Source: Opitutus sp. GAS368
GTDB taxonomy: Bacteria > Verrucomicrobiota > Verrucomicrobiia > Opitutales > Opitutaceae
Direction: 5' to 3'
Assembly (NCBI GenBank): GCA_945861645.1
Contig: CAMAVZ010000004.1
Span: 18,777-82,776, forward strand
DNA length: 64,000 nucleotides
Shown here: piece after piece, positions 1 through 64,000 of the stretch
Layout of the letters: every line of letters begins with the position of its first letter
How positions within the stretch are numbered: the stretch's first letter is position 1
Position numbers and translations under genes: made by a program
The notes under the pieces: generated by a model
Told to the model about the DNA's origin: nothing
Databases searched by the model: none
The model's input: only the letters and a program-made list of their open reading frames with translations

Positions 1-2
1 CC

Positions 3-449
3 CAACTCGGGCAGGCGGAGATTGAGGCCGTGTTGGCGCATGAGATTGGTCACTATAAACGCGGCCATATCCCCAAGCGCTTAGTGACGATGGCGCTGAT
101 GCAGTTGGGGGCGTTTGCGGCGATCGCTGGGCTCGCCAACGCGGCGTGGTTTAATACGGCTTTCAATCTCCCCGCGGGTGTCCTCGCACCGACCTTTTTG
201 CTTTTCAGTTTACTGAGTGGGTTAGTGACCTTCTGGTTTTCGCCCATCAGTCACTGGGTCTCGCGTCAGCACGAATATGAGGCGGATGCCTTTGCCAAAG
301 ACGCCATGGGCGACGCCGCGCCGCTCGTTGGGGCACTGCGTAAGATGTCGCAAAAAAATCTTTCTAACCTCACGCCACACCCGCTCTACAGCGCGGTGTA
401 TTACTCGCATCCCACTTTGGTGGAGCGGGAGCGGGCGCTGCAGGAGTGA
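3..449 (+). CDS. M48 family (Ste24-like) zinc metallopeptidase, C-terminal part (5' truncated by the window edge)
   Basis: Frame is open from position 3 (QLGQAEIEAVLAHEIGH). Contains the HExxH motif, SRQHEYEADAFA and the C-terminal YSHPTLVER. Confidence 0.9.
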   Translation, partial: QLGQAEIEAVLAHEIGHYKRGHIPKRLVTMALMQLGAFAAIAGLANAAWFNTAFNLPAGVLAPTFLLFSLLSGLVTFWFSPISHWVSRQHEYEADAFAKDAMGDAAPLVGALRKMSQKNLSNLTPHPLYSAVYYSHPTLVERERALQE

Positions 450-479
450 AATAATGATGGGGCCAGCAAAAATAAAAAA

Positions 480-1487
480 ATGGCCGTGCGCCGCTCATCC
501 TCGATTTTTTGTGACGCCGGCGCTCAGGTGCTAGTCCCGCGCTCGCTCTGGCGGGGATACTTTGTCGCGCTCAATTTAAGTTGGCTGGGCGCGGGGGTAC
601 TGGGGTCAGCCGCACTGACGGTCGCCACATATAACGTAGAGAATTACTTGATCGCGGACCGTTTAGTGGACGGAGTTTTCCGTTCCGCCTACCCTAAACC
701 GGAAAAAGAAAAGGCGGCATTGCGTCAGGTAATTGCGGCGCTCGCCCCCGATATTCTCGCGCTTGCTGAAATGGGTGGGGCGCCTTTCTTGGCGGATTTT
801 CAACGCGAACTTAAGCAGGCCGGACAACATTATCCTTATACCGCGCTGGTCGCGGCCGCGGATCCTGATCGGCATGTCGCAATCTTATCCAAGGTGCCTT
901 TTAAGGAAGTCCGACGTTATAGCGCCGTTCCCCTTACTTATTTTAAACAGCCCGCCAAGGTAAAGCGTGGTATGCTTGAGGTGGTAATCGCGACTGAGGC
1001 CGGTGATTGCTCGATTTTCCTGGTGCATTTAAAGAGTCGCTACACGGAGCGTCAGGATGACCCCCAGAGTGCGTTGCTGCGGGCGGCGGAAGCGGAGGCG
1101 GTGCGGGATTTGGTCTTGGCGCGCCACCCTGATCCGGCTGCGGCCAAATTTCTGGTCTGCGGAGATTGGAATGATACTCGCGATAGTCGCCCGGTGCGCG
1201 CTTTGCAGAAACGCGGCCGCACCGTGATCGGCGAATTGCTGCGCGCGAGTGATTCGCGCGGGGAGACCTGGACCCATTATTATCGACGCGAAGATAGCTA
1301 CAGTCGGATCGACTACATGCTCGTTTCCCCAGCCCTCCGGCCTTACGTGATCGGTGCTGGAGCGACGATCGGCGATGGCCCTGGGGTAGCTGGCGCGAGC
1401 GATCACCGGCCGGTCTTGGTGCAACTCAAGCTCGAGCCCGTGCGTAAAGATTCTGTCAGTGGTGCGCCGGGCCAAGGTGGCGGATAA
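480..1487 (+). CDS. Endonuclease/exonuclease/phosphatase (EEP) family protein
   Basis: Motifs ATYNVENY, HLKS, CGDWND, SRIDY and ASDHRPV. Start codon uncertain. Confidence 0.85.
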   Translation: MAVRRSSSIFCDAGAQVLVPRSLWRGYFVALNLSWLGAGVLGSAALTVATYNVENYLIADRLVDGVFRSAYPKPEKEKAALRQVIAALAPDILALAEMGGAPFLADFQRELKQAGQHYPYTALVAAADPDRHVAILSKVPFKEVRRYSAVPLTYFKQPAKVKRGMLEVVIATEAGDCSIFLVHLKSRYTERQDDPQSALLRAAEAEAVRDLVLARHPDPAAAKFLVCGDWNDTRDSRPVRALQKRGRTVIGELLRASDSRGETWTHYYRREDSYSRIDYMLVSPALRPYVIGAGATIGDGPGVAGASDHRPVLVQLKLEPVRKDSVSGAPGQGGG

Positions 1488-1497
1488 ATACGGCGAT

Positions 1498-1526
1498 AAA
1501 AAAAGCGCGCCAAGCGAGGCGCGCTT
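1498..1526 (-). terminator. Rho-independent terminator for the minus-strand lipoprotein gene
   Basis: Stem AAGCGCGCC/GGCGCGCTT with an A-run at 1498-1504, read as a U-tract on the minus strand. Lies between convergent genes. Confidence 0.7.
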
Positions 1527-1566
1527 GAAAAGAAGCCTCGGCGCCAAGCCGAGGTTAAGGCGGGTT

Positions 1567-2484
1567 TTATTTGGCCGTGACGTTCACGGTAATGGCGCTT
1601 TCGCCGGCGCTGCTCTTGAAGAAGAGCGAGCCACTGCCTGGGTTGCCACCTTGGATCATGACGGTGACGCTGGTCTGGCCGGCGCCGACCATGACTTCAG
1701 GCATGACCACGCTGGCGGGAACATCGGTGGTGACATCAATCAGCATACCACCACCGGGAGCGGGGGTGGGGATGGTGAAGGTGAGCGCCTGTTGTTCCCC
1801 CGAGCGCAGCACGATGGCTGACGGGGATACTTGAAAATTGATGGCATCGACGCGGAAGCTGCCCGCGTCAAGATTGGCGCCAGCGCCAACGACACTGAGC
1901 TTGTAGCTGCGACCAGCATCAACGGCGGGGACGAAAAAGCTGAGCGCGCTGGGCGATTCGAAGACGGTGCGGGTGGGGACTTGGTCAAAATAGACGACGT
2001 CCTGCGGAGTAAAACCGGCGCCAAGTACGCTGACGCGGGAGCCGACGGGGGCGCGGGTTGCTTCCGAACGAATAATATACCGGCTCATGATTTTCATCGT
2101 TTGGAGCGCGGTATAAACCTCGTTGGACTGCGCGCTGGTCTGATGCTCGATCATGTAGTTACAGATAAAGTAATAAGAAGCTCCGGCGCGACCGGCGGGG
2201 ATCTGATAGTCGAATTCCCAAATATCGGCTCCGACCGAATTTTTGGTCATGGGATAGCTGGTGCTATCGATGATAATCCGCGGGGCAATGCTGGCGCGAT
2301 CGATGCGCTTAGAATCGGGCCGGAAGCTCGCGGTGATCGTATAGATCTGGGAGGGATTTTGTGGGACGGTTTCCGGCGTCAGGTTCGTGATCGTGAGATT
2401 GCAGCCGGTCAGCACCAGCAGCCCGAGGGCGGCGGCGAGGGCGGAAAAAAATCTGCTCGCGTGAAGGAAGGGAGTCTTATGCAT
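1567..2484 (-). CDS. Putative lipoprotein with IPT/TIG (Ig-like) domain, cell-surface protein
   Basis: Lipobox VLTGC. Beta-rich sequence with a TIG-like segment (APVGSRVSVLGAGF...VYFD...SPSALSFFVP). Confidence 0.65.
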   Translation of the reverse strand: MHKTPFLHASRFFSALAAALGLLVLTGCNLTITNLTPETVPQNPSQIYTITASFRPDSKRIDRASIAPRIIIDSTSYPMTKNSVGADIWEFDYQIPAGRAGASYYFICNYMIEHQTSAQSNEVYTALQTMKIMSRYIIRSEATRAPVGSRVSVLGAGFTPQDVVYFDQVPTRTVFESPSALSFFVPAVDAGRSYKLSVVGAGANLDAGSFRVDAINFQVSPSAIVLRSGEQQALTFTIPTPAPGGGMLIDVTTDVPASVVMPEVMVGAGQTSVTVMIQGGNPGSGSLFFKSSAGESAITVNVTAK

Positions 2485-2547
2485 TTGTTTTATAGATAGC
2501 CGAGGCCACGTAGGCTGTTGGCAGGTCGTAAATTGACAACTTTCATA

Positions 2548-3762
2548 ATGGTCGAGTTCCCCTCAGGGCAAGAAAAAGCGCAGCCGATATTGCCGCCCCC
2601 GTCCCCGTCACCGCTGGGCGTCTATATCCATGTCCCGTTTTGTGCGACTACTTGCGACTTTTGTGCATTTTATCAGACCGTACCCAAAGGTGATGCGGTG
2701 CGCCGATATCTTGATGGGGTAGAGATGGAAGCAGGCCTAGTGGCGTGGCAGGGGCGGCGCATCAGCACGGCTTTTTGGGGCGGGGGCACGCCCGGCTTAT
2801 TGCGTCCGGCTGAGATCGAGCAATTAGGTCGCACGATGTTGCGGGGCGGCGAGGCGCCCGCGGAGTGGTCGGTGGAACTGGCTCCTGCCACCGTGACCGA
2901 AGATCGGCTCGCGGTGTTGCATGCACTCGGGGTTACGCGAATTTCGCTGGGAGTACAAAGTTTTCGATCTGATCTGCTTGATGCTTTGGGCCGGCAGCAC
3001 ACGCCGGCCCAAATTTATCGAGCTTACGACCTGATTCGTGCGCGGGGTTTTGCCAGCGTTAATCTTGATCTGATGTTTGCGTTGCCCGGGCAGACCGAAA
3101 CTCAATGGCGGGGCGATCTCGATGAGGCGCTCCGTCTCGCGCCGGATCATCTGTCCACCTACTGTTTAACTTTTGAGGAAGACACCGCGCTCTGGGTTAA
3201 ATTATCACAGGGCAAGGTGAAGTTGGACGTCGAGAAGGAAGCCGCGTTTTATCAACACACGTGGGATTATCTGCGTGCGGCGGGCTATGCTCAGTACGAG
3301 GTGTCCAATTTTTCGCGCCCGGGGCAGGTCTGCCAGCACAATCTAAACACGTGGAATATGTATGAGTGGGTCGGGCTGGGGCCTTCGGCGGCTTCGCAGG
3401 ATATTGGTTGGCGGAGCAGTAATCCGGCCGATCTCGCTCAGTGGTTGGCTGACGTGGGGCGGAGGCAACGGGCGACCAGTGATCGCGTCGCTTTGACGCC
3501 CGATTTGCTGGCCGCGGATGCGGTAATTTTTGGTCTGCGGATGAATGCCGGCGTCTCGCTGCCGCATTTACAACGTCGCTTTCCGGCGGCGCCGTGGGCG
3601 CAGTTGCACGATGCGTTGCCCGAATTTATGGCCGGGGGATTGCTGGAGGCAACGGTGGCCGGACAAATTAGCCTGACGGACCGCGGTCGCTTACTCGCTG
3701 ATGCGATAGGCGCGGAAATCCTTGAAGCTTTTGCCGCTTCCGTAAAAACATCATCGCCATGA
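2548..3762 (+). CDS. hemW: Radical SAM heme chaperone HemW (HemN-like)
   Basis: YIHVPFCATTCDFCAF (CxxxCxxC), WGGGTP, RISLGVQSF, YEVSNF. ATG at 2548 chosen as start. Confidence 0.85.
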   Translation: MVEFPSGQEKAQPILPPPSPSPLGVYIHVPFCATTCDFCAFYQTVPKGDAVRRYLDGVEMEAGLVAWQGRRISTAFWGGGTPGLLRPAEIEQLGRTMLRGGEAPAEWSVELAPATVTEDRLAVLHALGVTRISLGVQSFRSDLLDALGRQHTPAQIYRAYDLIRARGFASVNLDLMFALPGQTETQWRGDLDEALRLAPDHLSTYCLTFEEDTALWVKLSQGKVKLDVEKEAAFYQHTWDYLRAAGYAQYEVSNFSRPGQVCQHNLNTWNMYEWVGLGPSAASQDIGWRSSNPADLAQWLADVGRRQRATSDRVALTPDLLAADAVIFGLRMNAGVSLPHLQRRFPAAPWAQLHDALPEFMAGGLLEATVAGQISLTDRGRLLADAIGAEILEAFAASVKTSSP

Positions 3763-4256
3763 TCTCTCGCTATCCACGATTTCTCGGGCTAGTTTTGCTG
3801 CTGGTGGTTGGCGTGGTTGGGTGCCAGTCCCCAAGGCCAGTGGCCCCACCACTGGTGGCGCGATTTTTTCTCGAAGTCCGGCCGGGTGAAGGCGGCGTGC
3901 CACTGACGCTGCCGGTGAGCGGAGTGCTGATCACGGTTAATGCGAAACCCGTGATCGTCGAAAACGACATCGTCAACGCCGAGATCGCGCAAGTGGATCT
4001 AGGGCCCTGTCTGCTGCTCGAGCTTACCCCTGCCGCGAGCCGCGATCTCTATCGATTGTCGGTCGCCCAGCACGGGCAGCGTCTCGTGTTGGTCTTAAAT
4101 GATGTGCCGGTAGGGGCGCGGCGGCTCGAGCCGAAGATGGCGGCAGATGGAATATTGATTTTTATTGAGACGCCGGCGACTGATTTGGCCGAGCAAGTGG
4201 CTCGGCTCAAGCGTACCTCAAATGCGATCACGGCGGCGGCGCGATCAGCCCCTTGA
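3759..4256 (+). CDS. Hypothetical lipoprotein resembling a stand-alone SecD/SecF head domain
   Basis: Lipobox VGVVGC. The segment 'DIVNAEI...LLELTPAASRDLYRLS...GQRLVLVLND' resembles the SecDF P1 head. Overlaps the hemW stop by 4 nt. Confidence 0.5.
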   Translation: MISRYPRFLGLVLLLVVGVVGCQSPRPVAPPLVARFFLEVRPGEGGVPLTLPVSGVLITVNAKPVIVENDIVNAEIAQVDLGPCLLLELTPAASRDLYRLSVAQHGQRLVLVLNDVPVGARRLEPKMAADGILIFIETPATDLAEQVARLKRTSNAITAAARSAP

Positions 4257-4259
4257 GTC

Positions 4260-5339
4260 ATGATCGAGCTATGGTTTAGGGCTAAATTCAGAGTGACCTC
4301 GGTCGGGTGGCTTCGGCGGGCCGCTGCTAGCCGCCGCTGTTTGCTCGGACTCAGTTTTTTTGTGGCACCATTTAGTTTTGCGCAACGCTTGGAGCTGACT
4401 TGGCCGACTCCCAATCGAGCTTGGGCGCAAGGTCGCAGTAGCGCGGCTTGGGTACAGCCCACGGTGTCGGGCGATCCGGAGTCCGGTCTTTTTGGCTGTG
4501 TGCGGAGTGCTGGTGGGCAATTTCACGAAGGGCTCGATATTAAACCCGTGGGTCGCGATGCGCGCGGTGAGCCCACCGATAAGATTTTTGCCGCTCTACC
4601 CGGGGTGGTGCGCTATCTCAGCATCAAGCCCCGGGAAAGTAATTACGGTCGCTATATTGTCATCGAGCATCCGGGCGTAACGCCGGCGGTTTTTACTCTT
4701 TATGCCCATCTGGCTAAAATTGAACCGGGCGTTGGGGTGGGTAGCCACGTCCAGCTGGGGCAGGTGATTGCGACGATGGGGCACAGTGCCGGGGGTGGGG
4801 GCATTCCGGCGGAGCGGGCGCATCTGCATTTTGAGATCGGGCTGATGGCAACGACTAATTTTTCGTCTTGGTATGCTTGGAAAAAATTCGGCAGTACCAA
4901 CGAGCACGGACTGTGGAACGGCATGAATTTAATGGGCCTCGATCCGCTTGATTTTCTCCGGCAATGGCGGGAGCGCCGGGTGGATAATCTTCAGCAATAT
5001 TTCGCTAATATGCGGAGCGTCGTGCGCGTGCGCGTCGTGACCAGCCGAACGCCAGATTTTATCCGGCGCTATCCGGCTTTGCTCCGCAAGCCGTTGCCTC
5101 TGGGGTTTGTCTCGGGCTGGGAAATTGAGTGCAACGCGACGGGCCTCCCGTTTGCTTGGACGCCGCTCGGTCCCGCCGAGGTCGCGGGGTTACGATCAGA
5201 GTCGGTGCACATCAGGTCGGTCGAAGCGGCGAGCGTCCGGGCCTATCGTTGCAAATCGTTGGTCAAGCAGCGCGGATCGAGCTACGCGCCCGGCGGAGAT
5301 TTGCAGACCATGCTGCAGCTAATTTTTGGGCTGCGGTGA
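4260..5339 (+). CDS. M23 family metallopeptidase
   Basis: FHEGLD (HxxxD), YGRYIVIEH, TLYAHL and AHLHFEI (HxH). Confidence 0.9.
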   Translation: MIELWFRAKFRVTSVGWLRRAAASRRCLLGLSFFVAPFSFAQRLELTWPTPNRAWAQGRSSAAWVQPTVSGDPESGLFGCVRSAGGQFHEGLDIKPVGRDARGEPTDKIFAALPGVVRYLSIKPRESNYGRYIVIEHPGVTPAVFTLYAHLAKIEPGVGVGSHVQLGQVIATMGHSAGGGGIPAERAHLHFEIGLMATTNFSSWYAWKKFGSTNEHGLWNGMNLMGLDPLDFLRQWRERRVDNLQQYFANMRSVVRVRVVTSRTPDFIRRYPALLRKPLPLGFVSGWEIECNATGLPFAWTPLGPAEVAGLRSESVHIRSVEAASVRAYRCKSLVKQRGSSYAPGGDLQTMLQLIFGLR

Positions 5340-5356
5340 GGCTCGGCCCCGGCGTT

Positions 5357-5731
5357 TCAACTCTGCGGCTTAAGCTGATGAATCAATTTTTGAAATTCCG
5401 GATTAGATTTCAAACCTTCGAGGTCGGGGTCCTGCTGCATCCAGTCGAGATCATCGTAGCCTAAAGAAATTGCCGTGCGCAGCGCGCGGAGGGCATCGGG
5501 GCGTTTTTTGCACAAGGCTAAGCTGCAGGCTAAATTATAATGGGCGGTGGGGTTCGCGGGTTCGAGCCGCACAAGTTTGCGATCCATGCGTAAGCCATCG
5601 ACGATGCGGCCGGCTTTCGTGTAGAGCCCGCCGAGCAGACCGACGACCTCGGTGTAGCCGGGGCAGCGTTGATAGACCGCTTCAAAGAATTGAATTTCAA
5701 ATTGCGAATCGTGTTTAGCGGGACGGAGCAT
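5357..5731 (-). CDS. TPR-repeat protein
   Basis: Helical repeats with PANPTAHYNLACSLAL and the C-terminal DPDLEGL motif. Confidence 0.75.
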   Translation of the reverse strand: MLRPAKHDSQFEIQFFEAVYQRCPGYTEVVGLLGGLYTKAGRIVDGLRMDRKLVRLEPANPTAHYNLACSLALCKKRPDALRALRTAISLGYDDLDWMQQDPDLEGLKSNPEFQKLIHQLKPQS

Positions 5732-5732
5732 G

Positions 5733-6200
5733 TTATTTTTTACGATGGTGAGGGCAGCGGCCGCTCGATTGAAAGGCGATGCACTGGGCGCTCACTTGCA
5801 GACGTTGAGCGATGGGTTTGAGGCCGAGTTTCAAGGCGACGGTGCTGCCATACCATTCCATAAAAGGCGCATTAATTTCGGAGATTTTGTGGCAATCAAC
5901 GCACACCACTTGGGCTACTTCCGTGGCGCCGCTGCTGGTGGCAAAATAAAATTTCTCGCCAGAGCCAATATCAACTTCGCGTAAAAGGAGGCAGGCGGTC
6001 ATGAGAGGCAGCGTGCGGTACACCGTGGCGCGAGAGACGGAATCGTCGAGCGCGCGGGCTTGGTCGAGGAGTTGTTCCGCGGTGAAATGCTCGGTTTGCG
6101 CCAAGGCGGCGGCAAAAATGGCGAGGCGTTGTTTAGTTACCCGGAGCCCTCGGCTGGCCAGATAGGCTTGGAATTTTTCGCGGGCAACAACGTGACTCAC
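5733..6200 (-). CDS. Fur-family transcriptional regulator
   Basis: GLRVTKQR, HFTAEQL, VSRATVYRTL and CxxC (CVDC). GTG start at 6200 inferred; the ORF is open to 6236. Confidence 0.85.
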   Translation of the reverse strand: MSHVVAREKFQAYLASRGLRVTKQRLAIFAAALAQTEHFTAEQLLDQARALDDSVSRATVYRTLPLMTACLLLREVDIGSGEKFYFATSSGATEVAQVVCVDCHKISEINAPFMEWYGSTVALKLGLKPIAQRLQVSAQCIAFQSSGRCPHHRKK

Positions 6201-6273
6201 GGCGGCAATGTCGGGGCGGCACTTTCGTCCTGTCAACTCGGAAGCGGGGGACTCGGGGCGGCGGGGGCGCGGT

Positions 6274-7656
6274 TTACTCTGGGGCGGTGTAACTGGTGTT
6301 ACCGCCGAACTGTTGCCAGCGACGAGCGACGCTGCGGCTGAGGCCCAGCGCTAACGCTGCGAGCAGACTACTGGCCAGAAAAGTGTAGCGATAATCACTG
6401 CCCAGTCGGTCGAGCATGGCGCCCAGCAGTGGGCCCAGACCCATATTAAAGATGGCCGAGATCAGACTGCCCGCGGCGGCAAATTGGGCGAATTTTAATT
6501 TGGGGTAGAGCATTTGGCCGATGGCCGCGGTCCCGGTGAAGAAAATGCCCGAAACAATCCCATGGGCGAGGAGCACGATGCCATAGGACGGCTGATCGTG
6601 CACCCAGACGAAACCGGCCAACATGAGGCCGGCATAGAGTAAAAGAGCCCCTTGCCCAACGCGGAGCGGGTGATAGCGATCCGCTAGCCAGCCGAGCGGA
6701 AAGGATAGGCCAAATGAGGTCAGAAAAGTTATCGCGAGGTATTTACCATAAATCTCCACCGTCATTCCGTAGCTTTTCGCAGTGTAAATGGCGAACGTGT
6801 TGACCGGGAGAAAGGCCGCGTTGGCCAAAGCGATAAAGGAAAAGACCCACAGATAATAAGGTTTGGATAAGCAATCGCGGAAATAAGCGCCCATCGCCTC
6901 GACCACGAGAGGTCGGCCCGGGGTGGTGGGCGGCGGCGGCGGATAGTCGCCTTCCTTGATCCGCAAGCACATCACCGAAAAGCCAACGCCATAAATAAGG
7001 CCCACGGTGGCTAAAATAATCGAGTAGTTGGCCTCGGCGTGGCCGATGATTTTCCAGTTAAAGAAAATGCCCGCCCCAAGCCCCACGGCGCGGAAGAGGC
7101 CGTAAAAACGACCGAGCCACGCGCGCGGCACGACATCGTTGATCAGTCCGTTGAAGAGCGCGTTGGAAATGACTACCCCGATTTCGAAAACGATCCAGCA
7201 AGCCCCCATGGTTAGAAGGATGGTGCGGTTGACATTGGCGGGGTTGCCGCCGCTCCAGTGGTGGATGGCCCGCCCGATCGCGGGGCTGTAGGCTAGGCCT
7301 AACATTGCGAGCGTCACAAAAGGCGTGGGCCATAAAAGAAAAGGCAGACGCCGTCCTCGGCGACTCCGGTGACGATCACTCCAATAACTAACGATCGGAC
7401 CAACAAAAAAAATAATTGCTTGCGGGATCGTGAGGAGAAAAATTCCGGTAACTAAATCGCTAGCCTGATACTTTTTGAGCATCAGCTGGGTGACGGGGAC
7501 CGCTGATCTTTCGCGCATCATATAGGCGAAATCACCGAATAGCAGCCAAGTGAACAACAGCGCGAGTCCGGCCGTCGTGTAGGTCAGGGTACCGACCGAC
7601 CAGGTTTTTTGGTAAGCGGAAGGTGACGAAGGCGATGGGGTCATGGATGAGGGCAA
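6274..7656 (-). CDS. MFS transporter
   Basis: About 12 hydrophobic segments, with WSDRHRSRRGRRLPF and GWLADRY motifs. Confidence 0.85.
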   Translation of the reverse strand: MPSSMTPSPSSPSAYQKTWSVGTLTYTTAGLALLFTWLLFGDFAYMMRERSAVPVTQLMLKKYQASDLVTGIFLLTIPQAIIFFVGPIVSYWSDRHRSRRGRRLPFLLWPTPFVTLAMLGLAYSPAIGRAIHHWSGGNPANVNRTILLTMGACWIVFEIGVVISNALFNGLINDVVPRAWLGRFYGLFRAVGLGAGIFFNWKIIGHAEANYSIILATVGLIYGVGFSVMCLRIKEGDYPPPPPTTPGRPLVVEAMGAYFRDCLSKPYYLWVFSFIALANAAFLPVNTFAIYTAKSYGMTVEIYGKYLAITFLTSFGLSFPLGWLADRYHPLRVGQGALLLYAGLMLAGFVWVHDQPSYGIVLLAHGIVSGIFFTGTAAIGQMLYPKLKFAQFAAAGSLISAIFNMGLGPLLGAMLDRLGSDYRYTFLASSLLAALALGLSRSVARRWQQFGGNTSYTAPE

Positions 7657-7958
7657 ATCCGGAAAATGGGGTCGGTTGATCTTACTCAGTGCACACTGCT
7701 GTGTAGAAAATGGTCAAGGCGAGGTGTGTCCAGCGGGGGTGATGACGTTAAGGCGTGCGGGAAAATATCCTGACCGGCAAGAGAGTTGTGGCAGGCGACC
7801 ACCTTCCCCGTGCGACGATTGTTCGGCGGCGGGCTGCATTGAGAGCCGTTGGCCGAGTCTAGCGGATGGTGCGACTGCACGGGGGCAGGCTCCGCTTGCC
7901 GGCAGAATATCACGACCGTGCATTGACTCAGTCCCGCGGGCGAACATTCACTTGCAGG

Positions 7959-10190
7959 ATGATTGTGGGAGTTCAGCCCATGGCCGGTTTCGACAAACTT
8001 CTGCACTATAAAGTGCCAGAAGCATTCCGCGCGGAAATACGAGCGGGCTCGCTGGTACGAGTACCGATTAGTTCGCGTCACCACCTTGGTTTAGTGATGG
8101 AGCTTAATGCTCAGCCCGATTGTGCGCTCGAGAAATTGAAATTAATCAGTGACGTCCTGCATGATTATCCTGCCCTGACTCCCGATCTACTCGGGCTCGC
8201 TCGGTGGATGCACACTTACTATGCCGCCCGAATGGAGACAGTATTGGAGGCGATGATTCCCGCTGCCGTACGTGATGGGGCGCGGTTGAAAACTGAAAAA
8301 TATCTCAGCCTCACTCGTATCCTGACCGCCGAAGAGTTAGGCCTGCTCCGGAAGAAGGCGCCTCAGCAGGCCCGGTTGGGAGAATTTCTCCAAGGGCAGA
8401 TCCAGCCCGTAAAAAAATCTCTCGTGCTCACGCGACTTGATCTCACCGCGGCGGTGGTGACGGCGTTGCTCAAACGGGGTTTAGTGCGGGAGGAAACGCG
8501 TTCCGTGGAGCGCGTCGCCTACGCTGATAATTGGACCGGGGGCGAAGTGGTGACGGGCTTGCCCCCTAAACTTAATGCCGAGCAGGCCACCGTGGTGCAG
8601 GCGCTCAGCGCTAGCCTTACGGCGGGAAAATTTGCCGTTCATTTGCTGCATGGCGTGACGGGTTCGGGTAAAACCGAAGTTTACCTCCGCGCGGTCGAGC
8701 AGGTCCTAGCCGCCGGGGGCAGTGCAATTTATCTCGTCCCCGAGGTGGCACTCACGCCGCAAACCGTAGCCCGCTTGCGGGGGCGCTTTGAATCTGCGGG
8801 GCACAAAACCGTGGTTTGGCATAGCCACCTCGGTGAGGGCGAGCGCTTGGATGGCTGGACCGCGTTGGCCTCTGGGCAGGCGCGAGTGGTGGTGGGAGCG
8901 CGGTCGGCGGTGTTTGCGCCGGTGCAAGATTTACAGCTGATCGTGGTCGATGAGGAACATGAGCCCGCGTATAAACAGGATGAGACGCCGCGTTACCACG
9001 GGCGGGATGTGGCGGTCTATCGGGCAAAATTAGCGGGCTGTGTTTGCTTGCTCGGTTCGGCCACCCCCTCGTTGGAATCCTGGGCGAACGTCCAAGCGGG
9101 TAAATATCAGCTCAATATTCTGACGAAGCGGGTCGATGACAAAAAATTGCCCGATATTCACGTGGTGGATATGCGGATCGAAATCGTGCGGCAACGGGGA
9201 TTGGTAACCCTTTCGCGTTTACTCGTTGATCACATGCACCGGCGTTTCGAGCGCAAGGAGCAGATTATCCTTTTTATTAATCGCCGCGGCTATGCCTCGA
9301 GTATGCAGTGCCGAAAATGTGGGCACGTGGAGCAGTGTCCGCACTGCAGTGTTTCGATGACTTATCACCGCGCGGATGAGACGCTGAAATGTCATCTCTG
9401 CGGCCATGCCCGCGGGGCGCCGGCGGTTTGTCCGGCCTGTGCGGCCCCCGACATCCGTTGGCGTGGACTCGGCACGCAACGGGTGGAGGAGGCGGTCCGG
9501 CGGGTATTACCGCGAGCGCGATTGGAGCGAATGGATGCCGATACCATGGCAAAAAAGCATCTCTTCCGGCAAATTCTCGGCGATTTCCGGGCCGGGAAAA
9601 TTGACGTACTTATTGGCACGCAAATGATCGGGAAGGGTTTGGATTTCCCGAATGTTACCCTCGTTGGTTTAGTCGATGCGGATCTTTCCATGCATGTGCC
9701 TGATTTTCGCGCCAATGAGCGGACCTTTCAACTGCTCGTGCAGGTCGCGGGTCGGGCCGGTCGAGGCGATCGGGCGGGGGAGGTGGTGGTGCAGTCGTTC
9801 ACGCCTAAGTCAGAGGCGATTCAGTTTGCCCGGCATGCCGATTATAACGGATTTGCGGAGGGTGAGCTCGCGATGCGCAAAAAATTTAATTATCCGCCCT
9901 ACCGCCATCTCATTCACCACATTTTTCGGGGTCCCAATCAGGAGAAAATAAAATTTTTCGCGGAGCACTGGGTCAAGCAAGTCGAGCAAGCCTTGGGGGG
10001 CATCGTGGAAATTCGTGGACCAGCCCCAGCGCCGATTGAAAAAGTGAAAGATGAATATCGTTACCAGATTTGGTATTTTTGTGCCCGCACCACGGTGGTA
10101 GTCCCCAGGTTAGTGCGCTTGCAGGGCACCGTCAAATGGCCGGACGATGTGATCCAAGTGCTCGACGTTGATCCGATGAGCCTCGTGTAA
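7959..10190 (+). CDS. priA: Primosomal protein N' (replication restart helicase)
   Basis: GVTGSGKT, VVDEEHE, SATPS, four CxxC zinc motifs, KGLDFP and QVAGRAGR. ATG at 7959. Confidence 0.97.
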   Translation: MIVGVQPMAGFDKLLHYKVPEAFRAEIRAGSLVRVPISSRHHLGLVMELNAQPDCALEKLKLISDVLHDYPALTPDLLGLARWMHTYYAARMETVLEAMIPAAVRDGARLKTEKYLSLTRILTAEELGLLRKKAPQQARLGEFLQGQIQPVKKSLVLTRLDLTAAVVTALLKRGLVREETRSVERVAYADNWTGGEVVTGLPPKLNAEQATVVQALSASLTAGKFAVHLLHGVTGSGKTEVYLRAVEQVLAAGGSAIYLVPEVALTPQTVARLRGRFESAGHKTVVWHSHLGEGERLDGWTALASGQARVVVGARSAVFAPVQDLQLIVVDEEHEPAYKQDETPRYHGRDVAVYRAKLAGCVCLLGSATPSLESWANVQAGKYQLNILTKRVDDKKLPDIHVVDMRIEIVRQRGLVTLSRLLVDHMHRRFERKEQIILFINRRGYASSMQCRKCGHVEQCPHCSVSMTYHRADETLKCHLCGHARGAPAVCPACAAPDIRWRGLGTQRVEEAVRRVLPRARLERMDADTMAKKHLFRQILGDFRAGKIDVLIGTQMIGKGLDFPNVTLVGLVDADLSMHVPDFRANERTFQLLVQVAGRAGRGDRAGEVVVQSFTPKSEAIQFARHADYNGFAEGELAMRKKFNYPPYRHLIHHIFRGPNQEKIKFFAEHWVKQVEQALGGIVEIRGPAPAPIEKVKDEYRYQIWYFCARTTVVVPRLVRLQGTVKWPDDVIQVLDVDPMSLV

Positions 10191-10384
10191 GTGATTTGCG
10201 CAGCGAGCGCCGTCGCGCGACGGGAGCGGGATTAAGCTTTAACCCACTCGGATACTCACTAGCCCGCTTCATTTCATGGATTGAGGTTATCCTGTTGACG
10301 CGATGTTGCACGGTCTAGCGGTGGGGGGTGGGGCATATATTTCCGCGTTGCCAAGAACGAGGGGGTAACCGTTGCTTCTGCCCT

Positions 10385-11785
10385 ATGGGCAAGCAGGCAC
10401 AAGTCAGTTGGGGTGGGCGTTTCTCGGCGGGTCCCGCCGAGTTGATGCTGCGTTTTAGCGCATCGGTCAGCTTTGACCGTCGCCTCGCTCCGTTTGATAT
10501 TCAAGGAAGCCAGGCGCACGCGGCGATGTTGGCGCACGTGGGTTTGATCACGCGGCGCGAGTGCAAAGCCATCCATCGCGGGCTGGAGGCGATTCTCAGT
10601 GAGATCAACCAGGGAAAATTTAAATGGTCTCAGCAACTGGAAGATGTGCACATGAACATCGAACAGGCGCTGACCAAGCGCGTGCCGGCGGCCGCTAAAT
10701 TGCACACGGCGCGGAGCCGGAACGATCAAGTGGCGACGGATATGCGGCTGTATTTTAAGGCCGCCTGCGCGGAGGTCATCGCCAGCTTGCAAGCAGCGCA
10801 GCGGGCCATTCTCGCCGTAGTTGAAAAAGATGGGAGCGTTTTGCTCCCGGGCTACACTCATTTGCAGCGGGCGCAGCCGGTGTATCTGGCGCATCATTTT
10901 TTTGCTTACCTAGAAATGTTGGAGCGGGATGCGGCGCGTTTTGCCGTGGTGGCTGACCATGCTAATTGGTGTCCGCTCGGCTCCGGCGCGATTGCGGGCA
11001 CAACCTTGCCCATCGATCGGGAATATACGGCTGAGTTGCTGGGCTTTGTGGATGCGCAAGGTCGGCCCCGGGTGACTCAAAATAGTATGGATGCGGTCAG
11101 CGACCGAGACCTCTATATTGAATTTGCCGCAGCTTGCGCCCTCGTGGGGGTGCATTTTTCGCGGCTCGCGGAGGATCTGATATTGTGGTCCAGCCAAGAG
11201 TTTAAATTTATCGAGCTACCCGATGCTTTCTGCACGGGCTCGAGTCTGATGCCGCAGAAGAAAAATCCTGACTCGCTCGAATTGTTGCGGGGAAAATCAG
11301 CGCGGCTGCAGGGCAATCTGCACACGTTGCTGACGTTGGTCAAAGGGCTGCCGTTGACCTATAATCGCGATTTGCAGGAGGACAAACCGCCGGTGTTTGA
11401 TAGTCATGATCAAACGGTGCTCTGCCTGGCGGTGCTCGCCGGCACCGTGGCGGGTTTAAAAATGCATCGGGCGAAATGTGCAGCGGCGGTCGCGGACCCC
11501 GCCTTATTGGCGACCGATTTAGCGGATTATCTCGTGCGACGCGGGGTGGCCTTCCGCGCCGCTCATCATGCGGTTGGCACCGTGGTCAAGTTGGCGGAAA
11601 AGCAAGGGGTGGCGCTTAATCGACTAACTAATGCCGAGGTGAAAGCCATCCATCCCGCTCTAGGTTCAGACTGGACGAGTGCCTTTGATCTTTCGGCCGC
11701 CATGGCGCGGCGCACAGGCACGGGTATGCCGGGCCCGGCGCAGATGGCACGGCAGTTCAAACGTTGGCAGAAGCTCTTGGGGTAA
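10385..11785 (+). CDS. argH: Argininosuccinate lyase
   Basis: [30 protein letters not shown] and [12 protein letters not shown]. Confidence 0.97.
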
Positions 11786-11819
11786 GCGGGAAGGCTCGCG
11801 GTCGCGCGTTTTAACCGCC

Positions 11820-13604
11820 ATGTCTGTTATTCATATTCTCACTGACCGAGTGGCCAATCAGATCGCGGCGGGCGAAGTGATTGAACGGCCCGCGGCTGTG
11901 GTGAAGGAATTAGTCGAAAATTCTTTGGATGCTGGCGCCACGCGTGTGGCAGTGGAATTTCGTGCCGGGGGCCGGGCGCTGATCCGCGTCGTCGATAATG
12001 GCTGCGGGATGACCCAAGAAGATGCCTTGCTCTCGCTCGAGCGGCACGCGACCAGCAAGTTAGTGGAGACGGCTGACTTGGACCGCCTCGGCACTTTCGG
12101 GTTTCGAGGCGAAGCAGTCCCCTCGATCGCGAGTGTCTCCCATTTTGAATTACAGACGCGCGTGGGGAGCGCCGCCGCCGGCACCGAGATTGTGATTAAT
12201 GGCGGAAAATTTGTGCACGTGCGTGAATGCGGTCTTGCCCCGGGCACGAGCATTACCGTGTCGCATTTATTTAACTCCGTGCCCGCGCGGCGGAAATTTT
12301 TAAAAACGGATGCCACCGAGTCGGCGCACATTATTCAGACTGTCCGCTTATATGCCCTCGCGTGTCCCGCGACGGCTTTTGTGTTGATTGAGGATGGCCG
12401 CGTGCTGTTTCAGTCGCCGGTTTGTACCACGCTAGCGGAGCGAGTGGGGGAGATTTTTGGCCGGCAATTGGTGGCCGATTTGCTGCCGGTGGCGATGGCG
12501 GAGCCCGGTTTGAAATTGAGTGGGCTGATCGGTAAACCCGGAGTTAATCGATCGACGCGTCACGAATTGCTGATGTTCGTAAACCGGCGGCCGGTCGATA
12601 GCCGGACGCTTAATTACGCTTTGATTGAATCCTATGCTACGGCCCTGGCGAAAGGCCGTTATCCGGTCGCCGTATTATTTCTCGAACTGGATCCGGCCGC
12701 GGTCGATGTGAACGTGCATCCGGCCAAGCGAGAGGTGCGCTTCCGCAGTGAAGGCGCCGTGCGCGGTTTTGTGATTCGGGCAGTATTGCAGCGATTACGC
12801 GAGTGGGGCGCGCCGGCCCCCAGAGTGGAACCGGCCAGCGCGGGACAAGTTCACCCTGCTGCGTCGGAGGTAATGCCGGGCGATCCCGTGAGCTTGGCCG
12901 CTCCCGCAACCGTGAATCTGCCGTCAACCGCGTTCGTGATTAAGCCGCCCGCAACGCCCTCCGCGCCCGCCATCGTCAGAACGGCTGCCGGCCCTTTAGC
13001 GGTGAGCGCACCGAGGGCCTCTGCGGCGCTGTTGGGCTGGCGCTTTCTGGGGACCGCGCATACCGACTATGCCTTGTGGGAAACGCCAAGCGGTTTGATG
13101 GTCTTGGATCGACGGGCCGCGCACGAACGGGTGTGGTTCGAGCGTTTAGAAATGCAATTTAAGCAAGGAGCGGTTGCGAGTCAGCGTCTACTCTTTGCGA
13201 TCCCGGTGGAATTTGACGCCATTGCGAGTGCCTTGTTAACCGACCAACTGACTTTTTTGCAACGCCATGGGTTTGAGGTCGCAGAATTTGGGCGTAATTT
13301 TTTCCGCATTGAGGCCGTGCCGGTTTGGTTGGAATCGAGTGATGCCGTTATTTTTTTGCGCGATATCATCGGCTTGATGCGCGACGGGCAGCTCGATGGG
13401 AAGAACCTTGATTTGGCCCGGACGGCCTTAGCCCAACTCGCAGCCCAGCAAGCGGTACGGTTGCCGAGCAGCCCTAACGAGACCGAGGCACTGGCGCTCG
13501 TGTCCCAACTTTTCGCCTGCACGCAACCCCATGCGAGTCCGGCTGGTCGGCCAACCCACTTTGAATTCAGTCGCGGTGAATTGCTGCGGCGGTTTCAGCG
13601 GTAA
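11820..13604 (+). CDS. mutL: DNA mismatch repair endonuclease MutL
   Basis: NQIAAGEVIERP, KELVENSLDAGA, GFRGEA, DVNVHPAK and the C-terminal DRRAAHER motif. Confidence 0.97.
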   Translation: MSVIHILTDRVANQIAAGEVIERPAAVVKELVENSLDAGATRVAVEFRAGGRALIRVVDNGCGMTQEDALLSLERHATSKLVETADLDRLGTFGFRGEAVPSIASVSHFELQTRVGSAAAGTEIVINGGKFVHVRECGLAPGTSITVSHLFNSVPARRKFLKTDATESAHIIQTVRLYALACPATAFVLIEDGRVLFQSPVCTTLAERVGEIFGRQLVADLLPVAMAEPGLKLSGLIGKPGVNRSTRHELLMFVNRRPVDSRTLNYALIESYATALAKGRYPVAVLFLELDPAAVDVNVHPAKREVRFRSEGAVRGFVIRAVLQRLREWGAPAPRVEPASAGQVHPAASEVMPGDPVSLAAPATVNLPSTAFVIKPPATPSAPAIVRTAAGPLAVSAPRASAALLGWRFLGTAHTDYALWETPSGLMVLDRRAAHERVWFERLEMQFKQGAVASQRLLFAIPVEFDAIASALLTDQLTFLQRHGFEVAEFGRNFFRIEAVPVWLESSDAVIFLRDIIGLMRDGQLDGKNLDLARTALAQLAAQQAVRLPSSPNETEALALVSQLFACTQPHASPAGRPTHFEFSRGELLRRFQR

Positions 13605-13692
13605 GCTTAGTCAATGTTCATCCAATCGTCATGTGGGCCCGATATTCCTAACTTGCCTGCCGCAACGGCACGATTTGTGATCTATTCTTTCC

Positions 13693-16188
13693 ATGCCTGT
13701 TAAAAGCAAAGCGAGTCGCTCGGCTAGTCGTGCTCCCCAGCCAGCAGTAAAACCGCCGCAGGTGGACCTGCGTCCGCTGATTGAACGGCATTTGATCTCA
13801 ACCTTGGCGCGGCATCCGGCCTCGGCGACCCCGCGCGACTGGTGGGTCGCGACCGCGCTCGCGGTACGGGATACGATTCATGAGCGCATGATTGCGACGC
13901 AGCGGCGGCATAATGAGAAAAATGTCCGCCGGCTTTATTATTTCTCGCTCGAGTATTTGATGGGTCGACTATTCGGAAATAATTTACTCGCGACCGATCT
14001 GTTGGATGCGGCGCGCCTTGCGCTCGAAGCCTTGGGGCAGGATTTCGAGCAAATTCGCGAGGCCGAGGCTGATATGGGGTTAGGCAATGGCGGGTTGGGT
14101 CGTTTGGCGGCCTGCTTTCTCGATTCGCTCGCGACGTTAGATTATCCTGCGCTTGGCTACGGGATTTATTATGAATTTGGCCTTTTTAAACAGGCCTTTC
14201 AACAAGGACATCAAGTGGAGCGCCCTGATAATTGGATAATTTTTGGCAGTCCTTGGGAAGTGGTGCGGCCAGACTATGCGCAAGAAGTGCGCCTCTTTGG
14301 TCGCGTCGAAAATGTTTTTGATGACCGCGGAAATGCTCGTCCCCGCTGGGTAGATACGAAGACCATCTTGGGGGTGCCGCATGATATTCCCATCGCCGGC
14401 TACGGGACCACGACCGTTAATTTGCTGCGGCTCTGGGCTTCCAAATCAACGGAAGATTTCGACCTCGAGGCTTTTAATCGCGGTGGTTACGTCGAGGCCG
14501 TACGGGAGAAGGCGATCGGTGAGACGGTCTCAAAAGTGCTTTACCCGAACGATAAAACTGAAAACGGCAAAGAGCTGCGGTTAATGCAGCAGTATTTTTT
14601 TGTGGCGTGTTCATTGCGCGATATCATCCGCCGCCATTTCCGCCAGCCGGCCAACTCATGGGATAATTTTTCGGACAAGGTCGCGGTCCAGCTCAATGAC
14701 ACTCATCCCGCCATCGCGATCGTCGAATTGCTGCGGATTTTGTTAGATGAAGAAAATATGGCGTGGGCCGACGCTTGGGCCATTACGCGCCGGACTTTTG
14801 CTTACACGAACCACACCCTTTTGCCCGAGGCCCTCGAGAAATGGACCGTGGAGCTCTTTGAGCGACTTTTACCGCGTCATTTGCAGATAATCTATGTCCT
14901 CAATGAGCAACTGCTGCTGGCGGTCGAACGGCAATGGCCTGGTGATAATGGGAAGAAAACCGTTTGCTCCCTGATTGAAGAAAATGGCCATAAGCAGGTG
15001 CGCATGGCGAATCTCTCCGTGGTCGGCTCGCATACTGTTAACGGCGTAGCGGAGATTCACACGGCATTATTAAAGCAGAATCTTTTTCCGGAATTTAACG
15101 AACTTTACCCCGGTAAATTTCAAAATAAGACCAATGGCATCACCCCGCGCCGTTGGCTGCTGAAGAGCAACCCGCGCTTAGCGGCACTTCTCACGCGAAC
15201 ATTGGGGCAGGCGGATTGGGTGCGTAATCTCGATCTGCTGCGCGGCTTGGAGAAATTTGCCGAGGAGCCGGCCTTTCAGCGCGAGTTCATGGCGATCAAA
15301 CGGGCCAATAAGGTCGATTTAGCTGCGGTCATCAAAACGGAGTGCGGCCTCGTGGTTTCGCCTGATGCTATTTTCGATGTGCAGATCAAGCGACTGCATG
15401 AATACAAGCGGCAGCATTTAAATTTGCTCCATATCATGACGCTCTATCGTCGCTTGTTGCAAAATCCCGCGCTCGATTTGGTGCCACGAGTCTTTATCTT
15501 TGGGGCGAAAGCTGCCCCGGGCTATGACTTAGCGAAAAACATTATTCGCGCCATTAATGTGATTGGCGCGCACATCAATGCGGACGAGCGTCTCGGCGGT
15601 AAGCTGAAGGTGGCGTTCCTGCCGAATTATCGGGTGTCACTCGCAGAGAAAATTATTCCAGCTGCCGATCTTTCGGAGCAGATTTCTACCGCCGGTAAAG
15701 AAGCCTCGGGTACCGGCAACATGAAGCTCTCGCTCAACGGGGCGCTGACGATTGGCACGCTCGATGGGGCTAATGTGGAGATTCGGGATGAAGTGGGGAC
15801 CGATAATATTTTTATCTTTGGCCTGACGGTGGAAGCGGTGGTCGCGCTCACGGCTAAAGGCTACTATTCGCAGGATTACTATCAGGCGGATGCAGAACTG
15901 CGCGCCATCATTGACTGGCTAGGGAGTGATTATTTTACGCCGGGCGAACCGGGCGCTTTTGGTCCGTTGCATCATAGCCTGCTGGCCGGGGGCGATCCAT
16001 TTTTGCTGCTCGCCGATTATCGCAGCTATTGCACCGCGCAGGCTTGCGCCGATCAGGCTTATCGTGATCCGGCGCAGTGGGCGCGGCGGGCGATCTTGAA
16101 CACCGCTCGATTGGGGAAATTTTCGAGCGACCGGACGATTCGGGAATACGCGAAGGATATTTGGCATCTCCCCGCGGTCGAAGTCTGA
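13693..16188 (+). CDS. glgP: Glycogen/starch/alpha-glucan phosphorylase
   Basis: [30 protein letters not shown] and the PLP site EASGTGNMK. Confidence 0.97.
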
Positions 16189-16333
16189 AGCCGCGCGGTT
16201 GTCTCGGTGGGTGCACCGCGGTTTAAATTGGTCGTCGGGGCGGAATGCATGATTGAATTGCTCGCGGGCTTGGCGCAACTTACCGAGCGGTTAGTCGCGT
16301 TCAGCAAATATTATCCCCACCTGAATTAATTCT

Positions 16334-17596
16334 ATGAATCGTCTCCAAGGTTTAATTGGTATCGCGCTCATCATAGGTCTGGCGGTGCTTTTCTCTAATA
16401 ATCGCCGCCGGATTAATCGGCGACTCGTGCTGAGTGGAATTGCCCTTCAGGTCATCATTGCGGTTTTGATTTTTCACGTCGGCCCCGTCGCGCAATTTTT
16501 TCAACTCGTGGGTCAAGGCATTGGTAAATTAGAGGGGTTTGCCCGCGCCGGCGCGGCTTTCGTTTACGGCGGGATTGCGGTGGAACAGGGAGCGGGGCAC
16601 ATCGCCAATTACATGGGGGGCGGGTTCGTTTTCGCTTTTAATGTTACCGCGACGATTATTTTAGTCTGCGCCTTGGTGGCGGTGCTGTACCATTATGGTA
16701 TTATGCAGCGCATCGTGGCGCTCGTGGCGCGGGCCATGAATTTTATTATGCGGGTCAGCGGAGCCGAGGCGCTCAGCAACGTGGCCAGTGCTTTGGTCGG
16801 GCAAGTGGAGGCTCAGGTCATGATCCGCCCCTATCTGGCGGGGATGACGAAGAGTGAGTTATTGGCCTCGATGAGTGGCAGTCTCGCCTGCATCGCCGGC
16901 GGAATTCTCGTCGTCTATGTTAATATGGGGGCGCAGGCCGGCCTCGATTTAGCGCCGAAATTAATCACCGCTAGTTTAATGGCGGCGCCCGGTGCGCTGG
17001 TAATCGCAAAAATTGTTTTCCCGGAAACCGAAGAAAGCCAGACGATGGGGCAGGTGAAGCTCGCGGTTAAAAGTGATTACACGAATGTGATTGATGCTAT
17101 TTCCCACGGCGCTGGCGATGGGTTCAAAATTGCCATGAACGTGATCGCCATGCTCATCGGATTCATTGCCGTCATCGCCTGTATTGATTGGGTGATGGTT
17201 TCGATCGGGCATTTTTTTAATCCGCATTTTGATCTCACCCTGAATTGGATTTTTGGAAAATTATTCTACCCGATGGCTTGGGCGATGGGCGTGCCCAGCG
17301 TTGATCTTAATAATGTGGCGACGCTCCTCGGCCAAAAATTGACAATTAATGAATTCGTCGCGTTTAAGAGTCTGACCGATAAAGCGGTCCCGATTATCAC
17401 CGAGAAAGGGCTGTTAATCGTGAGTATCGCGATCTGCGGCTTTGCGAATTTTAGTAGCGTCGGCATGCAAATTGGCGGCATCGGCGCACTGGTGCCAGAA
17501 CGCCGGGCGGACTTGGCTAATTTGGGCATGAAGGCATTGTTTTGCGGCACGTTAGCCTCTTACTTGTCCGCCACGATCGCTGGTTTAGTCATTTAA
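16334..17596 (+). CDS. CNT (NupC/NupX) family nucleoside transporter
   Basis: FAFNV, SGAEAL, MAAPG, KLTINEFVAF and CGFANFSS. Confidence 0.92.
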   Translation: MNRLQGLIGIALIIGLAVLFSNNRRRINRRLVLSGIALQVIIAVLIFHVGPVAQFFQLVGQGIGKLEGFARAGAAFVYGGIAVEQGAGHIANYMGGGFVFAFNVTATIILVCALVAVLYHYGIMQRIVALVARAMNFIMRVSGAEALSNVASALVGQVEAQVMIRPYLAGMTKSELLASMSGSLACIAGGILVVYVNMGAQAGLDLAPKLITASLMAAPGALVIAKIVFPETEESQTMGQVKLAVKSDYTNVIDAISHGAGDGFKIAMNVIAMLIGFIAVIACIDWVMVSIGHFFNPHFDLTLNWIFGKLFYPMAWAMGVPSVDLNNVATLLGQKLTINEFVAFKSLTDKAVPIITEKGLLIVSIAICGFANFSSVGMQIGGIGALVPERRADLANLGMKALFCGTLASYLSATIAGLVI

Positions 17597-17600
17597 GCAG

Positions 17601-18125
17601 ATGGATCTCCCACGACAACTTGAACGTCACCTCGGTCAAACGCCCCAGACTGGGTCCGCGGCTTTTGTCGCGCCCAATGCCACGGTGCTGGGGGATGTGA
17701 CCCTGGGGGCACAAAGCAGTGTCTGGTACGGCGCGGTGCTGCGCGGCGATATCAATTCAATCGTGATCGGCGAGGGCACTAACATACAGGATTTAGCCGT
17801 CATACATTTGGCCGATAATTATGGGGTTACGATTGGCCGCTATACGACAATTGGACACAGCGCGATTATTCACGCCTGCGCTATTGGTGACGAATGCCTC
17901 ATTGGCATGGGGGCCACCATTCTGGATGGAGCTAAAATCGGTGATCACTGCATTGTGGGGGCTAACGCGCTCGTCACCCAGCGCTTTGTGGCGCCCCCCG
18001 GTTCGATGATTCTTGGGTCTCCGGCGAAGGTGGTGCGTCCCCTGACTGCATTAGAGAAAAATAGCCTACGGGGCTGGGCGGAGAAATACGTGACCACGGC
18101 GCAGGCGCACGCGGCGCGGGCTTAG
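17601..18125 (+). CDS. Gamma-carbonic anhydrase family (YrdA-like hexapeptide-repeat) protein
   Basis: VWYGAVLRGDIN, TNIQD..VIH and TIGHSAIIHAC. Confidence 0.9.
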   Translation: MDLPRQLERHLGQTPQTGSAAFVAPNATVLGDVTLGAQSSVWYGAVLRGDINSIVIGEGTNIQDLAVIHLADNYGVTIGRYTTIGHSAIIHACAIGDECLIGMGATILDGAKIGDHCIVGANALVTQRFVAPPGSMILGSPAKVVRPLTALEKNSLRGWAEKYVTTAQAHAARA

Positions 18126-18135
18126 GCTTCCGCCC

Positions 18136-18666
18136 CTATCTTTCGAGATTTAAGAAGGTATAGCGATAATGCGCGTCTCGGCTTTCGCGTCGCCCCGTCT
18201 CACGCCAGTGTGATTGCCGCCATTCTGGAAAGTAGGTATCGCCGGGCACCTCGGCGTGCACGAGGGTCATTAAGATGCGCTGTGCGATGGGCAGGGTCTC
18301 TTCGTAAATGCGTTGGCCGCCGCAGATCATGATATCCCCAGGTAAAGTTTGGGCCAAGGCCAAGGCGGCCGTGACATTCGTCGCGAGGTGGACGGGCTTC
18401 GCCGCCTCGCCTGGTCGCGTTCGTTGCAAGTGAGCGAGGTGTTGATTAACGCGTTCTGGTTGCGAGGTAATGACCACGGACTGACGCCCCTCGGTGAGCA
18501 CTTGGGGCCACGTTTCAAAACAAATCCGGCCCAGCACGACAGTCTGGTGGGCGGTTTTTTCATGAAACCACTGTTGGTCTTCCGGGATGCGAAACGGAAG
18601 TTTGCCGGCGCGGCCGATGACGCGATTTTCCGCGCAGGCGACAATCAAAGTAAGGAGCTTGGGCAT
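18136..18666 (-). CDS. folA: Dihydrofolate reductase
   Basis: LIVAC.ENRVIG..GKLPF, ICGGQRIY and GDTYFP. Confidence 0.9.
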   Translation of the reverse strand: MPKLLTLIVACAENRVIGRAGKLPFRIPEDQQWFHEKTAHQTVVLGRICFETWPQVLTEGRQSVVITSQPERVNQHLAHLQRTRPGEAAKPVHLATNVTAALALAQTLPGDIMICGGQRIYEETLPIAQRILMTLVHAEVPGDTYFPEWRQSHWRETGRRESRDAHYRYTFLNLER

Positions 18667-18809
18667 CTGTGGGTTAGGCACTAACGGAACGCCCGGATCG
18701 ATCGGCAAGTATAATTTTAAAGCATGGTGGTTAATAGCCTTGGTTTAGGCTGAACGAACTCAGGGAGGCTCCTTGTGTTTCCCCCTCTGGCTGCTATGCA
18801 CAAGGGCCT

Positions 18810-19901
18810 ATGATTATCGGCGTCCCGAAAGAAATTAAAATTGGCGAAACGCGCGTTTCGATGACACCTAGTCTCTGTCGTCGCGTGACTGCGCTCGGCG
18901 GCAAGGTGCTCCTCGAAAAATCAGCTGGCGACAGTGCTGGCTTTACCGATGCGGAATATAAGTCAGCGGGAGCCACCCTCGTCGTCACGGCCGCGAAGGT
19001 TTGGAAGAACGCCGATGTGATTGTGAAAGTTAAGGAGCCGCTGGCCGCTGAATATCATTTCCTCCAGCAGGGCCAAACCCTCTTCACCTATTTGCACCTC
19101 GCGGCGGGCCCGGCACTGGCCAAGGAATTGTGCCGGAAGAATATTCTGGGTATTGCCTACGAAACGGTGGAAGGCTCTGACGGAGCGTTTCCGCTGCTCA
19201 AGCCCATGTCGCAGATCGCCGGACGGCTTTCGATTCAGATTGGGGCTTATTTTTTGCAATCCCAACACGGTGGCTCCGGCGTTCTCCTCGGGGGCATCCC
19301 AGGCACGATGCCGGGTCATGTCGTGGTGGTGGGAGCGGGTAATTCCGGCGCGCACGCGGTGCAAATGGCGGCGGGCATGGGGGCGCGCGTGACGGTCCTC
19401 GATCTGGATACGCGCAAATTAGAGGCGCTTGATACCGAGTATCGCGGTCGTATTGTCACGCTCATGTCTAATCCGGCCAATATCGAACAAGCTGTGGCAG
19501 ATGCTGATCTACTGATCGGCGCCGTACTAATCCCTGCGGCGAAGGCGCCAATTGTGGTTTCAGGGAAAATGGTGGCGCAAATGCGGCCCGGCAGTGTGAT
19601 TTGCGATATCGCGATCGACCAAGGCGGTTGCATCGAAACGATCCAAGCGACTTCGCACCAGAAGCCCACTTACCAAGCGCATGGGGTGATTCATTATGCG
19701 GTGCCCAATATGCCGGCGCTCGTCGGGCGCACGTCTACCATGGGCCTGACGCAGGCCACCGAGCCTTTTATCGCGATGATGGTGCAGAAAGGCGTGGAGC
19801 AAGCGCTGAGCGAGCACAAGGGCCTCGCTCGCGGAGTGAATACGCGCAACGGCCGCATCACTTATGAGGCGGTGGCCAAGGCGGTGGGTTTTGATTCGTA
19901 A
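18810..19901 (+). CDS. ald: Alanine dehydrogenase
   Basis: IGVPKEIK..ETRV, KVKEP, FTYLHLA, DIAIDQGGC and YAVPNMP. Confidence 0.95.
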   Translation: MIIGVPKEIKIGETRVSMTPSLCRRVTALGGKVLLEKSAGDSAGFTDAEYKSAGATLVVTAAKVWKNADVIVKVKEPLAAEYHFLQQGQTLFTYLHLAAGPALAKELCRKNILGIAYETVEGSDGAFPLLKPMSQIAGRLSIQIGAYFLQSQHGGSGVLLGGIPGTMPGHVVVVGAGNSGAHAVQMAAGMGARVTVLDLDTRKLEALDTEYRGRIVTLMSNPANIEQAVADADLLIGAVLIPAAKAPIVVSGKMVAQMRPGSVICDIAIDQGGCIETIQATSHQKPTYQAHGVIHYAVPNMPALVGRTSTMGLTQATEPFIAMMVQKGVEQALSEHKGLARGVNTRNGRITYEAVAKAVGFDS

Positions 19902-19918
19902 GCGCGCAACGTAACCGC

Positions 19919-19953
19919 AAAAAAACCCGGCAGCGCGAGCCACCGGGTTTTTT
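19919..19953. terminator. Bidirectional intrinsic terminator between ald and the cyclophilin gene
   Basis: AAAAAAACCCGG-cagcgcgagcca-CCGGGTTTTTT. Confidence 0.85.
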
Positions 19954-19995
19954 ATGGCAAGGAATCGGCTGAGTTAATTCAGCCCTGTGCCGGCC

Positions 19996-20520
19996 TTAGG
20001 GCTGAGCGACGATGGTGATGCTTTCGAGGGCGACCCGATCGATCGGGGTGCTCTTCTCGCCACCACCACCGGATTGGGTGGGAACGTTGGCGAGTTGTTC
20101 CAGCACATCATCGCCCGCGATGAGTTGGCCGAAGCCGGTATATTGGTTATCCAGAAATTTAGCGTCCCCGTGGCAGAGGAAAAATTGCGAACCCGCGGAA
20201 TCAGGGTGCGAGGAGCGCGCCATCGAGATGACGCCGCGGACGTGAGATTTTTTGTTAAACTCAGCCTTAATTTTGTAGCCTGGATCACCGGTGCCGGGCA
20301 TGCCGGTCTGGCCGGCCTTGGTGTTGGGGCAACCCCCTTGGATCATAAAGCCCTTGATGATGCGGTGGAAGGCGGTGCCGTTGTAATAGCCGGCGCGGGC
20401 AAGCTTTTTGAAATTCTCAACGGTCGCGGGGGCGACGTCGATCCAGAAAGCGAGGGTCATTTCGCCGTAGCTAGTTTTTAGCACGGCAACTTCAGTGGTG
20501 GAGGGGGAGGCTTTGCTCAT
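19996..20520 (-). CDS. Cyclophilin-type peptidyl-prolyl cis-trans isomerase
   Basis: YYNGTAFHRIIKGFMIQGG, SMAR..PDSAGSQFF and FLDNQYTGFG. Confidence 0.95.
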   Translation of the reverse strand: MSKASPSTTEVAVLKTSYGEMTLAFWIDVAPATVENFKKLARAGYYNGTAFHRIIKGFMIQGGCPNTKAGQTGMPGTGDPGYKIKAEFNKKSHVRGVISMARSSHPDSAGSQFFLCHGDAKFLDNQYTGFGQLIAGDDVLEQLANVPTQSGGGGEKSTPIDRVALESITIVAQP

Positions 20521-20600
20521 AAGGGCGGATCAAAACCTTTCGGTCTGCCAGGCCGCAAGAACCAAATGGACAGCCGCGACGGCCCTTGCCTGACTAACGT

Positions 20601-21671
20601 GTGCGTTTCACCCAGATCACTTTGCAAGGCTTTCGCAATCTGCCGCTCGTCGCGGTTGAGTTGCGGGGCCCACGGACATTTTTGTGTGGGGCGAATGCGC
20701 AGGGAAAGACGAATTTTTTAGAAGCGGCCGGTTATGTAACCGCATTGCGGTCCTTTCGTGGGGCCGAGACGCGGGCGCTAATCGGGCTTCACCAGACCCA
20801 AGCGGGGTTAGCTTTTTCCCTCGAACATGAACAATTTGGCGCGAGCCGGATCACGGTTATGTTGACGGCGCAAACCCGCGAGGTGCAGTGGGAGCAGGGC
20901 CGCGTCACGCGGTTGGCCGACTTTATTGGAAAATTCCCTACCGTAGTTTTTTCCTCGCACGATAATCAATTTCTCCGCGGCTCTCCCGCGCTGCGCCGCC
21001 GTTGGTTGGATCTTACTTTGGCGGCGATGGATCCGAGCTATCTCATCGCGCTGCAAGCGTACACGCGCGCCTTGGCGGAAAGAAATATGCTCTTGAAGCA
21101 AGGGGGGCGGGATCTGGGTGCCCTTGATGCGTTTGAGCATGAGTTGTCCGTGCATGCGCTCACTTTATTTGCGCAACGGGCGGTGGGGGTCACTGAATTG
21201 AGCCGCCAGTTTCAGATCGCTCATGCCAAGTTGGGTCCAGTGGGGGAGACGGCCGGTTTGATCTACGCGCCGGATGCGGCTCCGGGCACCCGCGAGGAAT
21301 TTGCCGCCTTACTCCTGAAAAGTCGTCCCCGAGATGGCTTACTGAAAGCCACCGAGCATGGGCCGCACCGCGATGATTTGGATTTATTGCTCAATGGTCG
21401 ACCCGCCAAGCAATTCGCGTCGGAGGGGCAGCAGCGTTGCCTCGTCATCGCTTTACGATTGGCCCAGGCGGCTTATTTTAAAGCGAAGAGTGGCGTCACG
21501 CCGGTGCTGCTTTGTGATGATGTTTTGGGCGAACTCGATCCCGAGCGACGCGCCCGCTTCTGGGCGTCGTTGGAGGGCGAGCCGCAGGTCATTGCGACAG
21601 GAACAAGTTTACCAGAAGTAACGGCCGATTGGCAGGTGCTCACCGTGGCCGAGGGGAGCATTTCAGCATGA
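20601..21671 (+). CDS. recF: DNA replication/repair protein RecF
   Basis: FRN, GANAQGKTN, GPHRDDL, FASEGQQR and LLCDDVLGELD. Confidence 0.95.
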   Translation: MRFTQITLQGFRNLPLVAVELRGPRTFLCGANAQGKTNFLEAAGYVTALRSFRGAETRALIGLHQTQAGLAFSLEHEQFGASRITVMLTAQTREVQWEQGRVTRLADFIGKFPTVVFSSHDNQFLRGSPALRRRWLDLTLAAMDPSYLIALQAYTRALAERNMLLKQGGRDLGALDAFEHELSVHALTLFAQRAVGVTELSRQFQIAHAKLGPVGETAGLIYAPDAAPGTREEFAALLLKSRPRDGLLKATEHGPHRDDLDLLLNGRPAKQFASEGQQRCLVIALRLAQAAYFKAKSGVTPVLLCDDVLGELDPERRARFWASLEGEPQVIATGTSLPEVTADWQVLTVAEGSISA

Positions 21672-21729
21672 GAAGATCGCGGCTAGAATTTATGATTTCG
21701 TGGTCGCACGCAAAGCGGAGGATAGACCG

Positions 21730-22476
21730 ATGACCTTTGATCTGGGGCAATGGGTGCTGTTATTTCTCGGGGCCCTAGTCGTGGGATTAGCGAAGACCGG
21801 TATCCCGGGAGTCAGCATTTTATTTGTGGGCCTGCTCGCCAATGCGATGCCGGCCCGACAGGCAACGGGGGTGATTTTGCCCCTCCTGATTTTGGGCGAT
21901 GTTTTTGGGGTATTGCTTTATCGGCGGCATACGGAGTGGCGACATTTGGGGAAATTATTTCCCTGGACGATGGCCGGGGTGGTGATCGGCTGGTTGGCGC
22001 TCGGCCATATTGACGATGGGCAGACGAGGCGATTACTTGGAGCGATCCTCGCCGTGATGCTGATCTTGCATTACTGGCGAAAATTTCGGCCCGCTCCCGA
22101 TGATACTTTGGTCGCACATGCTCCGCTCTGGGTGGCGGCTGGCACCGGCTTGTTGGCTGGGTTCACCACTTTGGTGGCGAATGCGGCGGGATCGGTGATG
22201 ACTATTTACCTACTGGCCATGCGCCTGCCTAAGATGGGCTTTCTCGGTACCAATGCGGTTTTCTTTCTCTTACTCAATTGGTTCAAGGTGCCCTTCATGG
22301 TTAATTTAGGGCTCATTAACCACGACAGCTTGGCCTTAAATCTTAAGTTGGCCCCCGCGGTCATCGTGGGTTGCCTCATCGGCCGTTATGCAGCGGCCAG
22401 AATGAACCAGCAGGTGTTCGAGCAGACCGCTTTGCTCTTAACCGGCCTAGCGACGGTTAAATTGCTTATCTTTTAA
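21730..22476 (+). CDS. TauE/SafE (sulfite exporter) family membrane protein
   Basis: GLAKTGIPG, GLLAGFTTLVANAAG and NWFKVPF; about 8 TM segments. Confidence 0.85.
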   Translation: MTFDLGQWVLLFLGALVVGLAKTGIPGVSILFVGLLANAMPARQATGVILPLLILGDVFGVLLYRRHTEWRHLGKLFPWTMAGVVIGWLALGHIDDGQTRRLLGAILAVMLILHYWRKFRPAPDDTLVAHAPLWVAAGTGLLAGFTTLVANAAGSVMTIYLLAMRLPKMGFLGTNAVFFLLLNWFKVPFMVNLGLINHDSLALNLKLAPAVIVGCLIGRYAAARMNQQVFEQTALLLTGLATVKLLIF

Positions 22477-22625
22477 AATTTAGGGTCGAATGAATCAGGG
22501 CGTGAGCTCTAGGGGAAGCATGTTAGGGAATTTAGCCACTGAGGGGAAAATCGAGTCGCAAGACACTCCCCCGGTTAAGGCCGGAGTCTCGCCGCGAATT
22601 TAACGATACCCAGCGCCGCGGAGCA

Positions 22626-22662
22626 CGCTCGGTTGGTAATATATTATATTACAAACCGAGCG
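22626..22662. repeat. 17-bp near-perfect intergenic palindrome
   Basis: CGCTCGGTTGGTAATAT-ATT-ATATTACAAACCGAGCG, with one mismatch. Confidence 0.85.
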
Positions 22663-22879
22663 AGGTGCGTTAGCCTAAAGGTAATGCGCCGTGATCGGGG
22701 GTGGGTCCCTGGAGCTTGGTGGGCGGGCGGTGTGGCTGGGGCAGGATTTTAACGGGAGAGCCTAGTGGGGGGGGAGTTGAACAGTAAATTTCCCCCTCGG
22801 CGCTTTGGGTCTGGCTGAATAATTCATTTGTCGGCTTGCAGAAATTGCGGGTGACCGCTCAGTAAAGAGAAAGAAAATT

Positions 22880-24562
22880 ATGTTCTACCCCCCATTGCTA
22901 CTCAACAGCTCAAGTTCACGCAGAAATCTGCTTCACCACCTCGCTTGGCTGCGGGTCTTTATTTTTGCCGCCCTTGGTGGGGTGCTTAATTTTGCTTTCG
23001 CGGAGCCCACAAATACGGCCCCAGTGCCCGGTTTGGTTGGGCCGATCTTTAACCAAGATAGCACTGATTTCTTTTTTGAGCGTTCGCGCGAAGAAATAAG
23101 CGGAGAGTTAGTGGATGCTTACATCGACCAACTCGCGCAGGATGGGGTGCGGACCTTCATCTCCTGCGTCAACGCCATGCGTGCGAATTACGCAAGCCGG
23201 GTGTGGGAGTCGGACTGGACGGGGTACGATGAAGCGGGTCCCGACAATCAGCCCATTTTGCGCTATTTAGCCCCAGGGGCCATTGTCCCGACGCGCCGCC
23301 GGTTGGACTCCGCGAAACGCTTAGCGGATCTGGGCGTCAATTTTCATCAACGCGCCTTGGCTCGCTGTCGCCAATTAGGAGTGGGGGCTTGGGTCAGCGT
23401 GCGGATGAATGACGTCCATGACTGCACCTTGGAAGACTCCCCGCTGTTGAGCAGTTTTTTCAAAGCACAGCGAGCGGCGGGTCAGTTGCGGGCGCCGCAT
23501 CGCAACGCCTCGTGGCCTGATCGAGCGCTCGATTGGGAGCGGCCAGAAGTTCAGGAGCATTATTTCAAATTAGTCTGTGAACAATTAGAAACCCTCGATC
23601 TGGATGGGCTGGAATTAGATTGGATGCGCTTTGTTTATCATTTCCGGCCAGGGCATGAATTAGCCGGTGGGCGCAGCGTGACGGCTTGGCTGCAACGGGT
23701 GCGCGCCGAATGCGCTCGCGCGGCGGTGCGCCTTGGTCATCCCGTGCGTTTGAGTGTGCGCGTGCCCTCGCGGCCGGAGACCGCGCGGCGGTGCGGCCTC
23801 GACGCCGTGGCGTGGGCGCAGGCCGGTCTGATCGACTTAATCGTGGCGACACCTTTTTGGGCAACGGCGGAATTTGATCTGCCGATGCTCGAGTGGAAAC
23901 GTTTGCTTGCGGGCACGGGGGTGTCGATCGCCGGCGGTTTGGAGATTCGCTACCAACCGGTCCCCAATGGCAAAGCCACTGCCATGACGCCAGAATTGGC
24001 GGCCGGCGCGGCGATGGCGTTGCTCCACAATGGGGGCGATTACGTTTATTTATTTAATTATTTTCCGGGTCGGCCTGGCTCCAATAAAGTCTGGTCGGGC
24101 GATTTGTATCGGACTTGGGGGGCGGAGCGCTACCGCGCATTCGTGCAGGCGCTGAGCACTAGCAAAAAACTTGAACCACTCGCGCGCACGCATGCGGTGA
24201 CGTATCGCGATATTCGTGCCCCCGGGGATCCGATTGAGTATACGTTACCTGGGACGGATCTGCGCAAAGATATGCCCTGGCCTTCTGGCTGTGCCATTCG
24301 CTTACCCACCGGCCCGCAGCCAGTCGGGCGCGCCGTTAAACTGATGATCGAATTTGCACCCGGGACCACGGCGCCGGAAAAATTAAATGTCTACGTGAAT
24401 AGCGTGAAATTTACCGCGCAGCCCGGCCCCGCTGGTTTAGAATATAGCTATGTCATCCCGAGCCTGGCGATGCAGAATGAGGCGCAGGTTATCGAGATCA
24501 CTGGCGACCAAGGGGCGCTATTCAGTGTGCTGCGCTTAGAAATGACGATCGCCGCGCCGTGA
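22880..24562 (+). CDS. Secreted hypothetical protein, probable TIM-barrel glycoside hydrolase-like (GHL10-type)
   Basis: Signal-peptide-like N-terminus (…NFAFAEP), with SVRMNDVH, LDGLELDWMRF and VYLFNY motifs. Confidence 0.55.
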   Translation: MFYPPLLLNSSSSRRNLLHHLAWLRVFIFAALGGVLNFAFAEPTNTAPVPGLVGPIFNQDSTDFFFERSREEISGELVDAYIDQLAQDGVRTFISCVNAMRANYASRVWESDWTGYDEAGPDNQPILRYLAPGAIVPTRRRLDSAKRLADLGVNFHQRALARCRQLGVGAWVSVRMNDVHDCTLEDSPLLSSFFKAQRAAGQLRAPHRNASWPDRALDWERPEVQEHYFKLVCEQLETLDLDGLELDWMRFVYHFRPGHELAGGRSVTAWLQRVRAECARAAVRLGHPVRLSVRVPSRPETARRCGLDAVAWAQAGLIDLIVATPFWATAEFDLPMLEWKRLLAGTGVSIAGGLEIRYQPVPNGKATAMTPELAAGAAMALLHNGGDYVYLFNYFPGRPGSNKVWSGDLYRTWGAERYRAFVQALSTSKKLEPLARTHAVTYRDIRAPGDPIEYTLPGTDLRKDMPWPSGCAIRLPTGPQPVGRAVKLMIEFAPGTTAPEKLNVYVNSVKFTAQPGPAGLEYSYVIPSLAMQNEAQVIEITGDQGALFSVLRLEMTIAAP

Positions 24563-24617
24563 GTCTCACAAATGGTTTTGGTTGCGAGGGCTTTCGTGTA
24601 TAACTCGAACTTACCAT

Positions 24618-25196
24618 ATGGCGCGAACTTCGGTCCGACAACTTTGGCAGGCAAAACTCGAAGGTAAAATTGCGCCGGCCGCTTGGCCAGTGGCGCCGAT
24701 GCTGACGCGCTCCTCTTTTCATGGGCGCGTCCTCGGCATCGATCCCAGCTTGCGCGGTACCGGGTTAGCCTTGTTGGAGTTTAGTCCGGGTCGTTCCCCG
24801 GTGATGTTGCGCTGTCAAACGGTTAAGCTGCCCGCGAAGCATTCGATGGCGCAATGTTTGGGGGAGATTCATCGGGCGGTGGCGCTTTTTGTGGCCGACT
24901 TTGATCCTAGGCATGTGGCGCTTGAGCAGACGATCTACGTGCAAAATTTTCAGACCGCCCAAATTTTAGGGGCCGCGCGCGGGGCGGCAATTTCGGCCGC
25001 GGCGTTGCGCGAAAAAGAAATTTTTGAATATGCCCCGTTGCGCGTTAAACAGGCTGTCACGGGAATGGGCCGCGCGAGTAAGGAGCAGATGGCGCGGACC
25101 GTGATGGCGATGCTGGGGCATGGTCGCACGCTCGCTTTCGATGAAGCCGATGCCGCCGGGGTGGCCCTGTGCCACGCATTTACTTGGCGGGCTTAA
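24618..25196 (+). CDS. ruvC: Holliday junction resolvase RuvC
   Basis: LGIDP, ALEQ, GAARG, EYAP..VKQAVTG.GRASKEQ and DEADA. Confidence 0.95.
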   Translation: MARTSVRQLWQAKLEGKIAPAAWPVAPMLTRSSFHGRVLGIDPSLRGTGLALLEFSPGRSPVMLRCQTVKLPAKHSMAQCLGEIHRAVALFVADFDPRHVALEQTIYVQNFQTAQILGAARGAAISAAALREKEIFEYAPLRVKQAVTGMGRASKEQMARTVMAMLGHGRTLAFDEADAAGVALCHAFTWRA

Positions 25197-25214
25197 TGTG
25201 CTCGGCGTCTGGCG

Positions 25215-27887
25215 TCACTTGCCGAGGACGGAGCGTAGGCTTTTTCCGAGGTCACCGACTCGGTAGGGCTTGGTTAAGTAGTCGCAGAAGCCTAAGTCGA
25301 GATACTGGCGGCGCATGTCATCATTGTCGTACCCGCTGGTCACAATGGCACAAACTTGGGGGTCGAGTTCGCGCAGCAGTTTGAAGGTCTCTTCTCCGCC
25401 CATCCCTCCGATGATCGTGAGGTCCATGATGACGGTGTCGTACGGCCGGCCGATATTGAGATAGCGCTTATAGAATTGGATGGCTTCCTCGCCGTTTTTG
25501 GCGAGGTCAGTTTTGTAGCCGAGACTCCCGAGCATCTCACTGGTTAGTGCACAAATCTGGGGATCATCATCCATGAAAAGAATGCGGCCGGTGCCAAAGC
25601 GCAGACTTGGCGCGCGGCGCGCTTCAATTTCCTCTGGTTTATCCGCTTGGGGTAGGTAGACGGTGAAGGCCGTACCGACGCCCACATCTGATTGGACGCT
25701 GATTTGCCCATTGTGCTGCTTGATATTGGCCAAAACTGTCGCAAGCCCGAGGCCTGTGCCCGTTTTTTTGGTCGTAAAAAAAGCGTCGTAAATATTAGCG
25801 AAATGCTCGGGCTTGATGCCGCCGCCATTGTCGCGCACTTCTATCGCCACGTAAGTATCGGCCGGCAGCGGCGGGACTTCGCCTGCCGCCAGTTTGACGT
25901 TTTTGGCCCTGATCCAAATGCCGCCGCGGCCCGTGGTCATGGACTGGATCGCGTTGATAATTAAATTTTGAAAAACCTGCAGGATTTGTCCGCGATCAAC
26001 GCAAATGGCACTGAGGTCGGGTTCCACCTGCAGATCGAAGTGCACGGTTGAACCGACCGCCGCGAGGCGGATGCTATCCTGCAGGAGATCAGCGGGCTTG
26101 ATTACTTGGCGCACGGTGGTCCCGCCTTTAGCAAAAGTGAGAAGTTGCTTACTGAGACTTTTTGCCGCCAGGCAAGCGCGCTCACTATTTTCCAGGCCGG
26201 CGGGGTCCCGCGCATCCTTGGCCATGGAAATTCCGCCCAGAATAGTGGTGAGTAAATTATTAAAGTCGTGCGCGATGCCCCCTGCGAGTTGACCGAGTGA
26301 TTCAAAGCGGTTGGCGCGTACGAGTTCTTCCGGGGTCAGGGTCATCTCGTCGGGGTTGCGGAAAACGACGACCGTCCCGATCGCGCGGCCCACTTCATTA
26401 ATCACGGCGCGGGTACTGAAGGCGATCGGTACGGCTGGAGCGGCGCCGCGGTCAAGGGAGAATTCAGTGTTGAGGGTGGTGGCTTCGCCGCTGGTGAGCG
26501 CTTTCGCAATGGGGCTTTCCCCGGATTGCCCGCTGAGACGATGGGTTAGGCGAAAAAATTCACCCGCGGGTTGTCCGATAATTTCTTCGGCGGTGCCGCC
26601 GAGAAATTTTTCCGCTTGGGCATTGATGAAAATAACTCGCCCAGTGGCATCAGTCAGCAGCACAGCTTCCTGCATTTCGCCTAAGAGGGTCGCGAGATGG
26701 GCGGCGGGTAGTTCTGGGCTGGGCTCAGTCGACCGCGCAGTCGGGGTGGACCCTTCTGGCATAGGCGCAATGAAGCCCAGCACGCGCTGGAGTTCCTTCC
26801 GGCGTGAGATGTGCCGAACGATGCCCGCGTGGACTAAGAGCTCTCGCCCATCGTGGTGGCGCAGCCGCAAATTATCAAAATAGGCTATCTGATTCGGATG
26901 CTGGGCGAGAAAATAGGCGGGCAGTCCCCCCGCGGTTTCGTCCATGGGGAGCGTGCGCAAAAAAGATTCGAGCGAATCAGGTAGCTCATGCTCCGCATAA
27001 CCGAGTTGAGCGCGAAAACCGGCGGAGAGCCAGGCGAGCCCTTGAGAAAAATTAAGGTCAAACACGCCGAGGCGTCCGCGGTCGGCAATTTCGAGCAACC
27101 GTTCTTCCGCCCGGAGAGTGGTTTCTTCTACTTCCTTCCGCTCGCTGATATCGAGATGCGCGCCGATCACACGCTGCAACGCGCCATTCGGTCCGTAAAT
27201 CTGCATGCCGACGCTTTGCAGCCACACGTAGTAACCCGACGCATGCTTCATGCGAAATTCGAGGGCGAATTGCCGCGAGCCGGTGGCGCCGCCTCGACCT
27301 TGCCGGTCGGGCGCCGCGGCGGAGTCATCGGGGTGAATCAGGGTTAGCCAAGTTTCGTAGGTGTTGGGCAGCGCCGCGTCGGTGTAGCCCAGTAACCGTT
27401 TCCAAGTGGGCGAATAATAAACCTCTTGCTTGAGGAAATTGAGATCAAAGAAACCCAGCGGGCTGCGCTCATTGAGTTGCGCGAGAAAATTATCGGGCAC
27501 CGGGGCCGGCGTGACCACGATCGGCCGCGGGGGAGCCGTGATCGCCAGGCGGTTTAGCAGCGCGAGATAGCGCCCCGGCTCATCACTAATTTTTTCGAGG
27601 CGCAACCAGACGGCAAAAGCGGGGGTCTCGGTCGGTTGGATTTTCAGTTCGAGGGTTTGGGCCTGCGCGGCGGCCAGCACCACTTCCCATCGTAAGGCGA
27701 TCCAGTCCGCTTCTTGGGCAGTCAGGTCAAAGCTGAAAAGCGTGGGCAGGAACGCATTGACCAGCGGGGTAGCCGTGCCGGCCCAAAGTTCTCGAGCCGG
27801 CGCATTAGCAATCTCCACGCGTCCATCAGCCGCGAGCACCAGCACCGCGGTGGCTAGTTCAGCGGTCGTGGGGCGATGAGTGAGCAT
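25215..27887 (-). CDS. Hybrid sensor histidine kinase (multiple PAS, HisKA, HATPase, REC)
   Basis: PAS/PAC segments (IHPDD, YVWL), GGIAHDFNNLLT, FFTTKKTGTGLGL and a receiver with MDDD...MDL...KPY. Confidence 0.93.
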   Translation of the reverse strand: MLTHRPTTAELATAVLVLAADGRVEIANAPARELWAGTATPLVNAFLPTLFSFDLTAQEADWIALRWEVVLAAAQAQTLELKIQPTETPAFAVWLRLEKISDEPGRYLALLNRLAITAPPRPIVVTPAPVPDNFLAQLNERSPLGFFDLNFLKQEVYYSPTWKRLLGYTDAALPNTYETWLTLIHPDDSAAAPDRQGRGGATGSRQFALEFRMKHASGYYVWLQSVGMQIYGPNGALQRVIGAHLDISERKEVEETTLRAEERLLEIADRGRLGVFDLNFSQGLAWLSAGFRAQLGYAEHELPDSLESFLRTLPMDETAGGLPAYFLAQHPNQIAYFDNLRLRHHDGRELLVHAGIVRHISRRKELQRVLGFIAPMPEGSTPTARSTEPSPELPAAHLATLLGEMQEAVLLTDATGRVIFINAQAEKFLGGTAEEIIGQPAGEFFRLTHRLSGQSGESPIAKALTSGEATTLNTEFSLDRGAAPAVPIAFSTRAVINEVGRAIGTVVVFRNPDEMTLTPEELVRANRFESLGQLAGGIAHDFNNLLTTILGGISMAKDARDPAGLENSERACLAAKSLSKQLLTFAKGGTTVRQVIKPADLLQDSIRLAAVGSTVHFDLQVEPDLSAICVDRGQILQVFQNLIINAIQSMTTGRGGIWIRAKNVKLAAGEVPPLPADTYVAIEVRDNGGGIKPEHFANIYDAFFTTKKTGTGLGLATVLANIKQHNGQISVQSDVGVGTAFTVYLPQADKPEEIEARRAPSLRFGTGRILFMDDDPQICALTSEMLGSLGYKTDLAKNGEEAIQFYKRYLNIGRPYDTVIMDLTIIGGMGGEETFKLLRELDPQVCAIVTSGYDNDDMRRQYLDLGFCDYLTKPYRVGDLGKSLRSVLGK

Positions 27888-27901
27888 GGACTGGCCGAGC
27901 G

Positions 27902-28963
27902 TTAGACCGAGCGCGGCGCCAGCTGGGCGGCGCTCAGCGGTTGGCCTTGGGCCCAGCGGCTCACCCGTTGCTCGAGAAAATCAATCCAAACCGTCTGGTC
28001 ATTGAGGCAGGGAATATGCTGAAAAGATTCGCCGCCGGCTGCCTTGAAATCTTCGGCGCCCTCCATGCGGATTTCTTCGAGCGTCTCCAGACAATCGGTC
28101 ACAAATGCGGGCGTAATAACGATCAGACGTTTTTTCCCCTCGCGCGGCAGGCGTTCGAATTCAAAATCCGTGTACGGCGAAATCCAGGGCTCGCCCGCGA
28201 TGCGTGATTGAAAGGAGATCGACCATTTTTTGGCATCGAGCCCGGCGCGGCGCACAAATTCGTGGGTCGTGCGGGTGACTTGCGCTTTGTAGCAGGTGGC
28301 GTGGGCGGGACTGCAGGTGGTGCAACAGTCGGGCACGATTTGACAATGGGCGTGCGAGGAGTCGGCCTTCGTCAGGTGACGGACAGGAATCCCGTGGTAG
28401 CTGAAAAGCAGATGGTCGTGCGGCTGGCTAAAATAAGGGCGGGCACTTTCGACTAGCGCGTGAATGTAATCCTCGTCCGCGTAGTAGGGGAGCACGGACT
28501 CTATTTTCATCGTCGGGGCGATTTTAGCTGCTTCGCGGTATACTTTGGCGACGACCGTTTCCCAGCTCGACATCGCATAATGCGGGTACTGGGGAAAGAG
28601 CAGGAGTCGATCTACGCCTTGCGCCGCTAGGCGGGTCAGGGCTTCCGCGATCGAGGGGCGGGCATAGTTCATCGCCAGTTCAATCGGTAGATCGACCCGC
28701 GCTTGGAGCTTGGCCTGCGCGTGCTGACTCGTGACGACTAACGGAGAGCCGGCGTCGGTCCAGACTTGCTCATAAGCATGCGCCGATTTTTTAGCGCGGA
28801 ACGGAATGATGATGCCATTGACCAGCAGCCAACGTCCAGGCTGGGGGGGGCGATCAATGACGCGCTCATCGCCGAGAAATTCCCGAAGGTAGCGCTTCAC
28901 ATCTGGGATGGAAGTGGAATCAGGAGACCCGAGGTTGAGCAGGAGGACGGCCGGCTTGGACAT
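27902..28963 (-). CDS. hemH: Ferrochelatase
   Basis: LLNLGSP, FSYHGIP, FQSR, W.SP.T, FVTDCLETLEE and PCLND. Confidence 0.96.
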   Translation of the reverse strand: MSKPAVLLLNLGSPDSTSIPDVKRYLREFLGDERVIDRPPQPGRWLLVNGIIIPFRAKKSAHAYEQVWTDAGSPLVVTSQHAQAKLQARVDLPIELAMNYARPSIAEALTRLAAQGVDRLLLFPQYPHYAMSSWETVVAKVYREAAKIAPTMKIESVLPYYADEDYIHALVESARPYFSQPHDHLLFSYHGIPVRHLTKADSSHAHCQIVPDCCTTCSPAHATCYKAQVTRTTHEFVRRAGLDAKKWSISFQSRIAGEPWISPYTDFEFERLPREGKKRLIVITPAFVTDCLETLEEIRMEGAEDFKAAGGESFQHIPCLNDQTVWIDFLEQRVSRWAQGQPLSAAQLAPRSV

Positions 28964-29054
28964 GGTGCTTAAAGGGTAGTTTTCGTGCCGAATGTCAATC
29001 GGTGGAGTAGCATTTTTGATTGCTCGAAGTGAAAGTAAATCGGACAACAACGCC

Positions 29055-30647
29055 ATGACTGCGTTGCGTCCACCTGTCTTGCTGATTATCCGCGATGGCT
29101 GGGGCCAAAACCCTCAGCCTGAGCAAAATAAATTTAATGCAGTGCATTTGGCCCAGAAACCCTGCGATGACCAGCTGCACGCCCGCTATCCTCGTACCTT
29201 AGTGGCGGCGAGTGGATTGGATGTAGGCTTGCCTGACGGCCAAATGGGCAATTCGGAAGTGGGGCATGAAAACATCGGCGCTGGGCGCATCGTCGATCAG
29301 GAACTAGTGCGGCTGAATAAATTATTTTCCGAGCAGCAACTCGCGTCCAATCCCGTCTGGCGCGCCGCCGTCGCACGGGTGCAAGCCACGCCCTTGGCGA
29401 AACTCCACTTAATGGGCCTCGTTTCTGATGGTGGTGTCCACGGCATGCTGGAGCATCTCTACGGGATTTTGCGTCGGGCGAAAGCGGATGGGCTGACGTC
29501 AGCCCAGGTGTTTATTCATGCTTTTACCGATGGCCGCGATACGCCGCCGCAGAGTGGGCTCGGCTATATTCAGCAGCTGGAAGTTAAATTGCGGGAGATC
29601 GGCCTCGGGCAGATCGCGACAGTTTGCGGCCGCTTCTGGGCCATGGATCGCGACAACCGCTGGGAGCGCGTGCAAAAAGCTTATGATCTGCTGACTGGGC
29701 GTCAGGCGATGGCGACGGCCCGCAGCGCGGAAGCGGCCATTGCTAATTATTACGCGCAGCCACTCAGTCCGACGCAGCAAGGCGATGAATTTGTGCCCGC
29801 CACATGGCTGGTGGACGCCGCCGGCCGACCGCTCGCCACCATCGGCGATGGTGATGCGGTGCTTTTTTATAATTACCGCGGGGATCGTCCGCGGGAAATC
29901 ACGAAGGCTTTTGTCCTCGATAATTTTAAAGCATTTTCCCGGGGTAAGAAGCTCGATCTCTATTACGCCACAATGACCGAGTATGAGGCTGGCTTGCCGG
30001 TTCACGTGATCGCGGGTAAGCCGGCCGCTTTAAAAAATATTCTAGGACAAGTCGTGAGTGACGCGGGCATCGGGCAATTTCGCTGCGCGGAGACCGAGAA
30101 GAATCCGCACGTTACTTTTTTCTTTAACAACTACCGCGGCCCGCCGTTCCCGGGCGAGGATCGCGCTGGTCCGGCCAGTCCCAAGGTGCCGACTTATGAT
30201 CTGCAGCCTGAAATGTCTGCGGCCGAGGTGACCGCCGCCGCCGAAGCAGCGATCCTTTCTGGTCAGTATGGTCTCATTGTCGTGAATTACGCTAATCCGG
30301 ACATGGTCGGCCACACCGGTTCGCTGCCCGCGGCGATCAAGGCCTGTGAAGCGACTGATCGTGGGGTGGGGACCTTGCTTACCGCACTGGCTAAGATGAA
30401 GGGCCAAGCGGTGATTCTGGCCGATCACGGCAATGCTGAGCAGATGTGGGACCCTGTTAATAACGGACCCCATACTGCGCACACGCTCAACTTGGTTGAA
30501 GTTTTCGTCGTCGGCGCAGGGTTTGTCGCCGGTCAGACTAAGATGCGCGCCGGCGGTCGCCTAGCCGACATCGCGCCCACGGTTCTCCATCTCATGGGGT
30601 TGCCCCAACCGATTGAGATGACTGGTCAGAATTTGATTTTAGGTTGA
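29055..30647 (+). CDS. gpmI: 2,3-bisphosphoglycerate-independent phosphoglycerate mutase
   Basis: GQMGNSEVGH, SDGGVH, DGRD, AMDRD, NPDMVGHTG and ADHGNAE. Confidence 0.97.
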   Translation: MTALRPPVLLIIRDGWGQNPQPEQNKFNAVHLAQKPCDDQLHARYPRTLVAASGLDVGLPDGQMGNSEVGHENIGAGRIVDQELVRLNKLFSEQQLASNPVWRAAVARVQATPLAKLHLMGLVSDGGVHGMLEHLYGILRRAKADGLTSAQVFIHAFTDGRDTPPQSGLGYIQQLEVKLREIGLGQIATVCGRFWAMDRDNRWERVQKAYDLLTGRQAMATARSAEAAIANYYAQPLSPTQQGDEFVPATWLVDAAGRPLATIGDGDAVLFYNYRGDRPREITKAFVLDNFKAFSRGKKLDLYYATMTEYEAGLPVHVIAGKPAALKNILGQVVSDAGIGQFRCAETEKNPHVTFFFNNYRGPPFPGEDRAGPASPKVPTYDLQPEMSAAEVTAAAEAAILSGQYGLIVVNYANPDMVGHTGSLPAAIKACEATDRGVGTLLTALAKMKGQAVILADHGNAEQMWDPVNNGPHTAHTLNLVEVFVVGAGFVAGQTKMRAGGRLADIAPTVLHLMGLPQPIEMTGQNLILG

Positions 30648-30801
30648 TAGGCACAGGGGCTGGGTGGCCCAATTTTTTTCGGGCGGGCCACCGCTGTTAT
30701 CCGCTGGGGCGCATAATAAGGGCGTGCCGTCTCGTGTCATAGGGGGTTAAATTCTGATTGCCCCGATTGGGGCCGGGCCGTTTGTTTGCGTGTTCTGCAC
30801 T

Positions 30802-32972
<2,171 letters not shown>

Positions 32973-33000
32973 GCTCCACCAGCCTGTGCTCGCGGCGATC

Positions 33001-33030
33001 GCCGGTCACTCAATGAGGGCCGGCTTTTTT
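33001..33030 (+). terminator. Intrinsic terminator after P-II copy 1
   Basis: GCCGGTC...GGCCGGC hairpin followed by T6. Confidence 0.7.
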
Positions 33031-33175
33031 GTGCCCCGTTAGCTGCCCTGCATTGGGCCCGAGCGATCAGTCGCTTTTGGTGCCGCGGTCGGGGCCTGCT
33101 CCGATGCCTTTAGCTAAAGCCTTGGTGCCATGGGGCCGGGAAAAAATAACGGCTACCGCATATATTTTTTATGCA

Positions 33176-33191
33176 TGGCATCATAGTTGCT
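33176..33191 (+). promoter_or_regulatory. Sigma-54 (-24/-12) promoter for amtB-glnK
   Basis: TGGCATCATAGTTGCT has GG-N10-GC and matches the TGGCA-N6-TTGC consensus. It lies 22 nt upstream of the amtB ATG. Confidence 0.8.
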
Positions 33192-33213
33192 TAAGAGAAG
33201 ATGAGCACACTCT

Positions 33214-34665
33214 ATGAAAATAAAATTATCTCGCTTACTCCGTTTCGCCACCTTTGCGGGTCTGGCGTTGCTAGCGACCCAGACCGCGTTGGCACAAACT
33301 AACGTCGTGGCTCCCGCAGCTCCGACTTCTGATGAGCGCATCGCTGCGCTGGAGGCCTATATTAACAATACTGATCCGGGCAAATCACTCACCGGCGTAG
33401 CTGGTCCGGGTCACAATGCGTGGATGATGACGAGCGCCGCGTTGGTGCTCTTCATGACTCTGCCCGGTTTGGCGCTGTTCTATGGCGGGTTAGTCCGCAC
33501 TAAAAATGTGCTTTCCGTCATGGCGCAATGCTTGGGCATCGCCGGTCTGGTTACCATCTTGTGGTGGGCCTTCGGTTACAGTCTCGTCTTCGGGAAAAAT
33601 TTCGGGAGCCCATTTCTGGGCGGCTCAGAATTTTTCTTTTTTAAGGGCGTCGAGAGCGCGACGAATACCGATTATGCTTATTGGGTCTCGCATAATGTTT
33701 TCGCGATTTACCAACTCATGTTCGCGATCATTACCCCGGCCCTCATCGTCGGCGCCATCGCGGAGCGCCTGAAATTTTCTGCACTCATGATTTTTGTCAC
33801 GGTCTGGATGTTCGTGGTCTATTTCCCGCTCGCGCACATGATCTGGGGCGTCACGGGTTATATGAACGGTGTCTGGAATGCGGGGGCCGCGATTAAGGCC
33901 ATCGATTTTGCCGGCGGCACGGTGGTGCACATGTCTTCAGGGTGGTCGGCCTTGATTCTTTGCTTAATTTTAGGGCCCCGGCTGGGTTTTGGAAAAACTC
34001 CGATGCCGCCACATAGCTTGGTGCTGTGCATGGTGGGCACTGGCATGCTCTGGGTGGGTTGGTATGGCTTTAATGCTGGTTCGGCCGCCGCCGCCGACGG
34101 CGTGGCGGCGAATGCCTTCACCACAACGACGCTCGCGACCGCCGTGGCCTCGTTCACGTGGGCGACCCTCGAATATTTTACCCGCGGCAAAGCGAGTGTT
34201 CTCGGCTTTTGCTCCGGGGCGGTCGCTGGGTTGGTGGTGGTGACCCCGGCGTGCGGTTTCATCACCAGCACCTCTTCGGTTTGGGTCGGCCTGCTGGCTG
34301 GTGCGATTCCGTTTCTCGCCTGTACTAAATTGAAAGGCTGGCTCAAATATGATGATGCGTTGGATACCTTCGGCGTGCACGCCGTCGGCGGCACCTTGGG
34401 GGCTTTGCTCACCGGCATTTTCGCCACCGCTTCGGTTAATGGTAACCTCACTACGAATCTCAAGGATATCGTCGGCCACTCCCTCTGGTTGGAGCAGCTG
34501 AAGGCCATGGGGCTGACGGTTATTCTTTCGGTGGTTTCAACGGTGATCATTGCGTACGTGATCAAAGCCACGATCGGTCTGCGCCCTGACCTCGAGGATG
34601 AGCAAACGGGCCTCGATCTTACTGATCACGGCGAGGAAGGCTACATCTACGAAGCCAAATCATAA
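33214..34665 (+). CDS. amtB: Ammonium transporter AmtB
   Basis: PGLALFYGG, DFAGGTVVH, W.GWYGFNAGS and DDALD.FGVH (twin His). Confidence 0.97.
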   Translation: MKIKLSRLLRFATFAGLALLATQTALAQTNVVAPAAPTSDERIAALEAYINNTDPGKSLTGVAGPGHNAWMMTSAALVLFMTLPGLALFYGGLVRTKNVLSVMAQCLGIAGLVTILWWAFGYSLVFGKNFGSPFLGGSEFFFFKGVESATNTDYAYWVSHNVFAIYQLMFAIITPALIVGAIAERLKFSALMIFVTVWMFVVYFPLAHMIWGVTGYMNGVWNAGAAIKAIDFAGGTVVHMSSGWSALILCLILGPRLGFGKTPMPPHSLVLCMVGTGMLWVGWYGFNAGSAAAADGVAANAFTTTTLATAVASFTWATLEYFTRGKASVLGFCSGAVAGLVVVTPACGFITSTSSVWVGLLAGAIPFLACTKLKGWLKYDDALDTFGVHAVGGTLGALLTGIFATASVNGNLTTNLKDIVGHSLWLEQLKAMGLTVILSVVSTVIIAYVIKATIGLRPDLEDEQTGLDLTDHGEEGYIYEAKS

Positions 34666-34673
34666 GCCCTTAA

Positions 34674-35024
<351 letters not shown>

Positions 35025-35047
35025 TTTTTGGGGGTAGTAGCCAACTC

Positions 35048-35078
35048 AGCCGGTCTCCGCAGGGAGGCCGGCTTTTTC
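35048..35078 (+). terminator. Intrinsic terminator after glnK
   Basis: AGCCGGTCTCC-gcag-GGAGGCCGGCT followed by a T-run. Confidence 0.8.
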
Positions 35079-35119
35079 TTTGATAAATGCCGCGCGCTGC
35101 CCATGATGAACTCCTCGTA

Positions 35120-36052
35120 ATGGCTTCATCATTGGCGCTTAAAATTTTAGATTCCCATACTGGAGGTGAGCCGACTCGGCTCGTGCTCGCGGGTGGTCCA
35201 GAGCTGGGCCCAGGTCCACTGGCGGAGCGCGTAAAAATATTTCAGACCGACTACGACTCCTTTCGATCGGCGATTGTCAACGAGCCCCGCGGTTCGGCCG
35301 TGGTGGTAGGCGCGCTACTCTGCGCCCCCCACGATCCTAGCTGCCAGTTTGGCGTTATTTTTTTTAATAATGTCGGCTACCTCGGCATGTGCGGGCACGG
35401 CACGATGGGCCTGGTCGTGTCACTGGCTTATCTGGGGCGGCTCCAGCCTGGCCTGGTGCGGATTGATACGCCCGTGGGCCCCATCGAGGCGATCCTGCAC
35501 GCTAATGGCGAAGTCTCGGTGACTAATGTTGCGAGCTACCGTCGCGAGCACGGGCTCAAGCTTACTTTGCCCGGCGGTGGGCACGTGACGTGCGATCTCG
35601 CTTGGGGCGGCAATTGGTTTTGCCTCATCGAGCAGCACGGACTGACCCTCGCCTTAGCTAATCTAGCTCAACTGACGGATTATTGTTTGCGCATTCGGGA
35701 AGCACTCAGCGGCGCAGGGTTTCCTGAGGTTGATCACGTCGAATTGTTCGAACGTTCAGCGCGCGCGGGGGTTGATAGCAGAAATTTTGTCCTGTGTCCT
35801 GGCCTCGCTTACGATCGTTCCCCCTGCGGCACGGGTACGAGTGCCAAACTCGCTTGCCTCGCCGCTGACGGCAAGCTGGCCCCCGACGTGGAGTGGGTGC
35901 AGGAGAGTATCGTCGGCAGCATCTTTCGGGCAAAATACTCGCGGCGCGGGGAGGAAATTATCCCCACCATTACGGGATCAGCTCATGTCATGGGGGAGGG
36001 CACTCTGATCTTGGATCCACAGGATCCTTTTTGCTGGGGCCTTCCAGCCTGA
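35120..36052 (+). CDS. Proline racemase family, probable 4-hydroxyproline 2-epimerase
   Basis: DSHTGGEPTR, MCGHG and DRSPCGTG (both catalytic Cys present); operon context. Confidence 0.88.
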   Translation: MASSLALKILDSHTGGEPTRLVLAGGPELGPGPLAERVKIFQTDYDSFRSAIVNEPRGSAVVVGALLCAPHDPSCQFGVIFFNNVGYLGMCGHGTMGLVVSLAYLGRLQPGLVRIDTPVGPIEAILHANGEVSVTNVASYRREHGLKLTLPGGGHVTCDLAWGGNWFCLIEQHGLTLALANLAQLTDYCLRIREALSGAGFPEVDHVELFERSARAGVDSRNFVLCPGLAYDRSPCGTGTSAKLACLAADGKLAPDVEWVQESIVGSIFRAKYSRRGEEIIPTITGSAHVMGEGTLILDPQDPFCWGLPA

Positions 36053-36081
36053 TTTTCGTAATTATCCATTCTATTTAAGTT

Positions 36082-37344
36082 ATGCGTGAATCAAAATCAG
36101 TAATCGTCTGCGGCGGAGGCGTCGTGGGCCTCTGCTGTGCGTATTATCTAGCCCGTGAGGGTCGCGCTGTCACCGTGCTCGAACGCAACGGGGAAGTGCG
36201 TGATCATTGTGCGCTCGGCAGTGCTGGTTATGTTTCGCCGAGTCACGTCATTCCCCTCGCGGCGCCGGGCATGGTGTGGCAGGGCCTGAAGTGGATGCTT
36301 AATCCCCGCAGTCCTTTTTATATCAAGCCGCGGCTCGATAGCGATCTGCTCCGCTGGAGTTGGCTTTTCATGCGCTCCGCCAATCGGGCACACGTGGAGC
36401 GCGCCGCGCCAATTTTGCGTGATCTTTGTGTGGCCAGTCGCGCGCTTTTCGAAGAATTGGACGATATTACCGGTCATGCTTTTGAGTTTAAAAAAGAGGG
36501 CCTGCTCAATCTTTGTAAAACAGCGGCCGGCCTAGATCACGAAGCCCACGGCCTCGCCCGCCTTGCCAATGAACTCGGCGTTGAGGCCCAAATCTTAAAT
36601 GCCGCGCAGACTGCGGCCCTGGAGCCGGGCATTAAACTGGATGTCGCGGGTTCAGTATATTTCCCGATCGATGCTCACCTGACGCCGGGGCGTTTCGCGC
36701 AAACCCTGACGGCTTTGCTCAAGGAAATGGGGGTGCGCTTCCAATGGAATACGACAGTTTTTGGTTGGCGAACTGAAGCCGGACGGATTGCCGCGGTGCA
36801 AACTACGGCGGGTGATTTACTCGCCGATGAATTTATTCTCGCGGGCGGTTCGTGGGCCCCTGCGATGCTGACGGGTTTGGGCCTGCGGTTGCCGTTGCAA
36901 GCCGGCAAAGGCTACAGTCTTACTTTGCCGCAGCCGCGCTTTAAAGTTACTAAGCCCATGATTTGTACGGAGCGCCGGATCGCGGTAACGCCCATGGGTG
37001 ACACCCTGCGCTTTGGCGGCACCATGGAGTTAAGTGGGATTAACCACCACGTGCGGCTGGAGCGGGTGCAGCAGATTATTGATTCTGTGCCGCTTTATTT
37101 TCCCGAACTTACGGCCGCAGATTTTTCCGGGATTCAGCCTTGGCAGGGTTTGCGGCCAGTGGCCCCCGACGGCATGCCTTATCTGGGCCGCTTTAATCGT
37201 TATCGAAACCTGACGGCGGCTTGTGGCCACGCCATGTTGGGGGTTACGATGGCGCCCATCAGTGGCTTGCTCGTAGCTGAAATTCTCGCCGGTCGTAAAC
37301 CCTCGGTAGCTTTGCAGCTGCTCGACCCTAATCGATACGCCTAA
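36082..37344 (+). CDS. FAD-dependent D-amino acid dehydrogenase (DadA-like), probable D-hydroxyproline dehydrogenase
   Basis: GGGVVG Rossmann motif, GKGYS, WQGLRP..PDG.P and GHAMLG. Confidence 0.8.
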   Translation: MRESKSVIVCGGGVVGLCCAYYLAREGRAVTVLERNGEVRDHCALGSAGYVSPSHVIPLAAPGMVWQGLKWMLNPRSPFYIKPRLDSDLLRWSWLFMRSANRAHVERAAPILRDLCVASRALFEELDDITGHAFEFKKEGLLNLCKTAAGLDHEAHGLARLANELGVEAQILNAAQTAALEPGIKLDVAGSVYFPIDAHLTPGRFAQTLTALLKEMGVRFQWNTTVFGWRTEAGRIAAVQTTAGDLLADEFILAGGSWAPAMLTGLGLRLPLQAGKGYSLTLPQPRFKVTKPMICTERRIAVTPMGDTLRFGGTMELSGINHHVRLERVQQIIDSVPLYFPELTAADFSGIQPWQGLRPVAPDGMPYLGRFNRYRNLTAACGHAMLGVTMAPISGLLVAEILAGRKPSVALQLLDPNRYA

Positions 37345-37397
37345 CTTTGCTAAATCCACCCCGAGAGAGGACCGCGGTAGCTCAAAATAAAACGCTT

Positions 37398-38291
37398 ATG
37401 AATTGGAAAGGTGTTATCCCTGCCATCACGACTAACCTCGCGGCTGACTTGACGGTCGACCATGCCGCCCTCGCAGTTCATTGCCGTTGGCTGATCGATA
37501 GTGGCTGTACCGGGCTCGTCGTTGGCGGTTCGCTCGGAGAGGCCGCGACGCTCAGTTTTGAGGAAAAAATTGCGATTGTTCGTACGAGCGTTGCGGCCGT
37601 AGCTGGGCGTGCGCCGATCGTGCTGGGCATTGCCTCCCTAAGCACGCTGGAAGCGGTGGCGTTAGCGCAAGCGGCGGAACAGGCTGGCGCGCAGGGTCTG
37701 ATGGTCTTGCCGCCTTATGTTTATTCCAGTGATTGGCGTGAAATGAAAACACACGTCAGCGCCGTCATTGCCGCGACCAAGCTTGCTTGTCTGCTGTACA
37801 ATAATCCCCCCGCCTACAAAACTGATTTTCTGCCAGAGCAGATCGCCGAACTAGCGAGTCTGCATCCTAATTTGCACGCGGTGAAAGAATCCAGTGGTGA
37901 CACTCGCCGGGTCACCGCAATTCAAGCGGTGGTTGGCCCCCGCTTGGCGGTCTTAGTGGGTATGGATGACGCCATTGTTGAAGGCATCTACGCTGGGGCG
38001 GTGGGCTGGATTGCTGGGTTGGTTAATGCGTTTCCGGTTGAATCGGTGGCGCTCTTTAATTTGGCTAGTCGTGGAGAGAAGGCGCGGGCGGCGGCGCTCT
38101 ACGCTTGGTTTCTCCCGCTGCTCCGCCTCGATACAGTGCCCAAATTTGTTCAGCTGATTAAATGGGTGCAGGCCGAAGTTGGCCGCGGTACGCCGTTTGT
38201 TCGCGCTCCGCGCTTGGCCTTGGCCGGGCCTGATCTGGCCGCGGCGCGGGCGGTGTTGACAGCGGCCTTGCAACATCCTCCGGCTTTGTGA
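37398..38291 (+). CDS. DHDPS-family protein, probable 1-pyrroline-4-hydroxy-2-carboxylate deaminase
   Basis: WKGVIPAITT, GSLGE, YNNP.AY, VKESSGD and GWIAGLVNAFP. Confidence 0.8.
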   Translation: MNWKGVIPAITTNLAADLTVDHAALAVHCRWLIDSGCTGLVVGGSLGEAATLSFEEKIAIVRTSVAAVAGRAPIVLGIASLSTLEAVALAQAAEQAGAQGLMVLPPYVYSSDWREMKTHVSAVIAATKLACLLYNNPPAYKTDFLPEQIAELASLHPNLHAVKESSGDTRRVTAIQAVVGPRLAVLVGMDDAIVEGIYAGAVGWIAGLVNAFPVESVALFNLASRGEKARAAALYAWFLPLLRLDTVPKFVQLIKWVQAEVGRGTPFVRAPRLALAGPDLAAARAVLTAALQHPPAL

Positions 38292-38345
38292 AGGGGCCTT
38301 TTGACTCGCCGGGTGCCGAGTTGAGGGTCACCATTAGCGTCGTTT

Positions 38346-39941
38346 ATGAAACCTGATGGAAGTTCACTGATTGGTTTCGGTTCCAGCGCGCCTGGTGGGG
38401 CGGAATTTTTGGCGTTTGATCCCGCCCGCGGAATCTTCTTAGAGCCAACTTTCTGCTCGGCAACGGGCCGCGATCTCGAGCGGGCCGTACAATTAGCGGC
38501 CGCCGCTGCGCCGCTTTGGGCCAAGCTTTCTGGGGCGCAGCGCAATAAATTTTTACGCACCATTGCGGATAATCTTGAGAAAAAATCGGCGGATCTCGTC
38601 GCACGGGCCCAACAAGAAACCGCCTTACCGGAAGCGCGCTTGAAAGGAGAAATTGCGCGGACGGCTGGTCAGTTGCGTCTTTATGGCGAAACCGCTGAGC
38701 GCGGCGATTGGCTCGATGCACGCATTGAGACGGCGCAGCCAGAGCGTCAACCGCTGCCCAAACCAGATCACCGCTCTTTGCTGCGACCCTTGGGCCCCGT
38801 CGTGGTATTTGGTTCTAGTAATTTTCCGTTTGCTTACTCGGTGGCCGGGGGCGACACCGCATCCGCTTTTGCCGCCGGTTGCCCAGTGATTGTGAAGGCG
38901 CATTCCGCTCATCCGGGCACCAGCGAACTCGTGGGACGCTTGATTCTCCATGCGGTCCGAGATTGCGGCCTACCGGAGGGCACATTTTCCCTGCTATTTG
39001 ATGCTGGCTTGACCGTCGGGCAAGCGCTCGTTCAGCACCCTTTAGTCAAAGCGGTTGGTTTTACGGGATCCTTGCGCGGCGGTCGTGCGCTGACGGATCT
39101 GGCCGCCGCCCGCCCCGAGCCAATTCCCGTCTATGCGGAGATGGGCAGTATTAATCCTGTTTTCATTTTACCGGGCGCGTTGGCCGAAAGATCGGCTGCG
39201 CTCGTAGATGGACTGCATGCGTCCGCTACGGTAGGGGTCGGCCAGTTTTGCACTAACCCCGGTTTGATCGTGCTGGTCCGTGCGCCGGCGGCGGAAGATT
39301 TCTTAAAAAACCTAGGGGCGAAATTAGCTGCGACTCCCCCCGCCGCGATGTTGACGGCCGCAATCTGTGCTAATTTCAGGAAAGGAGTGGCCGCCCGCGC
39401 TCGCATCACTGGGGTTCGCCCGCTGCCTGCCCCGTCGGCTGATGACGCGCGGCTGTCGACGGTCGCCGCTCCGGTTTGGTTTGAAACTTCGGCGCAGGAT
39501 TATTCGAGTAATCCAAATTTGACCGAAGAGATTTTTGGCCCGAGCTCTTTAGTGGTGTGGTGTAAAAATTCTGCTGAAATGTTAGCGGTGGCGCATGACC
39601 TTTCCGGCAATCTCACGGCGACTCTGCACGCCGGCGTGGCGGAAGTCGCCGCGCAAGGGGCGCTACTTGATATTTTAGCGAACAAAGCCGGCCGGGTGAT
39701 ACTTAACGGATTTCCGACGGGGCTCGAAGTGAGCCCTGCTATTGTCCACAGTGGACCGTATCCTGCCACCAGTGATGGTGGCCGCAGCACCTCAGTCGGC
39801 ACACGGGCCCTCACCCGCTGGGTGCGGCTCGTCTGTTACCAGAATTTTACCGAGGAATTGCTGCCGCCAGAATTGCAAAATGCGAATCCCCAGGGCCTGC
39901 GTCGGTTGGTCAACAGCGCGTGGACGAACGGCGCAATTTGA
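38346..39941 (+). CDS. NADP+-dependent aldehyde dehydrogenase, probable 2,5-dioxopentanoate (alpha-ketoglutaric semialdehyde) dehydrogenase
   Basis: SNFPFAYSVAGGDTASA, FTGS, EMGSINP, GQFCTNPG and EEIFGP. Confidence 0.88.
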   Translation: MKPDGSSLIGFGSSAPGGAEFLAFDPARGIFLEPTFCSATGRDLERAVQLAAAAAPLWAKLSGAQRNKFLRTIADNLEKKSADLVARAQQETALPEARLKGEIARTAGQLRLYGETAERGDWLDARIETAQPERQPLPKPDHRSLLRPLGPVVVFGSSNFPFAYSVAGGDTASAFAAGCPVIVKAHSAHPGTSELVGRLILHAVRDCGLPEGTFSLLFDAGLTVGQALVQHPLVKAVGFTGSLRGGRALTDLAAARPEPIPVYAEMGSINPVFILPGALAERSAALVDGLHASATVGVGQFCTNPGLIVLVRAPAAEDFLKNLGAKLAATPPAAMLTAAICANFRKGVAARARITGVRPLPAPSADDARLSTVAAPVWFETSAQDYSSNPNLTEEIFGPSSLVVWCKNSAEMLAVAHDLSGNLTATLHAGVAEVAAQGALLDILANKAGRVILNGFPTGLEVSPAIVHSGPYPATSDGGRSTSVGTRALTRWVRLVCYQNFTEELLPPELQNANPQGLRRLVNSAWTNGAI

Positions 39942-39990
39942 GGTCGGCGATTTAGCTGACACGCTCGGCCCCGAGTTCAAGCTGGGTTCA

Positions 39991-40488
39991 TTACAGCTTG
40001 GCGGCGGCGTGTCGAATCGCGCGCTGGTAGGCGGTGAGGCCCGGATCTTCCGTCGTGGCGCAGAGAGTTTCCAAGGCGAGCTGCAGCGCTTCAGTCTGCC
40101 GGCCTTGGGCATGAAGGGTTAGCGTCAGAAAAATCGCAAATTCTGGATTAGCGGGAAATTGGAGTTGGCCGGAACGGAGCACATCAGCGGAGCGCGGTAA
40201 TTGACCGAGGAGGCGCAACGTTGAGCCTAAGCCCAATTGGGCGCCTGATAGTTCGTTGGGTGACAGACCGAGGGCGATTGCTTTTTCGTAGTAGGGCAGG
40301 GCCTCGGCTGGGCGATCGAGCACGTCACAGGTCCAAGCTAATTGGAAATTAATCTCGGCGACATTCGGGTAGCGCTCGTCGAGTGCGGTTAGTCGCGGGA
40401 AAATTTCCTGCGATTGCCCGTGGGCTCGCGCGCCAACGATGGCGTCGAGTTCAGGTTTCCAATGAGGGATTTCTGAAGCGGGGGACAT
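39991..40488 (-). CDS. TPR-repeat protein
   Basis: AWTCDVLDRPAEALPYYEKAIALGL and LGLGSTLRLLG. Confidence 0.8.
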   Translation of the reverse strand: MSPASEIPHWKPELDAIVGARAHGQSQEIFPRLTALDERYPNVAEINFQLAWTCDVLDRPAEALPYYEKAIALGLSPNELSGAQLGLGSTLRLLGQLPRSADVLRSGQLQFPANPEFAIFLTLTLHAQGRQTEALQLALETLCATTEDPGLTAYQRAIRHAAAKL

Positions 40489-40555
40489 GCAACAAGACTT
40501 GGCGGCGAGTGGAGGCCCCGCTGGATCCCGCCCAGCGAGAGCGGGATTTGCTGGC

Positions 40556-42496
40556 TTAGGCCTGGGGTGGTTGCTGGTTGGCTGGCGCCGCCACGACCTT
40601 CTTCTCGGGCAGTGCACGGGTGGCGACCTCCTGTTTGAAGCGGGCGATGACCTCTTCGACTTTTAGGATGCCTTCGTCGCCTTTGGCGCGGGAGCGGACC
40701 GATACGCTCTGGGCTTCGGCTTCCTTTTGACCGAGCACAAGCACGTAAGGAATTTTTTCAAGTTCAGCCCGGCGGATTTTTGCACCGAGCTTATCGGAGT
40801 GCGCGTCAATCGACACCCGAAGGTCGGCGGCGAGCAGTTGCGTATGCAAAGCCTGCGCGTACGCGATAACCTTATCACTGATGGGGACGATCCGGATTTG
40901 TTCGGGCGCGAGCCAGAGCGGGAAATCTCCACCGAAATGCTCGATGAGCACGCCGCAGAAACGCTCCATCGAGCCAAAGGGCGCGCGGTGAATCATGACG
41001 GGACGGTGCGAGGCGTTGTCGGCTCCGATGTAGGTAAGGTCGAAGCGCACGGGTAAATTATAATCGACCTGCACGGTGCCGAGCTGCCACTCGCGGCCGA
41101 TGACATCTTTAATCACGAAGTCGATTTTTGGTCCGTAGAAGGCGGCTTCGCCGGGCTCTTCCGTAAAAGGCACGCCCAATGTTTGGGCGGCCTCGCGGCA
41201 GGCGTTTTCGGCTTTATCCCAGTTAGCGGAGTCCCCGGTGTATTTCTGGGAGTCAGGGTCGCGGAGGCCAACGCGGACGCGATAATCGGCCATACCTAAC
41301 GTGGTGAGAACTGTTTTTACCAGAGAGAGACAGCCAATAATTTCTTTGGGCACCTGTTCTTCGGTACAGAAAAGATGGGCATCATCTTGGGTGAATCCAC
41401 GGACGCGAGTCATGCCGCTAAGTTCACCCGACTGTTCCCAGCGGTAAACGGTACCAAATTCCGCCAGTCGCACCGGTAAATCGCGGTAGGAATGTGGCTG
41501 CGAAGCAAAAATCTTAATGTGATGCGGGCAATTCATCGGCTTCAGCAAAAAGCCATCGATGAGTTGGTCGTCAGGAAGCACGCGATCCTTCGTGATCGTT
41601 TCTTGCTTGGTGAGTCGGTTAACTTTTTCCGCAAGATGGCTGGAGACCGCTTCAATGCGATTCGACATTTCCGCGCAGGAGCAACCGGCCGAGGTCAGTT
41701 GTTCGAGAAATTCTCGCTCCACGACGGGTGGGAATTGGGAGTCTTTGTAGTACGGGAAGTGCCCGGAAGTTTTATACAGTGAGAGTCGACCAATGTGGGG
41801 CGTGAAAACTTGCGAGTAACCCTGCTTGCGCAGCTCACCCATGATAAAATCCTGCAATTGCTGCCGCAGAATAGAGCCGTTGGGTGTCCAGAGAATTAGG
41901 CCTTGGCCCACATCTTCATCGATGTGGAACAGTTTTAATTCTTTACCAAGTTTGCGGTGGTCGCGCAATTTGGCCTGTTCCATCTGGGTGAGGTAATTAG
42001 CGAGTTCCTCTTTGGTCGGGAAGGCGGTGCCGTAGATGCGCTGGAGTTGCTTGTTGGTCTCATCGCCGCGGTGGTAAGCACCCGCGATGGAAAGGAGTTT
42101 GAAAGCCTTCAGCTTCGCCGTGTAGCGGACGTGGGAACCGGCGCAGAGATCCGTGAACTCACCGTTGGTGAAGAAGGAAATTTTCCCATCCGCGGGAATA
42201 TCCGCGAGGCGGCCGAGTTTATAGCGTTCTTGGCCGCGGGACTTGATGATCTCAATCGCTTCCTCGCGGGAGACTTCTTTGCGGTCGAAGCGCTGATTCT
42301 CCTCAGCAATTTTTTTCATTTCAGCCTCGAGCTTAACCAGATCATCGGCGGTGAATTTGTGCTCCAAGTCGATGTCGTAGTAGAAACCGGCATCAGTGGG
42401 CGGCCCGATATCGAGTTTGGCCTCAGGGAAAAGGCGGAGAACGGCAGTCGCAAGGACGTGCGAGGCCGAGTGGCGGAGTTCTTCGAGCGGAGACAT
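40556..42496 (-). CDS. thrS: Threonine--tRNA ligase
   Basis: RHSASH, DLCAGSH, RDHRKLG, KPMNCPHH, RVRGFTQDDAH and AFYGPKID. Start ATG at 42496. Confidence 0.97.
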   Translation of the reverse strand: MSPLEELRHSASHVLATAVLRLFPEAKLDIGPPTDAGFYYDIDLEHKFTADDLVKLEAEMKKIAEENQRFDRKEVSREEAIEIIKSRGQERYKLGRLADIPADGKISFFTNGEFTDLCAGSHVRYTAKLKAFKLLSIAGAYHRGDETNKQLQRIYGTAFPTKEELANYLTQMEQAKLRDHRKLGKELKLFHIDEDVGQGLILWTPNGSILRQQLQDFIMGELRKQGYSQVFTPHIGRLSLYKTSGHFPYYKDSQFPPVVEREFLEQLTSAGCSCAEMSNRIEAVSSHLAEKVNRLTKQETITKDRVLPDDQLIDGFLLKPMNCPHHIKIFASQPHSYRDLPVRLAEFGTVYRWEQSGELSGMTRVRGFTQDDAHLFCTEEQVPKEIIGCLSLVKTVLTTLGMADYRVRVGLRDPDSQKYTGDSANWDKAENACREAAQTLGVPFTEEPGEAAFYGPKIDFVIKDVIGREWQLGTVQVDYNLPVRFDLTYIGADNASHRPVMIHRAPFGSMERFCGVLIEHFGGDFPLWLAPEQIRIVPISDKVIAYAQALHTQLLAADLRVSIDAHSDKLGAKIRRAELEKIPYVLVLGQKEAEAQSVSVRSRAKGDEGILKVEEVIARFKQEVATRALPEKKVVAAPANQQPPQA

Positions 42497-42600
42497 CGAG
42501 ATAGTGTAGTTGGGTTTAGTCCTCCTTACGAATGGAGGGCCGAAAAGCGATTTGGCCACAGGGCGTGGTCGGGTGTCAATGCCGGGCTCAGACCTAGGTG

Positions 42601-42632
42601 ATTGGCCACAAAAAGCGCCGAACGCGCGAAAA
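42601..42632 (+). repeat. Solo copy of the 9-bp-period repeat that flanks the GxxExxY gene
   Basis: ATTGGCCACAAAAAGCGCCGAACGCGCGAAAA. The first 14 bp are identical to 58314-58327. Confidence 0.65.
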
Positions 42633-42665
42633 TTAAGGGCCGGTAGAGAGACGGGCCCTCCCGAT

Positions 42666-44039
42666 CTACAGCTTCAGCGGTTCGAGGCGGTAGCTGTCTT
42701 TGGCATCTTTCATATTCCAACCAGCAGCCGTCAGTTCCTGGCGAAAGGCATCAGCCCCCGCGAAGTCCTTGCTTTGCTTCGCGGCCCAGCGTTTCGCGGC
42801 AAGCGTCACGATAGCGGCCGGTACATCCACTGGCGGTAAATCGAGGGCATCTAACTGGAAGCCGAGCGCAAAAAGCACGCGATCAAAGGCGGCTAGATTA
42901 ACGCCGGCCGGACCACGATTCACAATCGTGAAGAGGGCGCCGAAGGCTCCGGGTATATTCAGATCATCAGCGAGCGCGGCAAAAATGGGGACGAAGATCG
43001 TCGTGGCCTCAGCCCTGCTGCGCCCGTCCAAGGCTGCGCGATAAGTGCGCAGGGTTTTGAGGGCGCTTTCGGCGGCGTGCAGCGAGTCGAGGGAAAAGCT
43101 TAATTGTTTACGGGGGTGCCCCATGAGCAAGGCGTAGCGGAGCGCCATCGGGGAAAATCCTTTGGCGACCAATTCATCGAGCGTGTAAAGGTTGCCGAGG
43201 CTCTTGCTCATTTTCTTGCCGTCGACTAAGAGGTGCTCGCTGTGATACCAATGATGCGAAAAGGGCGTGGCGTTGCAGCATTGGCTCTGGGCAATTTCAT
43301 TTTCGTGGTGAGGAAAGAGTAGATCCACTCCGCCGCTGTGCAGGTCGATCGTCTCGCCGAGATGTTTTTTACTCATCGCACTGCATTCGATGTGCCAGCC
43401 GGGGCGACCGCGCCCCCAGGGACTATCCCACGCATTGGTGCCATCCTCGAGTTTGTGCGCTTTCCATAACGCAAAATCACTGACGTCTTCTTTTTCATCG
43501 GCATCCGCCGCCATGGCCTTGAGCGCGCTCCCTGTTTGGAGCTCGCGTTCTTTGACGCGCGAAAGCGCGCCGTAAGCCTCGAAGGAGTTTACTTTAAAAT
43601 AAACCGACCCATCCGCCGCGCGATAAGCGTTACCTTTTTTCATGAGCACCGCGATCATATCCACTTGCTCGGGGATGTGCCCCGTGGCGGTCGGTTCCAC
43701 GTGGGGTGGTAAGCAATTCAAGCTCGCACAGTCGGCGTGAAATTTAGCGGTCCATTGTTGCGTAACGTCGGCGAGGGGGCGCTGTTCATCCCGGGCGCGC
43801 TTGATGGTTTTGTCATCAACGTCGGTTAAGTTCCGCACATGTTTTACTTTATTTGCCCCAAACTCCAACTCCAGCAGTCGGCGAATAATATCATTCACAA
43901 CAAAGGTGCGAAAATTTCCGATATGGGCCGGGGCATACACCGTTGGCCCGCAGTTATAGAAGCGAAAAATACCATCCGGTTGCGCGGGCCGGAGCTCGCG
44001 CAGGCTGCGGGTGAGGGAATCGTAAAGGCGGATCGGCAT
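42666..44039 (-). CDS. cysS: Cysteine--tRNA ligase
   Basis: CGPTVY, HIGN, DFALWK, GRPGWHIECS, FPHHENE and KMSKS. Confidence 0.97.
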   Translation of the reverse strand: MPIRLYDSLTRSLRELRPAQPDGIFRFYNCGPTVYAPAHIGNFRTFVVNDIIRRLLELEFGANKVKHVRNLTDVDDKTIKRARDEQRPLADVTQQWTAKFHADCASLNCLPPHVEPTATGHIPEQVDMIAVLMKKGNAYRAADGSVYFKVNSFEAYGALSRVKERELQTGSALKAMAADADEKEDVSDFALWKAHKLEDGTNAWDSPWGRGRPGWHIECSAMSKKHLGETIDLHSGGVDLLFPHHENEIAQSQCCNATPFSHHWYHSEHLLVDGKKMSKSLGNLYTLDELVAKGFSPMALRYALLMGHPRKQLSFSLDSLHAAESALKTLRTYRAALDGRSRAEATTIFVPIFAALADDLNIPGAFGALFTIVNRGPAGVNLAAFDRVLFALGFQLDALDLPPVDVPAAIVTLAAKRWAAKQSKDFAGADAFRQELTAAGWNMKDAKDSYRLEPLKL

Positions 44040-44300
44040 GCAGCAGGCTAAGTTGCGTCCAACAGGCGCAAAAAGTGTAAAATGATCAATCTCGGATTAC
44101 CTCACTAGCTAGAATCAGCTGCCGCGGGACCCGAATGGCGCAGTGCGCATCGGACAAATTTTGTGCAGAAAAGCGGCGAGCGTAAATCTGCTCTACCCGC
44201 TCGCAGAGAGTATTAGGCCGGCGCGGCGGATAGTCTGAGCCGTAAAAGATTAGCGTGAAATAATGCCAATTAGTGGTTTAGTCTTAGTCTTTCTCTCGCC

Positions 44301-45314
44301 ATGGCCAAAAAATCCAAACTTGCTTTAACGCATCGTCCTCGTCGTCTCCGTCGGCAGCCGACGCGACGTGCGCTCGTCGCCGAGACGGTGCTGCGCGTGG
44401 ATGATCTCATCGCTCCTTTATTTGTGGTGGAGGGGAAAGGGCGGCCTCAGCCCATTGCCTCGATGCCGGGGGTTAACCGGTTTAATCTGGTTGATCTCGT
44501 GCAGGAATGCGCGGAATTGCACGCCTTAGGCGTGCCGGCCGTAGCGCTATTCCCTAAGCTAGAGGCTGCGCTTAAAGATGCGACGGGCACCCAAGCGTTG
44601 AATAAAAATACGCTTATTCTTCGCGCTGTGCGTGCGGTGAAAAAAGCACTACCGACCTTAACCGTGATCACCGACGTGGCGCTCGATCCGTATACGAATC
44701 ATGGGCACGATGGCGTGCTCACCGCCCAGCAGGATGATGTGGATAACGATCGGACCGTAGGAATTCTTTGCCGCATGGCGGTCCTGCAGGCCGCGGCGGG
44801 GGTGGATTTCGTGGCGCCCTCTGACATGATGGACGGGCGGGTCGGCGCGATCCGCCAAGCGCTCGATGCGGCCGGCTATACGAGCACGGGCATTCTGGCT
44901 TATTCCGCTAAATATAATTCAGCCTATTACGGGCCCTTTCGTGATGCGGTCGGCAGCGCCCAGGCCGCGGGTACGCGTTTACTGAGCAAGGCGACCTACC
45001 AGATGAATCCGGCGAATCGTCGCGAGGCTCTCAGTGAAGTGGCTCTCGATGAAAGCGAAGGGGCGGATATCGTCATGATTAAACCGGCGGGCCCCTACCT
45101 CGATATTATCCGGGAGGTGCGTAATGCTTCAAAAAAACCGATCGCGGCGTATCAAGTATCGGGCGAATACGCGCAAATTCATGCCGCGGCACGGCTCGGC
45201 TGGCTCGATCTCGTGCGTTGTCGTGATGAATCGTTGTTGGCCATCAAGCGGGCGGGGGCGGACATGATTTTAACTTATTTCGCGAAGGATGTAGCAAAGG
45301 CCTTGGCGAAGTGA
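44301..45314 (+). CDS. hemB: Porphobilinogen synthase (ALA dehydratase), Asp-rich non-Zn type
   Basis: DVALDPYT.HGHDG, PSDMMDGR, YGPFRDA, MIKP and AYQVSGEY. Confidence 0.97.
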   Translation: MAKKSKLALTHRPRRLRRQPTRRALVAETVLRVDDLIAPLFVVEGKGRPQPIASMPGVNRFNLVDLVQECAELHALGVPAVALFPKLEAALKDATGTQALNKNTLILRAVRAVKKALPTLTVITDVALDPYTNHGHDGVLTAQQDDVDNDRTVGILCRMAVLQAAAGVDFVAPSDMMDGRVGAIRQALDAAGYTSTGILAYSAKYNSAYYGPFRDAVGSAQAAGTRLLSKATYQMNPANRREALSEVALDESEGADIVMIKPAGPYLDIIREVRNASKKPIAAYQVSGEYAQIHAAARLGWLDLVRCRDESLLAIKRAGADMILTYFAKDVAKALAK

Positions 45315-45401
45315 CGCCAAGCCGAGGCGCTTTTTATTGGATGCTTCGCGTTAGCGGCCAAGTGAATCCCCGCGCAGTACAGCGGGGGATCTGCGCTGCC
45401 C

Positions 45402-46850
45402 TTAGCGCAGCTTGCTGTGCTGGCGACTATAGCCGAAGTACACCATGAAACCGAGGGCCAGCCAAATCGATAGATTGAGCCAAGTGATGGTGGGTAGCGC
45501 GAACATTTGGGCGATGCAGATCACAATACCTAAGATGGGCACAAAAGGCACCCAGGGTGTCCGAAATGAGCGCGCGGCCTGGGGTTCGGTGCGGCGGAGG
45601 ACCAGCACGCCGGCGCAGACGAGGGCAAAGGCCAGTAACGTCCCGATCGAGATCAGTTCGCCCAGAAGGTTCAGGGGAAATAAACCTGAAATAATCGCGC
45701 ACGCGATACCGGTGATCCACGTGGTTACGTGGGGGGTGCCGTGTTTTGGATGGATCTTCGCAAAGGTCGCGGGGAGGAGTCCATCCTTGGCCATCGCAAA
45801 GAAAATGCGGGGTTGGCCGAGGAGGGAGACCAGAATGACGGACGTAAGGCCCGCGAGCGTGGCTGCTTCGATTAAGTAGCGAAAGAAAGCGGGCGCTTGG
45901 ACCTGCTGCAGGGCGTAGATGAAGGGGGCGTCGACGTTGAGCTTGGAGTAGTGCACGAGTCCGGTGAGCACCAACGATACCGCAATGAAGAGAAAAGAAA
46001 CGATGAGCAGGGTTCCGAGTAAGCCAATTGGAAGATCACGTTGCGGATTTTTTGTCTCCTGGGCGGCGGAGGAAACGCAGTCAAAGCCCACGTAAGCAAA
46101 AAAGATCGCCCCGGCGCCGCGGAAGATGCCACTCCAGCCATGTTCGCCGAAGACGCCGGAATTTGCGGGGATAAAAGGAGACCAGTTGGCGCGGACCAGT
46201 TCGCGGTGTCCGCTGAAATACCAAATCCCGTATCCAATTAACGCGAGCAGGACCCCGACCTTGATCAGCACCATCAGATTATTGAAATTGGCCGATGCTT
46301 TGATCCCGATATAAAGGACGTAGGTTAGGACGAGTGAGATAAAAACGGCGGGAAAATTAATTAACGCCCCCGTGGTTACGAGCTTGCCGTTGACCACGTC
46401 AAGCGGGGCGCTGGCGATGCTCGACGGCAGCACCAGATTAAATTCTGCCAGGATGTGACGCGTCGCGCCGGACCAACTGACCGCCACCGCGGCGCCCGAA
46501 AAAAGATATTCTAAAATTAGGCACCAGCCGACGATCCAGGCAAAGATTTCACCTAAGCTGCCGTAAGCATAGGTGTACGCGCTCCCCGAGACGGGGATCA
46601 TTGCGGCCAGTTCAGCGTAGCAAAGTCCGGCCAAGAGGCAGGCGAGGCCGGAGATGACGAAAGAAATGGCGATAGCCGGGCCGCCGTAGAGAGCGGCCGC
46701 CTGGCCCGTTTGCACAAAAATACCGGCGCCCACCACGGAGCCGATGCCCAAGCTAACCAGGCTGAGTGGCCCTAAGGTGCGTTTATAGCCGTGATCAGCC
46801 GCGGCTTCGGCTTGCAGGGCCGCGAGGCTTTTAGTCCGCAGCAGGCTCAC
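45402..46850 (-). CDS. APC superfamily amino acid permease (CAT/YfnA-like), copy 2
   Basis: GAGIFV, CYAELAAMIPVSGSAY, FFAYVGFD and GQPRIFFAMAKDGLLP. Confidence 0.92.
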   Translation of the reverse strand: MSLLRTKSLAALQAEAAADHGYKRTLGPLSLVSLGIGSVVGAGIFVQTGQAAALYGGPAIAISFVISGLACLLAGLCYAELAAMIPVSGSAYTYAYGSLGEIFAWIVGWCLILEYLFSGAAVAVSWSGATRHILAEFNLVLPSSIASAPLDVVNGKLVTTGALINFPAVFISLVLTYVLYIGIKASANFNNLMVLIKVGVLLALIGYGIWYFSGHRELVRANWSPFIPANSGVFGEHGWSGIFRGAGAIFFAYVGFDCVSSAAQETKNPQRDLPIGLLGTLLIVSFLFIAVSLVLTGLVHYSKLNVDAPFIYALQQVQAPAFFRYLIEAATLAGLTSVILVSLLGQPRIFFAMAKDGLLPATFAKIHPKHGTPHVTTWITGIACAIISGLFPLNLLGELISIGTLLAFALVCAGVLVLRRTEPQAARSFRTPWVPFVPILGIVICIAQMFALPTITWLNLSIWLALGFMVYFGYSRQHSKLR

Positions 46851-46851
46851 G

Positions 46852-48312
46852 TTATCGGCCCGATTTGTTCAGTTTGCTGTGGTGGCGACTGTAACCGAAG
46901 TAAATCGCGATGCCGATCGCCATCCAGATGGCCAGCCGCCACCAAGTGTCAGCGGGCAGGGCATACATTTGCAGCAAGCAAATACCCGCGCCGAGGATGG
47001 GCACGAGCGGCACCCACGGGGTCCGGAACGGCCGCGGGGCATCGGGCCGAGTTTTGCGCAGCACGATGATGCTGATGCAGACGATGACAAAAGCGAAGAG
47101 CGTTCCGATCGAGACCATTTCCCCGAGGATGGAAAGCGGCATCAGCCCACCGAGAATCGCAGAAAGTACGCCGGTTATGATCGTGGTCACATAAGGGGTC
47201 TTAAAGCGTGGGTGCACCTTGGCAAAGAACGCGGGGAGTAGGCCATCATTAGCCATCGAGAAGAAAATGCGGGGTTGGCCCATGAGCATGACCAAGATAA
47301 CCGAGCTCAGGCCCGCGATGGCCGCGATTTCCACCACAAAGCGAAGGGCAAATGGGGCGCCGGCGGCTTGCAGGGCATTCACGACGGGGGCGGCGTTATT
47401 TAGCTCCGTATATTTCGACATACCCGTTAAGATGACCGAGATCGTGATGAAGAGCACGGTGCAGATGAGCAAAGAGCCGACGATGCCCATGGGCATATCT
47501 TTCTGCGGATTCTTGGCCTCCTGCGCCGCCGTCGAGACGGCATCGAAGCCGATGTAGGCGAAGAAAATAACGGCCGCGCCTTTAAAAATTCCACTCCAAC
47601 CGAATTCACCGTAAGTCCCTGTGTTGGCGGGAATGAAAGGGGTCCAATTTTTTACGGCTAGGTCGTGGTGGCCGAGGAGATACCAAATACCAAAGCCGAT
47701 AATGGCCAACAGTATAGACACCTTAGTGACGACCATGTAATTATTAAAGGTGGCTGATTCTTTGATGCCAATCACCAAAAGCCAAGTCAGCACGGCAATG
47801 ATCCCGACGGCGGGAAGATTGACGAGGTGGCCGGTGCTGACGAGCTGGCCGTTGACATAATCGAAAGGCGCTTGGGTCAAATGGGCTGGCAGGATGATAT
47901 TAAATTCCTTTAAAAAAGCGACGAGGTGGCCGGACCAGCCGACGGCGACGGTGGGAGCCACAAAAAGATATTCCAGGATTAAATCCCAGCCAATGATCCA
48001 AGCGAAAAATTCGCCGAGGGTCGCGTAAGAATAGGTGTAGGCGCTGCCGGAGATCGGAATCATGGCGGCAAATTCTGCGTAGCAAAGTCCGGCAAACAAA
48101 CAGCCGAGCCCTGAGATCACAAAAGAAATGGCGATAGCTGGACCCGCATATTGCGCGGCCGCTTGACCGGTGAGGACGAAAATTCCAGCGCCAATAATTG
48201 CGCCGATGCCAAGGCTAACGAGATTCATCCGCGAGAGGCTGCGGCGAAGGCCGACATCCGCCGCGGCTTCTTTTTGGAGGGACTCGATCGATTTAGTTTG
48301 GAACAGACTCAT
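46852..48312 (-). CDS. APC superfamily amino acid permease (CAT/YfnA-like), copy 1
   Basis: GAIIGAGIFVLTG, CYAEFA, FFAYIGFDAVST and GQPRIFF. Confidence 0.93.
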   Translation of the reverse strand: MSLFQTKSIESLQKEAAADVGLRRSLSRMNLVSLGIGAIIGAGIFVLTGQAAAQYAGPAIAISFVISGLGCLFAGLCYAEFAAMIPISGSAYTYSYATLGEFFAWIIGWDLILEYLFVAPTVAVGWSGHLVAFLKEFNIILPAHLTQAPFDYVNGQLVSTGHLVNLPAVGIIAVLTWLLVIGIKESATFNNYMVVTKVSILLAIIGFGIWYLLGHHDLAVKNWTPFIPANTGTYGEFGWSGIFKGAAVIFFAYIGFDAVSTAAQEAKNPQKDMPMGIVGSLLICTVLFITISVILTGMSKYTELNNAAPVVNALQAAGAPFALRFVVEIAAIAGLSSVILVMLMGQPRIFFSMANDGLLPAFFAKVHPRFKTPYVTTIITGVLSAILGGLMPLSILGEMVSIGTLFAFVIVCISIIVLRKTRPDAPRPFRTPWVPLVPILGAGICLLQMYALPADTWWRLAIWMAIGIAIYFGYSRHHSKLNKSGR

Positions 48313-48361
48313 GGGGTAGTGGGTTAATTTTCAGCCGAAGATTTAGGCGAATAAGTTTAAA

Positions 48362-48967
48362 TTAGAAGGCTGAGCGGGGAACTTGAATCGAATCCCCGGG
48401 AAAGAGCAGGGGGTCTTGCTCGGGTTGGCGTTGGGCCAGTTGCACATCAAAATCAGCCGCTTTACGATCGCGCGTGAGGGTCACGCGCGATTCTTTCGCG
48501 TAGAGCGTGAATCCGCCGGCTGATTGCACCGCTTTCGCGAGCGTGAGGTCAGGTGACCAGATAATCCGGCCCGGCCGCTGCACCTCCCCGCCGATGTAAA
48601 TATAGCGTTCGGTAACGTTTACTGAGACGTCGAGGGCTTGATAGAATTTTTTGTTAATGTAGGCGTCGCGAATGCCCTGGGATAGTTCGGAGGCGGTTAG
48701 CCCAGCTGCGGTGATGGCCCCGATGTACTGCAGGCGGATGCTACCTTGTTCGTCAATTTGGACATTGTTGTTGCTGGGCTCGGGAATGCCGAGCAGCGAG
48801 ACCAGCATGGTGTCACCCGGCCGCAATTGGGCCGAAAGGATGGGCGCGGCTATCTTGGGATTGCCGAGCCGAGCGCTGGTCTCTGGGCTGGGCCCAGCGG
48901 TTGCGCAGCCTCCCACCGCCAAGGTGAGGAGAAATAACGGAAGGCGTTTCCAGCAAAGCGGCGGCAT
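48362..48967 (-). CDS. Polysaccharide export (Wza-like Poly_export + SLBB) lipoprotein
   Basis: Lipobox LAVGGC, LRPGD, IDEQG.I.L.YIG, GEVQRPG, AGGFT and L.PGDSI.VP. Confidence 0.85.
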   Translation of the reverse strand: MPPLCWKRLPLFLLTLAVGGCATAGPSPETSARLGNPKIAAPILSAQLRPGDTMLVSLLGIPEPSNNNVQIDEQGSIRLQYIGAITAAGLTASELSQGIRDAYINKKFYQALDVSVNVTERYIYIGGEVQRPGRIIWSPDLTLAKAVQSAGGFTLYAKESRVTLTRDRKAADFDVQLAQRQPEQDPLLFPGDSIQVPRSAF

Positions 48968-49077
48968 GCGTGAAACGTAACTGATTGATCGCCCTCGGTG
49001 TGGCAACAAACCTTTTAGTTGGGCTGACCCTAAGATGATCAGAGTGAGATTTCCTCGGTGGGGGTCACTCGACTAGA

Positions 49078-49842
49078 TTAACCCCGGCTACGTTTACCGC
49101 GGCTAGGTTTTTCCTCGGCATCGTCGCCGTCATCGTCCTCAGAATCTTTATCTTCTTTTTCCGGCTTGGCCTCGCCTTCTTCCTCATCGTCATCCCATTT
49201 CAGCGAGGCGTCGCCCTTGAGCTTAGCTTCTTCGCCTTCTTCCACCTCAGGGAGATCATCATCCTCATCTTCCGCGGAACGCTTTTGGGTTTCGTCTTCA
49301 TCATCGCCGTGGCCGGCCGGCATGAAATCGAGGATGGCCGTGATTTCCTGAAACAGATGGACGGCTTTGCCCTCGATGAAATCATTATTTTGAGCTTCGC
49401 GGAGTTGGTCTTCCACCTCGTCGATGGTGAGTTTCTCTTCAAAATTGAGGAGATCGTTGAGCAGCTTAACGCGGAGGCGGGTAATGTGGTCGAGAAAATC
49501 GGCGTAGGGCCCATTTTCTTCATCGATCACATCGGGCAGGGCAAAAAGTTTTTCTTCGGACTCGAGTAAAGGTTGTTTGGTCCGAGCGAGCCGGACGCGG
49601 CCTTTGCCGAGATCCTTGTTAATGCGAAAGGGAATGAAGGCGCGTTCGAAAAGATTGGCGTCGAAGCCGTATTCGCGGAGCGGTTCAACCAGCTCAATAA
49701 TATGATCCACTTGCCGGGGATCGATAATGCTGAGGCCGTCTACGTCCCAGTGGACGGGATCACTCGTTTCCCCGACCCACCAATTATGGTCTTCGCCGAG
49801 CCGGACAATGCACCATTCAAGAAGAGGAGTTCCTTTCGCCAT
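49078..49842 (-). CDS. Hypothetical protein with a highly acidic C-terminal tail
   Basis: Long ORF with a globular-looking N-terminal part and a D/E-rich tail ending in basic residues. Confidence 0.75.
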   Translation of the reverse strand: MAKGTPLLEWCIVRLGEDHNWWVGETSDPVHWDVDGLSIIDPRQVDHIIELVEPLREYGFDANLFERAFIPFRINKDLGKGRVRLARTKQPLLESEEKLFALPDVIDEENGPYADFLDHITRLRVKLLNDLLNFEEKLTIDEVEDQLREAQNNDFIEGKAVHLFQEITAILDFMPAGHGDDEDETQKRSAEDEDDDLPEVEEGEEAKLKGDASLKWDDDEEEGEAKPEKEDKDSEDDDGDDAEEKPSRGKRSRG

Positions 49843-50054
49843 ATAGTTAGAATTCGCTGCACGAAAACGGTTCGGTTCCATCCTTGTCAAATCTTGAAAC
49901 GCATAATCGCATAAATTCTTTTACCGCCGTGCTCGTAAAGAAATTTTTGGCGGCAGGGTGGGCCGGGGGGCTGAAATAACAAGATCAAAGATTTTGCCCC
50001 CGGGTCGCCGGCGCGCGCTTGTAACTTAGCGCATCAATGCCAGCGTTTTCGCCC

Positions 50055-51116
50055 ATGGGTTGGCTTTATCAAAACGCGATCAAACCAGCGCTCTTCTGCC
50101 TCGATGCAGAGCAGGCGCACGAGCTGAGCGTGCATGCGCTCGCCTTACTGGGGCGGGTGCGTCCGCTTTGTGCTGCCCTCGAGCGGCTCCACCAACTGCC
50201 CGCGGCGGCCTATCGACCGATTGATTTCTGTGGGCTGCAATTTCCTAACGCCGTTGGCCTGGCCGCCGGTTTTGACAAGAATGGCTGGGCTTGGCCCGCG
50301 GCGGCTGCTTTGGGCTTTGGGCATGTGGAAATCGGGACGGTTACGTGGCACGCGCAGCCGGGTAATCCGCGACCCCGGGCTTTTCGCTACCCCGCCGAGG
50401 GCGCCGTGATCAATCGTATGGGTTTCAATAATGCGGGAGCGGCCGCCTTGGCGGCGCGGCTGGCTCGATTGCCGGGGCCCGGCCAACGACCAATTCCGCT
50501 CGGGATTAATTTAGGTAAAAGTAAAGTAGCCACGCTCGATCAAGCGACCGAAGATTATCTCGGTAGCTTTCGCTTACTTGCCGATCACGCCGATTACCTC
50601 GTCGTTAATGTAAGTAGCCCGAACACTCCAGGGCTGCGCGAATTGCAGGATGCAGCTTGGCTGAAACCGTTGCTCGCGGCGCTGGTGGCCGAGAATCAAG
50701 GGCGCGGCGCGGCGGGTAAAATGCGGCGCCCCTTGTTGCTGAAGATCGCGCCGGATCTCACTTTTTCGCAAATCGATGCCGCTTTGGGCGTGATCGATGA
50801 GCTGAAGCTGGATGGTATCATTGCGACCAACACCACGCTGGCGCGACCCGGCGCACTCGCCACGGTTAACCAAGCGGGCGGGCTGAGCGGGTGGCCGGTA
50901 CGGTCGCGCTCCACCGAGATTATTAATTATATCGCGCGGACCACGCAGGGACGTCTGCCCATCATCGGGGTGGGTGGCATCATGGACGAGGTCTCGGCCG
51001 GCGAAAAAATGGATGCAGGGGCGTCGTTAGTGCAGCTTTATACTGGTTTGATTTACCGCGGGCCATTTTTTGCCGCGGAAGTGGCCCGCGCCCTAGCGGA
51101 ACGGCAGCGAAAGTAA
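50055..51116 (+). CDS. pyrD: Quinone-dependent dihydroorotate dehydrogenase (class 2)
   Basis: GLAAGFDKN, INRMGFNN, NVSSPNTPGLR, KIAPDL and GGLSG. Confidence 0.96.
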   Translation: MGWLYQNAIKPALFCLDAEQAHELSVHALALLGRVRPLCAALERLHQLPAAAYRPIDFCGLQFPNAVGLAAGFDKNGWAWPAAAALGFGHVEIGTVTWHAQPGNPRPRAFRYPAEGAVINRMGFNNAGAAALAARLARLPGPGQRPIPLGINLGKSKVATLDQATEDYLGSFRLLADHADYLVVNVSSPNTPGLRELQDAAWLKPLLAALVAENQGRGAAGKMRRPLLLKIAPDLTFSQIDAALGVIDELKLDGIIATNTTLARPGALATVNQAGGLSGWPVRSRSTEIINYIARTTQGRLPIIGVGGIMDEVSAGEKMDAGASLVQLYTGLIYRGPFFAAEVARALAERQRK

Positions 51117-51196
51117 GCTGTTCTTCGTCGGTCCGGCGGTTCCGCGCCGGTGTGCGCGATCAATTTTTTGGTTCTTAAAACCGAAAGGCCCCGCCA

Positions 51197-52114
51197 TTAA
51201 ATCATCCAATCGCTGGCATCCACGCCGAGCGGATCTTTTTTCTGGCGGGGACGAATCACGAGATCTTCACCTTTATAATAAGCGATGCTGTGCGCCGGGA
51301 CAGATTCGAGTAGCCAAACATTGCCGCCGATCACCGTATGCGCCCCGATGCGCGTGTCGCCGCCGAGGATCGTGGCATGCGCATAGATGGTCACATGATC
51401 TTCAATGTCGGGATGGCGCTTGCCGCCTTTGATGGGGAGACCGGCACCATCGACCTCGAATGATTTGGCGCCCAGGGTTACTCCTTGATAAAGTTTTACG
51501 TGGTGCCCGATGGTCGCAGTCTCGCCGATGACGACCCCCGCACAGTGGTCGATAAAAAAATGTGTAGCGATTTGGGCGCCCGGATGAATATCCACTCCCG
51601 TGCGCTCGTGCCCGTATTCGGTGAGCATGCGGGGCAGCAGCGGGACTTGCAGTTGATAGAGTTCATGCGCAATGCGCTGGAGGGAGATGGCGAGGACGCA
51701 CGGGTAGGCGACAATGATTTCTTCTACGCTGCGAGCGGCGGGGTCGCCTTCGTAGGCCGCGGTGACGTCCGTTTGCACGACGCGGCGGATTGCGGGTAAT
51801 TGGGTCAGGAGATCGGTGGCGATCCGCCGGGCGCTGCTGGTGGGGTCAGCATCACGCGAGAAGCGCAGGCTTTTTTCTAATTCCGTGGTTAGGCGCTGGT
51901 CGATCTTGGCCAAGAGACGATCCAACCAGGCCGGGACATCTTTTTGGGCTAAGCTGCTTTGTTCGAAATAACCGGGAAACAGCAGATGCATAAAATCACG
52001 GGCCAACTCCGCCACGCTGTCTTGGGATGGCAAGTTGACTCCATCGAGATGGTTGATGCCCCCATCTCGCGCATAAGATTCCAGCAGGGCTTGTTTAATC
52101 GAGTGGGGGTTCAT
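51197..52114 (-). CDS. cysE: Serine O-acetyltransferase (EpsC/CysE type)
   Basis: GDPAA, DIHPGA, FFIDH.GVVIGET, YQGVTLG and KRHP. Confidence 0.9.
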   Translation of the reverse strand: MNPHSIKQALLESYARDGGINHLDGVNLPSQDSVAELARDFMHLLFPGYFEQSSLAQKDVPAWLDRLLAKIDQRLTTELEKSLRFSRDADPTSSARRIATDLLTQLPAIRRVVQTDVTAAYEGDPAARSVEEIIVAYPCVLAISLQRIAHELYQLQVPLLPRMLTEYGHERTGVDIHPGAQIATHFFIDHCAGVVIGETATIGHHVKLYQGVTLGAKSFEVDGAGLPIKGGKRHPDIEDHVTIYAHATILGGDTRIGAHTVIGGNVWLLESVPAHSIAYYKGEDLVIRPRQKKDPLGVDASDWMI

Positions 52115-52303
52115 GGCTGAAAGGCGTTAAACACTATCAGGCGATTTAATCCACCGGTCAAATGTGTTGGGGCGGATCTTCGTCATATCTAGCCCAGCGA
52201 CTGGCCGGTGTGATCTTCGCCGTAAAGAATCAAAGCCCCCGCTGAGCGTGATAGCTTCTACTGGAAAATGTTTACAGATGCCGATTTCCTCATCGAGGAA
52301 AAG

Positions 52304-52388
52304 TGGTGCTCGGGACAGGACTCGAACCTGCACGCCTTACGGCACACGCACCTCAAACGTGTGTGTCTACCAATTCCACCACCCGAGC
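52304..52388 (-). tRNA. tRNA-Leu(GAG)
   Basis: GCTCGGG...TGGAATTGGTAGAC, anticodon arm CACGT-TTGAGGT-GCGTG, long variable arm, GGTTCGAGTCC, and ...CCCGAGC-A-CCA; 85 nt. Confidence 0.96.
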
Positions 52389-52572
52389 GTTCCAACTCTG
52401 GAAGGGTGAGATAGGTAAATCCATTCCGGCTTGTAAAGCCCCGAAATGCGCTTGCTTCGAGGTTTCTTCTATGGGCAAACTAGGTACTTCTCGCACATCT
52501 GACCTGATGCTGCGGATCACCAAGCACACCTCCGCAATTACACGGGTTAACTACGCCCGTTTTCCGCCCTTC

Positions 52573-54492
52573 ATGGACGATATCAAGCCTGCCAACGAAT
52601 CCAACGACTCTGGTTTAAACAAACTTGACCTGAGTCAGTTGCAATCTTTCAGCTTCGGCACCCAGTGGTCAGAAGTTAAGCCCGTGTCCCCCGCCGGACG
52701 CCGTGAACGCGATTTCGATCGCCCCGGCCGCCGCGATGACGCAGGTGGGCATGGGGCGCCGCCTCGTGACCGCCGCTCGTTTCAAAAACCGAGTGGCCCC
52801 GGCCCCACTCCTGCTGGAGCTGGTTTTGCCCCTGGCGCTCCGAGTCGGGAAGGTCAGCCTCAAGGTCTCGACCGTCGTCGCTTCGACCGCGGAGCTCCTC
52901 AAGCGGGTGACCGTCGGCAAGATTTCCATGGTGAAGATCGCCGCGAGGGCGGTGGTCAGTCATTCGATCGGGGTCCTTACATTAGTCCCTATTTTGTGGC
53001 GACTTGCTATCCCGAGGACACCGGCTTTGCGGCCATGGTGAAAGCGGTTCGCGCCTCCTGCCGTACTTATCAGCTGTTCGAGATCACGAAAGCGGTCCTA
53101 GAGAAAAATGATCGCTTCATTGTCGTGCTCCAGCGCGCTCGCGCGGAGCGGCCGATGCGTCAGAGCCGCGCCCCAGAAGGAGCGGCGGTCGCCGAAGGTT
53201 CGACGGAGTCGGCGAGCAAGCCGGCGCAGGAAAAGCTCAACCCGATGTACATGTCGCAGCCTGATCATCTGCCTTTCGATACGGAAGAGGCGGCGATCCA
53301 ACACGTCTTGAGTAATAATCTCGGCGCATTTTTCGACCTGCAGGAAGTGGAGATTGAAGCCCCTAAGGGAAATTTCCCCATTATTAATAAATGTGGAATT
53401 ACCGGTGAATTGCTCGGGCCACCGAATCATCATCGGTATCAGCAAGTTTTACAGCAGCATCATGAGGCTAAACTCAGCCGCCTGCCGTTTGAGCGCTTTA
53501 GGGAAAGCATTATCTCAGCGCGCGAACCTGAGGTGCTCGCCGCTTGGATGGAAAAAATGAAAAAAGCCACGCGCTATACGTGGAAAACGCCGGCGGCCAA
53601 AGTCCCCGTCGTGGCCGCGAGCGAAGCGGCGGCTCCCGCTGAGGCTAACACTGCAGCGGCTGCCGCACCCGAGACGGTGGTCCCAGTGGCGGAGACTCCC
53701 GCGCCGGACGCTCCTCCTCCGATCAGTTTCGACACCGTCGAGGAAGCTCGCCTGCATCTGCTGGCTAACGTTCGCGACAAATTAGTGCGCGCCGTCGAGA
53801 ATGTGCGTTTCCAAGGCAAGTTGATTGAGAAACTCCCTGTGGGTGAAATTCGTCGCGCGCTGGAGGGCCACGTCGAACGCCAGCGGCGTTTCCCGCTCGA
53901 CACCGCCAACGCGCTCCGCGGTCGTCTGCGCCGCGAGAGTTTTACGATCTTTAAGAAAGGGTCCCGCGGCGTCTCCTATGTTTGCGCCGTTAAACGCCGC
54001 TTCCGGATTCCAGGCCAAGTATTCTCTGAGACCATTACTAAGCTCATCGATTTTATTGAGAAAAATCCGATGGTGCACATCAAGGATCTGCCTAAGAGTT
54101 TTTTTGCTATCGAGATTCCCGTAGCAGCACCGGTTGCCGCGGTTCCGGCCGCCGAGCCCGTAGCGCCAGCAGTTGCTTTGACGTCTGAGCAGTCAGAAAA
54201 GCTGCGCAAGATGAGCAATGATCTTCGTTGGCTCGTCATGGAAGGCTACGTCACCGAGTTCTCGGACGGTAAGCTATTTGCCCCGCCGCCCATGGCGCCC
54301 CAAGCCGCGAAGCGCGCTGAGGCCGGCGAAGACGAGAACGACCCGGTGGATTTCCCTGAGGCCCCGAGTGCCGCGGCGGCCCCAGTTGCGGTCGTCACCG
54401 CTCCGGCCACGGTAGTTGCTGCGACGGCTGCTGAGCCAATCGCGGCCGCCGCAGTTCTGGTGGCGCCAGTGATTGAAGAGCCCAAGCCGTAA
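52573..54492 (+). CDS. Hypothetical protein with an R/G/D-rich disordered N-terminus and Ala/Pro-rich linkers
   Basis: Long ORF; ATG at 52573 is in frame with the predicted ORF. The upstream extension overlaps the tRNA and is rejected. Confidence 0.8.
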   Translation: MDDIKPANESNDSGLNKLDLSQLQSFSFGTQWSEVKPVSPAGRRERDFDRPGRRDDAGGHGAPPRDRRSFQKPSGPGPTPAGAGFAPGAPSREGQPQGLDRRRFDRGAPQAGDRRQDFHGEDRREGGGQSFDRGPYISPYFVATCYPEDTGFAAMVKAVRASCRTYQLFEITKAVLEKNDRFIVVLQRARAERPMRQSRAPEGAAVAEGSTESASKPAQEKLNPMYMSQPDHLPFDTEEAAIQHVLSNNLGAFFDLQEVEIEAPKGNFPIINKCGITGELLGPPNHHRYQQVLQQHHEAKLSRLPFERFRESIISAREPEVLAAWMEKMKKATRYTWKTPAAKVPVVAASEAAAPAEANTAAAAAPETVVPVAETPAPDAPPPISFDTVEEARLHLLANVRDKLVRAVENVRFQGKLIEKLPVGEIRRALEGHVERQRRFPLDTANALRGRLRRESFTIFKKGSRGVSYVCAVKRRFRIPGQVFSETITKLIDFIEKNPMVHIKDLPKSFFAIEIPVAAPVAAVPAAEPVAPAVALTSEQSEKLRKMSNDLRWLVMEGYVTEFSDGKLFAPPPMAPQAAKRAEAGEDENDPVDFPEAPSAAAAPVAVVTAPATVVAATAAEPIAAAAVLVAPVIEEPKP

Positions 54493-54513
54493 GCTCGGGG
54501 TGCATTCATTTGC

Positions 54514-54542
54514 AAAGCCCGCTTTTACGAGCGGGCTTTTTT
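54514..54542. terminator. Intrinsic terminator (probably bidirectional)
   Basis: AAAGCCCGCT-tttacg-AGCGGGCTTTTTT between convergent genes. Confidence 0.85.
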
Positions 54543-54560
54543 ATGCCCACGCGGCCTCCA

Positions 54561-54995
54561 CTAGCGCAGCACCAGATGATGCCGGTCGCCGGCCACAATC
54601 GACAACGTCAAGTGCCAGGCATGGGCTGGCAGCCAATCACCGGTTTTATCCGGCCATTCCACGGCCAAGCACCAGGGTGTCTGCAGAAATTCTTCGAGCA
54701 GGAGTTCATCCAGAGCAGATTTTTTTTCCAAACGGTAAGCGTCCAAATGCACCAGGGTGCACTCGCTGCCTTGATAGATGGAATAAATCGCAAAAGTCGG
54801 GCTCGTCACATGTTCGCTCACGCCGAAGCCCTGCGCGAGGCCTTGCACGAAAGTTGTTTTGCCAACGCCCATCTCACCATGCAGCGCCAGCGTCGTGTCC
54901 GGCGGCAGCGCGGCCGCTAATTCGGCCGCGAGGGCTCGAGTTTGTTCCGCTGACTCGGTGGTGATACCAGCTTTAAGTTTTTGGAGTATGGTCAT
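54561..54995 (-). CDS. tsaE: tRNA threonylcarbamoyladenosine biosynthesis ATPase TsaE
   Basis: GEMGVGKT, VTSPTF, HLDAYRL and VEWP. Confidence 0.95.
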   Translation of the reverse strand: MTILQKLKAGITTESAEQTRALAAELAAALPPDTTLALHGEMGVGKTTFVQGLAQGFGVSEHVTSPTFAIYSIYQGSECTLVHLDAYRLEKKSALDELLLEEFLQTPWCLAVEWPDKTGDWLPAHAWHLTLSIVAGDRHHLVLR

Positions 54996-55010
54996 GGCGC
55001 GAGGGCTCGA

Positions 55011-55970
55011 TCAGCGCAGATGCTCATAGCCGCAATAATTTTCTAGCCGCAAGGCCTTGCGCGGGAATTCCGCGCAGCGTACAAAATCCCCTAGGAGCGA
55101 TAATTTAGTTTGAGGGAAACGTTGCTGCCAAGCGCGGGCGAAAAGAGCGGCGTTGGCGCGGGCCCGCACCACGATCAGCAACTCATAATCTTCGCCGTCA
55201 CTGAGGGCGTGAAAGAGCGCGCTTTTTTTAGTGGTGCGCGCCCGCTGGCGTGCGGCGGCGCTGAGCGGAATGGCGGCCGCGCACAGGGCGGGGGTGAGCC
55301 CAACCGGCGTGAGTGCGTTGAGGTCTTGAGCAAGGCCGTCGCTAACATCCATCATGGCGCAAACCTCCGGTCGCTTCGCCAGCCAGGCCCCTTCGGCCAA
55401 ACGGGGGGAGAAATTATAGTGCTGCCCGAGTAAGCTGCCGCCGAGTTTTCCCGTGACGTAAATGCGGTCGCCGCGCTGCGCGCCCACGCGGGTGACAACT
55501 CGCTGGCCGGTGGCCTCACCATGTAGCGTCAAAAATGCTCCAAAAAAACCAGCAGGGCCCTGCGTGATATCGCCGCCGACAATTTTTACCTGATATTTTA
55601 GTGCGCAGCTGGCGAGTCCGCGGTAAAAAGATTTTAGCCAAGCGCGGCTCGTTTCGGGGGCGAGAGCGAGCGAGACCACGGCGGCGCTGGGCCGTCCGCC
55701 CATCGCGGCGATATCGCTGAGATTACGTTTGAGCAACTTAGCCCCGACAGCGCGGGGGGCGACGTGCTGATCGAAGTGTTGACCGTAGATGACGGGGTCG
55801 GTGGTGACGAGTTGATGGCGTCGTGTCGGGGGTAGCACCGCGCAATCATCGCCGATGCCAAAGGGGGCGGGCGGGGAAGCCGGGCCGAGCCACCGACGAA
55901 TCTCTGTAATGAGGCGTCGCTCGCCGTAGGCGCTCACGGCTTGGCTGCGATCGGAGGTAAAAGGCGTCAT
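55011..55970 (-). CDS. thiL: Thiamine-monophosphate kinase
   Basis: GIGDDCA, NLSDIAAMG, VGGD, MDVSDGL and GEDYEL. Confidence 0.95.
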   Translation of the reverse strand: MTPFTSDRSQAVSAYGERRLITEIRRWLGPASPPAPFGIGDDCAVLPPTRRHQLVTTDPVIYGQHFDQHVAPRAVGAKLLKRNLSDIAAMGGRPSAAVVSLALAPETSRAWLKSFYRGLASCALKYQVKIVGGDITQGPAGFFGAFLTLHGEATGQRVVTRVGAQRGDRIYVTGKLGGSLLGQHYNFSPRLAEGAWLAKRPEVCAMMDVSDGLAQDLNALTPVGLTPALCAAAIPLSAAARQRARTTKKSALFHALSDGEDYELLIVVRARANAALFARAWQQRFPQTKLSLLGDFVRCAEFPRKALRLENYCGYEHLR

Positions 55971-55972
55971 GA

Positions 55973-56830
55973 TTACTGCGGCAAACCGGAGAGCACGATG
56001 AGGACGGTATTTAAGTTGAACAGCCCGTGAGCAATTATTGGAGCACGAATATCGCCAGTGGTTTCGTAAATCAGCGCAAGAATTATGCCCAGCAGCGCGA
56101 GGGGCAGGAAGCTGGCCCAGTTGGCGTGGACTGCCCCAAATAAGGCGCCACTTAAAATGAGAGCGGTGGTGCGACCGAGATGCTGCCGGCAGAAGCGATA
56201 GAGTCCGGCCCGGAAAAGTAATTCTTCGTAGAGTGGGGCGAAGACGCAGGCGACAAGCAGCATTCCTGCGATCACGTAGGGCGATTTAGTTTGGGCGAAA
56301 ATAGCGATGAGATCCTGCGGAGCGGCGGGTAAACCCAAGGCTTCAATCAGTAAGGTCCAAAGCCAATTAGCGGCGACGATGAGTGGCAGGGCGGTTAATA
56401 ATGCCGTGCTCGCGGTGAGGGTCAATTGGCTCCACGAAAGCGTGGGTGTCGGCGTTACCGGGGTCGGGGTGCTAGGGCTGGCCCACGTTGCCTGGATCCA
56501 GCGGAAGAGGCCCCAACCGAGCAGGCCGCCGCCGTCAAAACTGAAGCCGTTCACGCAAAGTTGCAGTCCTTCGCGGTCGACTGATTTTGCGATGATCGTT
56601 TTAAATATACCTTGCGCGGCCAGCTGACAAAACGCCCCCGTGCCCAGGATAAAAAAAATAAATAGGCCAAATTCTGCCAGGGTCAGGGGCCACGGGGGTA
56701 GGGTTTGGGGCCTGAGCCAGCGCGTGCGCTGGGCGGGCTGGGTTACGAGGCGTTGAAAAAAATAAAGACCGGCCAGCAGCAAGGATAGCTCGAAGAGCAC
56801 TAAGATTTGCTGGAGGGGTTCGGTCGGCAT
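55973..56830 (-). CDS. CPBP (CAAX/Abi) family intramembrane glutamic endopeptidase
   Basis: EELLFR, FGAVH and HGLFN motifs; multi-TM. Confidence 0.9.
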   Translation of the reverse strand: MPTEPLQQILVLFELSLLLAGLYFFQRLVTQPAQRTRWLRPQTLPPWPLTLAEFGLFIFFILGTGAFCQLAAQGIFKTIIAKSVDREGLQLCVNGFSFDGGGLLGWGLFRWIQATWASPSTPTPVTPTPTLSWSQLTLTASTALLTALPLIVAANWLWTLLIEALGLPAAPQDLIAIFAQTKSPYVIAGMLLVACVFAPLYEELLFRAGLYRFCRQHLGRTTALILSGALFGAVHANWASFLPLALLGIILALIYETTGDIRAPIIAHGLFNLNTVLIVLSGLPQ

Positions 56831-56960
56831 GGCGTGGCTTTATCTTTGGCGGTCTCGCAGCAAAAAACCAATCAGAAACACCCGATGACCAGCCGCCCGC
56901 TCACGCGATGGCGACTCGCCTTTATTCTCAGCCAATGAAAGTAGCGCTAGCCCCGCGCGC

Positions 56961-58250
56961 TTAAACCATCTTGCCGTTAGCGTAGACGATCTTGCCGGAC
57001 ACGATGGTGGTCTTCACGCAACCGGTCAGTGATTGCTGGTTCCAAGGCGAATTGATCGATTTGCTAAAAGCGCCGTAGGTATTGTAGAGCCACGTCTCAT
57101 TGGGATCGAAGATACAAACATCCGCGACTGCGCCAGCCGCGAGCGTGCCCGCCGGGAGTTTTAGGATATTCGCGGCCTTGCGCGTCATGAGGTCGATGAC
57201 TTGAGTCAGCTTAAATTTACTTTTCCGCACGAGGACATCGAGGCAGATGGGCAAAGCCGTCTCGAGCCCGATAATCCCATTCGGGGCATAATCAAATTCG
57301 CGGTCTTTTTCCTCGGGGGCGTGGGGCGCGTGGTCGGTACCGATGCAGTCAAGCGTCCCGTCTTTCAGGCCGGCGATAATCGCCTTGCGATCTGCTTCCG
57401 TGCGCAACGGCGGGTTCATCTTGAGGTTGGTATCGTAAGTGCCGAGCGCATCCTCGGTCAGCGCAATGTGATGAGGGGTGGCTTCAGCGGTGACGTTGAC
57501 CTTGTCTTGCTTGGCCCGGCGCATGAGTTCGACGGAGTGCGCCGAACTGATGTGTTGCATGTGAATATGGGCGCCGGTGTAGCGCGAGAGGATGATATTG
57601 CGCGCCACGATGATATCTTCGGCGGCGTGCGGCCAACCCTTGAGGCCTAAACGGGTCGACATCACGCCTTCATTCATGACGGCCTTGTCGGTCATCGACT
57701 CATCTTGGCAGTGGTCGAGAATAGTTAGGTCGAACATTTTAGCGTATTCGACGGCGCGGTGCATGAGTTCGTTAGACTGAACGCACAAGCCGTCATCGGT
57801 GAGGGCGACGACCCCGGCTTTTTTTAATGAGCCATGGGGTGCAAGTTGTTGCCCCTTCATCCCCACCGTAATGCAGCCCGTGGCGTAAACATGCACGGGG
57901 GCGTTGGCGGCGGCGGCGTTGATGAGTTGAATGGTCCCGGTATTATCGGCGACGGGGGATGTATTCGGCATGCACACCACCGAGGTGAATCCGCCGGCGG
58001 CAGCGGCTTGAGCGCCCGTCAGGATTGTCTCTTTGTGCGTCTGACCGGGTTCGCGGAAATGCACATGAATATCCACGAGACCAGGACAAACCACGAGTCC
58101 GCGGGCTTCGATGACCTGCGCAGTTTTTTGCTGGGCCGAGGTTAGTGTTTTGACGAATTTACCATCGGCAATGAAGACGTCACTGACTTTATCCCGCTTG
58201 GCCGCAGGGTCGATGACGCGGCCGTTTTTAATGATGAGCAAGGCAGGCAT
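56961..58250 (-). CDS. pyrC: Dihydroorotase (type I)
   Basis: DIHVHFREPG, MPNT, KMNPPLR and TDHAPH. Confidence 0.95.
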   Translation of the reverse strand: MPALLIIKNGRVIDPAAKRDKVSDVFIADGKFVKTLTSAQQKTAQVIEARGLVVCPGLVDIHVHFREPGQTHKETILTGAQAAAAGGFTSVVCMPNTSPVADNTGTIQLINAAAANAPVHVYATGCITVGMKGQQLAPHGSLKKAGVVALTDDGLCVQSNELMHRAVEYAKMFDLTILDHCQDESMTDKAVMNEGVMSTRLGLKGWPHAAEDIIVARNIILSRYTGAHIHMQHISSAHSVELMRRAKQDKVNVTAEATPHHIALTEDALGTYDTNLKMNPPLRTEADRKAIIAGLKDGTLDCIGTDHAPHAPEEKDREFDYAPNGIIGLETALPICLDVLVRKSKFKLTQVIDLMTRKAANILKLPAGTLAAGAVADVCIFDPNETWLYNTYGAFSKSINSPWNQQSLTGCVKTTIVSGKIVYANGKMV

Positions 58251-58316
58251 GTTTAAAAGTTAGCCACAAAAATGGTATTGAAGAAAAGAAGAGGGGGAAG
58301 AAGAGGAATAGGAATT

Positions 58317-58345
58317 GGCCACAAAAAACACCAGAAACACAAAAA
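58317..58345 (+). repeat. Left inverted repeat of the GxxExxY cassette
   Basis: GGCCACAAAAAACACCAGAAACACAAAAA; 27/29 match to the reverse complement of 58746-58774. Confidence 0.9.
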
Positions 58346-58347
58346 AT

Positions 58348-58737
58348 TCAGGCCGTAGGATCGGACATGAGGTATTTTTTAACGTGAAGACGCGAGGAAC
58401 CGAAATTGATAAGCAGGCCGGTTTCGATTCGACCGGAACGCAAATAACCGAGCAGCTGAGCGATGTGTTCCTCTGCGACTGATCGTGCCGCCTTAAGTTC
58501 TACGATCAGTTGGCCGTCAATGAATAGGTCCGCAAAGAATTCGCCGAGCACGGTGCCGTCCTCATCATGTACTGTCAGCGGATACTGTTGCTTAACGTCC
58601 AGACCCTGCTTGCGCAGTCGATGAACGAGGGCGTTTTCGTAAATTTTTTCCATATGCCCGTTTCGATGATAATAGTGAATAGCGAAGCTGGTTTCTCGGA
58701 CTATATCACAGAGTTGATTAATCGGATTTTTTCTCAT
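58348..58737 (-). CDS. GxxExxY protein (PD-(D/E)XK nuclease-like family)
   Basis: 129 aa; GHMEKIY (GxxExxY), ADLFID..LIVELKA, AQLLGYL and GLLINFG. Confidence 0.93.
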   Translation of the reverse strand: MRKNPINQLCDIVRETSFAIHYYHRNGHMEKIYENALVHRLRKQGLDVKQQYPLTVHDEDGTVLGEFFADLFIDGQLIVELKAARSVAEEHIAQLLGYLRSGRIETGLLINFGSSRLHVKKYLMSDPTA

Positions 58738-58745
58738 GGGTCTAC

Positions 58746-58774
58746 TTTTTGTGTTTTTCGTGTTTTTTGTGGCC
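58746..58774 (-). repeat. Right inverted repeat of the GxxExxY cassette
   Basis: TTTTTGTGTTTTTCGTGTTTTTTGTGGCC, 8 nt upstream of the GxxExxY ATG. Confidence 0.9.
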
Positions 58775-58788
58775 CATTGAATTGGAGA

Positions 58789-59736
58789 TCACTCGACCGG
58801 GGCGAGGACGGCTTCAGGTTGGCCGCCGGCGCAGAGGTAGAGAGCAGCCATGCGGACGGCGATGCCGTTGGTGACTTGTCGGAGGATCACGCTGCGGGGC
58901 GAGTCAGCGATATCGCTATCGATTTCAACGCCGCGGTTGATCGGCCCTGGGTGCATAATAATGGCATCCGGTTTAACCCAGCTAGCACGGGTATAATTGA
59001 GGCCAAACATGCTGGTATATTCGCCGATGGAGGGGAAGTGGCTGACACCTTGGCGCTCGTGTTGGATGCGGAGCAGCATGACCACGTCGGCATCTGCGAG
59101 CGCGGTGCGGAGATGATGCGAGACTTTGACGCCCATGGATTCAAACCAGTGGGGAACGAGGGTCGAGGGTCCGACAATTGTCACATCAGCCCCGAGTTTG
59201 GTGAGAGCGTGAATATTGGAGCGGGCTACTCGGCTAAAAAGAATGTCGCCGAGGATGACGACCTTGCGGCCTTTCAGATTCCCCAGTTTCTCGCGCATCG
59301 TGAACACATCAAGCAAGGCTTGCGTTGGGTGTTCGTGCGCACCGTCACCGGCATTGATGACGGGGATATCTAACACCCGGCTCAGGTAGAGTGGGGAACC
59401 ACTCGCCGAGTGGCGCAAGACGATCATATCGGCATTGAGGGCCTGAATATTTTGCGCGGTATCGCGGAGCGTTTCGCCCTTGGTCGTGCTGGAGGCGGCG
59501 GCGTCGAAGGAGATCACGTCGGCGCTCAGAAGTTTAGCCGCCATCTCGAAAGACATGCGGGTGCGGGTGCTGGGCTCGAGAAAAAGATTAACGATCGTCT
59601 TGCCGCGCAGTGCGGGGACTTTCTTGACCTTGCGGTCGAGGATACGGCGGAAGGCGCCGGCCGTGATTAGCAATTGTTCGATCTCAGCGCGGCTGAGCTC
59701 TTCGATCGTCAGGAGATGTTTACGATGCCAAGGCAC
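58789..59736 (-). CDS. pyrB: Aspartate carbamoyltransferase catalytic subunit
   Basis: EPSTRT.SF, KGETL.DT, NAGDG.HEHPTQALLD, SRVARS and MHPGP.NRG. Confidence 0.97.
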   Translation of the reverse strand: MPWHRKHLLTIEELSRAEIEQLLITAGAFRRILDRKVKKVPALRGKTIVNLFLEPSTRTRMSFEMAAKLLSADVISFDAAASSTTKGETLRDTAQNIQALNADMIVLRHSASGSPLYLSRVLDIPVINAGDGAHEHPTQALLDVFTMREKLGNLKGRKVVILGDILFSRVARSNIHALTKLGADVTIVGPSTLVPHWFESMGVKVSHHLRTALADADVVMLLRIQHERQGVSHFPSIGEYTSMFGLNYTRASWVKPDAIIMHPGPINRGVEIDSDIADSPRSVILRQVTNGIAVRMAALYLCAGGQPEAVLAPVE

Positions 59737-60319
59737 GGGCGGAGGAATTTGATTTTTTCTTCACAGGTTTAACTTTTAAAGGGGCCGGAGCAGCCGGAAT
59801 GGTAATGGAATCATGGCTCGGCTGCAGGGCATCGAGGTGGACTTTGACTTTTTCCGTGTCGGTTGCGCTGATTGTGAGGCCGCAGTAACTGGCGGCGATG
59901 GGCAGCCGGCGGCCACCGCGATCCACGAGTACCGCCAGTTCCACTAACGCTGGGCGGCCATGGTCAAATAATTCAGCGAGAGCTGCCTTGATGGTCCGGC
60001 CCGAGTAAAGAACGTCGTCCACGAGAATGACGGTGGCGCCATTAACATCGTGAGGAATGACGGTTGGGGAGAATTCTTTCGGAATGGGATGGCGGCCGAT
60101 GTCATCCCGATGAAACGAGATATCAATCGTGCCGAGTTCGAGCCGCAGGCCGGCTTTTTTTAACCGAGCGGCTAAGCGCTGAGCGAGATTGAGGCCGCCG
60201 TTAGCAATACCCAGGAGCAGTAAATTTTTGGTCTGCTGGTGTCGTTGGGCAATGGCGGTAGCGATTCGACCGATGGCTTGGTCAATGGATTGCGCGTCGT
60301 GCTGCAGGAGAGTGGCCAC
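59720..60319 (-). CDS. pyrR: Bifunctional pyr regulator / uracil phosphoribosyltransferase PyrR
   Basis: DISFHRDD, ILVDDVLYSGRT and VLVDRGGRRLPI. Overlaps the pyrB start. Confidence 0.92.
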   Translation of the reverse strand: MATLLQHDAQSIDQAIGRIATAIAQRHQQTKNLLLLGIANGGLNLAQRLAARLKKAGLRLELGTIDISFHRDDIGRHPIPKEFSPTVIPHDVNGATVILVDDVLYSGRTIKAALAELFDHGRPALVELAVLVDRGGRRLPIAASYCGLTISATDTEKVKVHLDALQPSHDSITIPAAPAPLKVKPVKKKSNSSARALAS

Positions 60320-60404
60320 GAGCCCGAGGTTTTGAGGGGTGGTAGGGGAGGCGTCCAGCGTAAAGCACTATCCCGTTAAACACGGAGCGAATCGATCCCT
60401 GATT

Positions 60405-60810
60405 GCCTCAAAAAGCACAAGAAGACGCAGAATCGGCTAAGGCAGGCGGCGGAAAAGAAGAAATTGGGAAACGGGAGCGCGAAGCTTAGGTTTAAGTTTT
60501 AAGGGGTAAGTTTTAAGCTCGGAGCGGATCGACCGATCGACCAAGGCATTTTTAACCGCGAAAGGCGCGAAATGACGCGAAGGGTCCAGACCTCTAGCCT
60601 CTAGCCTGAAGCCTACGAGCCGCCACAAAAAGCCCAGAGGGCGCAGAATCGGCCAAGGGAGGCGGTGGAAAAGAAGAAATTGAGAAAGTGGAAAATTGGG
60701 AAACGGCAGTCGAAAGCCGGAGATCGGCTCCATAATCCATAACCTCTGACCTCTCACCCAAAGCCTACGAGCCGCCACAAAAAGCCCAGAAGGCGCAGAA
60801 TCGGCTAAGG
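60405..60810. repeat. Mosaic intergenic repeat array: three imperfect direct repeats built from 7-, 8- and 9-bp periodic motifs
   Basis: 60609-60658 and 60761-60810 are 48/50 identical. 60426-60466 and 60642-60682 are 38/41 identical. Confidence 0.88.
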
Positions 60811-60816
60811 TATGGC

Positions 60817-61479
60817 TCAGAGCGGGGTGACGCAATCGGGTGCTTGGTAGCGGGAATTGTTCATCTTCGGGTCGACGCGATGGCTCTGCATCATTTCGCT
60901 GGGGAGCGGACGGCAGAGTCGGCTAAGCTGACTTGGGTCGAGCGGGGCATCGCCCAACCAAGCGGGACCGCTATTGGGGCCTAACATCACGGGCATGCGG
61001 TCATGAATCGGTTGCAGGAGAGAGTTGGGGGTAGTCGTGACGAGGCAAAATGCCGCGGGGCCCTGTTCGCTGGCGGGTGACCATAATCCGGCAAAGAAAA
61101 AACTTTGGCCGGTTTTTAAGCTAAAATAATGCGGCAGGCGCGTGGTGCCTTGTTTTTCCCATTCATAAAAACCATCGGCGAGGACGAGGCAGCGGCGATG
61201 AAGCGTCGCTTCACAAAAGCTACTTTTGCTTAATAAAGTTTCAGCGCGGGCATTGCCCAGTATCAGGGGGCGCTGAGTGGGGGTGCGGGCGGGTAGGGTT
61301 AGGCCGAAGCTCAGTCGCGCCAATTCGGGGGCGCCCTGTTGGGTGATGACTGGCATGAGGCTGGTGAGAGCCACGTTGTAGTGCGGCGTCCAGTCCGCAT
61401 CCGCCGCGGGCAAGGTATCGTTGAGGCCAGCCGGCAAGGCCACGCGGTTAATTTTTTTAAGAGTATAACGAAGGCACAT
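60817..61479 (-). CDS. SOS response-associated peptidase (SRAP, YedK/HMCES-like)
   Basis: N-terminal MC, NARAET, RCLV.ADGFYEW and IHDRMPV. Confidence 0.92.
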   Translation of the reverse strand: MCLRYTLKKINRVALPAGLNDTLPAADADWTPHYNVALTSLMPVITQQGAPELARLSFGLTLPARTPTQRPLILGNARAETLLSKSSFCEATLHRRCLVLADGFYEWEKQGTTRLPHYFSLKTGQSFFFAGLWSPASEQGPAAFCLVTTTPNSLLQPIHDRMPVMLGPNSGPAWLGDAPLDPSQLSRLCRPLPSEMMQSHRVDPKMNNSRYQAPDCVTPL

Positions 61480-61561
61480 GGCTCGCTAAAGCGGGTGGCA
61501 GTTGGGTCACGAGTGTGGCTGGGAAGCACTATAAATCAAGGGGTTGAGCGAAACTATGCTT

Positions 61562-61597
61562 AAAAACACAAAGGCCGCTCACCCCTGAGCGGCCTTT
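61562..61597 (-). terminator. Intrinsic terminator hairpin (strongest on the minus strand)
   Basis: AAAGGCCGCTCA-cccc-TGAGCGGCCTTT. The minus strand continues TTTGTGTTTTT. Confidence 0.75.
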
Positions 61598-61952
61598 AAC
61601 CCTAACCTAACACCAAATAACCCTTGAACTACATTGCGTAAGATGCGGCCGGCGCGAGAACGTTCAAAGATTTATAAGCCAAGCGCCTGCGCCAATTCTA
61701 GGGCAGAAAATGCCCCGGGGTCTTGTCCGCGATGTGCAAATTGACCGCACCATCATGCTGGTGATGGGGTGTCCATGCAGCGAAATATCGAGTGTTTCGC
61801 TGCATGCATATACCTGGCGCCGATTTTGGGGGACTAACAGACTCAGGTCGGAGTCGGAGAGCGGTGTTGCATAGCGGCGAGTATACTTTTTTTGTTTTAT
61901 TGTATGTAAAACTCGCTTGCCCTTTATTAGTAAGACCGTGAGTTAGTAAGCC

Positions 61953-62471
61953 TTGCTGCAATCCGATAACTCTAAATGGTTTACCGCTGAACTCGCTCCC
62001 CATGAGCAAGCTCTGAGGGCTTATCTTCGCGGCCTGGTCAACCCCTCGGAGATCGATGATATTGTGCAAGAAACCTATGTGCGTTTGCTCCGCGCGCGCG
62101 ATCGCGGCAACATTGTTTCACCTCGTGGGCTGCTTTTTGCCACTGCCCGCAATGCCGCGCGCGATTTGTTTCGTCGTCGGACTACGGCTAATACGATTTC
62201 CGTAGCGGAAATCGACGAGGCGCGCGTCATCGACAATGCTCCTAATGCCGCCGAGATTGCAGATCGCCATCAGCAGACCGACCTTCTGGCGGCTGCGATC
62301 GCGGAGCTGCCGCCGCGCTGCCGTGAGATACTTGTTTTGCGTAAATTTGAAAACCTCTCCCATCGCGAAATCGCCCAAAAGCTTGGCATCTCCCAGCACA
62401 CGGTGGAATCGCAGCTGACCAAGGCGCTGCATCGCTGCGTGGAATTTTTTGCCCGACGCGGTCTACCCTAA
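61953..62471 (+). CDS. ECF sigma factor (FecI-like)
   Basis: DDIVQETYVRL, LFATARN, LPPRCREIL and SHREIA..LGIS..TVESQL. Confidence 0.93.
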   Translation: MLQSDNSKWFTAELAPHEQALRAYLRGLVNPSEIDDIVQETYVRLLRARDRGNIVSPRGLLFATARNAARDLFRRRTTANTISVAEIDEARVIDNAPNAAEIADRHQQTDLLAAAIAELPPRCREILVLRKFENLSHREIAQKLGISQHTVESQLTKALHRCVEFFARRGLP

Positions 62472-62474
62472 GCT

Positions 62475-63500
62475 ATGAATCCTGATTCATCCGATTCTCC
62501 TGTTGAGATGCTCTCTGCCACTGCCGCGGGCTGGACTGTGCGTCGCGATCGGGGCCTTTCTGCGGCGGAATCCATTGAATACGAGCTCTGGCTCGCGGCC
62601 GATCCGCGCCACGCCGCTGCCATGAAGCTTTCGTCAGCTGCCTGGTCGAGCCTCGATGGTTTGCCTGAAAGCGTCGCCATTCCCGTGCTGGCTGCCGCTC
62701 GCCGGCACCATTCGTTTTGGCGTCAGACGATCATCGCGAGCACCTTGGCGGCCGCCGCCGCTCTGGCGATCGGCGTATTTGTTTGGTCGCGTCATGCGCC
62801 CGCTGATCCAGCCAGTGTTTTTAGCGCGCACAGTGCGCCACGCACTGTGACGCTCACAGACGGCTCATTCGTGCAACTCAACATCGACAGTCAAGTTGTT
62901 GAACAGTTTACCGCCAGCGAACGTCACGTCCTTCTCGTTCAGGGTGAAGCGCACTTCAGCGTCACGAAAAATCCCGCACGTCCGTTCATCGTTCGTGCCG
63001 GTGCACTTCAGGTTCGCGCGGTCGGCACCGCTTTTAATATTAAACTGCAATCCTCGGTTGTTGATGTCATCGTCACCGAAGGACGCGTTCAAGTTGCCTC
63101 GGCCGCGGACTCGGTTAGCTCGGCAACTGGCTCGGCGCTAAATGCTGGGGGGCGGGCTATCCTGCGGGGTACTTTACCGGTTGCGACTGATTTGAGCCAC
63201 GCGCTCGTTTGCTCCCAGTTGGCGCCCACTGAGATTGTGCGTGCTTTGGCTTGGCGCGAGCCGCTCCTTCGGCTTGGTGGCGCTACGCTGGCCGAGCTGG
63301 CGCTTGAGTTTGAACGCAGCACGGGGCGACGTCTCGTGTTTGCCGATCCTACGATTGCCGAACTCCGTTTTGGTGGGCGCTTTCGCGCAGGCGACCTCGA
63401 AGGATTTACGCAGGTTTTGGCCAATACCTTAGATATCGAAGTCGAGTACGCGGCGGATGGAACTATTACTTTGAGGAAAAAAAATCCACTTTCCCGATAA
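62475..63500 (+). CDS. FecR-family anti-sigma factor / sensor
   Basis: AAGW...WLAADPRH, one TM segment, L.DGS..LN, GEAHF.V, VRAVGTAF and V.V.EGRV. Confidence 0.93.
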   Translation: MNPDSSDSPVEMLSATAAGWTVRRDRGLSAAESIEYELWLAADPRHAAAMKLSSAAWSSLDGLPESVAIPVLAAARRHHSFWRQTIIASTLAAAAALAIGVFVWSRHAPADPASVFSAHSAPRTVTLTDGSFVQLNIDSQVVEQFTASERHVLLVQGEAHFSVTKNPARPFIVRAGALQVRAVGTAFNIKLQSSVVDVIVTEGRVQVASAADSVSSATGSALNAGGRAILRGTLPVATDLSHALVCSQLAPTEIVRALAWREPLLRLGGATLAELALEFERSTGRRLVFADPTIAELRFGGRFRAGDLEGFTQVLANTLDIEVEYAADGTITLRKKNPLSR

Positions 63501-63503
63501 CGG

Positions 63504-64000
63504 ATGTTACACTTTGTTGCGTCTTCCTCTCGCCGTCGACTTACGAGTCGATGGGTTGCCCCCCAGATTTCAACCCTTCTTGGCCAGCGAGTCGGCTTTA
63601 TCAGCCCGCTCCTGGTGCTCCTGCTAATTTTCTGTTTTGGTGGACGGGCCTCGTTCCTTATTGGCGCCGAACCCGTTCGCCAGACCTTTGCCCTCGCGGC
63701 GGGGGATGCAGAAATCATGTTGGAGAAATTCTCTGAGCAAGCCGGCGTGCAAATCGTCTACATGCTTGGTGAAGTGCGTGGTGTGAAAACTAATCCGGTC
63801 CAAGGTGCCTATGCGATACGTGAGGCGCTCGATCGGTTGGTTGCTCGCACGGCGCTGAGGGTGGAGGTCGAAGGGAAAACCGGAGCTTACGTGATTAAGC
63901 GTGAACGCACCCCGCAGTCACCCACGCCGCTGCCGCCAGTGCCCAGTGCCCCCCCCAACCCCACCATGAAAAAATCATCCCGCACAATCCTCGCTGTCCT
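63504..64000 (+). CDS. TonB-dependent receptor/transducer N-terminus (STN signalling domain), truncated by the window end
   Basis: Manually translated open frame: signal-like segment, then FALAAGDAEIMLEKFSEQAGVQIVY...TNPVQGAYAIREALDRLV and a Pro-rich linker. Follows fecI-fecR. Exact start uncertain. Confidence 0.8.
   Translation, partial: MLHFVASSSRRRLTSRWVAPQISTLLGQRVGFISPLLVLLLIFCFGGRASFLIGAEPVRQTFALAAGDAEIMLEKFSEQAGVQIVYMLGEVRGVKTNPVQGAYAIREALDRLVARTALRVEVEGKTGAYVIKRERTPQSPTPLPPVPSAPPNPTMKKSSRTILAV

Follow-up and report, generated by a model that had tools for sequence, protein, structure and literature searches.

A GxxExxY nuclease gene between phased inverted arms in a pyrB-pyrC spacer: a candidate selfish hairpin cassette

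Background

Between pyrB and pyrC of Opitutus sp. GAS368 lies a small GxxExxY gene which is closely enclosed by inverted repeats, and this arrangement raises the question of whether the gene and the repeats constitute a single element and, if so, of what kind. The DNA examined here is a stretch of 64,000 nucleotides (hereafter referred to as the window), for which it had been proposed from the letters alone that the repeats and the reading frame form a self-contained, transposase-less unit (hereafter, the original prediction). The protein family was described there as having no assigned function, in agreement with the family list of PMC3424549 as far as that list goes, where it is entered as 'unknown'. 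No paper linking a GxxExxY gene to flanking arms was found among those searched. The reading preferred here, to which we give an even chance, is that the cassette is a selfish hairpin element, the nuclease of which would act on its own arms at the level of the DNA. The organisation of the locus, the occurrence of similar arms in relatives, the contents of the orthologous spacers and the transcript data are discussed below along with the alternative explanations on which they bear.

Results and Discussion

Organisation of the locus and its arms

ORF calls complemented by a profile search place pyrR, pyrB, the 129-aa ORF and pyrC on the minus strand (Table 1), and the upstream arm, at its outer end, is 10 nt away from the stop codon of pyrB. 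The gene together with both its arms makes up a cassette of 466 bp (58313-58778).

Table 1. Positions of the genes and arms at the pyr locus, numbered as in the window
Feature	Positions	Strand	Remarks
pyrR	59720-60319	-	NF003549, 7.4e-48
pyrB	58789-59736	-	NF002032, 1.9e-121; upstream neighbour of the cassette
Upstream arm	58746-58778	-	sense-strand 5' side of the ORF; inner end 8 nt before the ATG
GxxExxY gene, 129 aa	58348-58737	-	TIGR04256 and PF13366
Downstream arm	58313-58345	-	inverted partner of 58746-58778; inner end 2 nt after the stop codon
Third-arm head, GCCACAAAAA	58263-58272		purine-rich filler comes next; block 58263-58312, between the cassette and the pyrC start
pyrC	56961-58250	-	TIGR00857, 3.8e-122; downstream neighbour of the cassette

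The cassette arms are arrays of three phased 9-nt words that follow a GGCCAC/AACC head. On the sense strand, the upstream arm reads as AATGGGCCAC and three 9-nt units. The 9-nt phasing (CCACAAAAA / ACACGAAAA / ACACAAAAA) is real, and the self-match of the arm at a lag of 9 (0.58) is the highest among lags 6-12. The repeat search returned the arms as a pair of 33 nt each, 400 nt apart and complementary at 30 of the 33 positions (91%), and their local alignment has a score of 25.5, corresponding to z values of 13.9 to 16.7 against shuffled flanks. The observation of the original prediction, namely a GxxExxY gene between pyrB and pyrC held in inverted repeats of 9-nt periodicity at distances of 8 nt from its ATG and 2 nt from its stop, was thereby confirmed, its 29-nt core with the AAT extension being the same arm pair. 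A scan of the window for self-similarity at periods 7-10 was not discriminating: no regions were detected at the first threshold, and once this was relaxed there were 13 (0-7 in shuffles), most of the 13 in coding sequence, with the two cassette arms as the top scores. The block between the cassette and the start of pyrC is probably the remnant of an older arm, and the same block is also present within a duplicated right arm of a relative (L051).

The word GAATTGG, noticed earlier near both ends, does occur at 58312-58318 and 58779-58785. It was considered as a target duplication and rejected, because the copy on the left runs into the arm and the word is missing from the orthologous cassettes found in relatives. 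No direct repeats of the kind left by target-site duplication were found flanking the cassettes or the gene-less hairpins examined in relatives. The description 'transposase-less' was correct, since neither the neighbouring ORFs nor the profile search revealed a transposase or an integrase in or next to the cassette. An Rfam scan of 56500-61500 returned no match except a chance snoRNA (E 0.3). The arms also leave their mark on gene calls, accounting for spurious N-terminal extensions (MNHRDTE...) on GxxExxY genes and for short false ORFs in spacers, for example 58315-58482.

The encoded protein is a predicted PD-(D/E)XK nuclease

Profile matches of the ORF were confined to TIGR04256 'GxxExxY' (3.8e-31; 107.9 bits, cut-off 35) and PF13366 PDDEXK_3 (8.1e-28; 97.6 bits, cut-off 22), with no HUH Y1 transposase among them. 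The active-site residues are D70, E80-x-K82 and Q94-x3-Y98; in 37 aligned sequences G27, E30, D70, K82, Q94 and Y98 are invariant and Y33 and E80 are kept in at least 90%. As judged from this alignment, the protein combines the G-x-x-E-x-x-Y motif with a complete PD-(D/E)XK active site, the D..ExK..QxxxY pattern of which we take to be RecB/Cas4-like. The dN/dS values of the gene (0.04-0.22) suggest that it is under purifying selection and that the enzyme has been kept.

The structure model of the protein (pLDDT 92.8) had its VIA matches in the nuclease domain of BpuSI (Z 8.8, rmsd 2.5, 93 aligned), in SwaI (Z 8.0), in Cas4 SSO0001 (Z 7.9) and in Hjc (Z 6.8), and its Foldseek matches in AdnA (3e-4) and Cas4 (3.7e-4). 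These middling scores show the model to have the PD-(D/E)XK nuclease fold, with its alpha-beta-beta-beta-alpha-beta core, and do not point to a function. A search of the solved structures with the protein sequence gave none below E 0.41, and the homodimer prediction had a score of 0.00, which speaks neither for nor against a dimer.

Flush inverted arms as a trait of the GxxExxY family

Flush inverted arms are a trait of the GxxExxY family and not a product of chance. They were found at z>=7 at 19 of the 30 GxxExxY loci from 40 relatives, the remaining 11 comprising three loci at z 4.7-5.5 and eight below 4.5, and were also present at 15 of 24 further loci and at 36 of 50 loci of named MAGs. 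When 1,127 approximate genes from the 25 contigs of greatest length in this genome were subjected to the same test as controls, z>=7 was reached by three genes, one being the GxxExxY gene, and an arm score of at least 20 by two. The gap between arm and gene is mostly within about 10 nt at the other GxxExxY loci. The arm words vary across the loci (CACGAAG, CACAGAG, CGCAAAG, CACTGAT, CACGAAT and others) and the grammar is constant. GxxExxY genes are present in one to a dozen copies per genome in relatives.

The comparison of loci suggests that the arm words and the protein diverge together. Arm similarity is 0.81-0.96 where the proteins are at least 70% identical and 0.30 where they are below 50%, and no pair of loci was found with arms more than 0.7 alike and proteins at most 45% identical. 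Proteins 64-79% identical to the query occur at non-pyr sites within the genus and in MAGs of Planctomycetota and Kiritimatiellae, and these too have arms of the GCCACAAAA type; the cross-phylum search, made with a single protein, extends only down to an identity of about 46%. The two arms of a locus likewise appear to change together, as both are changed at 19 of the 29 arm positions (shuffle mean 12.7, with 19 reached in 0 of 500 shuffles); with the partner arm slid, changes on both sides fall at 7-14 positions.

Turnover in the pyrB-pyrC spacer

The pyrB-pyrC spacers of 30 genomes of the genus comprise three empty ones, 8-29 nt long, 17 gene-less hairpins, eight GxxExxY cassettes, which belong to two lineages with 55-59% identity between them, and two with something else. 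At least 21 changes of spacer state fall on the 30-taxon pyrC tree, and well-supported sisters differ in their spacer content (L070/L071, support 97; L056/L057, support 100). Among the gene-less spacers, the within-spacer hairpin test reached z>=3 for 10 and a z of 1.5-2.9 for the other seven, the test being a weak one for such spacers and the hairpin reading of those seven resting on a reading of the spacers themselves; the best match in the spacer of L049 was a central palindrome. The original prediction had held that a gene fixed at this site with no empty alleles, and other GxxExxY genes devoid of the flanking repeat, would speak against it. The spacer is empty in three of the 30 genomes and arms at z>=7 flank 19 of the 30 loci, and the proposal of repeats plus ORF as a self-contained unit is thus supported by its variable presence at the site and by the counts at other loci given above.

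The 29-nt spacer of G016 was considered as a clean insertion site and rejected: GGCCAC is kept there, and the pyrB stop and the first pyrC codons differ. This short spacer may have arisen by secondary loss or by exchange of the allele. The GxxExxY proteins of G049 and G052 are 84-86% identical to that of this genome and their PyrC proteins 82-87%, and the cassette in the pyr spacer here may be old and vertically inherited. The turnover of the spacer could be explained by homologous recombination in the conserved flanking genes.

An explanation in terms of host regulation would have the word arrays bind a global regulator or shape the stability of the pyr mRNA, with the ORF as a regulator-like accessory. 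A precedent is provided by Geobacter metallireducens, for which the account in PMC2700814 annotates paired tandem hepta-/octanucleotide arrays on opposite strands, one pair lying between proB and proA, as 'predicted global regulator binding sites'; the GGGNATC heptamer repeats of Xanthomonas and Nostoc are read as G-quadruplexes in the corresponding account of PMC4692102. As described in these sources, the repeats resemble the gene-less arms in their 4-5 tandem 7-8-nt units, in their opposite-strand pairs at variable distance and in their transcribed location between operon genes (PMC2700814, PMC4692102), but the portions of both papers drawn upon here make no tie to GxxExxY genes, four-helix-bundle genes or mobility. 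A conserved regulatory role does not fit the pyr spacers, because their content differs between sisters, with three of 30 empty, and their words are unrelated between close relatives. The protein, moreover, has the complete active site of a nuclease. Regulation by the host is therefore regarded as very improbable.

Dispersed arms and gene-less hairpins

The arm word family of the cassette is present at eight other places in this genome. Most of the arm copies found elsewhere than at the gene are solo, and solo arms occur in one-orientation arrays. Exact cognate arms number 10, 14, 6, 5 and 26 in five genomes with the gene and 1, 0, 0, 1 and 0 in five genomes without it, which include the close relative G016. 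With a broader pattern applied genus-wide, the median was 12.5 arms for the 38 genomes that have a G1-like gene and 6 for the 27 that lack one, in a comparison of related and hence not independent genomes. Arms persist in the absence of the gene, at least 10 being found in nine of these 27 genomes, and this genome itself has 16 CGCGAAG-type arms, yet a single GxxExxY gene, of another word, in its 84%-complete assembly. G052, which has more exact arms than any other of the ten genomes to which that pattern was applied, has a gene copy that lacks an ATG/GTG/TTG start. Seven gene-less hairpins of G052 have common arms around loops of 17-119 nt and are not simple copies of one master element, in contrast to MITEs or REPINs, because the loops are unrelated. 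A response-regulator/histidine-kinase gene of this genome lies inside a 76-nt two-module inverted repeat, the inner module of which is present on both sides here and on neither side in the 98%-identical copy of G058.

These patterns bear on a second alternative, in which the arms are themselves the mobile or recombinogenic entity, by virtue of a trans factor (from the host or another source) or a palindrome origin, and GxxExxY, in common with four-helix-bundle and some ordinary genes, is cargo trapped in hairpin loops and serving a separate function, such as defence or repair. The enclosure of unrelated loops by identical arms, the ordinary response-regulator/histidine-kinase gene inside an inverted repeat and the abundance of arms in genomes without the gene argue for such cargo. 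The same layout is also shown by a family of non-nucleases, the TIGR02436 four-helix-bundle genes, which have analogous phased inverted arms at 20 of 29 loci in relatives, so that the layout does not depend on a nuclease in cis. However, the arms are flush, at 8 and 2 nt from the gene here, such flanking is found in three of 1,127 genes of this genome, and the one-to-one coupling of arm word and protein lineage, which extends across phyla, would be unexpected for random cargo. On balance, we consider mobile arms with incidental cargo to be improbable.

A selfish hairpin element as the preferred reading

Several observations agree with a selfish hairpin element. The gene-arm unit fits closely into spacers between operon genes, comes and goes at orthologous sites, and is found alongside gene-less hairpins and solo arms that have its word; sequence comparison further shows that gene and arms are passed on and exchanged together. 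In such an element, the GxxExxY nuclease would recognise on DNA the word array of the arms that enclose its gene, whether in the form of a duplex, a cruciform or a single-strand hairpin, and cut there, and subsequent repair or re-joining would spread or keep the cassette in a homing-like or cut-and-paste manner. Two observations bear indirectly on such recognition, namely the joint divergence of protein and arm words and the moderately higher numbers of arms in genomes with the gene. Conversion from arm to arm would keep the two arms alike, and the gene-less hairpins and solo arms would be the partners or wrecks of such events.

If the nuclease does act on its own arms, one gene and two 30-nt arms would suffice for a mobile unit of ~470 bp, with an enzyme fold new to systems of the REP/RAYT type. 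A function would then be given to a large protein family that PMC3424549 lists as 'unknown', the tandem-word hairpins that PMC2700814 and PMC4692102 describe as regulator sites or quadruplexes would be accounted for, and the rRNA intervening sequences that bear an ORF could be given a common origin. Because word and protein diverge together, a recognition code is open to direct testing.

Transcription and RNA folding

The cassette is read through from the host operon: RNA-library contigs, which cannot show RNA ends and may include DNA carry-over, bridge pyrC-arm-ORF and ORF-arm-pyrB, one of them covering 58299-58809. No sigma-70-like promoter was found on the minus strand of the cassette. Contig ends and stretches without cover carry no weight here, the ends at 58344/58345 and 58746 being due to other arm copies or to a strain with the second cassette lineage. 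Lake populations harbour this strain, and 14 DNA runs contain at least 93% of the sequence words. Hairpins and cassettes are located between co-directional genes.

Such read-through invites a comparison with intervening sequences, in which the stem formed by the arms in the pyr transcript would be the object of selection and cutting by RNase III would make the insert tolerable and release the mRNA of the ORF, the role of the protein and the spread of the DNA being matters apart. The read-through contigs, the lack of a detected promoter and the co-orientation of the ORF in 21 of the 30 cassettes between co-directional genes are consistent with this third alternative, and the arms pair around the ORF in both the MFE and the centroid folds. 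In addition, arms of this kind occur in relatives at genes of the four-helix-bundle family, which is known from the intervening sequences of 23S rRNA, and the 28-bp terminal stem of the Coxiella element was, according to the account in PMC4990558, cut by RNase III in vitro. On the other hand, the ORF is antisense in nine of the 30 cassettes, the one-orientation arrays of solo arms are unable to form stems, and neither a joined (spliced) nor an excised form was found in the assembled contigs of four RNA-library runs. The fold of the whole region is not better than that of shuffles (z -1.14), a value that is uninformative because the ORF dominates the energy, and the pairing of the arms alone was used. 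Mismatches between arms are of the G-U type in 58 cases and of the A-C type in 75 (10 and 19 in the diverse set); this absence of a wobble bias would be expected for pairing in DNA and not in sense RNA. Selection on an RNA stem thus appears unlikely as the basis of the cassette.

Comparison with known systems

Read as a selfish hairpin element, the cassette shares with homing endonuclease genes a small nuclease gene wedged amid conserved genes with presence/absence polymorphism, and with MITEs the short gene-less copies bounded by inverted repeats; it differs from both in lacking a target duplication and a transposase-bearing parent and in the mutually unrelated loops of its gene-less forms. 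IS elements are distinguished from it by their transposase and direct-repeat target duplication, neither of which is seen among its neighbouring ORFs or at its ends. In contrast to integron cassettes, which have a single attC at one end and stand in arrays beside an integrase gene, its ORF lies between two inverted arms and it forms a single unit among housekeeping genes.

The REP/REPIN-RAYT systems, as outlined in PMC3116915 and PMC3337134, offer the likeness of a low-copy gene set between two inverted copies of a short repeat, which is scattered in intergenic DNA as gene-less doublets and singlets, of gene lineages matched to different repeat sequences and of the lack of a classical transposon structure. 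In terms of the same outlines, the differences lie in the enzyme, which is predicted to be a PD-(D/E)XK nuclease whereas RAYT is an HUH Y1 transposase, in the arms, which are phased arrays of 9-nt words and not a REP palindrome, in the gene-less hairpins, the unrelated loops of which contrast with the conserved spacer of REPIN units, and in the gene copies, one to a dozen per genome in relatives. Gene and arms are also common to different phyla, whereas REPIN-RAYT is described as mostly vertical in the RAREFAN preprint.

The 23S rRNA intervening sequence of Coxiella burnetii (S23p), in the description given by PMC4990558, is of comparable size (about 430-470 bp) and likewise holds one small ORF in the loop of a ~28-33-bp stem formed from terminal inverted repeats. 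It too is inserted within a transcribed unit and has a sporadic distribution, which is taken as horizontal transfer, and its ORF belongs to the TIGR02436 family, found with phased inverted arms in relatives. That description differs in the host unit, which is helix 25/45 of 23S rRNA and not a protein-coding operon such as pyrB-pyrC, in the ORF, which is said to be decaying in Coxiella whereas that of the cassette is a predicted nuclease under apparent purifying selection, and in the arm mismatches, which in the cassette lack the bias of RNA wobble pairing.

A wider view, which is offered tentatively and regarded as somewhat doubtful, is that hairpin cassettes are autonomous elements found across phyla, in which a RecB/Cas4-like nuclease of ~125 aa would read phased 7-9-nt words by a re-targetable code. 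A sister class with a grammar of its own would be formed by the four-helix-bundle (S23p/Avd-like) genes, the 23S rRNA intervening sequences with an ORF would be a special case of the same family, having by chance landed in rRNA, and the dense one-orientation arrays of half-arms in the intergenic DNA of these Opitutia would be the fossil record. Arms of the four-helix-bundle type are present in this genome as well, where their period-7 patterns occur in 3-19 copies against 0-1 in shuffles.

Organisation of the cassette

The GxxExxY gene lies between pyrB and pyrC in a run of four genes that are all read in one direction and is boxed by two inverted arms, as the original prediction had it. The arm pair at 58313-58778 is far beyond chance: pairing compared with shuffled flanks gave z 13.9-16.7, and z>=7 was reached in the same flank test by 3 of 1,127 approximate genes of the window genome (G000), the GxxExxY gene of the window included. 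The arms end 8 nt ahead of the ATG and 2 nt past the stop. Their structure on the sense strand is AATGGGCCAC followed by the 9-nt units CCACAAAAA, ACACGAAAA and ACACAAAAA, and the self-match is highest at lag 9, in agreement with the predicted 9-bp periodicity. The word GAATTGG, noted earlier near both ends, was rejected as a target duplication since it overlaps the left arm and is absent from the orthologous cassettes. The source assembly is 2.3 Mb and 84% complete, and freshwater MAGs (Opitutia, Opitutaceae, Verrucomicrobia; loci L164-L166) carry cassettes identical or near-identical to that of the window.

Features of the pyr operon and the inserted cassette (window positions)
Feature	Position	Strand	Description
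pyrR	59720-60319	minus	
pyrB	58789-59736	minus	
GxxExxY ORF, 129 aa	58348-58737	minus	TIGR04256 3.8e-31; Pfam PDDEXK_3 8.1e-28
pyrC	56961-58250	minus	
Inverted arms	58313-58345 and 58746-58778		33 nt, 30/33 complementary, 400 nt apart

Judged from the available portions of the reports concerned, the layout is closest to the REP/RAYT systems (PMC3116915, PMC3337134) and also close to the ORF-bearing rRNA intervening sequences (PMC4990558); however, the cassette is without the HUH transposase of the former and, unlike the latter, does not lie in rRNA, while the non-conserved loops of related gene-less hairpins (paired arms without an ORF) depart from the defining features of both. G-rich heptamer repeats are described for Xanthomonas and Nostoc in the part available of PMC4692102, and PDDEXK_3 is entered as 'Unknown' in that of PMC3424549. 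Gene-less paired word arrays of Geobacter metallireducens are read as putative regulator sites in the accessible part of PMC2700814; a function of the present arms as host regulatory sites is regarded as very improbable. No published link between a GxxExxY/PDDEXK_3 gene and flanking arms was found in the main texts of the papers searched.

Arms across the GxxExxY family

TIGR04256 genes were identified in 33 of 41 related genomes (1-12 matches per genome), with one in the window genome. Arms had been expected to recur beside other GxxExxY genes, and flush inverted arms were indeed present at z>=7 in 19 of 30 loci, with three more at z 4.7-5.5 and eight below 4.5. They share a common grammar, namely a head, (T)TnAACC or GGCC, then three C(A/G)C-N-R-A-R units plus 2-3 nt, and vary in their words (CACGAAG, CACAGAG, CGCAAAG, CACTGAT, CACTAAT, CACGGAG, CACGAAT, CGCGAAG). 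Arm similarity tracks protein identity, falling from 0.81-0.96 for proteins at least 70% identical to 0.30 for those under 50%, and no pair with similar arms on dissimilar proteins occurs among the compared loci. Non-pyr loci of the genus encode 61-79% identical proteins with GCCACAAAA-type arms (z>=7 in 15 of 24), and 36 of the 50 testable MAG loci have arms at z>=7. The arm words of Planctomycetota and Kiritimatiellae MAGs, with 64-79% identical proteins, are the same as those of the window cassette, and Sumerlaeota and Treponema MAGs have more distant proteins and different arm words. Gene and arms therefore move as one, between phyla too, which upholds the proposed self-contained unit.

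Turnover of the pyrB-pyrC spacer

The cassette is real, typical of its family and exchanged whole, and comparison of the spacer in 30 genomes of the genus showed it to be unstable at orthologous sites. A co-directional GxxExxY cassette is present in eight, five of the window lineage (proteins 84-100% identical) and three of a second lineage (55-59% identical, arms GGCCACAAAATGCACAAAAGGCGCAAAA). Gene-less hairpins of 94-345 nt occupy 17 spacers, three are short (8, 17 and 29 nt), and the remaining two comprise an N run and a spacer with no clear hairpin. The 17 hairpins, one nested and one triplicated, have arms made of arrays of other words, CCAAAG, CAAGTA, CACGGAT, ACAGAAT and CACTAAT, and the within-spacer test found an inverted pair in 17/17, at z>=3 in ten and weaker in seven. 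The pyrC tree implies at least 21 changes of spacer state and at least five of GxxExxY presence, with unlike spacers in well-supported sisters (L070/L071, support 97; L056/L057, 100; L044/L045, 87). The outer flank of the cassette, CAATGGGCC(AC), is retained in three hairpin-bearing spacers, which points to replacement. Part of the pattern could be due to recombination within the flanking genes, which are conserved. The suggestion of empty sites held in part: the gene is not fixed, but neither a clean empty site nor a target duplication was definable among the 30 spacers. In the 29-nt spacer of the related genome G016, GGCCAC is still there and the adjacent codons differ too.

In the spacer of locus L051 (genome G049) the right arm stands in two direct copies, the second at the pyrC start with CTTCTCT on both sides and a new ATG after it, the old start region (TAAACATGCC) being an upstream relic. 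An RNA-library contig (X16 record 13, 58746-59323) from a strain with a pyrB about 96% identical continues past 58746 and enters the second cassette lineage at its beginning (MNEP...), so that both lineages occupy the pyr site in closely related lake strains.

Gene-less copies and solo arms

The arm word of the cassette recurs at eight further intergenic places in the window genome, and the wider GCCACAAAAAGC... family has 76 matches against 15.5 expected; the copies are mostly solo, in one-orientation arrays beside arms of other words, as at 60400-60810. Half-arms from at least five word families (GCCACAAAAAGC.., CGCGAA.., TTTAAG.., CCTCTAGCC.., GGAAA..), in a single orientation and without inverted partners, fill the spacer of roughly 500 nt upstream of pyrR (60320-60816), which adjoins an SOS-response-associated peptidase (SRAP) gene (PF02586 3.5e-48, 60817-61479, minus). 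A further intergenic arm of the wider family (GGCCACAAAAAGCGCCGAACGCGCGAAAATT) stands alone at 42603-42635.

Solo arms vary in unit number by 9-nt indels between close relatives. That at contig C11:16309 of the window genome (L008, about 1300-1340, compared with L102, L103 and L104) has three units and its counterparts in G044 and G004 two; G016 has an unrelated spacer there, between flanks 94% identical.

At least seven gene-less hairpins with cassette-type arms, their loops (17-119 nt) mutually unrelated, occur in genome G052. Exact-pattern arm counts were 10, 14, 6, 5 and 26 in five gene-bearing genomes and 1, 0, 0, 1 and 0 in five without the gene, the reversed-pattern control giving 0. 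With a broader pattern in 65 genomes of the genus, the median was 12.5 in the 38 with a gene like that of the window cassette and 6 in the 27 without, a difference that p 0.006 overstates because related genomes are not independent; exceptions include nine gene-less genomes with at least 10 arms and four gene-bearing genomes with two or fewer. The pyr-site gene copy of G052 (L124, 97-543) has no in-frame ATG, GTG or TTG start. Its start region was removed by a deletion, and the genome still holds 26 exact-pattern arms.

The GxxExxY protein

Alignment of 37 members from the genus and the order revealed eight invariant residues (G27, E30, D70, K82, Q94, Y98, N111, F112), Y33 and E80 being kept in at least 90% of the sequences. 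The motifs GxxExxY and D...ExK...QxxxY are present and together constitute the motif set of the RecB/Cas4 type. The predicted nuclease fold is confirmed by a confident AlphaFold model (pLDDT 92.8), with middling matches to nuclease domains (BpuSI Z 8.8, SwaI 8.0, Cas4 SSO0001 7.9, Hjc 6.8; tRNA-splicing endonucleases 5.3-6.0) and Foldseek values of 3e-4 for AdnA and 3.7e-4 for Cas4; these scores speak for the fold and do not point to a function. The dN/dS of 0.04-0.22 among pyr-site orthologues, for which synonymous sites are saturated at dN about 0.10, places the protein under purifying selection.

Possible action at the DNA or RNA level

A role of the stem in RNA, resembling that of intervening sequences, would accord with the pairing of the two arms in the RNA fold of the region and with the finding of no promoter-like site on the minus strand inside the cassette; it is nevertheless considered unlikely. 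In four RNA libraries, contigs connect pyrC with the ORF and the ORF with pyrB and span the whole cassette, and no joined form lacking it was found among them, their strand and ends not being shown and DNA carry-over being possible. Across 43 cassettes of the window lineage, arm pairing is 79.9% as against 44-59% with the partner slid, and 19 of 29 arm positions are changed on both sides (shuffle mean 12.7; 0/500 shuffles reach 19). G-U bias is absent from the mismatches both in this set (58 G-U type, 75 A-C type) and in a diverse set (10 and 19), the counted cells not being independent events. Joint arm changes without such bias suggest that DNA-level complementarity or arm-to-arm conversion fits better than a selected sense-RNA stem. 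The most likely mechanism, to which we give about an even chance, would have the nuclease of a selfish cassette acting in DNA on the phased-word arms that enclose its gene.

Other cargo within arms

Alternatively, the arms may themselves be the mobile entity and the gene their cargo, a reading of low probability that draws on the occurrence of arms around other genes. Members of the four-helix-bundle TIGR02436 family, to which the ORFs of 23S rRNA intervening sequences and DGR Avd belong (PMC10053308, portion available), were detected in 33 of the 41 relatives, with as many as 15 matches in one genome; none was found in the 84%-complete assembly of the window genome. At 20 of 29 testable loci (L134-L163), purine-rich words of 7-8 nt form inverted arrays flanking these genes, as a rule 25-55 nt ahead of the start. 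A response-regulator/histidine-kinase gene of the window genome is enclosed by a 76-nt two-module inverted repeat, the inner module of which is, on both sides, the word of the window cassette. Together, these suggest that arms can exist around other cargo. A 98%-identical copy of the kinase gene in G058 misses the inner module on both sides, and homologues in G016 and G004 (89-91%) lie within an operon and have no arms.

The repeat around the kinase gene (contig C74, L002, 1222-1297 and 2579-2654) is 87% matched and the enclosed product has 364 aa (response-regulator/HisKA/HATPase). A few TIGR02436-type arms are still present in the window genome despite no such gene. On contig C18 (L216) a 125-aa ORF, for which no Pfam match was found, has on each side (174-203 and 653-682) a 30-40-nt AT-rich perfect palindrome (CTGTTTGTAATATATTATATTACAAACAG), a repeat of a different kind from the cassette arms and operator-like.

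Follow-up and report, generated by a model that had tools for sequence, protein, structure and literature searches.

In the 64-kb stretch of DNA analysed here (the window), a 497-bp spacer filled with short periodic repeats raises the question of what a gene-less mosaic of this kind is and where its units come from. The window genome is a 2.3-Mb, freshwater, Opitutaceae-like draft of 116 contigs (84 % complete). In the sense of transcription, the downstream neighbour of the array is pyrR (59720-60319, minus strand), which encodes the bifunctional pyr operon regulator/uracil phosphoribosyltransferase and was identified by NCBIfam NF003549 (162 bits, cut-off 138) and Pfam Pribosyltran; the array thus lies upstream of pyrR, as a preliminary description of this DNA had said. 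The opposite flank is formed by the upstream neighbour, a gene for an SOS-response-associated peptidase (SRAP; 60817-61479, minus strand; PF02586, 164 bits). Adjoining pyrR is a unique stretch of 63 nt (U, 60320-60382, minus strand) that stands outside the repeat vocabulary and is 94–98 % identical among three sister genomes, compared with 80–90 % at four-fold sites; it is likely the leader or promoter region of pyrR. For the remainder of the spacer (about 60383 to 60816), the most probable reading in our assessment is a NIME/BIME-like mosaic made of orphan cassette arms, gene-less and strictly co-oriented, which recombination and slippage have remodelled.

Base-by-base reading placed every motif of the preliminary description where it had been reported. 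Four motifs with a 9-bp period start at 60405, 60554, 60622 and 60774, heptamer runs start at 60585 and 60730, TAAGTTTTAAG is present twice (60493-60503 and 60507-60517), 8-mers lie at 60677, and two copies of GATCGACC lie at 60527. A repeat search found direct repeats of 69 nt (60590/60742, 88 %), 66 nt (60411/60627, 82 %) and 20 nt (60376/60513, 85 %), and 0 inverted pairs between 60300 and 60850. TRF returned five short-period rows in the array, with periods of 7, 8, 9, 7 and 8, and the period-7 rows confirm that this intergenic DNA contains heptamers repeated head to tail at least twice. The 17-nt core CGCAGAATCGGCYAAGG, with up to two mismatches, has 3 matches in the window, all of them within the array, where 0.04 are expected; 0 of 100 shuffles reached three copies.

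The array vocabulary consists of three-fold 9-bp modules (three E and one C, all on the plus strand), two polypurine P modules with an 8/16-bp period, and runs of the heptamers CCTCTNR, CCATAAY and TTTAAGN. All modules are given here on the plus strand. The first E module (60405-60442, nhmmer family E) reads GCCNCAAAAAGC-ACAAGAAGA-CGCAGAA, followed by the linker TCGGCTAAGG, and is missing from the spacer of the sister genome G004. It is followed by P' (60443-60484), a copy one 16-nt period short that the P model missed and that was recognized by eye against the full P at 60659; the 66-nt direct repeat D2 has P' as one of its arms. A run of the heptamer TTTAAGN (h3, 60485-60526; TRF period 7, 3.9 copies) ends in its usual tail CTCGGAGCGGATCGA, and this run with its tail recurs in other arrays. 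The two copies of GATCGACC then lead into the C module (60527-60584, family C), composed of the linker CGACCAAGGCA, TTTTTAACC and the units CGCGAAAGG-CGCGAAATGA-CGCGAAGGG. A CCTCTAG-type heptamer run (h1, 60585-60616; TRF period 7), which is one heptamer shorter in an RNA-library contig of a related strain, leads into the second E module (60617-60658; direct repeats, 17-nt core, nhmmer family E). The full-length P module with its tail (60659-60729, family P) is followed by two CCATAAY heptamers (h2) and two CCTCTNA heptamers (h1) at 60730-60768, and by the third E module (60769-60810; direct repeats, 17-nt core, family E), whose end lies 6 nt from the SRAP stop codon.

The earlier statement that the array holds no ORF is right in substance. 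The sole long frame (60437-60835, minus strand, 132 aa) is composed of repeats and has no NCBIfam family match. A coding role starting at the ATG of consensus P was rejected, the frame being out of register between copies (spacings of 102 and 103 nt); this ATG is absent in the pyrR-SRAP array.

A genome-wide search for the motifs had been proposed, and it shows that they do recur. A blastn-short search with the spacer gave 88 rows including the self-match, with pieces recurring in many other intergenic regions. Profile searches then located 94 modules (C 31, P 28, E 21, K 9, M 5) in 34 intergenic arrays totalling about 8 kb, counts that are approximate, since the module models came from the window genome, arrays were delimited by a gap criterion of 150 nt, and gene positions were taken from a crude longest-ORF map. 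The P module was seen only in a few related lake MAGs. The arrays are strongly polar, with a uniform strand in 23 of the 24 that have two or more oriented modules and with h1 runs always co-oriented. An E module comes first in 13 of 34 arrays, and certain orders recur (E>P 9, C>P 9, P>C 8, E>K 6, P>h1 6). Two short words join the modules. Arrays contain 22 copies of the 9-nt linker CGRMYAAGG, a density of 2.76 per kb as against 0.12 outside, and 21 copies of TTTTTRACC, the word that follows the linker in modules of the C and M types; within arrays both words are co-oriented without exception.

This polarity bears no relation to the direction of neighbouring genes (10, 9, 7 and 5 arrays across four classes). 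Among arrays between tandem neighbours, 10 are antisense and 5 sense, numbers too small to weigh. A link between strand and replication was likewise rejected: in 23 of 34 arrays the purine-rich strand of the modules coincides with the G-rich strand, a bias that is not significant because arrays on one contig are not independent. Array density is highest in a toxin-antitoxin island. The arrays sit in every kind of intergenic context, and the enrichment beside small nuclease-like genes that had been anticipated was not seen.

We then compared the modules with the terminal arms of two families of small cassettes. The kinship proposed between the 9-bp-period motifs and the arms of GxxExxY cassettes was borne out, since the GxxExxY genes of relatives lie between inverted three-fold periodic arms in 13 of 13 cases inspected by eye. 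Their arm classes include CGCGAAG, which is the C module, and CACAAAA, which forms the arms of the window's own cassette. The GxxExxY arm motif, three units of about 9 nt of the C-R-C-R-R-A type behind TTAACC, is present in the C module of the array, and this module shares both motif and TTAACC end with the arms of cassettes L032, L034 and L035; K-type arms belong to the window's cassette and to L039. The statement that such 7/8-mers flank four-helix-bundle genes also holds in this genus: among 10 of these genes examined by eye in relatives, 8 have inverted runs of 7- or 8-mers on both sides. The arms of these cassettes include the array heptamers GCCTCTA (the arms of L113 and L114, matching h1) and CCCATAA, and those of L112 (CCCATAA/CCCATGA and CCTCTCA) match h2 and h1. 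Cassette ends carry TTTTTRACC, and the CCAAGGC linker is found in L042 and partly in L038.

The window genome itself holds one GxxExxY gene and, in its 84 %-complete assembly, 0 TIGR02436 four-helix matches. The GxxExxY (PDDEXK_3) gene (58348-58737, minus strand; product of 129 aa; TIGR04256 107.9 bits, PF13366 97.6 bits) belongs to an element at 58243-58792, 1.6 kb from the array, with inverted K-type 9-bp-period arms at about 58318-58347 and 58745-58775; on its downstream side lie a P-like polypurine stretch and an E-like stub. The whole block is missing in the sister genome G016, which has an empty site. At another site, G016 and G004 carry different cassettes, and what these have in common is limited to 11 nt at the outer end of the right arm. 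The GxxExxY loci L032, L033, L035 and L037 of G004 and G016 have no counterpart in the window genome's 84 %-complete assembly. Across genomes, the number of cassette genes does not track array abundance.

The pyrR-SRAP array therefore shares motif classes, TTAACC ends and in part the linker with GxxExxY and TIGR02436 ('23S rRNA intervening-sequence protein') cassettes, but unlike them it is gene-free, unites several arm classes of both families in one orientation, and adds P. As a GxxExxY cassette it would need a TIGR04256/PF13366 gene and inverted arms, and it has neither; as a four-helix-bundle cassette it would need a TIGR02436 gene, of which the genome has no match, and its heptamer runs are co-oriented. 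A simple scar of cassette gain and loss, as the preliminary description had suggested, is not supported either, because lost genes should leave inverted arm pairs and the array has 0; its end-to-end tiling by modules would leave no room for a gene remnant. From that interpretation, then, the arm kinship, the 7/8-mer association, the recurrence and the unit variation described below survive, whereas the simple scar and the enrichment near nuclease genes do not. We found no paper on GxxExxY (TIGR04256/PDDEXK_3) or TIGR02436 cassettes with periodic inverted arms.

The expected unit-number variation among close relatives was evident when the window genome (84 % complete) was compared with G004 (99 %) and G016 (94 %). 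Between the same two flanking genes, the orthologous spacer measures 497, 405 and 305 bp in the three genomes, and the spacers differ by whole modules and by heptamer number, with 2 copies of CCATAAC (h2) in the window genome, 9 in G004 and 2 in G016. The blocks that differ have their boundaries at two internal direct repeats, D2 (216-nt spacing) and D4 (137-nt spacing). At four-fold sites the three genomes are about equally far apart, so that gain of a block is indistinguishable from loss. A second orthologous array also shows whole-module differences, and a third marks a 7.7-kb difference in G016. Aligned array columns are 84–90 % identical, close to the 80–90 % at four-fold sites and below the 94–98 % of U, so that the array sequence drifts at about the synonymous rate. 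Within it, the C module matches its G004 orthologue at 57 of 58 bases and the P module its orthologues at 66–67 of 71; this better keeping of C and P than of four-fold sites could reflect constraint or gene conversion, and leaves room for a role.

Several other explanations were considered. No single public contig spans the whole array, the genome is a draft, and arrays coincide with synteny breaks, as would be expected of a misassembly or a chimeric join at the repeats. Yet three assemblies place the array between the same two genes, with module variants, and two lake metagenomes from independent studies have contigs that together cover it; those of run X5 overlap one another between 60343 and 61500, differ at 0 to 3 positions each, and contain each of the module junctions within a contig. 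Modules lie at 2 of 232 contig ends, where 2.85 are expected, so the repeats do not appear to cause contig breaks either. Given the same array in two other assemblies and the independent metagenome contigs, we regard an artefact as ruled out, with a negligible residual chance. A regulatory or protein-binding array acting on the pyr operon or the nucleoid is improbable. Such a role would follow the proposal of Aklujkar et al., who, in the available text of PMC2700814, took the paired tandem 7/8-mers of Geobacter metallireducens as 'global regulator binding sites', and it would suit the position upstream of pyrR, the likeness of the three-fold direct repeats to iterons, and the keeping of C and P. 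However, modules occur between convergent, divergent and tandem genes alike without preference, whole modules vary between genomes whose PyrR is 94 % identical, E and the heptamers diverge at a near-neutral rate, and an Rfam search of 58000-62000 at E up to 1 returned no match, including none to a PyrR-binding RNA family. A PyrR site at the array is accordingly not supported. Promoter and terminator sites scanned over 59600-61600 did not exceed shuffles, and 0 fell within the array. Two RNA libraries yielded contigs that match parts of the array, those of X15 reaching from pyrR to SRAP, so the array may be transcribed, although such contigs give neither strand nor ends and the libraries can carry DNA. 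We consider a functional RNA very improbable, whether it acted as a small RNA, as an RNA-binding-protein sponge or as a signal for processing within an SRAP-pyrR message. The shared minus strand of the two genes and the frequent purine-rich words GGA/AAGG would be compatible with it, but array orientation is independent of neighbouring genes and neither strand shows excess structure (z = +0.57 for the minus strand and +1.99 for the plus strand). On these z-scores and the empty Rfam result at its permissive threshold, a structured RNA is not supported.

A small but appreciable chance attaches to a reading in which the arrays are active landing or exchange sites. In that case, GxxExxY and four-helix genes would share an integrase-free cassette system that recombines at linker/TTTTTRACC junctions and periodic arms, and the arrays would serve it as docks with multiple sites or would record its successive occupants in stacked form. 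Cassettes and array modules end in the same junction, always co-oriented in arrays, and the arrays are polar, like those of integrons. The nearby cassette is present or absent as a single block and stands at the end of an E-stub/P-like/K string, and the site with different cassettes in G016 and G004 retains the outer part of one arm. Several observations nevertheless argue against such activity: no cassette gene lies in or next to the array in any of the three genomes, array-rich genomes have few cassette genes, no recombinase candidate was identified, the stub is a single case, and the block differences, bounded as they are by long internal repeats, are explicable by ordinary homologous exchange. 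That arms and junction together constitute a previously undescribed integrase-free system, with the co-oriented arrays as its docks or occupant record, is likewise doubtful. If it were true, the GxxExxY nuclease and the Avd-like four-helix bundle, two unrelated families of tiny genes, would use one cassette system, and the arrays would be a chromosomal analogue of the integron platform, spread over many operon spacers.

We therefore favour the mosaic of orphan cassette arms, because it accommodates the genome-wide family, the polarity, the cassette link, the turnover, the near-neutral drift and the lack of excess fold. The E and C modules share their motif classes with the terminal inverted arms of GxxExxY/PDDEXK_3 cassettes, and the heptamer runs fall into arm classes of four-helix-bundle (TIGR02436) cassettes; they are joined through the common linker CGRMYAAGG and interleaved with the polypurine module P. 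Modules may first have been cassette ends left behind or copied when a cassette was exchanged or lost, and the arrays would then have been enlarged by duplication and recombination; internal direct repeats would generate the block changes through recombination or unequal exchange, and replication slippage the changes in heptamer number. The arrays would then likely act as recombination substrates that move or remove neighbouring genes. Their origin from cassette ends is suggested by motif likeness and by two hints, namely the different cassettes that share an outer stub at one site and the E-stub/P-like/K string beside the window's cassette. Three points count against an orphan-arm origin: random decay of inverted-arm cassettes would not leave strict co-orientation, array number does not track cassette-gene number, and P has no known cassette source. 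By analogy with NIMEs or BIMEs, the array reads as non-coding DNA, selfish or left over, and not as a regulator of this locus.

The arrays resemble several known repeat systems in part. In Neisseria, NIMEs consist of RS modules separated by dRS3 repeats (PMC1797815), and dRS3/NTS repeats were later linked to a small site-specific nuclease, SsnA (PMC11893778, whose available text also mentions BIMEs and IS200/IS605). As far as the available text of these papers goes, the likeness comprises intergenic arrays, a limited and shuffled vocabulary of 20–200-nt modules, a short common joining repeat, syntenic positions with content differing between relatives, a presumed role as recombination substrates and a tie to a small nuclease family. 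In the same text, dRS3 is a 20-bp palindrome (ATTCCC-N8-GGGAAT) and the Neisseria protein is of the GIY-YIG type, whereas here the separators CGRMYAAGG and TTTTTRACC are non-palindromic, the modules run one way and are internally periodic (7, 8 and 9 nt), and the proteins are PD-(D/E)XK and four-helix-bundle. The host, unlike Neisseria, is a freshwater verrucomicrobium with no known link to natural transformation.

Like REP/BIME elements, the array is a mosaic of short extragenic repeats with content variable between relatives, but it lacks inverted repeats and excess fold. REP/BIME mosaics vary in number and content between strains, contain hairpins in alternating orientation and are associated with RAYT transposases. 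The Y1 transposase profile PF01797 gave 0 matches in the three array-rich genomes, namely the window genome, G004 and G016 (84, 99 and 94 % complete), and a RAYT origin was rejected on this result. Integron arrays are polar series of short recombination-site units, some of them gene-free, with attC sites that are imperfect palindromes and with the integrase IntI. The present arrays share with attC clusters the polarity, recombination-site-like units and an association with toxin-antitoxin genes, but the repeat search found no attC-like imperfect palindromes in the pyrR-SRAP array. Intergenic tandem heptamers are familiar from the STRR of cyanobacteria. TAACTGA heptamer sets occur in Beggiatoaceae, cyanobacteria and Bacteroidetes (PMC4679880). 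The likeness to such sets lies in 2–9 intergenic heptamers of mixed kinds, with variable copy number and, in the available text, a suggested role in rearrangement. In that text, PMC4679880 and PMC2700814 treat the heptamers as regulatory sites and draw no link to four-helix-bundle genes or 9-mer mosaics.

GxxExxY/PDDEXK_3 and the '23S rRNA intervening-sequence' four-helix bundle are very widespread small protein families, each tied to periodic repeat arms. Their role calls for an explanation, as does the excess of 7–9-nt tandem repeats in bacterial genomes. At this locus, arms of both families persist without genes, a common linker joins them into polar arrays, and these arrays have been remodelled from one sister genome to the next; this suggests that GxxExxY and four-helix cassettes handle DNA in one common way. 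With three small freshwater genomes, at least 34 arrays and few genes, the locus offers a compact natural system for testing. In practical terms, arrays of this type yield spurious 'hypothetical proteins', such as the 132-aa frame, and one of the three arrays compared marks a synteny break in draft genomes.

Upstream of pyrR, the preliminary description had listed a series of micro-repeats, and a base-by-base check of the region found each motif exactly where it had been placed. The spacer is 497 bp long and is flanked by two minus-strand genes, pyrR (59720-60319; NF003549, 162 bits, above the cut-off of 138) and a gene of the SRAP family (60817-61479; PF02586). A repeat search returned three direct repeats and no inverted repeats within it: 69 nt at 60590 and 60742 (88%, spacing 152), 66 nt at 60411 and 60627 (82%, spacing 216) and 20 nt at 60376 and 60513 (85%, spacing 137). 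Five short tandem arrays, with periods of 7, 8, 9, 7 and 8, were reported by TRF. The window has three copies of the core CGCAGAATCGGCYAAGG (up to two mismatches), all of them within the spacer, against an expectation of 0.04, and none of 100 shuffles reached three copies. The repeat array is real and non-random. Its sole long frame (132 aa, minus strand) is composed of repeats and had no NCBIfam family match.

Contig C4, which carries the window, belongs to a draft genome (G000; 2.30 Mb, 116 contigs, 84% complete), in which pieces of the spacer recur at many sites, giving 88 blastn-short rows with the self-match counted and, on contig C7, a 210-nt stretch at 92% identity to a spacer piece. 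We used five stretches chosen by coordinate as seeds for iterated nhmmer searches, which defined five module families. Module E (21 copies) reads GCCACAAAAAGC-NCAGAAGG-CGCAGAA, then CGACCAAGGCA; module C (31 copies) reads CGACCAAGGCA-TTTTTAACC, then CGCGAAGGG-CGCGAAGTGA-CGCGAAGGG; K (9 copies) is of the CACGAAAAA/CACAAAAA type and M (5 copies) of the CAGGATGG type; and P (28 copies) is polypurine, GGAAAAGATGAAA-NNN-GGGAAAGTAGAAAAT-TGGGAAAC, with a period of 8/16. The heptamer runs are h1 (CCTCTNR), h2 (CCATAAY) and h3 (TTTAAGN). Modules and runs group into 34 arrays of ~8 kb in total, and these array and module counts rest on models from the genome itself, a 150-nt gap rule and a gene map crudely drawn from longest ORFs. 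In plus-strand order, the array of the window consists of E, P' (short by one 16-nt period), h3, GATCGACC twice, C, h1, E, P, h2-h1 and E.

The arrays are strictly polar: all modules lie on one strand in 23 of the 24 arrays with at least two oriented modules, and reversed h1 runs never occur among them. Module order is non-random as well, with E as the first module in 13/34 arrays and with the recurrent neighbour pairs E>P (9), C>P (9), P>C (8), C>reversed h3 (7), E>K (6), P>h1 (6) and K>C (4). CGRMYAAGG, a linker common to the modules that it joins, has 22 copies in arrays, all co-oriented (2.76/kb against 0.12/kb outside), and TTTTTRACC has 21, likewise all co-oriented (2.64/kb against 0.037/kb). 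In the array's own frame, the neighbouring genes are oriented minus/minus in 10 cases, convergent in 9, divergent in 7 and plus/plus in 5, and the lean of the arrays towards the G-rich strand is weak and non-significant (23/34). On contig C5 of the sister genome G016 (L075), two copies of the composite E-K-C-h3 follow each other head to tail, and E-K-C is found again in several arrays of G000, G016 and a second sister genome, G004; units of several modules are thus duplicated as a block.

Array density peaks on contig C11 (~2.6-13.7 kb, L054), within an island of small genes of the toxin-antitoxin type, where the Pfam names are HepT, ParE, PemK/MazF, PIN, AbiEii and KilA-N. The genes of this island are separated by dense further repeat types outside the five module models, namely GC-rich hairpins followed by GTTTAAGTTGAAG, and also gene-less inverted TTTAAG-type shells. 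Two copies of a ~160-nt element lie inside arrays of the same contig (C11:10790-10960 and C11:50690-50870), each with a GC-rich core of ~110 nt enclosed by inverted arms of the CACGGA type (AATTTAACCACGGA... / ...TCCGTG...GGATTAAA).

The modules resemble the arms, that is, the periodic inverted repeats, around two kinds of cassette gene. The window's genome has one GxxExxY gene (58348-58737), between inverted K-type arms, and five relatives hold 14 matches to the family (TIGR04256). Inverted arms of three ~9-nt units surround all 13 GxxExxY genes that we viewed by eye in these five relatives; the arm word varies by cassette (CGCGAAG, CACAAAA, CGCAAAG, CACGGAT, CACAGAT, CAGAGG), and TTTTTAACC or a near variant forms the outer end in several. 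The CGCGAAG arms of three cassettes (L032, L034, L035) are the C module, and the CCAAGGC linker is also found in L042 and partly in L038, both GxxExxY cassettes. The same relatives contain 23 matches to the four-helix-bundle family (TIGR02436). Ten of these genes were viewed by eye, and eight had inverted 7-mer/8-mer runs, one a one-sided run and one none. Their arm words GCCTCTA (L113, L114) and CCCATAA/CCCATGA with CCTCTCA (L112) are heptamers of the window's array. Since these arm classes belong to cassettes of relatives, the earlier observer was right to liken the array to the GxxExxY arm motif and, within this genus, to place such 7/8-mers beside four-helix-bundle genes.

The four-helix-bundle cassettes L113 (in G004), L114 (in the relative G002) and L112 (in the relative G024) lie between successive genes of sugar-nucleotide operons, with rfbB-like/rfbA-like genes on either side as judged from translated ends, and this same operon site carries different heptamer words by genome. 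Within a single operon of G002 (L121), a four-helix-bundle cassette occupies each of two successive spacers.

The window's GxxExxY cassette (58243-58792, ~550 bp) is located 1.6 kb from the array, between pyrC and pyrB, and has an E-like stub and a P-like polypurine stretch stacked on one side, outside its K arm. It is present in G000 and G004 and replaced by a 31-bp spacer in G016, and thus constitutes a one-block presence/absence difference inside the pyr operon. At one orthologous site, between two transporter-like genes, G016 and G004 hold differing GxxExxY cassettes (L033 and L037) with diverged proteins and different arm words, whose common part is limited to the 11 outermost nt of their right arms; this comparison suggests a cassette replacement with an outer stub remaining.

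When a 41-genome draw of relatives was searched with the spacer, many matches came from just two genomes, G004 (35) and G016 (38), whose PyrR proteins are 94% identical to that of the window; G002 had 11, all to the C module, and the remaining relatives 0 to 2. A degenerate P pattern, matched exactly with one genome per species, occurs in 34 stretches from just four MAG records, each of which bears the label Verrucomicrobia, Opitutia or Opitutaceae, so P is confined to a small clade. The syntenic pyrR-SRAP spacer measures 497 bp in G000, 405 bp in G004 and 305 bp in G016. Beginning with U, a unique 63-nt stretch beside pyrR, the G016 spacer reads U, E, P, h2 x2, h1 x4, E, and that of G004 reads U, GATCGACC x2, C, h1, E, P, h2 x9, h1, E; both extra blocks are present in G000. 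The 66-nt direct repeat of E-P (spacing 216) delimits the length difference of G016, and CGGAGCGRATCGA, a repeat with spacing 137 that is also the usual h3 tail, delimits that of G004. Variation of unit number among close relatives, as had been proposed, is borne out by these lengths and by the nine h2 units of G004 against two in G016.

The array on contig C38 has the order E, C', h3, h1, K, C in G000; G004 has E, K, C, and G016 has E, C', h3 with a C tail. The contig C7 array (C7:2946-3208 in G000; L072 in G016; L074 in G004) is the site of a 7.7-kb difference, and arrays therefore mark gene-content differences. The extra 7.7 kb of G016 comprises three genes, an array, a 432-aa gene and a second array; of this, only array modules were found in the G000 assembly. 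In G004, the two flanks of this array are on different contigs. The G004 homologue of the 432-aa gene here too has a co-oriented array on each side.

Identity among the three genomes is 0.80-0.90 for four-fold degenerate positions in the pyrB, pyrR and SRAP genes, 0.84-0.90 over aligned array columns and 0.94-0.98 in U. By module, it is 57/58 for C, 66-67/71 for P and 32-39/42 for E, and the h2-h1 block gives 30-34/39 against G000 and 43/53 between G004 and G016. Judged against the four-fold sites, E and the heptamers therefore drift approximately neutrally. From small numbers, C and P appear rather better conserved, which could reflect constraint or copying between loci. RNA folding of the minus strand is no better than that of shuffles (z +0.57), and the plus strand does worse than its shuffles, 98 of 100 of which equal or surpass it (z +1.99). 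Rfam gave no match over 58000-62000 at E up to 1, and hence no PyrR-binding motif there, and simple promoter and terminator scans found nothing inside the array.

The window's array is most likely a non-coding mosaic of orphan cassette arms, belonging to a family of polar, linker-bearing modules akin to the arms of two cassette families, in which whole blocks and heptamer numbers turn over. The block changes would arise through homologous or unequal exchange between internal direct repeats, together with slippage, and the modules may originally have been cassette ends. The outer 11 nt shared by L033 and L037, and the stub and P-like stretch outside the window cassette's K arm, hint at such an origin. 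A simple excision scar, as the preliminary description had offered, does not fit the array because gene loss should leave an inverted arm pair, whereas the spacer has no inverted repeats. The other reading put forward there, a landing or binding array, is a hypothesis. Nor does a RAYT-driven REP system fit: hairpins are absent, and PF01797 has no matches in G000, G004 or G016 (7 and 4 in two array-poor relatives).

Intergenic mosaic repeats are an already known kind, on which the arrays here are a variation. The closest described architecture is the neisserial intergenic mosaic element, in which varied RS modules with dRS3 repeats between them form syntenic, variable arrays for which a role in promoting recombination has been proposed (PMC1797815); a small site-specific nuclease has since been shown to target some of the dRS3 repeats (PMC11893778). 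Compared with the elements described there, our arrays have a non-palindromic linker, strict polarity, internal 7/8/9-nt periodicity and other protein families. Tandem intergenic heptamers in Beggiatoaceae, cyanobacteria and Bacteroidetes (PMC4679880), and tandem 7-mers with paired 8-mers in Geobacter metallireducens (PMC2700814), have been taken as regulatory sites, and the passages concerned make no tie to four-helix-bundle or GxxExxY genes. In a full-text search of a limited library for GxxExxY, PDDEXK_3 and four-helix-bundle family names, arm-flanked cassettes and arm-only arrays were undescribed, and the texts naming GxxExxY held nothing on repeats. The interest lies in the arms of two orphan cassette families being united in polar, gene-less arrays.

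The public sequencing runs containing the stretch are lake or freshwater metagenomes. In two DNA runs of other studies, contigs cover the array piecewise; those of run X5 span 60343-60493, 60464-60585, 60556-60633, 60604-60799 and 60771-61500, with 0, 3, 0, 0 and 1 differences, respectively. The C module has ~7-9 times the depth of its flanks, in line with its being present in many copies. Contigs of the RNA library X15 together reach from pyrR across the array to the SRAP gene, and as contigs prove neither transcription, strand nor ends. They represent a related strain, one having a heptamer fewer at 60591 and another carrying a 10-nt insertion behind 60814, as in G016.
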